A DNA stretch of 29,124 nucleotides, from the NCBI GenBank assembly GCA_947503395.1, contig CANNDP010000001.1, positions 1 to 29,124 of the forward strand. Direction: 5' to 3'. Below are positions 1 through 29,124 of this stretch, in pieces (within the stretch, counting starts at the first letter, position 1; every line of letters begins with the position of its first letter). The stretch is from Actinomycetota bacterium. GTDB lineage: Bacteria > Actinomycetota > Actinomycetes > Nanopelagicales > Nanopelagicaceae. A model generated the notes under the pieces. It had not been told where the DNA came from, made no database searches, and saw only the letters and a program-made list of their open reading frames with translations. The position numbers and the translations under genes were made by a program.

Positions 1-377
1 ACCTTTGACCACCAGACCTCATGTCCATGGCTTAGAGCAACAATTTTCTTGACATTACCTACTCTTAAAAACCTGGCAGAGATTGCAAGTGGAGCTGCAG
101 CTCCAAACCAAATCTTCTCTACTTTGCTCTGCTTTATAACTCTTCTAACTGCCCTTATTACCCGAGGGGTAGGCAGCAATATCTTGGATGAGTCGCGAAT
201 TACTTTAACGCCAAAGTTTTCTAGCCATTTCTGATCAAAGCTCTCACTGCCAATTTGCTTTGAGGTATAGACAATAACTTCGCCTTTTGGCATTCTTTCA
301 AGTAGGCCAATAATGAAAGTTTCAATTCCTCCTGCGCGCGGGCCAAAATCATTGGTCAGAAGCAATATTGAAGGCAT
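1..377 (-). CDS. Glycosyltransferase family 4, PimB'-like mannosyltransferase (5' part; runs off the left edge)
   Basis: Not in the ORF track; translated by hand from ATG 377: MPSILLLTNDFGPRAGGIETFIIGLLERMPKGEVIVYTS...WFGAAAPLAISARFLR...IVALSHGHEVWWSKV. The TNDFxPRxGGIE and THGHE-like motifs are typical of actinobacterial PimB' (Rv2188c-like), as is the position downstream of an NlpC/P60 gene. Confidence 0.85.
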   Translation of the reverse strand, partial: MPSILLLTNDFGPRAGGIETFIIGLLERMPKGEVIVYTSKQIGSESFDQKWLENFGVKVIRDSSKILLPTPRVIRAVRRVIKQSKVEKIWFGAAAPLAISARFLRVGNVKKIVALSHGHEVWWSK

Positions 378-383
378 TATTAA

Positions 384-389
384 ATTCTA
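384..389 (-). promoter_or_regulatory. -10 hexamer TAGAAT, 6 nt before ATG 377 (leaderless-type)
   Basis: Minus strand reads TAGAAT-TTAATA-ATG; no SD sequence. Confidence 0.6.
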
Positions 390-399
390 CTGATCAACT

Positions 400-1416
400 C
401 TAGAGTCGACGCGCTCCTACATACTTTTTCCGACCAAAGTAGTTTCCAAACTCTGCAATCTGCACTTTAGCTCCAGGTCTTGGCGCATGGACCATCTTGT
501 TCTTGCCAATATAGATTCCAACGTGAGATATGGGAGTGCCGAAAAAGACTAGGTCGCCTGCTTGGAGATTATTTCTTGAAATCGATCTTCCATAACCAAA
601 TTGCGCCCGCGAGGAGTGAGGCAATTTAACCCCAGATTGTTGGAAGGAGCGCATAGTCAGCCCTGAGCAATCCCAACGAATTGGCCCCGCTGCTCCCCAA
701 ACATAATTATCACCAATTTGTTTAACGGCATACCGAAGGGCAGTTCCAGCTCTTCCTGATACGGCATTTGCAAGCTTTGCCTGCTCTTGCGAGTATCTCT
801 GTCGCTCCGCTGCATCCATCGCCTGAAGCTTGAGAATTTTCTCTCGATCTGCTTTCTCTAGTTTTGATAATAACTTTTCGGCTTGAGCAAGCTTGGCTTC
901 AACTTGAGCTGCTTGAGCGCGATAGCGCGCCTCTGCTGCTTGAACCAATCTAACTTTGTCGCTGACTGTTAGTGATGTGGCATCGAGGCGCTGTTTGGCG
1001 GTGGCATACTTTCGAAGCTCTAGCGATTGCTTCCTAGTCACATCCTCTAGCGAGCCAGCAGCTGAGAGATAAAGGGATGGGTCTGAGGAGAAGAGCAGCT
1101 CTAAACCTTCACCGAGTCCTGTTGATTTGTATCGAGCCACTGCAATTGCTGACAGTGATTTCTCAATCGATTCAACGCTAGCTTTTTGAAGATCTGCTTC
1201 TTGGCGCACCGACTCCAATTGGGATTTAAGTCTGGCTAATTGAATCTTGGCAGCTTGGGCATTCTCTCCGGCTTCAGCGGCATCTTCTTGAAGGCGTTCA
1301 ACCTCTGCCCGGACTGCAACTAAGTCAGCGCTCGGGGCAGCGCTAGATGTTGGAAGAAGGGTGATGGCTAGAACTAGAGCCAAGAAAGGCGTTAGCCACC
1401 GAATAGCCAATTTCAT
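400..1416 (-). CDS. Secreted NlpC/P60 (C40) peptidoglycan endopeptidase with coiled-coil N-domain (RipC/PcsB-like)
   Basis: Signal-peptide-like N-terminus, long Ala/Gln/Glu/Lys coiled coil, and a C-terminal YVWGAAGP..DCSGL..GDLVFF..HVGIY..H catalytic domain. Confidence 0.93.
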   Translation of the reverse strand: MKLAIRWLTPFLALVLAITLLPTSSAAPSADLVAVRAEVERLQEDAAEAGENAQAAKIQLARLKSQLESVRQEADLQKASVESIEKSLSAIAVARYKSTGLGEGLELLFSSDPSLYLSAAGSLEDVTRKQSLELRKYATAKQRLDATSLTVSDKVRLVQAAEARYRAQAAQVEAKLAQAEKLLSKLEKADREKILKLQAMDAAERQRYSQEQAKLANAVSGRAGTALRYAVKQIGDNYVWGAAGPIRWDCSGLTMRSFQQSGVKLPHSSRAQFGYGRSISRNNLQAGDLVFFGTPISHVGIYIGKNKMVHAPRPGAKVQIAEFGNYFGRKKYVGARRL

Positions 1417-1422
1417 CGCGTT

Positions 1423-1428
1423 AGGCTA
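1423..1428 (-). promoter_or_regulatory. -10 hexamer TAGCCT, 6 nt before ATG 1416 (leaderless-type)
   Basis: Minus strand reads TAGCCT-AACGCG-ATG. Confidence 0.55.
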
Positions 1429-1448
1429 ACTGCGAAAGTAAGGCCAGC

Positions 1449-1682
1449 TCAACCTGAAAGGGCTTGATTTGCCTGTGAATTATTACTTTCTCCCGCGCTC
1501 TGAGCGTAGCGAAGAGGAGGAATCATTCCCCTCGATGAGAGAAGATCAATTACTCGCGCCTCTTCAAGGCCAAGCTCTGAGGGCTCATGGCTCTGATTAC
1601 TCGGGGCAGAAATTAGGACGGAAACTACGCAATCTTTACATGCGATATCTCGCATGATGCAACTATCGCAATCAATAATCAT
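1449..1682 (-). CDS. Small conserved actinobacterial protein, 77 aa, CxxC-x6-CxxC (putative metal-binding)
   Basis: MIIDCDSCIMRDIACKDCVVSVLISAP...EEARVIDLLSSRGMIPPLRY. Start moved from 1718 (GTG) to ATG 1682 because of the promoter box 7 nt upstream and the recalled family N-terminus (IDCDxC..CxDCVVxVLL). Confidence 0.75.
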   Translation of the reverse strand: MIIDCDSCIMRDIACKDCVVSVLISAPSNQSHEPSELGLEEARVIDLLSSRGMIPPLRYAQSAGESNNSQANQALSG

Positions 1683-1689
1683 GAAGGCA

Positions 1690-1711
1690 ACGATAGAGAG
1701 CGGCACTGACA
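1690..1711 (-). promoter_or_regulatory. RecA-NDp / PafBC-type promoter: TGTCAGTG-N8-TATCGT
   Basis: Minus strand reads TGTCAGTG (1711-1704) CCGCTCTC TATCGT (1695-1690) TGCCTTC ATG. Sequence and spacing match the mycobacterial RecA-NDp consensus tTGTCRgtg-N8-TAnnnT. Confidence 0.7.
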
Positions 1712-1726
1712 TCATCACTTGGGCGG

Positions 1727-1732
1727 TAGCGT
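1727..1732 (+). promoter_or_regulatory. -10 hexamer TAGCGT, 7 nt before ATG 1740 (leaderless-type)
   Basis: TAGCGT-GCTACTT-ATG. Confidence 0.5.
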
Positions 1733-1739
1733 GCTACTT

Positions 1740-2261
1740 ATGAAGCAAGGCCCAGAGGTCAAAACGATGGCCAATATTCTCCTGGCAAGGAATCTGGCCA
1801 CCAGCCTTGGGGGTAGCTCAAGGGAGTTAAGTCCCAAAAGTGATCGAATTAGATTCCACCAGATTCGCACGCTAGCCAAAGCGATATTAATTGGCGGCCA
1901 GAGTTATAGAAATGAGCCCTACTCTAAATTGAGCCTTCCGCTCTATATCTCATCTCGCACGCTTAACGAAGGAGCCGCTGGTAATAAATTCATCTTTAAT
2001 CAAGATCCAGCCTGGCTAATTAATCGCGCTTTATTAGAGCAGGGCTGCCCAGTATTGATAGAGGGTGGGGTGAATTTCATCTCGAATTTAATTGCCGAGA
2101 GCCTAATTGATCTTCTCTACATCACCAGAGTTAATCAAGATGGTGATGGCCACTTCTTTGATGAGAGCCAATTACTTAAGAATTACCAGAGACAATCCAT
2201 TGAGGACATAGATGGCGCTAGCTTTGAAAGTTGGGGAGTTAAGTTAAAAAGCAGCGATTAA
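1740..2261 (+). CDS. RibD C-terminal / dihydrofolate reductase-fold protein
   Basis: GGSSRELSPKSDRIRFHQIR, AILIGGQSYRNE, VLIEGG..F..LIAESLIDLLYIT. Start placed at ATG 1740 (ORF track gives TTG 1719; ATG 1767 is also possible). Confidence 0.75.
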   Translation: MKQGPEVKTMANILLARNLATSLGGSSRELSPKSDRIRFHQIRTLAKAILIGGQSYRNEPYSKLSLPLYISSRTLNEGAAGNKFIFNQDPAWLINRALLEQGCPVLIEGGVNFISNLIAESLIDLLYITRVNQDGDGHFFDESQLLKNYQRQSIEDIDGASFESWGVKLKSSD

Positions 2262-3083
2262 AAGTACTCCGCCTAGCGCAAAAGCAATTCCTAAGTATTG
2301 AACTTTAGCTAATCTCTCTTGAAGAAATTTATATGCTAAAAGAATTGTCACTATCGGAAATAGCGAACCTAGAACCATAGCGATAGAAACTAGGCCTTTG
2401 GTAGTTGCTACCCCAAGGAGAAAGTTTGCTAGAAAATCTGCAACACCAATAAATATCAATAGTGGAAATTCTTTCCTTGGTATTCCACCAAGGCTTCGAT
2501 ATCTAATCGCTAGCAGAATGCAGATTGATACTGAAGCAACTCTCATCGAAGTCATGGTGTGAAGGGAATCAGTCTCAGAGCCAATTGCAATAAATGTTAG
2601 GGCAGTTCCAAAACCAATTGCAGCTACCACTGCTAACAAGAGAGGCTTTACTGGAAGACCATTTCTTATCTCAGGTCCGCTTGCCATAAATGCTCCCGCG
2701 ATAGCAATTGCTATTCCAATCAACTCAAGAGAGGTAGGTCGCTCACCTCTTGCCAGCGCAAAAAACAATGGAATTAGAACTGAAAGCGAACTAATTGGCG
2801 AAACAACTCCCATACGTCCGGTAGCAAGACCGGTATAAAAAGCGATGAGGCCGATAAACCCAGCGATGCCAGCAATCACTCCTGGGATGAAATAGCCACT
2901 CATTGAAAGATTTGGTCTTATGAATTCTGCAAAAAAGAGAATTGTTAAAAGGCCAAAGATGAGCCCAAATATCTGCGAGATCGCTGTAACGGCGATTGCT
3001 TTAAAGCGCTTAGAGAGGTTTCCAGCTAAGTAATCCGCAGTTCCCCAGAGCAGGCTGGAAGCTAGCGCAAGTAATGAACCCAT
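2244..3083 (-). CDS. EamA / DMT-family transporter
   Basis: About 10 hydrophobic segments in two repeats; LLWGTADYLAG and GxMGVVSPISS, and SIAMVLGSLFPIVTILLA..LQERL motifs. Confidence 0.9.
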   Translation of the reverse strand: MGSLLALASSLLWGTADYLAGNLSKRFKAIAVTAISQIFGLIFGLLTILFFAEFIRPNLSMSGYFIPGVIAGIAGFIGLIAFYTGLATGRMGVVSPISSLSVLIPLFFALARGERPTSLELIGIAIAIAGAFMASGPEIRNGLPVKPLLLAVVAAIGFGTALTFIAIGSETDSLHTMTSMRVASVSICILLAIRYRSLGGIPRKEFPLLIFIGVADFLANFLLGVATTKGLVSIAMVLGSLFPIVTILLAYKFLQERLAKVQYLGIAFALGGVLLIAAF

Positions 3084-3089
3084 TATTCA

Positions 3090-3095
3090 AGGTTA
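3090..3095 (-). promoter_or_regulatory. -10 hexamer TAACCT, 6 nt before ATG 3083 (leaderless-type)
   Basis: Minus strand reads TAACCT-TGAATA-ATG. Confidence 0.55.
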
Positions 3096-3143
3096 TCGCC
3101 TCATAGGCCCTCGCGCCTCCCGCTGACTCATTTAACTCTTGCC

Positions 3144-3149
3144 TACCCT
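3144..3149 (+). promoter_or_regulatory. -10 hexamer TACCCT, 7 nt before ATG 3157 (leaderless-type)
   Basis: TACCCT-TATCCTT-ATG. Confidence 0.5.
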
Positions 3150-3156
3150 TATCCTT

Positions 3157-3723
3157 ATGAAAGAGGCGAATCGAAACTTTGATACTTTTATCGAAGATAT
3201 AAAAGCCATTAAGGCGCGCCCTGAAATCTCCATCTCTGAAATACCTGCGCCGCAAAAACTTGCCCCCTATGCCTTTGCTATCACCGCCGATCTAGCACTT
3301 GATATTGATAGTGAAGATGACATCGCAACTGGCAGATTCGTTCTCCTTCATGATCCAGATGGACAAGAATCTTGGGATGGCACTTTTCGCTGCGTAACCT
3401 TTGTTCGCTCAGCCCTTGATATTGAGATTCAATCAGATCCCATGTTGCCTGATGTTGGCTGGTCTTGGTTTATTGACGCACTCAAAAACAGCGGTGCAAG
3501 TTATAGCCAGCCCAGCGGAACCGTTACTCGAGTGGCGAGCGCATCATATGGAGAACTCTCATCACATGATGAATCATCCGAGATAGAGATTCGAGCCTCG
3601 TGGACTGCAGATAATCCTGAAGAGTTAATGAGCCATGTCCATGCTTGGCTAGAGCTAATGGCAAGCGCAGCAGGCCTTGCCCCTCTTCCTGAGGGTGTGG
3701 CCTCACTTCCGCAAAAGCGTTAA
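3157..3723 (+). CDS. DUF3000 family protein
   Basis: EIPAPQKLAPYAFA, ATGRFVLLHDPDGQESWDGTFRCVTF, DPMLPDVGWSW, EIEIRASWT. Start moved from TTG 3139 to ATG 3157. Confidence 0.88.
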   Translation: MKEANRNFDTFIEDIKAIKARPEISISEIPAPQKLAPYAFAITADLALDIDSEDDIATGRFVLLHDPDGQESWDGTFRCVTFVRSALDIEIQSDPMLPDVGWSWFIDALKNSGASYSQPSGTVTRVASASYGELSSHDESSEIEIRASWTADNPEELMSHVHAWLELMASAAGLAPLPEGVASLPQKR

Positions 3724-3729
3724 TTAACT

Positions 3730-5034
3730 GTGAGTGAGCAAGAGACAAATCTTCGCGCCCTAAAGGTTCCAGAACAGGGAACTCCAGAGCTAATTACAAC
3801 TGAGGATTACTTGGCTGCAGCAATTGACCAACTCAAATCTGGTCACGGCCCCATCGCTATTGATGCCGAGCGCGCCTCAGGATTTCGCTATAGCTCAAGG
3901 GCCTATCTAATACAGATATATCGAAGGGGCGGGGGCTTACATCTAATTGATCCAATCCAATTTCACCAAAGCCCTCTAATTGGCCAATTAAATGAAGTTA
4001 TTAGAGGCGAGGAAACAATCATCCATGCCAGCACTCAAGATCTGCCTTGTCTTCGTGATTGGGGCATAGATCCGAAAGAGCTATTTGATACTGAATTAGG
4101 AGCAAGAATTGCAGGTTGTCCAAGAGTTGGCCTCGGTCATTTAGTTGAAAGTTTATTACAGATCTCACTTGCTAAAGAGCATTCAGCTGTTGATTGGTCA
4201 ATTCGCCCACTAGAGCAAGAATGGCTTGATTATGCCGCACTTGATGTAGCCCTACTTATTGATCTGAGAGATAAAGTGGCAGAACTTCTTGAGGCGCAAG
4301 GAAAATTAAAGTGGGCGATGCAAGACTTTGCGGCAATATTAAAAAGTCCTCCCCCGCAAAAGAGAAAGGAGCCTTGGCGAAGAACTTCTGGAATGCATGA
4401 GATTAAATCGCGATATCAACTAGCAATCATTAGGCAGCTCTGGCAGGTAAGAGATGAGATTGCAGCCTCAATTGATCTAGCTCCAGGAAGGCTCCTATCG
4501 GATGCGGTGATCATCGCTTTGGCTAAATCTAATGTGAAGAGTAAAGATGAAATGATGAAACTTAGCGAAGCTAAAGCGCGAATAAGAAATGAAGTTCAGA
4601 AGAGCTACATTGAAACTTGGCTAGAGACATTTCTTGCAGCCCAGAGCTTAACTCAAGAGCAGTGGCCAGAACTTCGAAGCAAGAGTGATTTACTTCCGCC
4701 AGTAAAGATCTGGAAGGTAAAGTTTCCAATCGCTTATGCTCACATAAGCCATGCCAAAGCTAAGTTAAGTGAAATTGCAGGAGAGCTAAATGTCCCGCTA
4801 GAAAACCTCATCGGCCCTGAGTTGGTAAGAAAAGTCTGCTTTGATCAGGCAAGTGAACAAGTCCATAAGATGAGCGAGGCCCTGCTAGCAAGAGTTGAAG
4901 TGCAGTTAAGACTAAATGGGGCAAGAGAGTGGCAGATAGAAAAGTGCTCTCAAGCTCTGGCGGAATGCCTCGGAGAAGCTGAGCCACTGCCCCCTTCCGC
5001 CCCAATCCAGGATGAAACCGAGGCTCAAGAGTGA
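3730..5034 (+). CDS. rnd: Ribonuclease D (DEDDy 3'-5' exonuclease with HRDC domain)
   Basis: IAIDAERASG, HASTQDL, FDTELGARIAG and YAALDV exonuclease motifs, followed by HRDC (RDEIAASIDLAPGRLLSD). Confidence 0.9.
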   Translation: MSEQETNLRALKVPEQGTPELITTEDYLAAAIDQLKSGHGPIAIDAERASGFRYSSRAYLIQIYRRGGGLHLIDPIQFHQSPLIGQLNEVIRGEETIIHASTQDLPCLRDWGIDPKELFDTELGARIAGCPRVGLGHLVESLLQISLAKEHSAVDWSIRPLEQEWLDYAALDVALLIDLRDKVAELLEAQGKLKWAMQDFAAILKSPPPQKRKEPWRRTSGMHEIKSRYQLAIIRQLWQVRDEIAASIDLAPGRLLSDAVIIALAKSNVKSKDEMMKLSEAKARIRNEVQKSYIETWLETFLAAQSLTQEQWPELRSKSDLLPPVKIWKVKFPIAYAHISHAKAKLSEIAGELNVPLENLIGPELVRKVCFDQASEQVHKMSEALLARVEVQLRLNGAREWQIEKCSQALAECLGEAEPLPPSAPIQDETEAQE

Positions 5035-5040
5035 GATGAA

Positions 5041-5064
5041 TTACGCAACATTAGAGTTGCGTAA
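5041..5064. repeat. Perfect 9-6-9 inverted repeat TTACGCAAC-ATTAGA-GTTGCGTAA (terminator or operator)
   Basis: Directly visible between the rnd stop and the efeU -10; no U-tract on the + strand. Confidence 0.7.
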
Positions 5065-5080
5065 ATCGCTGGAGTTGGTT

Positions 5081-5086
5081 TACTCT
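5081..5086 (+). promoter_or_regulatory. -10 hexamer TACTCT, 6 nt before ATG 5093; possible -35 TTGCGT at 5057-5062
   Basis: TACTCT-TAAACC-ATG; 18-nt spacer from TTGCGT. Confidence 0.55.
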
Positions 5087-5092
5087 TAAACC

Positions 5093-5914
5093 ATGCTCAG
5101 CAATTTCCTAATAGCCCTGCGAGAAGGCCTTGAAGCTTCCTTGATCGTTGGAATTCTCGTGGCCTATGTGGTTAAGACCAACCGTCGCCATCTCTTACCG
5201 CCTTTATGGAGCGGAGTTGGTGTTGCCCTAGCTACCTCTTTTGCGCTCGGTGGCTTCCTGGCTTTCACCTCAGCCGAACTCTCTGAAAGAGGGGAGGAAT
5301 TCTTTGCTGGAACTACTTCTTTCGTCGCTGTCGCCCTAGTTACGTGGATGGTCTTTTGGATGAAGGCGACCGCCAGAGCCCTTCGGGATACTCTCCACGA
5401 AAAGGTTGAGACCGCAGCAATGGTTGGTCCCCTAGCACTTGCCGCCGCAGCATTTTTCGCTGTCGCACGCGAGGGCCTTGAGACAGCTCTTTTTGTCTAC
5501 TCAAATTTCCAGGTTGCTGGAACAAAGATTCCTGCCACGATCGGTTTGGTTTCTGGCCTTCTACTTTCAGTTTTACTTGGATATGCCATATATCGAAGAG
5601 CGATTAGGTTCAATCTTTCGAAGTTCTTTACGATAACTGGCGTCGCACTGATTGTTGTTGCCGCTGGAGTTCTATCTTATGGAATCCATGAATTCCAAGA
5701 ATTGGGTTGGCTTCCTGGGGAAGAGTCATATGCCTGGGATGTCACATCCTGGATGGCAGCAGATTCCATTATGGGATCACTGCTTGCTGGAACTATCGGA
5801 TTTGATACTACGATGTCTTGGCTGCAATTGCTTGCTTATAGCGCCTACATTCTTGGAACGCTTTATCTATATCTAAGACCTGCCAAGAGCCTGACCCCTG
5901 TAAGGCAGAGTTAA
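5093..5914 (+). CDS. efeU: FTR1-family high-affinity iron permease (EfeU-like)
   Basis: Two REGLE motifs (LREGLEASL, AREGLETALF), about 7 TM segments, AAGVLSYGIHEFQE. Confidence 0.92.
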   Translation: MLSNFLIALREGLEASLIVGILVAYVVKTNRRHLLPPLWSGVGVALATSFALGGFLAFTSAELSERGEEFFAGTTSFVAVALVTWMVFWMKATARALRDTLHEKVETAAMVGPLALAAAAFFAVAREGLETALFVYSNFQVAGTKIPATIGLVSGLLLSVLLGYAIYRRAIRFNLSKFFTITGVALIVVAAGVLSYGIHEFQELGWLPGEESYAWDVTSWMAADSIMGSLLAGTIGFDTTMSWLQLLAYSAYILGTLYLYLRPAKSLTPVRQS

Positions 5915-5936
5915 TAGCTCAAAAGCACTTTGCTAA

Positions 5937-5958
5937 TAGGTTACTGACCAGTAACCTA
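5937..5958. promoter_or_regulatory. Perfect 9-4-9 palindrome TAGGTTACT-GACC-AGTAACCTA overlapping the fadA -10 (TAACCT 5952-5957, 6 nt before ATG 5964); probable repressor operator
   Basis: The palindrome is directly visible. Core GTTACT-N4-AGTAAC resembles actinobacterial TetR-family acyl-CoA-catabolism operators (recalled). Confidence 0.75.
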
Positions 5959-5963
5959 GCGGA

Positions 5964-7166
5964 ATGAATACTGCCACCACCTCAACAAATGTAGTTCTCC
6001 TTGATGCTGTTCGCTCCCCGTTTGGTAAAGCTGGAAGTTTATATGCCGGCACCCGCGCCGATGACATTATTGTTCGAACTATTCGCGGCCTGCTGGAGCG
6101 AAATCCATCTGTTAAGCCATCTGAAATTGATGATGTAGCAATTGCTGCTGCTACTCAATATGGCGATCAAGGAATGAACATTGGTAGAAGCGCATCACTT
6201 CTGGCAGGAATTCCAAATACTGTTCCGGGTTATTCAATTGATCGCTGGTGCGCAGGCGCGCTAACTTCAGTGACAACTCTCGCTGGATCTATTGCGATGG
6301 GCGCATACGATCTTGCAATCGCTGGCGGTGTTGAACATATGGGCAATCACCCGATGGGCGATGGCATGGATCCAAACCCCAGATATTTAGCAGAGAAGTT
6401 AGTTGATACCGATGCCCTCTCGATGGGAAATACTGCAGAGCGTCTCCACGATAAATTCCCACACCTAACTAAAGAGAGAGCAGATAAGTATGCACTTCGC
6501 TCTCAAGAAAAGACTGCTGCTGCATACAAAAGTGGAAAGATTCAACCTAATTTAATTCCAGTTGCAGTTAGAAATGCTGAGCAAGGTTGGGGGGTTGCAA
6601 CAGTTGATGAACCACCAAGGCCTGGAACAACGCTTGAAGCACTTGCTGCGCTAAAGACTCCATTTCGTCCTCAGGGCAGAGTAACTGCTGGAAATGCAGC
6701 AGGACTAAACGATGGTGCAACAGCAGCGCTGCTTGCTAGCGAGAGCAAAGCTAAAGAGCTGGGACTATCACCAAAGGCCAGAATGATTACCTTTGCATTT
6801 GCTGGAGTTGAACCAGAGATCATGGGATATGGGCCTGTGCCATCAACCCTTAAGGCTCTTGATAAGGCAGGCTTAAAGATTGAAGATATTGGTTTATTTG
6901 AAATCAATGAAGCCTTCTCAATCCAAGTTCTCTCATTCCTTGACTACTTTGGAATCGGAGATGATGATCCAAGAGTGAATCCCTATGGTGGCGCAATTGC
7001 TGTTGGCCATCCACTTGCATCATCAGGAATCCGTTTGATTCTCAATCTTGCTGAGGGTTTTAAAGAACACCCAGAAGTTAGATATGGCATCACCACTATG
7101 TGTATTGGACTTGGAATGGGTGGAACCATCATCTGGGAGAACCCAAATTACAAAAAGGGAGCTTAA
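5964..7166 (+). CDS. fadA: Acetyl-CoA C-acyltransferase (3-ketoacyl-CoA thiolase)
   Basis: DRWCAG (catalytic Cys), VTAGNAAGLNDGA, EINEAFS, GGAIAVGHPLASSG, TMCIGLGMG. Confidence 0.95.
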   Translation: MNTATTSTNVVLLDAVRSPFGKAGSLYAGTRADDIIVRTIRGLLERNPSVKPSEIDDVAIAAATQYGDQGMNIGRSASLLAGIPNTVPGYSIDRWCAGALTSVTTLAGSIAMGAYDLAIAGGVEHMGNHPMGDGMDPNPRYLAEKLVDTDALSMGNTAERLHDKFPHLTKERADKYALRSQEKTAAAYKSGKIQPNLIPVAVRNAEQGWGVATVDEPPRPGTTLEALAALKTPFRPQGRVTAGNAAGLNDGATAALLASESKAKELGLSPKARMITFAFAGVEPEIMGYGPVPSTLKALDKAGLKIEDIGLFEINEAFSIQVLSFLDYFGIGDDDPRVNPYGGAIAVGHPLASSGIRLILNLAEGFKEHPEVRYGITTMCIGLGMGGTIIWENPNYKKGA

Positions 7167-7171
7167 GTAAT

Positions 7172-9271
7172 ATGGCAGAGATAACAACTCCCCCAGATGA
7201 AGTAGTAACAAACGCTCTAATCCGCCAAGTTGATCTAGCGGCATTTGGCGCATCTGGCTCTCTTGCCTTAATAACCCTCGATAATGGCCACGATCACACC
7301 CGGCCAAATACCTTTGGAATTCAATCTCTAAACGCACTAAATGATGCAATTACCGCAGCTGAAAGTAGCGATTCGGTAGCGATAGCAATTATTGGAAAAC
7401 CTTTTATCTTTGCAGCTGGAGCAGATCTATCTGGCATCTCATATGTTGCCAAGCGAGAGCAATCACTAGCTTTTGGAAAATTGGGACATGACATCTTTAA
7501 AAGACTCGGCAGAAGCAAGAAGGTTACCTTTGCCTTTATCAATGGACTTGCTCTAGGTGGCGGCCTTGAAGTAGGCCTACATTGCAATTATCGAACCATG
7601 GCTACAACTGCCTTTACTGCGCTCCCCGAGTGCTTCCTTGGATTAGTGCCTGGTTGGGGCGGAGCGACACTGCTTCCTAAGTTAATTGGACCAGAGAGAG
7701 CTGTACAGGTAATTATTTTAAATGCTTTAAATAACAATACGATGATGAAGGCTAAAGATGCCCAGGGCCTTGGAGTTGTTGATGCAGTTTTTGAGCCTGC
7801 TGACTTTCTAGAAAAATCAATTGCCTTTGCTGCCAGAATTGTTTCAGGAAAAGAGAAGATAGAGCGGAAAGATTATTCAATAGATCCCAATTGGGATAAG
7901 GCTTTAGAAACGGGCAAAGCTGCAATTGCCAAAAAATATGGCGGAGCAGATATTGAAGCCCCAAGAAGGGCCTTAGAACTCATCTCCGCGGCAAGAAGCA
8001 ACACCCTGGATCAAGGATTTGACGCTGAAGATGAGATCTTGGCAAACCTAGTTATGGGCAATCCTTTAAGGGCCTCGCTATATGCATTTAATCTAATTCA
8101 AAAGAAGCGTAAGAAAGTTGAAGGAGCTCCAAAAGCTGCTCTTGCTAGAAAGGTGACAAAAGCTGGAGTTGTTGGAGCAGGCTTGATGGCATCTCAATTA
8201 GCACTTCTAATAATTAGAAATCTAAAAGTTCCAGTAGTTATGACTGATCTTGACCAAGAGCGCGTTGATAAAGGTGTTGCTTGGGTTAGAAATGAAATTA
8301 CTAAGCTAGTTGAGAAAAAGCGCTTAAGCCCAGAGGCCGCAGCTAGATTATCGTCTCTAATCTCAGGATCTGTGAGCCAATCTGCTTTCGCTGGTTGTGA
8401 CTTCATAATTGAAGCAGTATTTGAAGAGCTCTCAATAAAGCAGAAGTTGTTTAAGGATCTGGAGGCAATAGTCTCTGCTGAGTGCGTTCTAGCTACCAAT
8501 ACTTCATCCCTTTCGGTTGAAAAAATGGGCGAAGGTCTGAAAAACCCAGAGCGCGTTGTTGGATTCCACTTCTTTAATCCAGTAGCTGTTATGCCGCTTT
8601 TGGAGGTAGCAAGAACTTCAAAAACTGATGATGCCACTACCGCTACTGCAATTAACGTAGGTAAAGAGCTAAAGAAAACAATGATTATCTGTAAAGATGC
8701 TCCAGGTTTTGTGGTTAATCGCCTGCTAACAAGATTTATGGGCGAAGTAACAGATGCTGTTGATGAAGGAACTCCGACAGATGTAGCCGATAACGCTCTG
8801 CGTCCTCTTGGATTTCCAATGTCGCCATTTGAACTATTTGGCTTAGTGGGCCCAGGAGTTGCCCTTCATGTCTCAAAGACTTTAAATGCCAACCTAGGTC
8901 CGCGCTATCGCATCTCACCAACTGTTTCTCGAATGGTGGAGAAGGGCGTTAAAACTTTCTATGTCAAAGATGAGAAAGGCGCACTTAGCGCTAATCCCGA
9001 AGCCCTTGCTCTGATTGAAAAGGGAGATAAGCCATCAACTGCAGAGCAAGTTCGCACCAGAGCTCTATCAGCCCTTGCTCAAGAGGCAAGAATGATGCTG
9101 GATGAAGGCGTTGTTGCCACCGCATCAGAAATTGATCTCTGTATGTTGCTCGGGGCGGGATGGCCAATGCATTTAGGCGGAATATTGCCTTATCTTGATA
9201 GAGAAGGAATTAGTGAAGCGGTTTGCGGTCAGCGTTTTCATCCGCCGCAAGTTGCATCCCTTCCTGCTTAA
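7172..9271 (+). CDS. fadB: Fatty-acid beta-oxidation multifunctional enzyme (enoyl-CoA hydratase + 3-hydroxyacyl-CoA dehydrogenase)
   Basis: FAAGADL, ALGGGLE, LPECFLGLVPGWGG (crotonase); GVVGAGLMAS, EAVFEE, LATNTSSL, GFHFFNP, PGFVVNR (dehydrogenase). Start at ATG 7172 just after the fadA stop, not 7100. Confidence 0.93.
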   Translation: MAEITTPPDEVVTNALIRQVDLAAFGASGSLALITLDNGHDHTRPNTFGIQSLNALNDAITAAESSDSVAIAIIGKPFIFAAGADLSGISYVAKREQSLAFGKLGHDIFKRLGRSKKVTFAFINGLALGGGLEVGLHCNYRTMATTAFTALPECFLGLVPGWGGATLLPKLIGPERAVQVIILNALNNNTMMKAKDAQGLGVVDAVFEPADFLEKSIAFAARIVSGKEKIERKDYSIDPNWDKALETGKAAIAKKYGGADIEAPRRALELISAARSNTLDQGFDAEDEILANLVMGNPLRASLYAFNLIQKKRKKVEGAPKAALARKVTKAGVVGAGLMASQLALLIIRNLKVPVVMTDLDQERVDKGVAWVRNEITKLVEKKRLSPEAAARLSSLISGSVSQSAFAGCDFIIEAVFEELSIKQKLFKDLEAIVSAECVLATNTSSLSVEKMGEGLKNPERVVGFHFFNPVAVMPLLEVARTSKTDDATTATAINVGKELKKTMIICKDAPGFVVNRLLTRFMGEVTDAVDEGTPTDVADNALRPLGFPMSPFELFGLVGPGVALHVSKTLNANLGPRYRISPTVSRMVEKGVKTFYVKDEKGALSANPEALALIEKGDKPSTAEQVRTRALSALAQEARMMLDEGVVATASEIDLCMLLGAGWPMHLGGILPYLDREGISEAVCGQRFHPPQVASLPA

Positions 9272-11144
9272 CATTTAAAGAAGCCCAGCCAACTAATTGA
9301 CGGCTAATGCTCTGTGAAGTGATTCCAATATCTTGCAGAATTTCGGCGCGCTTTGAGTGTTGAATAAATTCCAAAGGCACTCCAATTGAATGAATGGGCA
9401 GATCTAGACCATTTTCACGAAATAGCTCAGATAAAGTGCTAGCAATTCCACCGTGTTTAATTCCATCTTCTAGCACCACTACTCGTTTAAATCTTGGAGC
9501 CATGGCAAGAAGTGAATCTGCAGGAAGAGGCTTAACCCAGAGTGGATCGATGACAGTTACTCCAACACCTTCACGAAACGCTTGAGCTGCCGCATCAATT
9601 GCAAGAGGTGCCATAGCGCCAATGCTCACAAGGAGAATATCTGAGCTCTCACCGCGATAGAGAACATCTAGCCCGCCACGTCTTTCAAATGCTGGCAAAT
9701 CTTTTCCAATTGCTCCCTTTGGAAAGCGAATAATTGAAGGGGCATCAGAGATTGCAACAGCCTCTGCTAGCGATTCTTTTAATCTTGCGCCATCACGGGG
9801 CGCTGCAACAAATGCATTAGGAATTATTCCAGTAAGTGCTAGATCCCAGATTCCGTGATGCGATGGCCCATCATCGCCAGTTATTCCTGCTCTATCTAAA
9901 ACAAAAGTGACTCCAGCTTTATGTAATCCCACATCTAATAGCAATTGATCAAATGCGCGGTTCAAAAATGTTGAATAGACCGCAACTACTGGATGAAGGC
10001 CGGTGTAGGCCATACCAGCAGCTGAGGTGACAGCGTGCTGTTCAGCGATCCCCACATCAAAAGTTCGCTCTGGAAATTCAGCTTGGAATCTATCAAGCCC
10101 CGTTGGGCCAAGCATGGCAGCAGTAATTGCCACAACATCTTTTCGCTCTCGCCCTATCTCAACTAGCGCCTCAGAGAATACTTTCGTCCAGGTGGCGCCA
10201 TTATTTGATAGCGGCTCCCCTGTTTCAGGATCAACGACCCCAACTGCATGAAACTTCTCTGCCTCATCATTGAGCGCTGGAGCATGTCCCCGTCCCTTTT
10301 CAGTGATGGCATGGACTAATACCGGCCCTGAGAATTTCTTTGCCTGAAGGAGAGCACGCTCAAGTGCCGGAATATCATGACCATCAACTGGTCCCAAATA
10401 CTTAAGTCCTAAATCTTCGAACATTCCTTGCGGAGCAACAATATCCTTAATACCTTTTTTCATTCCGTGGAGAGTTTCATAGATTGGATTTCCGACAACC
10501 GGAGTCTTTTCTAATACTTGCTTTCCCCAATCAAGGAATTTTTCATAGCCCTTTGTAGCGCGAAGCGTTGAGAGATAGGTAGCTACTCCACCAATAGTTG
10601 GTGAGTAAGAGCGTTCATTGTCGTTAACCACGATCACAAGTTTTAGATCATCTGAGGCAGCAATATTATTTAGCGCCTCCCAAGACATTCCGCCTGTTAG
10701 AGCTCCATCTCCGACTACTGCTACAACGGTTCTATCGCTCTGATTCTGCAGAGCAAAGCCACGAGCTATTCCATCAGCCCATGAGAGAGCGGTTGAAGCA
10801 TGTGAGTTCTCTATAACATCATGTTCACTCTCTGCCCTACTTGGATATCCTGCAAGTCCTCCGCGCTGACGAAGCTTTTCAAACCCTGCAGCTCTTCCAG
10901 TTAGTATCTTATGGACATAACTTTGATGGCCTGTGTCATAAACCATTACATCTTGGGGAGATTCAAATACGCGATGAAGCGCAATACTCAACTCCACGAT
11001 TCCAAGATTTGGCCCTAGATGTCCGCCTGACTTTGAAACTTTCTCGATTAAAAAAGCTCTAATCTCTGCCGCCAACTCTGTTAGCTCATCTTGGCTAAAG
11101 CGCGCCAAGTCGCCAGGAGATTTAATCCGGCTAAGGTGTTTCAT
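9210..11144 (-). CDS. dxs: 1-deoxy-D-xylulose-5-phosphate synthase
   Basis: GGHLGPNLG, DTGHQSYVHK, GDGALTGGMSWEALN, YLGPVDGHD, DVGIAEQHA, DRAGITGDDGPSHHG. Confidence 0.97.
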   Translation of the reverse strand: MKHLSRIKSPGDLARFSQDELTELAAEIRAFLIEKVSKSGGHLGPNLGIVELSIALHRVFESPQDVMVYDTGHQSYVHKILTGRAAGFEKLRQRGGLAGYPSRAESEHDVIENSHASTALSWADGIARGFALQNQSDRTVVAVVGDGALTGGMSWEALNNIAASDDLKLVIVVNDNERSYSPTIGGVATYLSTLRATKGYEKFLDWGKQVLEKTPVVGNPIYETLHGMKKGIKDIVAPQGMFEDLGLKYLGPVDGHDIPALERALLQAKKFSGPVLVHAITEKGRGHAPALNDEAEKFHAVGVVDPETGEPLSNNGATWTKVFSEALVEIGRERKDVVAITAAMLGPTGLDRFQAEFPERTFDVGIAEQHAVTSAAGMAYTGLHPVVAVYSTFLNRAFDQLLLDVGLHKAGVTFVLDRAGITGDDGPSHHGIWDLALTGIIPNAFVAAPRDGARLKESLAEAVAISDAPSIIRFPKGAIGKDLPAFERRGGLDVLYRGESSDILLVSIGAMAPLAIDAAAQAFREGVGVTVIDPLWVKPLPADSLLAMAPRFKRVVVLEDGIKHGGIASTLSELFRENGLDLPIHSIGVPLEFIQHSKRAEILQDIGITSQSISRQLVGWASLNVKQEGMQLAADENADRKPLH

Positions 11145-11150
11145 GTCTGG

Positions 11151-11156
11151 ATTCTA
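11151..11156 (-). promoter_or_regulatory. -10 hexamer TAGAAT, 6 nt before dxs ATG (internal leaderless promoter in the 20-bp acnA-dxs gap)
   Basis: Minus strand reads TAGAAT-CCAGAC-ATG. Confidence 0.6.
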
Positions 11157-11164
11157 TCGGTGAA

Positions 11165-13822
11165 CTAAGAAAGTAGAGAGCGCAAGACGTACTGCATGAT
11201 TCCACCGTGGCGATAGTAATCAGCCTCACCTGGGGTATCGATACGTACCTTTGCCTCAAAGCTCTTATCTCCAGCCGTCACCTTAACAATGCTTGGAATG
11301 CGACCTTCGTTTAACGCAGTAACACCAGATATTGAAAATACTTCTTCGCCGCTAAGCCCTAATGAATTGGCATCTTGACCATCGAGAAATTGCAGAGGAA
11401 GAACTCCCATTCCAATCAAATTAGAGCGGTGAATTCTTTCAAATGATTCAGCGATGACTGCCTTTACTCCAAGAAGCGCGGTTCCTTTTGCAGCCCAATC
11501 TCTAGAAGATCCGGAGCCATATTCTTTTCCTGCCAGAATTACTAAAGCAATGTTGGCATCTTGGTATGCCATTGATGCATCATAGATAGTGCTCTGCTTA
11601 CCACCATCAATAAAGTTTCTAGTAAAGCCACCTTCAACTCCGTCAAGCAAAAGATTCTTCAAGCGAATGTTTGCAAACGTTCCTCTAATCATGACTTCAT
11701 GATTGCCACGGCGCGAACCATAGGAATTAAAGTCAGATTTTTCTACCCCATTTTCTGCTAGATATTTTCCAGCTGGAGAATCAACCTTAATCGAACCTGC
11801 TGGTGATATGTGATCAGTAGTTACTGAATCACCAAGCTTTGCCAAAACTCTTGCACCTGAAATATCAGTAACTGGAAGAGGATTTCTGGGCATAGATTCA
11901 AAGTAAGGAGGTTTTCTGACATAGGTAGATTTTGGATCCCAGTCAAAAGTCTTTCCTTCAGGGGTTGCAAGTGAGGTCCAGTTTTGATCTCCAGCAAATA
12001 CACTTGAATAATCTTTCTTAAACATATCTGAGGTAACCACTGAATCAATTACGCCTTGGATCTCTTGCATACTTGGCCAGATGTCTTTCAGGAACACATC
12101 ATTTCCCGAGCTATCTTGGCCTAGTGGATCTTTATCAAAGTCATGATCCATACTTCCAGCAATTGAATAGGCTACAACTAGCGGAGGCGATGCTAAGTAG
12201 TTCATTTTCACATCAGGGCTAATTCGACCTTCAAAGTTTCTATTTCCAGAAAGCACCGCTGCAACCGAGAGATCATTGTCATTTACTGCTTTGCTAACCT
12301 CTAGAGGCAATGGACCAGAGTTTCCAATGCAGGTAACGCATCCATAGCCAACTAGGTTAAATCCGAGTTTTTCTAGATACGGAGTTAGCCCTGATTTTTC
12401 ATAGTAGTTAGTGACTACCTTTGAACCTGGCGCAAGTGTGGTCTTAACCCAAGGCTTACTCATCAAACCTTTTTCTACAGCTTTCTTTGCTAGTAGTCCT
12501 GCCCCAATCATCACAGAAGGATTTGAGGTATTAGTGCAAGAAGTGATTGAAGCTATTACCACTGAGCCATTGGTAATAGATCCTTTTCTTGAATTTACTT
12601 CAATTGCTATTGGATTAGTAGCAGTATTGCTAGAAAGATAAGAAGGGAGAACTTTGGCAAAGGAACTCTTGGCATCACTTAGGGAGACTCGATCTTGTGG
12701 TCTCTTGGGTCCTGCTATTGATGGAACGACACTTGAAAGATCTAGCTCTAATCGCTCTGAGTATCTTGGCTCTGCAGATGGGTCATGCCATAGTCCTTGA
12801 GCCTTGGCATATTTCTCCACTAGCTCTAATTGTTCTCCGCTTCTTCCGGTTAACTCTAGATACTTAATAGTCTCCTGGTCTATTGGGAAAATTGCCACAG
12901 TTGAGCCGTATTCAGGTGACATATTTCCAATTGTGGCGCGATTAGCCATCGGAAGTGCGCTCACTCCAGGGCCATAAAATTCAACAAACTTGCCGACTAC
13001 GCCATGCTTTCTCAGCATCTCAGTAATTGTTAAAACTAAATCAGTTGCAGTTGTTCCAACTGGTAACGCTCCACTTAACTTAAACCCTAGAACCCTAGGA
13101 ATAAGCATAGAAACTGGCTGACCAAGAAGGGCTGCCTCTGCTTCAATGCCGCCCACTCCCCAACCAAGAACTCCAAGGCCATTGACCATAGTGGTGTGTG
13201 AATCAGTTCCAACCACAGTATCTGGATATGCCCGCTGCACACCGTTTACTGCTCTGACCATTACTACTCTTGCGAGGTATTCAATGTTTACTTGATGAAC
13301 AATGCCAGTGCCGGGCGGAACTACTTTAAATTCATCAAAGGCGCTCTGGCCCCAACGAAGGAAGCGATATCGCTCTTGATTTCTCTCATATTCAATATCA
13401 ACATTTTCTTTGAAAGAGCTTGCCGTTCCATATTTGTCAGCAATAACTGAGTGATCGATAACTAGTTCAGCAGGGGCTAAGGGATTAACACGCGATGGAT
13501 CTCCACCAAGTTCTGCAATTGCCTCTCTCATAGTGGCAAGATCGACAACACAAGGAACTCCAGTGAAATCTTGCATAATCACACGCGCCGGTGTGAATTG
13601 AATTTCAGTGTCGGGAATGGATTCAGGATTCCAGGAAGCAAGAGCTTCAATCTGCTTGGCTGTGATATTTGCGCCATCTTCAGTGCGAAGGAGATTTTCT
13701 AGTAATACTTTTAAGGAAAAGGGAAGAGAATTTGCTTGAGATAGTTTGGTGATATCAAATATTTCATAACTCTTGCCTGAGACTTCAAGCGAGCTCTTTG
13801 CGCCGAAGGAGTTCTTGCTCAT
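11165..13822 (-). CDS. acnA: Aconitate hydratase A
   Basis: [19 protein letters not shown]-like [60 protein letters not shown]. Confidence 0.97.
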
Positions 13823-13828
13823 GAGCCC

Positions 13829-13834
13829 ATCTTA
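13829..13834 (-). promoter_or_regulatory. -10 hexamer TAAGAT, 6 nt before acnA ATG (leaderless-type)
   Basis: Minus strand reads TAAGAT-GGGCTC-ATG. Confidence 0.55.
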
Positions 13835-13880
13835 ACTGTTGTCGCATAAAGTGCTCAAAAACGAATTACTAGAGTATTAC

Positions 13881-15035
13881 TCAAGAAATAATGAAACGCG
13901 CCACAAGCTCCATATGAGCAGTCATTGGAAAGAGGTCAAAGGCCCTGATTTGATCCAACTTGTATCCCTGCGCTGAAAGATAGGCGCTATCTCGGGCTAG
14001 TGAGGCTGGATCGCAGGCAACATAGACAATCGTTCTGGGAGCAAGTGAGGTAATAGTTGAAATGACTCTTTCTCCAGCTCCAGCGCGAGGAGGATCAAGG
14101 AGAACTACATTTGCTGCACGATATTTCTTCAAGCTTGCTTCAACTTTTGCTTCAACTATTTCGACTCTTGGCTCTAGGGCAAAGTTTCGTCTGGCATCAA
14201 TAATCGCATTCTCATCGGATTCAATTAAAGTGACTCTTCCTGCAACTCCGAGATCGGATAAAAGGGCTGCGCTAAATAGCCCAGCTCCGCCGTAGAGATC
14301 AAAGATGTGATCTGCAGGCTTTGCTTGAACATAATCTTTAACTACTTGGCTCAAAACAGTCGGCGCCATGCGATGGCTCTGCCAGAAGGTAATTGGATTT
14401 AGTGAGAATTCAATGCCATCTACCTGCTCCTGGATAAGTTCTAAGTTCTCTCGACCCTCTATCACTACCGCGCTCTTGCCCTTGCTAGTTATTGCAACAT
14501 CTACCCGCTTTGATTTGGGCAACTTCATCTGATTGATTTTTTCGATATCAATATCCTCATGAGCGATTAAACATTTATCAATTTCAACTATTTGATTTGA
14601 GCGCGAGGCATAGAGACCAACCTTGCCATTTTCAGATACAGAGAATTCCATTCTGCTGCGCCAATGTAAATTCGGTTTAACTTCTTCAACCTCTACATCG
14701 ATCTCCATTTTAGCAAGACGGCTAAATTGCTCTTTGACAATTTCGCTCTTTAATTCTCGCTGATAACTAGGATCGATGTGTTGAAAGTCGCATCCCCCGC
14801 ATCCATCAAATCGAGCGAATGAACACGGCGGAGTCACCCGATACTTAGAAGCTTTAATTACTGAGATGCAGTTTCCCCTAGCAAAGCTTTTTGTCACATC
14901 GCTAATCTCAACAATCACGCGCTCTCCAGGGATTGCATGTCTTACAAAAATAACTCTTCCGTCGTAGCGCGCTATGCAGTGGCCGCCGTGCGCAATAGCT
15001 GTGATATCGACTTCTAATTGATCACCGCTTTGCAC
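13881..15035 (-). CDS. TRAM-domain class I SAM-dependent RNA m5U methyltransferase (RlmD/TrmA family)
   Basis: N-terminal TRAM (IAHGGHCIAR..FVRHAIPGE), PCx7CGGC iron-sulfur cluster motif, FWQ, DLYGGAG, DPPRAG, YVACDP (catalytic Cys), HME. Confidence 0.92.
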   Translation of the reverse strand: MQSGDQLEVDITAIAHGGHCIARYDGRVIFVRHAIPGERVIVEISDVTKSFARGNCISVIKASKYRVTPPCSFARFDGCGGCDFQHIDPSYQRELKSEIVKEQFSRLAKMEIDVEVEEVKPNLHWRSRMEFSVSENGKVGLYASRSNQIVEIDKCLIAHEDIDIEKINQMKLPKSKRVDVAITSKGKSAVVIEGRENLELIQEQVDGIEFSLNPITFWQSHRMAPTVLSQVVKDYVQAKPADHIFDLYGGAGLFSAALLSDLGVAGRVTLIESDENAIIDARRNFALEPRVEIVEAKVEASLKKYRAANVVLLDPPRAGAGERVISTITSLAPRTIVYVACDPASLARDSAYLSAQGYKLDQIRAFDLFPMTAHMELVARFIIS

Positions 15036-15122
15036 TCGCGCACCTTTCTAGAAAAGTTCATTGAAGCACTTATTTCTAGTGCTATCCCTCGCGTGGATTA
15101 GAGGGAATCTAGCCTAAAGGTG

Positions 15123-15128
15123 TAAATT
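15123..15128 (+). promoter_or_regulatory. Possible -10 TAAATT, 8 nt before GTG 15137
   Basis: TAAATT-CTCCTTTT-GTG; no SD; the spacing is at the long end. Confidence 0.4.
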
Positions 15129-15136
15129 CTCCTTTT

Positions 15137-15799
15137 GTGCATGTCGTAATCATGGGTTGCGGCCGAGTCGGTTCTACCCTGGCAAAAGATTTTCAGGCTC
15201 TAGGCCATAGCGTTGCCGTAATCGATCAAGATCGTGAAGCATTTCGTCGTCTTGGCGCAGATTTCAATGGGCTAACTGTGGCTGGCATGGGCTTTGATCG
15301 CGACACTCTTTTAGAAGCAGGAATTCAAAGGGCTGATGCATTTGCCGCAGTTTCAAATGGTGATAATTCAAATATTTTGGCAGCAAGAGTTGCAAGAGAA
15401 ACCTATGGAGTAGCAAGCGTTGTAGCTCGAATTTACGATCCAGGCAGAGCTGAGATTTATCAAAGGCTAGGAATTCCTACTGTTGCCACAGTTCTTTGGA
15501 CTACAGATCAAATTATGAGAAGGCTTCTGCCTCAAGGATCTCGCTCTGAGTGGCAAGATGCATCTGGAAAAGTGCAACTAGCTGAGATTGCTTTGCATCG
15601 AGATTGGTATGGAAGACCTGTTTCCTTAATAGAACAACATACCGATGCTCGCGTTGCATTTGTTACAAGGCTTGGTGAAGGCTTGATACCCAATGAACAT
15701 ACGGTCTTGCAAGAAGGCGATGTAATCCATGTAATGGTAGAAGATAAGAATTTAGCCGCAACAGAGGCATCCCTTGCTCTTCCACCGAGTGGTGAGTGA
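15137..15799 (+). CDS. trkA: TrkA/KtrA-family RCK regulatory subunit (CeoB-like)
   Basis: VVIMGCGRVG Rossmann fold, AVSNGDNSNI, VVARIYDP, C-terminal TrkA-C domain. Confidence 0.93.
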   Translation: MHVVIMGCGRVGSTLAKDFQALGHSVAVIDQDREAFRRLGADFNGLTVAGMGFDRDTLLEAGIQRADAFAAVSNGDNSNILAARVARETYGVASVVARIYDPGRAEIYQRLGIPTVATVLWTTDQIMRRLLPQGSRSEWQDASGKVQLAEIALHRDWYGRPVSLIEQHTDARVAFVTRLGEGLIPNEHTVLQEGDVIHVMVEDKNLAATEASLALPPSGE

Positions 15800-15801
15800 A
15801 G

Positions 15802-16461
15802 ATGAGAATTGCTATCGCAGGAGCTGGAAATGCAGGACGAGCCATTGCAAGAGAGCTAATTGAAAATGGCCATCAGGTCTTACTTATCGATAAGAATCCA
15901 AAGTCTCTTAAGATGGAGAGCGTTCCATCTGCTGAATGGCTCCTGGCGGATGCCTGTGAAATCAGTTCACTTGATAAAGCCAAGCTTGATACCTGCCAAG
16001 TAATGGTTGCAGCCACCGGTGATGACAAGGTGAATCTTGTGTCATCACTACTTGCCAAGACTGAGTATGGAGTCCCAAGAGTGGTGGCACGAGTAAATCA
16101 TCCAAAAAATGAGTGGCTTTTTGATTCCTCCTGGGGCGTTGATGTCGCTGTTTCTACGCCAAGAATTATTGCTGCCCTAGTTGAGGAAGCTGTATCGGTT
16201 GGAGATATCGTCAGACTCTTCTCGCTTAAAGCTGGAGAGGCTAATTTAGTTGAGTTAACTCTTCCTGATACCTCAACTTGCATTGGAAAATCTGTTGAAG
16301 AGATCTCACTTCCCCAAGATGCATCCCTTGCAGCAATTATCAGAGATGGCCATGTCATAACGCCAGCAGATCATGATGTTTTTGCAGCTGGTGATGAACT
16401 AATTTTTGTAACCACTGCTGAGGCAGAAGTTTCACTAAAGGCTTGCTTTATAAAGGATTAG
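15802..16461 (+). CDS. trkA: TrkA/KtrA-family RCK regulatory subunit (CeoC-like)
   Basis: MRIAIAGAGNAG, AATGDDKVNL, RVNHPKNEWLF, TrkA-C domain. ATG 15802 is preferred over GTG 15796. Confidence 0.92.
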   Translation: MRIAIAGAGNAGRAIARELIENGHQVLLIDKNPKSLKMESVPSAEWLLADACEISSLDKAKLDTCQVMVAATGDDKVNLVSSLLAKTEYGVPRVVARVNHPKNEWLFDSSWGVDVAVSTPRIIAALVEEAVSVGDIVRLFSLKAGEANLVELTLPDTSTCIGKSVEEISLPQDASLAAIIRDGHVITPADHDVFAAGDELIFVTTAEAEVSLKACFIKD

Positions 16462-17090
16462 CTCGCTTTATCAATTCTTAAGTCATCTCTTAGCTTTGGA
16501 CCACTCTTAATTACTATCCAAGTTGCCCAGGCGGTAGCAATAAATAACGGATAGCCCATAACCAACCTGGCTGTTCCAAGTAAATTAACATTGCCACTGA
16601 CATATAGCGGGTATTGCACAACAAGGCGGATTGCAAACATTCCTACCCAAAGCCAGGTTGCCTTTATATAGACCTTTGTTCGCGCAGGATCTTTACGCCA
16701 TCTAAAGTTTTCTTCCAGAAGTGGACCAATAATGAGTCCAATAACTGGCCAGCGCAGAAGTATTGAGACTAAATAAGCAGATCCATAGATTGCATTGGTC
16801 CAAAGTCCTGGCAGATAGAAGTCTTCTGCTTTTCCAGTTCGCAAGGAGAGCCAAGCACATATTCCAACTCCAATCACCCCTGAAACTGCATGCTGAATGG
16901 TTTCGCGCTTTACCAATCTAACCAGCGCTAGAAGAAGCGAAAGAGCTAGGGCTGCGTAGGCTGAATCTCTAACATCCTTTGTAATATTAAATGCGATAAG
17001 AAATAGCAGAGCAGGAAGCCCAGAATCTATTAGACCTTTTACTCCCCCTATGGCAGAGAGGATTTTTGCTTTATCTTCGCTCTCACTCAT
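16458..17090 (-). CDS. DUF3159 membrane protein
   Basis: GGVKGLIDSGLP, AEDFYLPG, RWPVIGLIIG, GTARLVMGYPLF. Confidence 0.88.
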   Translation of the reverse strand: MSESEDKAKILSAIGGVKGLIDSGLPALLFLIAFNITKDVRDSAYAALALSLLLALVRLVKRETIQHAVSGVIGVGICAWLSLRTGKAEDFYLPGLWTNAIYGSAYLVSILLRWPVIGLIIGPLLEENFRWRKDPARTKVYIKATWLWVGMFAIRLVVQYPLYVSGNVNLLGTARLVMGYPLFIATAWATWIVIKSGPKLRDDLRIDKAS

Positions 17091-17521
17091 GAGCGCCCAC
17101 TTGAACCAAAGCCAGCGTCACTTCGACTAGAGCCAGGAAGTTCTTCTACTGCAACAAATTCAGCGCGTTCAACTCTTTGAAAAACTAATTGCGCAATGCG
17201 ATCGCCACGCTTTATCTCAAAACTCTCGCTCTGATCATGATTTATGACTATTACACAAATCTCTCCACGATAACCCGCATCTATTGTTCCTGGGGCATTG
17301 ACAAGCCCAACGCCATATTTAATGGCAAGTCCAGAGCGGGGATGAACAAAGGCGGCGTATCCTTCACTTAGCGCAATGGCAATACCAGTTGGCACAAGAG
17401 CTCTCATGCCAGGCTCAATAGTGATATCTATAGTTGAATAAATATCAGCTCCAGCATCACCAGGTTTTGCATAGGAGGGCATTGGAAGGCCTTTATCTAA
17501 TTGAGTTATTAGTACTTTCAT
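17087..17521 (-). CDS. dut: dUTP diphosphatase
   Basis: GDAGAD, PRSGLA, GTIDAGYRGEI, RIAQL, RSDAGFGSSG: all five dUTPase motifs. Confidence 0.97.
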   Translation of the reverse strand: MKVLITQLDKGLPMPSYAKPGDAGADIYSTIDITIEPGMRALVPTGIAIALSEGYAAFVHPRSGLAIKYGVGLVNAPGTIDAGYRGEICVIVINHDQSESFEIKRGDRIAQLVFQRVERAEFVAVEELPGSSRSDAGFGSSGRS

Positions 17522-18096
17522 GGATTAATTTCAAACTCAGTATCGATAGATAAATCTCTTCGCTCTCTTAATACGTGCTTGAATTCCTCTGATGCATGCT
17601 TAATAAAATGCTCCATGGGAACAATGATAAATATCGCTGCCGCCTCGACTGCTAAAACCCCACTATCTGAACCAATTCTGCCCTCAGCTCTGGTGTAGAT
17701 CTTTCTACCCTCTTGGCCGGTTATCTCAGCATTGATAAACAAAGTGCTTCCAACTGGAACTGGGGCGAGAAATGACGTTTCAAGTTTTCCAGTTACTGCC
17801 GGCTCTCTAACTAACCACATTAATTTTCCTAAAGCTTCATCAAAGGCACATGAAAGTAGACCACCATGGGCAAGACCTGGAGCTCCTTGATGTAAATCGG
17901 TAACTGTAAATTGCGCAGTAATGCTCATACTCTCTCCTGCATATGCAACAAGATGTAAACCTGCAGGATGGTTAGGACCGCAGCCATAGCAATCAGGATT
18001 ATGAGAGCCGAGTAATTTGCCACCTGCCGGAGCATCAGGATGTCGAGGCGGGACTTTAACTCCTGGAGGAACTTGAATATTTAGCTCGCGCGACAT
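17518..18096 (-). CDS. PaaI-family (hotdog) thioesterase
   Basis: SHNPDCYGCG, HQGAPGLAHGGLLSCAFDE, VTGKLETSFLAPVP. Confidence 0.88.
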   Translation of the reverse strand: MSRELNIQVPPGVKVPPRHPDAPAGGKLLGSHNPDCYGCGPNHPAGLHLVAYAGESMSITAQFTVTDLHQGAPGLAHGGLLSCAFDEALGKLMWLVREPAVTGKLETSFLAPVPVGSTLFINAEITGQEGRKIYTRAEGRIGSDSGVLAVEAAAIFIIVPMEHFIKHASEEFKHVLRERRDLSIDTEFEINP

Positions 18097-18103
18097 GGGG
18101 TGA

Positions 18104-18109
18104 AGATTA
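18104..18109 (-). promoter_or_regulatory. -10 hexamer TAATCT, 7 nt before ATG 18096 (leaderless-type)
   Basis: Minus strand reads TAATCT-TCACCCC-ATG. Confidence 0.55.
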
Positions 18110-18146
18110 CCCTGTCGATAGGCAAGCGCTATCTAATGCAAGGAAG

Positions 18147-18152
18147 TACTCT
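18147..18152 (+). promoter_or_regulatory. -10 hexamer TACTCT, 6 nt before ATG 18159 (leaderless-type)
   Basis: TACTCT-CGCCTC-ATG. Confidence 0.55.
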
Positions 18153-18158
18153 CGCCTC

Positions 18159-18584
18159 ATGCGTGAGGTAATGAGATGGCCAATCTGGCTGACTCTATTA
18201 ATTATCTGCCTTGATCTAGCAATATTGCTCGCGATCTGGGCCTCACTTGGTAATCAAGCCACACTAGTTACTGCAATTATTCTTACCGCATCAACTATCT
18301 ATTTTTACTATGTAACATCACTAACCCTTGAGCTCACTACAGAGCGACTTAAGGCGGGTAGGGCCAACATTGAGGTTAAATACTTAGGGAAGATAGAAGT
18401 TTTAAGCAAAGAAGATATGTTGTTTCACCGTGGAGCTGGGATTAATCCGCAGGCTTATCTTGCGCTGCGCTTCTGGATTAAAAGAGGACTAAAAATTGAG
18501 ATTGCAGACCCGCGCGATCCCACACCTTTTTGGTTGATAAGTTCTAAAAATCCAGAGAGATTCTTAGAGAGATTAACTCCTTAA
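18159..18584 (+). CDS. DUF3093 membrane protein
   Basis: Two N-terminal TM segments, then LKAGRANI, AYLALRFWIK, DPRDPTPFWLISS. Confidence 0.88.
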   Translation: MREVMRWPIWLTLLIICLDLAILLAIWASLGNQATLVTAIILTASTIYFYYVTSLTLELTTERLKAGRANIEVKYLGKIEVLSKEDMLFHRGAGINPQAYLALRFWIKRGLKIEIADPRDPTPFWLISSKNPERFLERLTP

Positions 18585-18874
18585 GCGCAATCCTTACAGA
18601 CTGCCTTAGCTCCCTCACCGCGCGCTAGTTGAGTAATGTGGTGAACTAAGAAGCAACGTGAACAGGTAAATTCATTATCTTGCTTTGGAACTACCCGAAC
18701 TGATAACTCTTCACCAGATAAATCTGCTCCAGGCAGTTCAACATTTTCTGCCTCTTCTTCATCGAGATCAACCTGACCTGATTGAGCTTCAGCCCTTCTA
18801 GCCTTTAACTCTTCTAGGGATTCCTCATGTAACTCTTCATCGGTTTTTCGAGGCGTGTCGTAATCAGTTGCCAT
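18581..18874 (-). CDS. DUF4193 family protein (acidic N-terminus, C-terminal CxxC...CxxC)
   Basis: MATDYDTPRK, ELPGADLSGEELSVRVVPKQDNEFTCSRCFLVHH, CKDCA. Confidence 0.9.
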   Translation of the reverse strand: MATDYDTPRKTDEELHEESLEELKARRAEAQSGQVDLDEEEAENVELPGADLSGEELSVRVVPKQDNEFTCSRCFLVHHITQLARGEGAKAVCKDCA

Positions 18875-19011
18875 TGATCTCTCACCACCAATCTCTTCCT
18901 ACATAGAGCCAGACCATTTAGTCATTTGGCTACGGGCGGATAATGCCCAACTACTTGCTCGCTGTCCTATCCAACACTCGGCGTGTCGCGATTATTCCCC
19001 GTTTGTTAAGC

Positions 19012-19689
19012 CTATTGACCTAAATCTGAGCGGCGTTTGGCTTCTTCTTGTCGCCACTTTTGAATTTCGCCATGATTTCCAGAGAGCAAAACCTCAGGAA
19101 CGTTTAGATCTCGCCAACTAGCAGGTTTAGTAAATGTTGGATATTCCAGTGCGCCAATTTCATTATGTGATTCCTCATCAAGTGATGCAGGATTGCCAAT
19201 AACTCCAGGAATTAATCGAGTTACTGCTTCAATTATTACTAGCGCCGCTACCTCACCGCCATTTACTACATAATCACCGATTGATATTTCATGAACCCTT
19301 ACCGATTTTCTATCTCGATAGTAATCGCCCACTCTTGCATCAATTCCTTCATAGCGACCACAGGCAAAGACCAGATGCTTAGCCCCACTTAACTGCTCAG
19401 CCTTTTTTTGATTGAACTTAGAGCCTGCTGGGGTGAGGATAATCAGATCAATCTCGCCATCTTTTTCCAATATTGAATCAATAGCTTGGCCCCATGGCTC
19501 TGCCATCATCACCATTCCGGCTCCACCGCCATAAGGAGTGTCATCAACGCTATGGTGATTATCAGTAGTGAAATCTCTTAAATTAATACTTTTAAAGTCA
19601 ATTAACGATTGACTTCTAGCTTTACCAATTAGGGAGAGCTCAAGTGGCGAGAAGTATTCGGGGAAGATAGAGATAGCAGTTATCTTCAC
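19012..19689 (-). CDS. trmD: tRNA (guanine37-N1)-methyltransferase
   Basis: VDDTPYGGGAGMVM, CGRYEGID, SIGDYVVNGGE, VPEVLLSGNH. Confidence 0.97.
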   Translation of the reverse strand: MKITAISIFPEYFSPLELSLIGKARSQSLIDFKSINLRDFTTDNHHSVDDTPYGGGAGMVMMAEPWGQAIDSILEKDGEIDLIILTPAGSKFNQKKAEQLSGAKHLVFACGRYEGIDARVGDYYRDRKSVRVHEISIGDYVVNGGEVAALVIIEAVTRLIPGVIGNPASLDEESHNEIGALEYPTFTKPASWRDLNVPEVLLSGNHGEIQKWRQEEAKRRSDLGQ

Positions 19690-20186
19690 ATTAGCTCCTC
19701 TAGATTATCGGCAGTAATTATCCTACTTGCGATATCAATATCTGGGGTGAAGTGCTTAACAAATGGAATCAAAAAGTCTCGCCCCTGATAACTAAGCACT
19801 AGCGTGTCTTGAGATGGAAGCTGGAGAACCTCTTTGACCTCGCCCCAATCTTTGCCAGATCTATCTATTACCTTGCAACCTAGAATTTGGGAGATGTGAA
19901 AATCATCTTCAGTAATATTTGAATCTGCCGGATTAATATCAGCAAGAAGCAGAACGTTTCGAAGCTTTTCAACTGCGCTTCTATCGCTATAGCCTTCAAA
20001 TGAGAGCAGCAGAGTTCCGCTATGCACTTTCGCGCTTGTTATCTTTAAAGGACCTTTATCTTCTGGATCTGTTTTTAGAATTGAACCAATAGCAAATCTC
20101 TCTTCAGGGTTATCGGTTCGAACTTCAATAGTTGCCTCGCCGCGCACTCCATGTGCGCGACCGATGCGACCTACAACAAGTAACAA
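19686..20186 (-). CDS. rimM: Ribosome maturation factor RimM
   Basis: VGRIGRAHGVRGE, RTDNPEERF, PRC barrel ending in LIPFV. Confidence 0.95.
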   Translation of the reverse strand: MLLVVGRIGRAHGVRGEATIEVRTDNPEERFAIGSILKTDPEDKGPLKITSAKVHSGTLLLSFEGYSDRSAVEKLRNVLLLADINPADSNITEDDFHISQILGCKVIDRSGKDWGEVKEVLQLPSQDTLVLSYQGRDFLIPFVKHFTPDIDIASRIITADNLEELM

Positions 20187-20201
20187 ATTAGCTAAGCGCG
20201 A

Positions 20202-20444
20202 TTAACGCGCCTCATCCGCCTCAACAAGATCTACGCGAACACTTCGCCCAGCAAGAGCTGAAACCACAGTGCGTAGCGCCTTTGCTGTTCGACCATTGCG
20301 ACCAATTACCTTGCCAATATCTTCAGGGTGAACTCTTACCTCAAGGGTGGTTCCGCGTCTTCCCTCTTTTTCAGAGATTATTACCTCTTCAGGGTTATCT
20401 ACGATTCCCTTAACTAAATGTTCTAGAGCTTCATCAATCATCAT
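20202..20444 (-). CDS. khpA: KH-domain RNA-binding protein (KhpA/YlqC)
   Basis: VHPEDIGKVIGRNGRTAKALR; located between rpsP and rimM. Confidence 0.93.
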   Translation of the reverse strand: MMIDEALEHLVKGIVDNPEEVIISEKEGRRGTTLEVRVHPEDIGKVIGRNGRTAKALRTVVSALAGRSVRVDLVEADEAR

Positions 20445-20446
20445 AT

Positions 20447-21007
20447 TTACTCAGCTGGAGTTTCAGTTGGCGTAGCCTCTGCAACTGCTTCTGCAGGAGC
20501 ATCTACCACTGGAGCTTCCTCAACGGGTGCTGCCTCAGCCACAACTTCTACTGGAGCTGCCTCAACAGGTGCTGCCTCAGCTACAACTTCTACCGGAGCG
20601 TTCTTAGCTGCAAGTTTCTCAGCAGCACGCTTCTTCATAGTAGTTGCGCCATCTGCTGGCTCATTGCTTGCTGCCTTTACTGCCTCTTCATAAGCAACGC
20701 GCTTATTTGGACGAACTGGAAGGCTTTTAAGAGTTCCCTCTTGACCAGCAATGCCCTTGAACTTCTGCCAATCGCCAGTAACCTTCAAAATTGCCTCTAC
20801 CGCTGGAGTTGGTTGTGCACCATTTTTTAGCCAATGTTGAGCGCGATCTGAATTCACTTCAATTAGCGAAGGATCAGATGCTGGTGAGTAACGACCAATC
20901 TCTTCAATCTTTAATCCATTACGAGCTTTACGAGAATCTGCAACAACAATTCGGTAGTGAGGAGTGCGGATCTTTCCCAAACGTACCAATCTAATTTTTA
21001 CGGCCAC
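20447..21007 (-). CDS. rpsP: 30S ribosomal protein S16 with long Ala/Glu/Pro/Val-rich C-terminal extension
   Basis: [42 protein letters not shown]. Confidence 0.97.
20518..20599. repeat. Tandem duplication, period 42 bp (14 aa, [13 protein letters not shown][A/E]), in the rpsP tail
   Basis: 20518-20557 vs 20560-20599: 37 of 40 identical; the three differences are synonymous. Confidence 0.9.
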
Positions 21008-21150
21008 GAAGGCTTTCTCCTTGCATAGTTAATCGAACTTATCTTTTCTTCCTTGAGTAGGATGCCAAGTGAAGAAAAAAAGTTCTTACGTTTATAAGTG
21101 CCGGTCAAGAGGTAGAGGGCCCTTGAACAGGAGGCCAATATTGCCACGAG
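21008..21150 (-). promoter_or_regulatory. Structured 5' leader of the rpsP operon (two hairpins, then SD AAGGAG)
   Basis: Hairpins at 21105-21126 (TCAAG/CTTGA) and 21044-21078 (TTTTCTTC+CTTG / CAAG+GAAGAAAA); possible extended -10 TGGCAATAT near 21138-21146. Confidence 0.5.
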
Positions 21151-21177
21151 CCCTTGATATTTCCCAATTGAGCTTAG

Positions 21178-22632
21178 CTATCGCCCCTCTTGGGCTGCTC
21201 GTTTGGCTGGATTTCCAGATCGTGACTTCTTCTTCGGCGCGATCTTTGGCGAATTCATTGGAGAAGCAGTGGGAAGGCTCATTCCTCCAGGAAGGGACAT
21301 CCCTGCAGGTAATCCGCCACCTGATCTCATCTGCTTCATCGCCTTCTGCGCAGCAGAGAATCGATCAACTAAAGAATTTACCTCTGTAACACTTCTGCCG
21401 CTACCAAGTGCAATACGTGCTCGTCTTGAACCGTTTAATATTTTTGGATCACGCCTCTCACTTGGCGTCATCGATTGCACAATGGCCTGTGTTCTAACTA
21501 GCTCGTTATCATCAATGCTATCTATCTGCTTTTTCATTGCAGCAGAGTTAGCGCCAGGCAGCATGCCAAGAAGTTTGGTCATGGAACCCATCTTCTTCAT
21601 TGCCCCTAATTGCTCTAAGAAATCCTCTAGCGTGAAATCTTGCCCTGAAACAAATTTCTCTTCCAGACGCTTAGCGCTATCGCCATCAAGTGCTCGCTTT
21701 GCCTGCTCAGCTAAGGTTGCGATATCGCCAAGACCCAAAATTCTGGAAGCCATTCGCTCGGGATAGAAGTAATCAAAGTCGGTTAGTTTCTCGCCACTTG
21801 AGGTAAAAAGAATTGGTTTTCCTGTAACTTCAACAATGGATAGGGCAGCTCCAGCTTTCGCATCGCCATCTAGTTTTGTTAATACAACGCCATCAAAACC
21901 CACACCCTCTAAAAAGGCGAGCGAGGTATTAAGTGCATCTTGTCCCATCATTGCATCTACCACAAAGAGGATTTCATTGGGATTAATTGCATCCCTTATT
22001 GAGCTTGCCTGCTGCATTAATTCATTATCAATTCCAAGTCGTCCCGCGGTATCAACGATTACAACATTATGGACTTTTTCTTTGGCATAGGTAATTGCGC
22101 TCTTGGCAACCTTTACTGGATCACCGACGCCATTTCCTGCCTCTGGCGCAAAGATTGGAACTGAAATTGATTCTGCTAATACTTGTAATTGCGTAACGGC
22201 ATTTGGTCGCTGCAGATCTGCTGCCACTAAGAGTGGAGTATTTCCCTCTTCTTTTAGAAATCGAGCTAACTTCCCAGCTAATGTTGTTTTTCCAGATCCT
22301 TGAAGACCTGCAAGCATTATTATCGTTGGACCAGTTTTGGCATATCGAATCCGTCGACCTTGCCCGCCAAGAATTGCAATTAACTCCTGGTTGATAATCG
22401 AATAAATTTCTTCAGATTGATTAGTTGATTGCCTAATCTCTGGAAGTCTTTCAAGTGATCTACTTCTAATTTTTTCTACAAAGCCTTCAGTAACGCTTAA
22501 AGCAACATCAGCCTCTAGTAAGGCGGTGCGAAGTTCCTGGCAAGTACTCTCAATATCTTCAGGAGTAATGCGCCCTTTTCTTCGAAGTGATCCAAAGAGA
22601 TCAGAGAACTTAGAACTTAAGGAATCGAACAT
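21178..22632 (-). CDS. ffh: Signal recognition particle protein
   Basis: AGLQGSGKTT, DLQRPNA, DTAGR, TKLDGDAKAG, M-domain with NGSRRARIA, actinobacterial KKSRSGNPAKR tail. Confidence 0.97.
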   Translation of the reverse strand: MFDSLSSKFSDLFGSLRRKGRITPEDIESTCQELRTALLEADVALSVTEGFVEKIRSRSLERLPEIRQSTNQSEEIYSIINQELIAILGGQGRRIRYAKTGPTIIMLAGLQGSGKTTLAGKLARFLKEEGNTPLLVAADLQRPNAVTQLQVLAESISVPIFAPEAGNGVGDPVKVAKSAITYAKEKVHNVVIVDTAGRLGIDNELMQQASSIRDAINPNEILFVVDAMMGQDALNTSLAFLEGVGFDGVVLTKLDGDAKAGAALSIVEVTGKPILFTSSGEKLTDFDYFYPERMASRILGLGDIATLAEQAKRALDGDSAKRLEEKFVSGQDFTLEDFLEQLGAMKKMGSMTKLLGMLPGANSAAMKKQIDSIDDNELVRTQAIVQSMTPSERRDPKILNGSRRARIALGSGRSVTEVNSLVDRFSAAQKAMKQMRSGGGLPAGMSLPGGMSLPTASPMNSPKIAPKKKSRSGNPAKRAAQEGR

Positions 22633-22639
22633 GTCTTTA

Positions 22640-22645
22640 AGCCTA
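22640..22645 (-). promoter_or_regulatory. -10 hexamer TAGGCT, 7 nt before ffh ATG (leaderless-type)
   Basis: Minus strand reads TAGGCT-TAAAGAC-ATG, just downstream of the glnK terminator. Confidence 0.6.
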
Positions 22646-22664
22646 CATAATGGCTAGGCAAATA

Positions 22665-22705
22665 GAAAAAAGGTGGATATGCCCTCGCATATTCCACCTT
22701 TTTTC
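22665..22705 (-). terminator. Intrinsic terminator after amt-glnK (structurally bidirectional)
   Basis: GAAAAAAGGTGGA-TATG-ccctcg-CATA-t-TCCACCTTTTTTC: long stem with T-runs on both strands. Confidence 0.88.
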
Positions 22706-22734
22706 AAGTATCACTGCTTAGATGCGGGCAATTA

Positions 22735-24368
<1,634 letters not shown>

Positions 24369-24483
24369 TTTTTTCTCCGAACCGGGCTGCTAAGAGCAGA
24401 CTCCGTGAATAAAAGGTAAATATCTCAACTCTGAGAATGAGTAGATCATGCTTTAGAAGTATTTCCCCTGATGGCTCAAATAG

Positions 24484-24530
24484 ATTTCACCTAGGTGACA
24501 CTTGCTCGCCCTCTGTTACGGCTATGTTAA
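24484..24530 (-). promoter_or_regulatory. Two GlnR-like boxes upstream of amt
   Basis: Minus strand: TTAAC-ATAGCC-GTAAC (24530-24515) and GTCAC-CTAGGT-GAAAT (24499-24484). These fit the GlnR a-N6-b pattern (GTnAC-N6-GAAAC / AC-N9-AC). Confidence 0.6.
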
Positions 24531-25358
24531 AAGTTCAGCGATATACCCATCAGCCTCAAAGGGGGTCAGATCCTCTATCCCCTCACCAAATCCGACATAC
24601 TTCAAGGGAACTTGCAGAGCGGCCTCAGTGGCTATTGCAATACCACCCTTGGTGGAGCCATCAAGCTTTGTGACCACTATCCCAGTTAAATTCACGCTGG
24701 AAGCAAAGGTCTCTGCCTGTTTGATTCCATTCTGACCCGTTGTTCCATCAAGAACAAATAAAATCTCATTTACTAAAGTTAGCTTCTCTACAACTCTTTG
24801 AATTTTACCTAGTTCATCCATCAAGTTGCTCTTGGTATGAAGTCTTCCAGCAGTATCAATTATCAGAAAATCAAAACCTTCATCCTTAGCTTTTTTCGCT
24901 CCATCGAAAGCTATCGCTGCCGGATCACTATTGCTCGAAGCGCTTAAAACCTCTACGCCGATTCTCTGGCCCCAAGTCTGAAGTTGGGCAACGGCAGCAG
25001 CCCTAAAGGTGTCAGCAGCAACTAATAAAACTTTCTTTCCGCTCTTTGCATAATAATTGGCTAGCTTGGCTGCACTAGTGGTTTTTCCAGTGCCATTAAC
25101 TCCAACAAGCAGAATTACGGTTGGTCCATCACTTGATAAGTTAATAGCCCTTGATGAGGTAGTTAACTTTGATTTAAGTGAGTTAGCGATAGCTGTTGAG
25201 AGCTCTTCACTCTTCTCGCGCTTTACTAAATCTAAAATCTCTTCAGTTATCCCCACCCCAATATCTGATGAGATTAGAATCTGCCTAAACTGATCAAGGT
25301 CTTCAATTGTTGCTTTAGATTTTGAGAACTTGCTGAGGAAAGAGCCAAATAAACCCAT
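24522..25358 (-). CDS. ftsY: Signal recognition particle receptor (NG domain only)
   Basis: VGVNGTGKTTS, DTFRAAA, DTAGRLH, TKLDGSTKGG, GEGIEDL. Confidence 0.96.
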   Translation of the reverse strand: MGLFGSFLSKFSKSKATIEDLDQFRQILISSDIGVGITEEILDLVKREKSEELSTAIANSLKSKLTTSSRAINLSSDGPTVILLVGVNGTGKTTSAAKLANYYAKSGKKVLLVAADTFRAAAVAQLQTWGQRIGVEVLSASSNSDPAAIAFDGAKKAKDEGFDFLIIDTAGRLHTKSNLMDELGKIQRVVEKLTLVNEILFVLDGTTGQNGIKQAETFASSVNLTGIVVTKLDGSTKGGIAIATEAALQVPLKYVGFGEGIEDLTPFEADGYIAELLT

Positions 25359-25360
25359 AG

Positions 25361-28300
25361 TTAAGCGGGTTCAGTTTCAATTTCGCGAAGACGCTGTGAG
25401 ATAACTTCTGATACTCCATCACCGCGCATACTTACGCCATACAAGGTATCGCCAATTTCCATAGTTCTTTTTTGATGGGTGATAATAATTAATTGCGATG
25501 CTTGTCTTAGCTCTTCTAGAACTGAAAGTAGGCGACCAAGATTTGTGTCATCAAGAGCGGCTTCAACCTCATCTAAAACATAGAACGGACTTGGCCTAGC
25601 TTTAAATATTGCCACTAAAAGCGCTACCGCAGTCAATGAGCGCTCACCACCTGAGAGAAGTGATAGTCGCTTGATTCTCTTTCCTGGCGGACGAGCTTCA
25701 ACATCAACGCCAGAATTAAGAAGATCACTTGGATCAGTTAACAGCAGGCGTCCCTCTCCCCCTGGAAAGAGTCGAGCAAAGATTTTTTCAAACTCTCGGG
25801 CCGTATCTCTAAAAGCTTCTTCAAAAATCTCTTGAACTTTGTCATCAACTGATTTGATGATATCTAGAAGATCCTTCTTTGATTTCTTTAAATCCTCTAA
25901 CTGATCTGCCAGATATTTCAACCGCTCTTCAAGGGATGAGAACTCCTCAAGAGCTAAGGGATTGATCTTGCCAAGAAGAGCCAGAGATTTCTCAGCGCCA
26001 GCTAGACGTTTTTCCTGCTCTTGACGGACATACGGAATGAATTCGCCTTGACTCAAATTTCCAGCGTCATCTTCGATGAAGGTTGGAACTGGCTTATCTG
26101 GACCGTACTCATTTACAAGAGATGAACTATCCACTCCAAATTCCTCCATAGCTTTTATCTCAAGTTGTTCAATTCTCAATCTTTGTTCAGCTCTAGCGAT
26201 CTCGTCGCGATGAACACTGGAAGTTAATTGATCAAGCTCAACGCTTAGATCTCTGATTGCTTGGCGAATAGAGAGAATTTCGCCATCGCGATTAGAGCGA
26301 GCCAGTTCAAGTCTTTCCCGCTCACTATTTGCCCTGGAGATAGAGCTCTCAATTTGAATTAACGCTTCATAGGCAGCATCAGCAATAGCTTGCGCCGTAA
26401 CTGCGCCCCTTGCTCTAGCTGCGCGGCGAGCGATGTTATTACTTGCCGCTTGGCGCTCATTTGATGCTGCAAGTTCAAGATCTCTAGCCCGCTGCGAGAT
26501 TGCTGCTACTCGCTCCTCTATAGTTCGAAGCGCAAGACGAGCTTCAACTTCAACTGCTCTTGCTGTAGCAAGAGTTGCTCTTAGATTTTCAAGAGTGCTT
26601 AACTCAGGTTCCAACGGTTCACTACTTTTCTCAAATTCGCTTCTGGCAGTATTTAACTCACTTAGATCACTATCTAGCGCATGTTTGAGTTCTGATATCA
26701 ATTTTTCTAACCGCTCAACCTCGCCGCTAGCGCTCTTTACTCCTTGGCTAGCTGCTGCCATCTGCTCAGCAAGTGCTGCCATAGCAGCATCTGACTCATT
26801 TAATCTAGCTAAGGCTTGATCGTAGGTAAGTTGATCAGATCTTAATTTTGTTTCAGCAGTAGAAATATCAAAGTGAATTCGATCGCAATCATGTCCATGT
26901 CGCTGTAGCTCTATCTCAGCTTTTTCAATCATCTCAGAAATCTCAATTAATGAGGTGCGAGCAGATGAGCCGCCACTTGCTCTTCCTCTTCCAACCAAAT
27001 CACCATCAGGAGTAACTGCAATAAGTGATGGATTACTGGCGATGATCTGACTTGCTTGACTAAGTGATTCTGCAGCAACCAGGCCCGAGAAAAGAGCCGG
27101 CAAAATGGAATTTAAGGTAGCTGAGGAAATTTTACTTGCTAGTGGCGTCAATCCACTTGGAATCTCAATAACTGGCCTTGAATCACCTTCGGATATAAAG
27201 AGCAGCTCAGCACTTCCAGCAGATTTCGATTTCAAGAAAGTGATTGCAGAGATAACCTGATTTAGATCTTGAAGCACTAAGGCATTTGCTAATGAGCCCA
27301 AAGCATTGGTCACTGCGCTCTGCCAACCAGGCTCAACCGTTAATAGCGAAGCTAGGCTGCCACGAATTACGATCCCCTGATCATTTGTTAATAGCGCACC
27401 ACTTCCATCTTTGTGCAGGGTTGCTTGCCGGAGCGCATCAATTTTTGCCTCAGAAGCAGCTCTTGCTCGCTCAGCTAGAGAGAGATCGCTTCTTAACTTT
27501 TCAAGGTTAGCTTTGCTGCTGTTGAGCAGAGCTTTTGCTTTTTCAAATTCTGCATCAAGGCCGAGCTCCCCTGCATCAAGGCCGGCAATTTCACTCTCAA
27601 GTCGAGCAAATTCAACTTTAGATTCAGCCACTCTTGCCTTGGCTCCAGTTAACGCGCTCTCTAGCCTACTAATTTCAGAGCCTGCGCCATCGATTCGAGA
27701 TTGCAGAGACTTTATATGCCCTTCTTGCCTGGCAGTTCCTTCTCGATAATCAGCAAGTGCTCTCTGTGCTGCAGCCACTCGATCTTCTTCGCCCTTTAAT
27801 CGCGCTTCTAATTGAGTAACGCTATTACTTGCGGCAACTAATTCAGCTCTGGCTTTATCTGATGAACCTTGTAGAGCAGATTCCTCGCCTCGTAAAACTT
27901 TTGCTTCTGCATCTAGCGCTTCAGGATCTCGACCTGATGCTCTAGCTTCCTCTGCCTCTTCAGCTAAGAAGCGAGCACGCTCCGATGCTAAGTTCTGAGT
28001 TCCTCTTAGCTTTTCTTTCTGGGCAGTCAGGCTGTAGTAATTATTCTGCGCACTGGCTAACTCTGGTCCCTGAATTGCTGCTATCTGATCTAGCTCAATC
28101 TCTCTTTTGCGTAATTGCTCTAGCTCTTGATCAACTTCACTTCGTCTCTGACGAAGAGCGGTTTCATCAGCAACTTCTAAACTTAGCGTTGAATTAAACG
28201 CAATTAAGTCATCTGCCAAGATTCTTAGCTTCGCATCTCGCACATCAGCCTGAATCACAGCGGCTTTTCTGGCAACCTCTGCCTGTTTGCCAAGCGGGCG

Positions 28301-28906
28301 AAGTTGTCTTCTTAGCTCATTGGTGAGATCTTGCACTCTAGACATATTGCCTTGCATCGAATCTAATTTTCGAAGTGCTTTCTCTTTTCGCTTCCTATGT
28401 TTTAATATTCCAGCAGCTTCCTCAATAAATCCTCTGCGCTCCTCAGGATTTGCTGTGAGGATGGCATCAAGTTGCCCCTGACCGACGATGACGTGCATCT
28501 CGCGTCCGATGCCACTATCACTTAATAGCTCTTGAATATCTAGTAGGCGAGCTGATTCACCATTTATTTGATAATCGCTCTGACCATTTCGAAATAAAGT
28601 TCTTGAAATCGTAACTTCGCTAAATTCAATTGGTAGTGCGCCATCTGCGTTATCGATAGTGACTGATACTTCTGCTCGTCCCAGGGGCGCTCTTCCTGAA
28701 GTTCCAGCAAAGATGACATCTTCCATCTTTCCACCGCGCAGGCTCTTTGCTCCCTGCTCGCCCATTACCCAAGAGAGAGCATCAACGACATTGCTCTTGC
28801 CCGAACCATTTGGTCCCACCACGCAGGTGATCCCAGGCTCGAACTTCAAGGTCGTTGGAGCGGCAAAGGACTTAAAGCCCTTAAGGGTCATGCTCTTTAA
28901 ATACAC
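25361..28906 (-). CDS. smc: Chromosome segregation protein SMC
   Basis: GFKSF, GPNGSGKSN (Walker A), coiled coils, hinge (IRGSLASLL..AVTNALG), LSGGE, YVLDEVEAALD. Confidence 0.97.
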   Translation of the reverse strand: MYLKSMTLKGFKSFAAPTTLKFEPGITCVVGPNGSGKSNVVDALSWVMGEQGAKSLRGGKMEDVIFAGTSGRAPLGRAEVSVTIDNADGALPIEFSEVTISRTLFRNGQSDYQINGESARLLDIQELLSDSGIGREMHVIVGQGQLDAILTANPEERRGFIEEAAGILKHRKRKEKALRKLDSMQGNMSRVQDLTNELRRQLRPLGKQAEVARKAAVIQADVRDAKLRILADDLIAFNSTLSLEVADETALRQRRSEVDQELEQLRKREIELDQIAAIQGPELASAQNNYYSLTAQKEKLRGTQNLASERARFLAEEAEEARASGRDPEALDAEAKVLRGEESALQGSSDKARAELVAASNSVTQLEARLKGEEDRVAAAQRALADYREGTARQEGHIKSLQSRIDGAGSEISRLESALTGAKARVAESKVEFARLESEIAGLDAGELGLDAEFEKAKALLNSSKANLEKLRSDLSLAERARAASEAKIDALRQATLHKDGSGALLTNDQGIVIRGSLASLLTVEPGWQSAVTNALGSLANALVLQDLNQVISAITFLKSKSAGSAELLFISEGDSRPVIEIPSGLTPLASKISSATLNSILPALFSGLVAAESLSQASQIIASNPSLIAVTPDGDLVGRGRASGGSSARTSLIEISEMIEKAEIELQRHGHDCDRIHFDISTAETKLRSDQLTYDQALARLNESDAAMAALAEQMAAASQGVKSASGEVERLEKLISELKHALDSDLSELNTARSEFEKSSEPLEPELSTLENLRATLATARAVEVEARLALRTIEERVAAISQRARDLELAASNERQAASNNIARRAARARGAVTAQAIADAAYEALIQIESSISRANSERERLELARSNRDGEILSIRQAIRDLSVELDQLTSSVHRDEIARAEQRLRIEQLEIKAMEEFGVDSSSLVNEYGPDKPVPTFIEDDAGNLSQGEFIPYVRQEQEKRLAGAEKSLALLGKINPLALEEFSSLEERLKYLADQLEDLKKSKKDLLDIIKSVDDKVQEIFEEAFRDTAREFEKIFARLFPGGEGRLLLTDPSDLLNSGVDVEARPPGKRIKRLSLLSGGERSLTAVALLVAIFKARPSPFYVLDEVEAALDDTNLGRLLSVLEELRQASQLIIITHQKRTMEIGDTLYGVSMRGDGVSEVISQRLREIETEPA

Positions 28907-28912
28907 GGGTAG

Positions 28913-28918
28913 AACCTA
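28913..28918 (-). promoter_or_regulatory. -10 hexamer TAGGTT, 6 nt before smc GTG (leaderless-type)
   Basis: Minus strand reads TAGGTT-CTACCC-GTG. Confidence 0.55.
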
Positions 28919-28945
28919 TCGGGTGAGCCCGCGCACGCTCGGGTT

Positions 28946-29124
28946 TTACCCCCGCTTAGGGCTGACTTTTTTTCTAATCTTCTTTTTTCCCGCTTTCTTC
29001 AAGGGAGATTTGCTCTGGCATTGCGGACAAAAATGTGACGAGCGGTTTGCGAAAGCAATCCTGCGAATCTCGCAGCCACATCTAGAACAGGGCTCATTCT
29101 CCTGGCCATATGCCTCAAGCTCAA
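28946..29124 (-). CDS. mutM: Formamidopyrimidine-DNA glycosylase (3' end only; starts beyond the right edge)
   Basis: Not in the ORF track; translated by hand: [58 protein letters not shown]. Fpg zinc finger (YG..PCxxC..NRS..FCPxCQ) in the usual mutM-smc position. Confidence 0.88.

What the first reader, a model, noticed from the sequence alone, without database searches (positions are those of the whole stretch)
1..1711. Candidate DNA-damage-to-cell-envelope module: a PafBC-type promoter on an uncharacterised 4-Cys protein upstream of an NlpC/P60 hydrolase and PimB'
Seen: the 77-aa gene is preceded by TGTCAGTG-N8-TATCGT-N7-ATG. Only 32 bp, with no obvious terminator, separate it from the co-oriented secreted NlpC/P60 gene, and the glycosyltransferase follows 22 bp later. 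Established: tTGTCRgtg-N8-TAnnnT is the RecA-NDp promoter, activated by the WYL-domain regulator PafBC in the LexA-independent mycobacterial DNA-damage response. RipC-type NlpC/P60 enzymes act in cell separation. Inference: this small protein is a DNA-damage-induced effector whose transcript reads through into cell-wall and membrane genes, possibly as a division or envelope checkpoint. I know of no description of a PafBC regulon in acI-like bacteria or of any function for this protein.
Basis: partly seen in the sequence, partly recalled or inferred. Interest (0 to 1): 0.8.

Follow-up and report, generated by a model that had tools for sequence, protein, structure and literature searches.

The report
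Conserved DNA-damage promoter on unknown four-cysteine protein
A small, uncharacterised four-cysteine protein of a freshwater actinobacterium carries a promoter of the PafBC DNA-damage type that is conserved upstream of its relatives in many Actinomycetes, mycobacteria included, so it is a likely core but unstudied part of that response, next to a cell-wall hydrolase gene.

Summary
TGTCAGTG-N8-TATCGT-N7-ATG lies at 1711-1680 (-) before a 77-aa ORF, with gaps of 32 and 22 bp and no terminator. The PafBC-promoter reading is strongly supported in silico.

- The genome has pafB-pafC, including the PafC-specific HTH.
- The only other perfect site precedes a LysM ChiZ/YneA-like gene beside lexA.
- 73 of the 80 most similar orthologue loci carry TGTCRG-N10-TANNNT within 150 nt upstream (background 0.005).
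- Six Mycobacterium genomes have it too. There the gene lies between an Rv2191-type exonuclease and ripC and is annotated only as 'hypothetical protein'.
- Metatranscriptome contigs end at 1677 and 1647, as expected for a leaderless start at 1682.

The 'one damage-driven module' reading is only partly right. The NlpC/P60-glycosyltransferase pair has its own conserved leaderless promoter (TTGAGC-N18-TAGCCT-N6-ATG), whose -35 overlaps the small gene's stop codon. Read-through probably occurs but is not needed for their expression.

The protein has no Pfam, NCBIfam or PDB relative, and its function is inferred only. It may be a cytoplasmic metal-binding regulator induced by damage, possibly acting on septal wall hydrolysis or division. 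The PafBC motif is absent from more distant homologues, and the family was not found in a Streptomyces-like family.

The parts
1704..1711 (-). PafBC-type -26 element, TGTCAGTG
   Evidence: It matches the published consensus tGTCgg(N10)tA(N3)T (PMC8635444). It is invariant in orthologue loci.
1690..1695 (-). -10 hexamer TATCGT, 8 nt after the -26 element and 7 nt before the ATG
   Evidence: The -10 ends 6-7 nt before the start codon in 40 of 73 loci.
1449..1682 (-). 77-aa four-cysteine protein gene, probably leaderless, with predicted transcription start at about 1682
   Evidence: C5, C8, C15, C18 and L48 invariant in 108 sequences; PPLR nearly so. Metatranscriptome contigs end at 1677 and 1647, and depth collapses above about 1654.
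1423..1452 (-). Separate sigma-A-like promoter of the NlpC/P60-GT4 operon: TTGAGC (1452-1447, overlapping the TGA stop of the small gene), an 18-nt spacer, TAGCCT (1428-1423), then 6 nt to the ATG at 1416
   Evidence: TTGAR-N16-20-TANCCT-N5-8-start is present in 28 of 32 Nanopelagicales-type loci, or 30 of 31 relatives if the start codon may shift. The same -10 drives GT4 directly where NlpC/P60 is lost.
400..1416 (-). Secreted RipC-like NlpC/P60 hydrolase: signal peptide, long coiled coil and C-terminal NlpC/P60 domain
   Evidence: Pfam PF00877, E 5.8e-27. The best NCBIfam match is wall_hydro_RipC over residues 14-322, but at 108.8 bits it is below the 425-bit cut-off.
3..377 (-). 5' part of a GT4 glycosyltransferase (PimB'-like by synteny), cut by the contig end
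   Evidence: Glyco_transf_4, E 3.2e-4, below the cut-off. It is syntenic with the ripC-pimB locus of mycobacteria (PMC12067865). The gene continues on contig C86.

Best explanation
Window 1-1711 (minus strand) holds two nested transcription units. (1) A PafBC-dependent hybrid promoter (-26 element TGTCAGTG, -10 TATCGT, no -35) starts a leaderless mRNA at the ATG of a 77-aa cytoplasmic protein. The protein has an N-terminal C-x2-C-x6-C-x2-C cluster, one confident helix and a conserved G-x-x-P-P-L-R motif. By analogy with mycobacteria, PafBC activated by single-stranded DNA would recruit RNA polymerase-SigA here after DNA damage. The gene is an ancient, widely retained member of the PafBC regulon in Actinomycetes, and one of only two perfect PafBC sites kept in this streamlined genome. 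(2) A separate promoter (TTGAGC-N18-TAGCCT) lies in the last codons and the 32-bp gap. It starts a leaderless mRNA for the RipC-like NlpC/P60 hydrolase and the GT4 (PimB'-like) transferase, so these are expressed without damage. With no terminator in between, damage-induced transcripts probably also run into them. Shown here: sequence anatomy, conservation, presence of pafBC, and RNA contig ends. Inferred: damage induction, and the protein's function. The most likely function is a metal-binding regulator that acts in the cytoplasm on cell separation or division, or on the neighbouring envelope pathway.
For: Motif and spacing are as described and match the published PafBC consensus and mechanism (PMC8635444). 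pafB (WYL+WCX) and pafC (HTH_PafC, E 4.4e-29, plus WYL) lie in tandem. The second strict site precedes a LysM ChiZ/YneA-like gene divergent from lexA and has a LexA box. Relaxed GTC-N12-TANNNT leaderless sites occur at an Rv2191-type DEDD exonuclease and at pcrA. 73 of 80 orthologue loci carry TGTCRG-N10-TANNNT upstream, against 0.005 per 150 nt elsewhere in the same loci. Only the motif positions are conserved. All six PPE-positive (Mycobacterium) genomes examined have the gene with the motif, back to back with a second motif facing the Rv2191-type gene. 84 of 85 genomes with the gene also have PafC. RNA contigs end at 1677 and 1647, and depth falls to 0-7 upstream. The independent NlpC/P60 promoter is conserved.
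Against: No experiment shows damage induction or PafBC binding here. The contigs are assemblies without strand information, so the 5' end is approximate. uvrA, uvrB and ruvA lack the motif, and recA could not be checked. The loose motif is not enriched over a reversed control in low-GC Nanopelagicaceae genomes (16 vs 16, 9 vs 15 and 10 vs 8). The relaxed leaderless scan is not enriched in number either (5 hits vs 2-5 in controls). More distant homologues mostly lack the motif within 160 nt. The fold is poorly predicted (pLDDT 65), and no partner was identified.
Confidence: 0.75

Rival explanations
1. The three genes form one damage-driven operon, and the main purpose of the PafBC promoter is to raise RipC-like hydrolase and PimB' levels after DNA damage.
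For: There is no terminator in either gap. RNA-derived contigs from three runs cross the 32-bp gap. The order small gene -> NlpC/P60 -> GT4 is conserved.
Against: NlpC/P60 has its own conserved -35/-10 and a leaderless ATG. It has no Shine-Dalgarno sequence, so an internal AUG on a read-through RNA may be poorly translated (inference). In high-GC lineages the gap is 75-480 nt. The small gene is kept where NlpC/P60 is lost.
Confidence: 0.2
2. The small protein is a DNA-repair accessory, for example a zinc-finger partner of the Rv2191-type DnaQ-GIY-YIG exonuclease. Its position next to ripC would then be an inherited accident.
For: In mycobacteria and many high-GC lineages the two genes are divergent and share an intergenic region with two back-to-back PafBC motifs.
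Against: In this genome the exonuclease lies on another contig (C37), while the small gene stays with NlpC/P60-GT4. In several lineages another gene separates the two.
Confidence: 0.2
3. The cysteine-rich leaderless ORF is a cis-acting attenuator, of the cysteine-responsive leader-peptide kind known in mycobacteria, and not a functional protein.
For: It is leaderless, small, contains cysteines and lies upstream of an operon.
Against: It is 60-110 aa long. Non-cysteine positions (R11, V19, L48, G52, PPLR) are conserved across the family in 108 sequences. The cysteines are not consecutive. The downstream operon has its own promoter.
Confidence: 0.03
4. The motif is a chance match to an ordinary housekeeping promoter, without PafBC involvement.
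For: The pattern has modest information content, and one chance hit per genome is expected in a low-GC genome.
Against: It is conserved in 73 of 80 loci with variable flanks. It recurs at known PafBC targets. The gene's distribution is nested within that of PafC.
Confidence: 0.03

Closest known systems
RecA-NDp / PafBC-dependent promoters of mycobacteria (recA P1, Rv2719c, Rv2191)
   Same: It has the -26 element TGTCRGTG with the invariant GTC, 8 nt to a TANNNT -10, and no -35. pafB-pafC are encoded in the genome. The same motif sits at the ChiZ-like gene and, in relaxed form, at the Rv2191-type gene of this genome.
   Different: The genome is streamlined and low in GC (44%), with only two perfect sites. 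The promoter is leaderless (7 nt to the ATG). The gene product belongs to no described family.
Damage-induced division inhibitors ChiZ (Rv2719c), YneA, SulA, SidA and DidA
   Same: It is a small protein under a DNA-damage promoter and is genetically linked to septal cell-wall functions. ChiZ is not required for the damage-induced division block in M. smegmatis, so another factor is expected (PMC13712929).
   Different: It has no LysM domain, no transmembrane segment and no similarity to SulA. It is predicted to be cytoplasmic. No effect on division has been shown.
Mycobacterial ripC (Rv2190c) - Rv2189c - pimB' (Rv2188c) locus with divergent Rv2191
   Same: The gene order is the same, with the small ORF between the Rv2191-type gene and ripC in six Mycobacterium genomes. 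The ripC-hypothetical-pimB neighbourhood is described in PMC12067865.
   Different: In this window the Rv2191-type gene is elsewhere (C37) and a RibD_C-like gene is divergent instead. No Rv2189c-like gene lies between NlpC/P60 and GT4.
WhiB-like and other small four-cysteine metal-binding proteins of actinobacteria
   Same: It is small, typical of actinobacteria, and has four invariant cysteines. Two family members are automatically labelled '4Fe-4S ferredoxin-type domain' in AlphaFold DB.
   Different: The spacing is C-x2-C-x6-C-x2-C and begins at residue 5. There is no Pfam Whib match, no G[VI]WGG turn, and no match to any solved structure.

Membership tests
PafBC-dependent (RecA-NDp) promoter | A -26 element tGTCgg with invariant GTC, 10 nt from GTCGG (8 nt from TGTCRGTG) to a TANNNT -10 | tested here: met
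   TGTCAGTG-N8-TATCGT at 1711-1690. Consensus taken from PMC8635444.
PafBC-dependent (RecA-NDp) promoter | No canonical -35 hexamer | tested here: met
   The hexamer 17 nt upstream of the -10 is GTGATG, which matches TTGACA at 3 of 6 positions (read). The consensus scan finds no sigma-70 site there.
PafBC-dependent (RecA-NDp) promoter | The genome encodes the PafB/PafC heterodimer | tested here: met
   Tandem overlapping genes at C24:4399-6259. PafB has WYL (E 1.3e-17) and WCX; PafC has HTH_PafC (E 4.4e-29) and WYL.
PafBC-dependent (RecA-NDp) promoter | Motif shared by DNA-damage genes of the same genome | tested here: inconclusive
   A perfect site lies at the ChiZ/YneA-like gene by lexA. Relaxed sites lie at the DEDD exonuclease and at pcrA. 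There is none at uvrA, uvrB or ruvA, and the recA promoter is off its contig. The assembly is 74% complete.
PafBC-dependent (RecA-NDp) promoter | Motif conserved upstream of orthologues | tested here: met
   73 of 80 loci, plus six Mycobacterium genomes. It is mostly absent in more distant homologues.
PafBC-dependent (RecA-NDp) promoter | Transcription induced by DNA damage and dependent on PafBC | not testable with these tools
   Only environmental RNA contigs were available. They show expression and a 5' end near 1682.
RipC-type NlpC/P60 hydrolase | Signal peptide, N-terminal coiled coil and C-terminal NlpC/P60 domain | tested here: met
   PF00877 at residues 235-337. The RipC model aligns over residues 14-322 but scores 108.8 bits against a 425-bit cut-off. 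The signal peptide was read.
RipC-type NlpC/P60 hydrolase | Activation by FtsEX | not testable with these tools
   ftsE-ftsX are present on C61. No interaction was tested.
PimB' mannosyltransferase (GT4) | GT4 fold and orthology to Rv2188c | tested here: inconclusive
   The N-terminal fragment scores below the Pfam cut-off. The full-length orthologue matches only generic GT4 models. The assignment rests on synteny with the mycobacterial locus.
Damage-induced division inhibitors (ChiZ/YneA type) | Membrane anchor and LysM or divisome-binding domain | tested here: not met
   No Pfam or NCBIfam domain and no hydrophobic segment long enough to span a membrane.
Cysteine-responsive leaderless leader peptides | Very short ORF with clustered consecutive Cys codons upstream of cysteine-related genes | tested here: not met
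   The ORF is 77 aa, is conserved along its length, and lies before a downstream operon with its own promoter.

The most novel reading that the evidence does not exclude
The four-cysteine protein is the missing PafBC-dependent checkpoint effector of Actinomycetes. In this reading it is a cytoplasmic, metal-binding small protein that is made after DNA damage and holds back septation or RipC/FtsEX-driven cell separation. That would explain why M. smegmatis still stops dividing after damage without ChiZ.
Probability: 0.15. Interest if true: 0.85.

Novelty: new member of a known kind. Interest (0 to 1): 0.68.

Why it matters
[quoted passage not shown] Here, comparative evidence singles out one small gene, annotated only as hypothetical. 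It keeps a PafBC-type promoter from freshwater acI bacteria to Mycobacterium, and it is one of only two perfect sites retained in a streamlined genome. That pattern suggests a core function. The gene's fixed position in front of ripC, together with the recent finding that ChiZ does not account for the damage-induced division block in M. smegmatis (PMC13712929), makes it a concrete candidate that can be tested in a tractable model. The results also give a first outline of a minimal PafBC regulon in Nanopelagicaceae.

Tried and rejected
- Domain and structure searches: Pfam and NCBIfam on the 77-aa protein found nothing. A profile search against PDB sequences gave only a chance hit, E 1.8. The ESM Atlas returned only unnamed clusters.
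- Structure prediction: AlphaFold2 with 108 sequences gave pLDDT 65, with only helix 39-50 confident. Fold matches were therefore used only to see names; all were uncharacterised, and two carried an automatic '4Fe-4S ferredoxin-type' label.
- Complex prediction: the small protein with NlpC/P60 and GT4 gave no answer (score 0.00). This counts neither for nor against binding.
- Motif at repair genes: the strict motif is absent at uvrA, uvrB and ruvA, and recA lies at a contig end.
- Genome-wide enrichment: the loose motif is not enriched in three Nanopelagicaceae genomes compared with the reversed pattern. It is enriched in the four high-GC genomes tested (80 vs 6, 119 vs 13, 25 vs 0 and 8 vs 2). 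A relaxed leaderless scan of the own genome gave 5 hits against 2-5 in controls, of which two look spurious (one lies inside the aconitase ORF at about 11920).
- Literature: look-ups for MSMEG_4256-4259 and Rv2190c/Rv2191 found no description of the small ORF. The Cell Reports 2018 regulon paper is not held.
- Earlier scan notes: a search by sequence found nothing.
Full report
**Observation.** On the minus strand the window reads TGTCAGTG (1711-1704), 8 nt, TATCGT (1695-1690), 7 nt, then ATG (1682). This opens a 77-aa ORF that ends with TGA at 1451-1449.
- A 338-aa ORF follows after 32 bp (1416-400). It has a signal peptide, a long coiled coil and a C-terminal NlpC/P60 domain (PF00877, E 5.8e-27). 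Its best NCBIfam match is RipC, below the cut-off.
- A GT4 glycosyltransferase ORF follows after 22 bp (377-3). It is cut by the contig end and continues on contig C86.
- No terminator-like hairpin lies in either gap.
- The strict pattern is expected 0.03 times in the window and occurs twice in the 0.96-Mb, 74%-complete assembly.

**Is it a PafBC promoter?** The published in-vivo consensus is tGTCgg(N10)tA(N3)T. PafB contacts the GTC triplet at about -26, and SigA reads a normal -10 without a -35 (PMC8635444). The site fits this in sequence and spacing.
- The genome encodes overlapping pafB (WYL, WCX) and pafC (HTH_PafC E 4.4e-29, WYL) genes, followed by tatC and a helicase gene, as in mycobacteria.
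- The only other perfect site (C19:12079-12058) precedes a LysM membrane protein. That protein resembles the division suppressors YneA/ChiZ and is divergent from lexA.
- The same site has a LexA box, GAACAGACGTTC, just after its -10.
- This mirrors M. tuberculosis, where PafBC drives rv2719c rather than lexA (PMC8151990).

**Other repair genes.**
- uvrA, uvrB and ruvA have no motif, and recA starts at a contig end.
- Relaxed versions that keep GTC-N12-TANNNT and the leaderless spacing precede an Rv2191-type DEDD exonuclease (C37, NF005907, 779 bits) and pcrA (C20, TIGR01073, 984 bits).
- The number of such relaxed hits is not above controls (5 vs 2-5), so only their identity is suggestive.
- In relatives, PafBC-type sites precede a TM0106-type RecB-like nuclease. 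One also precedes a DUF6504 gene, together with a LexA box.
- High-GC genomes that carry the small gene show strong genome-wide enrichment of the motif (80 vs 6, 119 vs 13, 25 vs 0). Low-GC Nanopelagicaceae do not.

**Comparative test.**
- The 77-aa protein belongs to a large family without any Pfam or NCBIfam model. A profile search found 1394 representative clusters at E <= 0.001.
- C5, C8, C15, C18 and L48 are invariant in 108 diverse sequences. R11, V19, G52 and P55-P56-L57-R58 are nearly invariant.
- Among the 80 most similar loci in species-representative genomes, 73 carry TGTCRG-N10-TANNNT within 150 nt upstream of the start. These include Nanopelagicales, Demequinaceae, Georgenia, Jiangella, Actinophytocola, Kineosporia, Streptosporangiaceae and Frankia-like lineages. 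The rate elsewhere in the same loci is 0.005 per 150 nt.
- Only the motif positions carry information; the spacer and flanks vary.
- In 40 loci the -10 ends 6-7 nt before the start codon, the leaderless arrangement. In 33 high-GC loci there is a 17-86-nt leader with a ribosome-binding site.

**Mycobacteria.**
- The family was found in 175 of 201 sampled Mycobacteriales genomes.
- Genomes rich in PPE genes, that is mycobacteria, all have it where assemblies allow.
- In the six examined, the gene sits between an Rv2191-type exonuclease gene and a ripC-like gene, followed further on by a GT4 gene.
- In all six, two PafBC motifs lie back to back, one for each direction.
- Named orthologues in Mycolicibacterium and Mycobacterium species are all 'hypothetical protein'.
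- A published M. tuberculosis motif table lists the Rv2191-facing site only (PMC8151990 supplement). A review of the ripC neighbourhood does not mention the small ORF (PMC12067865).

**Distribution in the phylum.**
- In a sample of 301 genomes the family was found in 85 and the PafC HTH in 211.
- 84 of the 85 genomes with the family also have PafC.
- A Streptomyces-like family (7-10 Mb) has PafC in 9 of 9 genomes but the small gene in 0 of 9.
- More distant homologues, with an 'MQHT' variant of the cysteine motif, mostly lack both the PafBC motif within 160 nt and an adjacent NlpC/P60 gene.

The promoter link is therefore a feature of a large part of the Actinomycetes, not of the whole family. 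The tallies include unpublished genomes (G011, G152, G171, G208, G255, G295, G327). No sequence from them is used here.

**Transcript evidence.** Freshwater metatranscriptome assemblies hold the locus.
- One contig covers 1199-1677 and another 1199-1647. Depth drops from about 25 to 0-7 above 1654 in two runs.
- This fits a 5' end at or near the ATG at 1682 and argues against uniform DNA carry-over in those runs.
- Contigs from three runs cross the 32-bp gap, so some RNA molecules probably run from the small gene into NlpC/P60.
- The contigs are unstranded assemblies, so this is supportive evidence, not mapping.

**The downstream genes have their own promoter.**
- In the window, TTGAGC (1452-1447, overlapping the TGA stop), 18 nt, TAGCCT (1428-1423) and 6 nt precede the NlpC/P60 ATG.
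- The same TTGAR-N16-20-TANCCT-N5-8-start arrangement is present in 28 of 32 Nanopelagicales-type loci. It is present in 30 of 31 relatives if the start codon may shift.
- Where NlpC/P60 has been lost, TAGCCT-N6-GTG sits directly before GT4.
- In many relatives the NlpC/P60 stop overlaps the GT4 start, so these two genes form an operon.
- Neither gene has a Shine-Dalgarno sequence.

The cell-wall genes are therefore expressed on their own. Read-through from the damage promoter would add RNA whose translation is uncertain (inference).

**Function.** The protein has no signal peptide or membrane segment.
- AlphaFold2 is confident only for helix 39-50 (pLDDT 65 overall).
- No solved structure is related by sequence.
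- AlphaFold DB relatives are unnamed, apart from two automatic '4Fe-4S ferredoxin-type' labels.
- A complex prediction with NlpC/P60 and GT4 gave no answer.

What can be said is this. It is a conserved cytoplasmic protein with a probable metal-binding or redox-active cysteine cluster and a probable partner-binding helix-PPLR element. It is placed under a DNA-damage promoter. It is kept next to ripC and pimB' more faithfully than next to the Rv2191-type exonuclease.

My preferred reading, at about one in four, is a damage-induced regulator of septal wall hydrolysis or division. An accessory role in repair is about as likely. The recent finding that M. smegmatis still blocks division after damage without ChiZ leaves room for such a factor (PMC13712929).

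**Verdict.** The PafBC-promoter interpretation is well supported in silico. The single-module reading needs correction. The gene family is an undescribed, widely conserved member of a known regulon.

Noticed in passing
own genome, contig C19:11598-12386 (locus L097): A LysM membrane protein (YneA model 50.5 bits, ChiZ-like) is divergent from lexA. Its promoter combines a perfect PafBC motif (TGTCGGTG-N8-TATCTT) with a LexA box, GAACAGACGTTC, immediately after the -10. A second LexA-like half-match lies nearer lexA.
   Followed up: partly
own genome, contig C37:5608-7386 (L100) and contig C20 around 10198 (L101): The Rv2191-type DEDD exonuclease has TGTCATTA-N8-TATCTT-N6-ATG, and pcrA has AGTCACTC-N8-TAGACT-N7-ATG. 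These are relaxed, leaderless PafBC-like sites that a strict pattern search misses.
   Followed up: partly
window 1423-1452 and 384-389: The NlpC/P60 gene has a strongly conserved leaderless promoter whose -35 overlaps the stop codon of the small gene. A TAGAAT-N6-ATG before GT4 is seen only in the closest relatives. Elsewhere the two ORFs overlap or abut.
   Followed up: yes
window 11165-13822 (-), site at about 11920: A TGTCAGAAAACCTCCTTACTTT-N6-ATG match lies inside an 885-aa ORF whose sequence looks like aconitase. It is probably a chance match.
   Followed up: partly
window 1-3 and contig C86: The window starts at a contig end inside the GT4 gene. Contig C86 overlaps it by 123 nt (residues 85-125 identical) and should carry the rest of the gene.
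   Followed up: no
L092:229-586 and L096 (Nanopelagicaceae relatives): A DUF6504 gene is preceded by a PafBC-type motif directly followed by a perfect LexA box, TCGAACATCTGTTCGA. This suggests dual control like that of mycobacterial SOS/PafBC genes.
   Followed up: partly
L102-L117 (other actinobacterial lineages): A divergent subfamily of the four-cysteine protein (motif C-x2-C-x-M-Q-H-T-x2-C-x-D-C) mostly lacks the PafBC motif and the NlpC/P60 neighbour. Several members still lie near a GT4 gene or a DnaQ-GIY-YIG gene.
   Followed up: partly
window 1719-2261 (+): The divergent RibD_C-like (pyrimidine reductase family) ORF, if started at its first TTG, would begin only 8 nt beyond the PafBC motif. 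RNA contigs begin at about 1791-1801, so its true start is probably further downstream.
   Followed up: no
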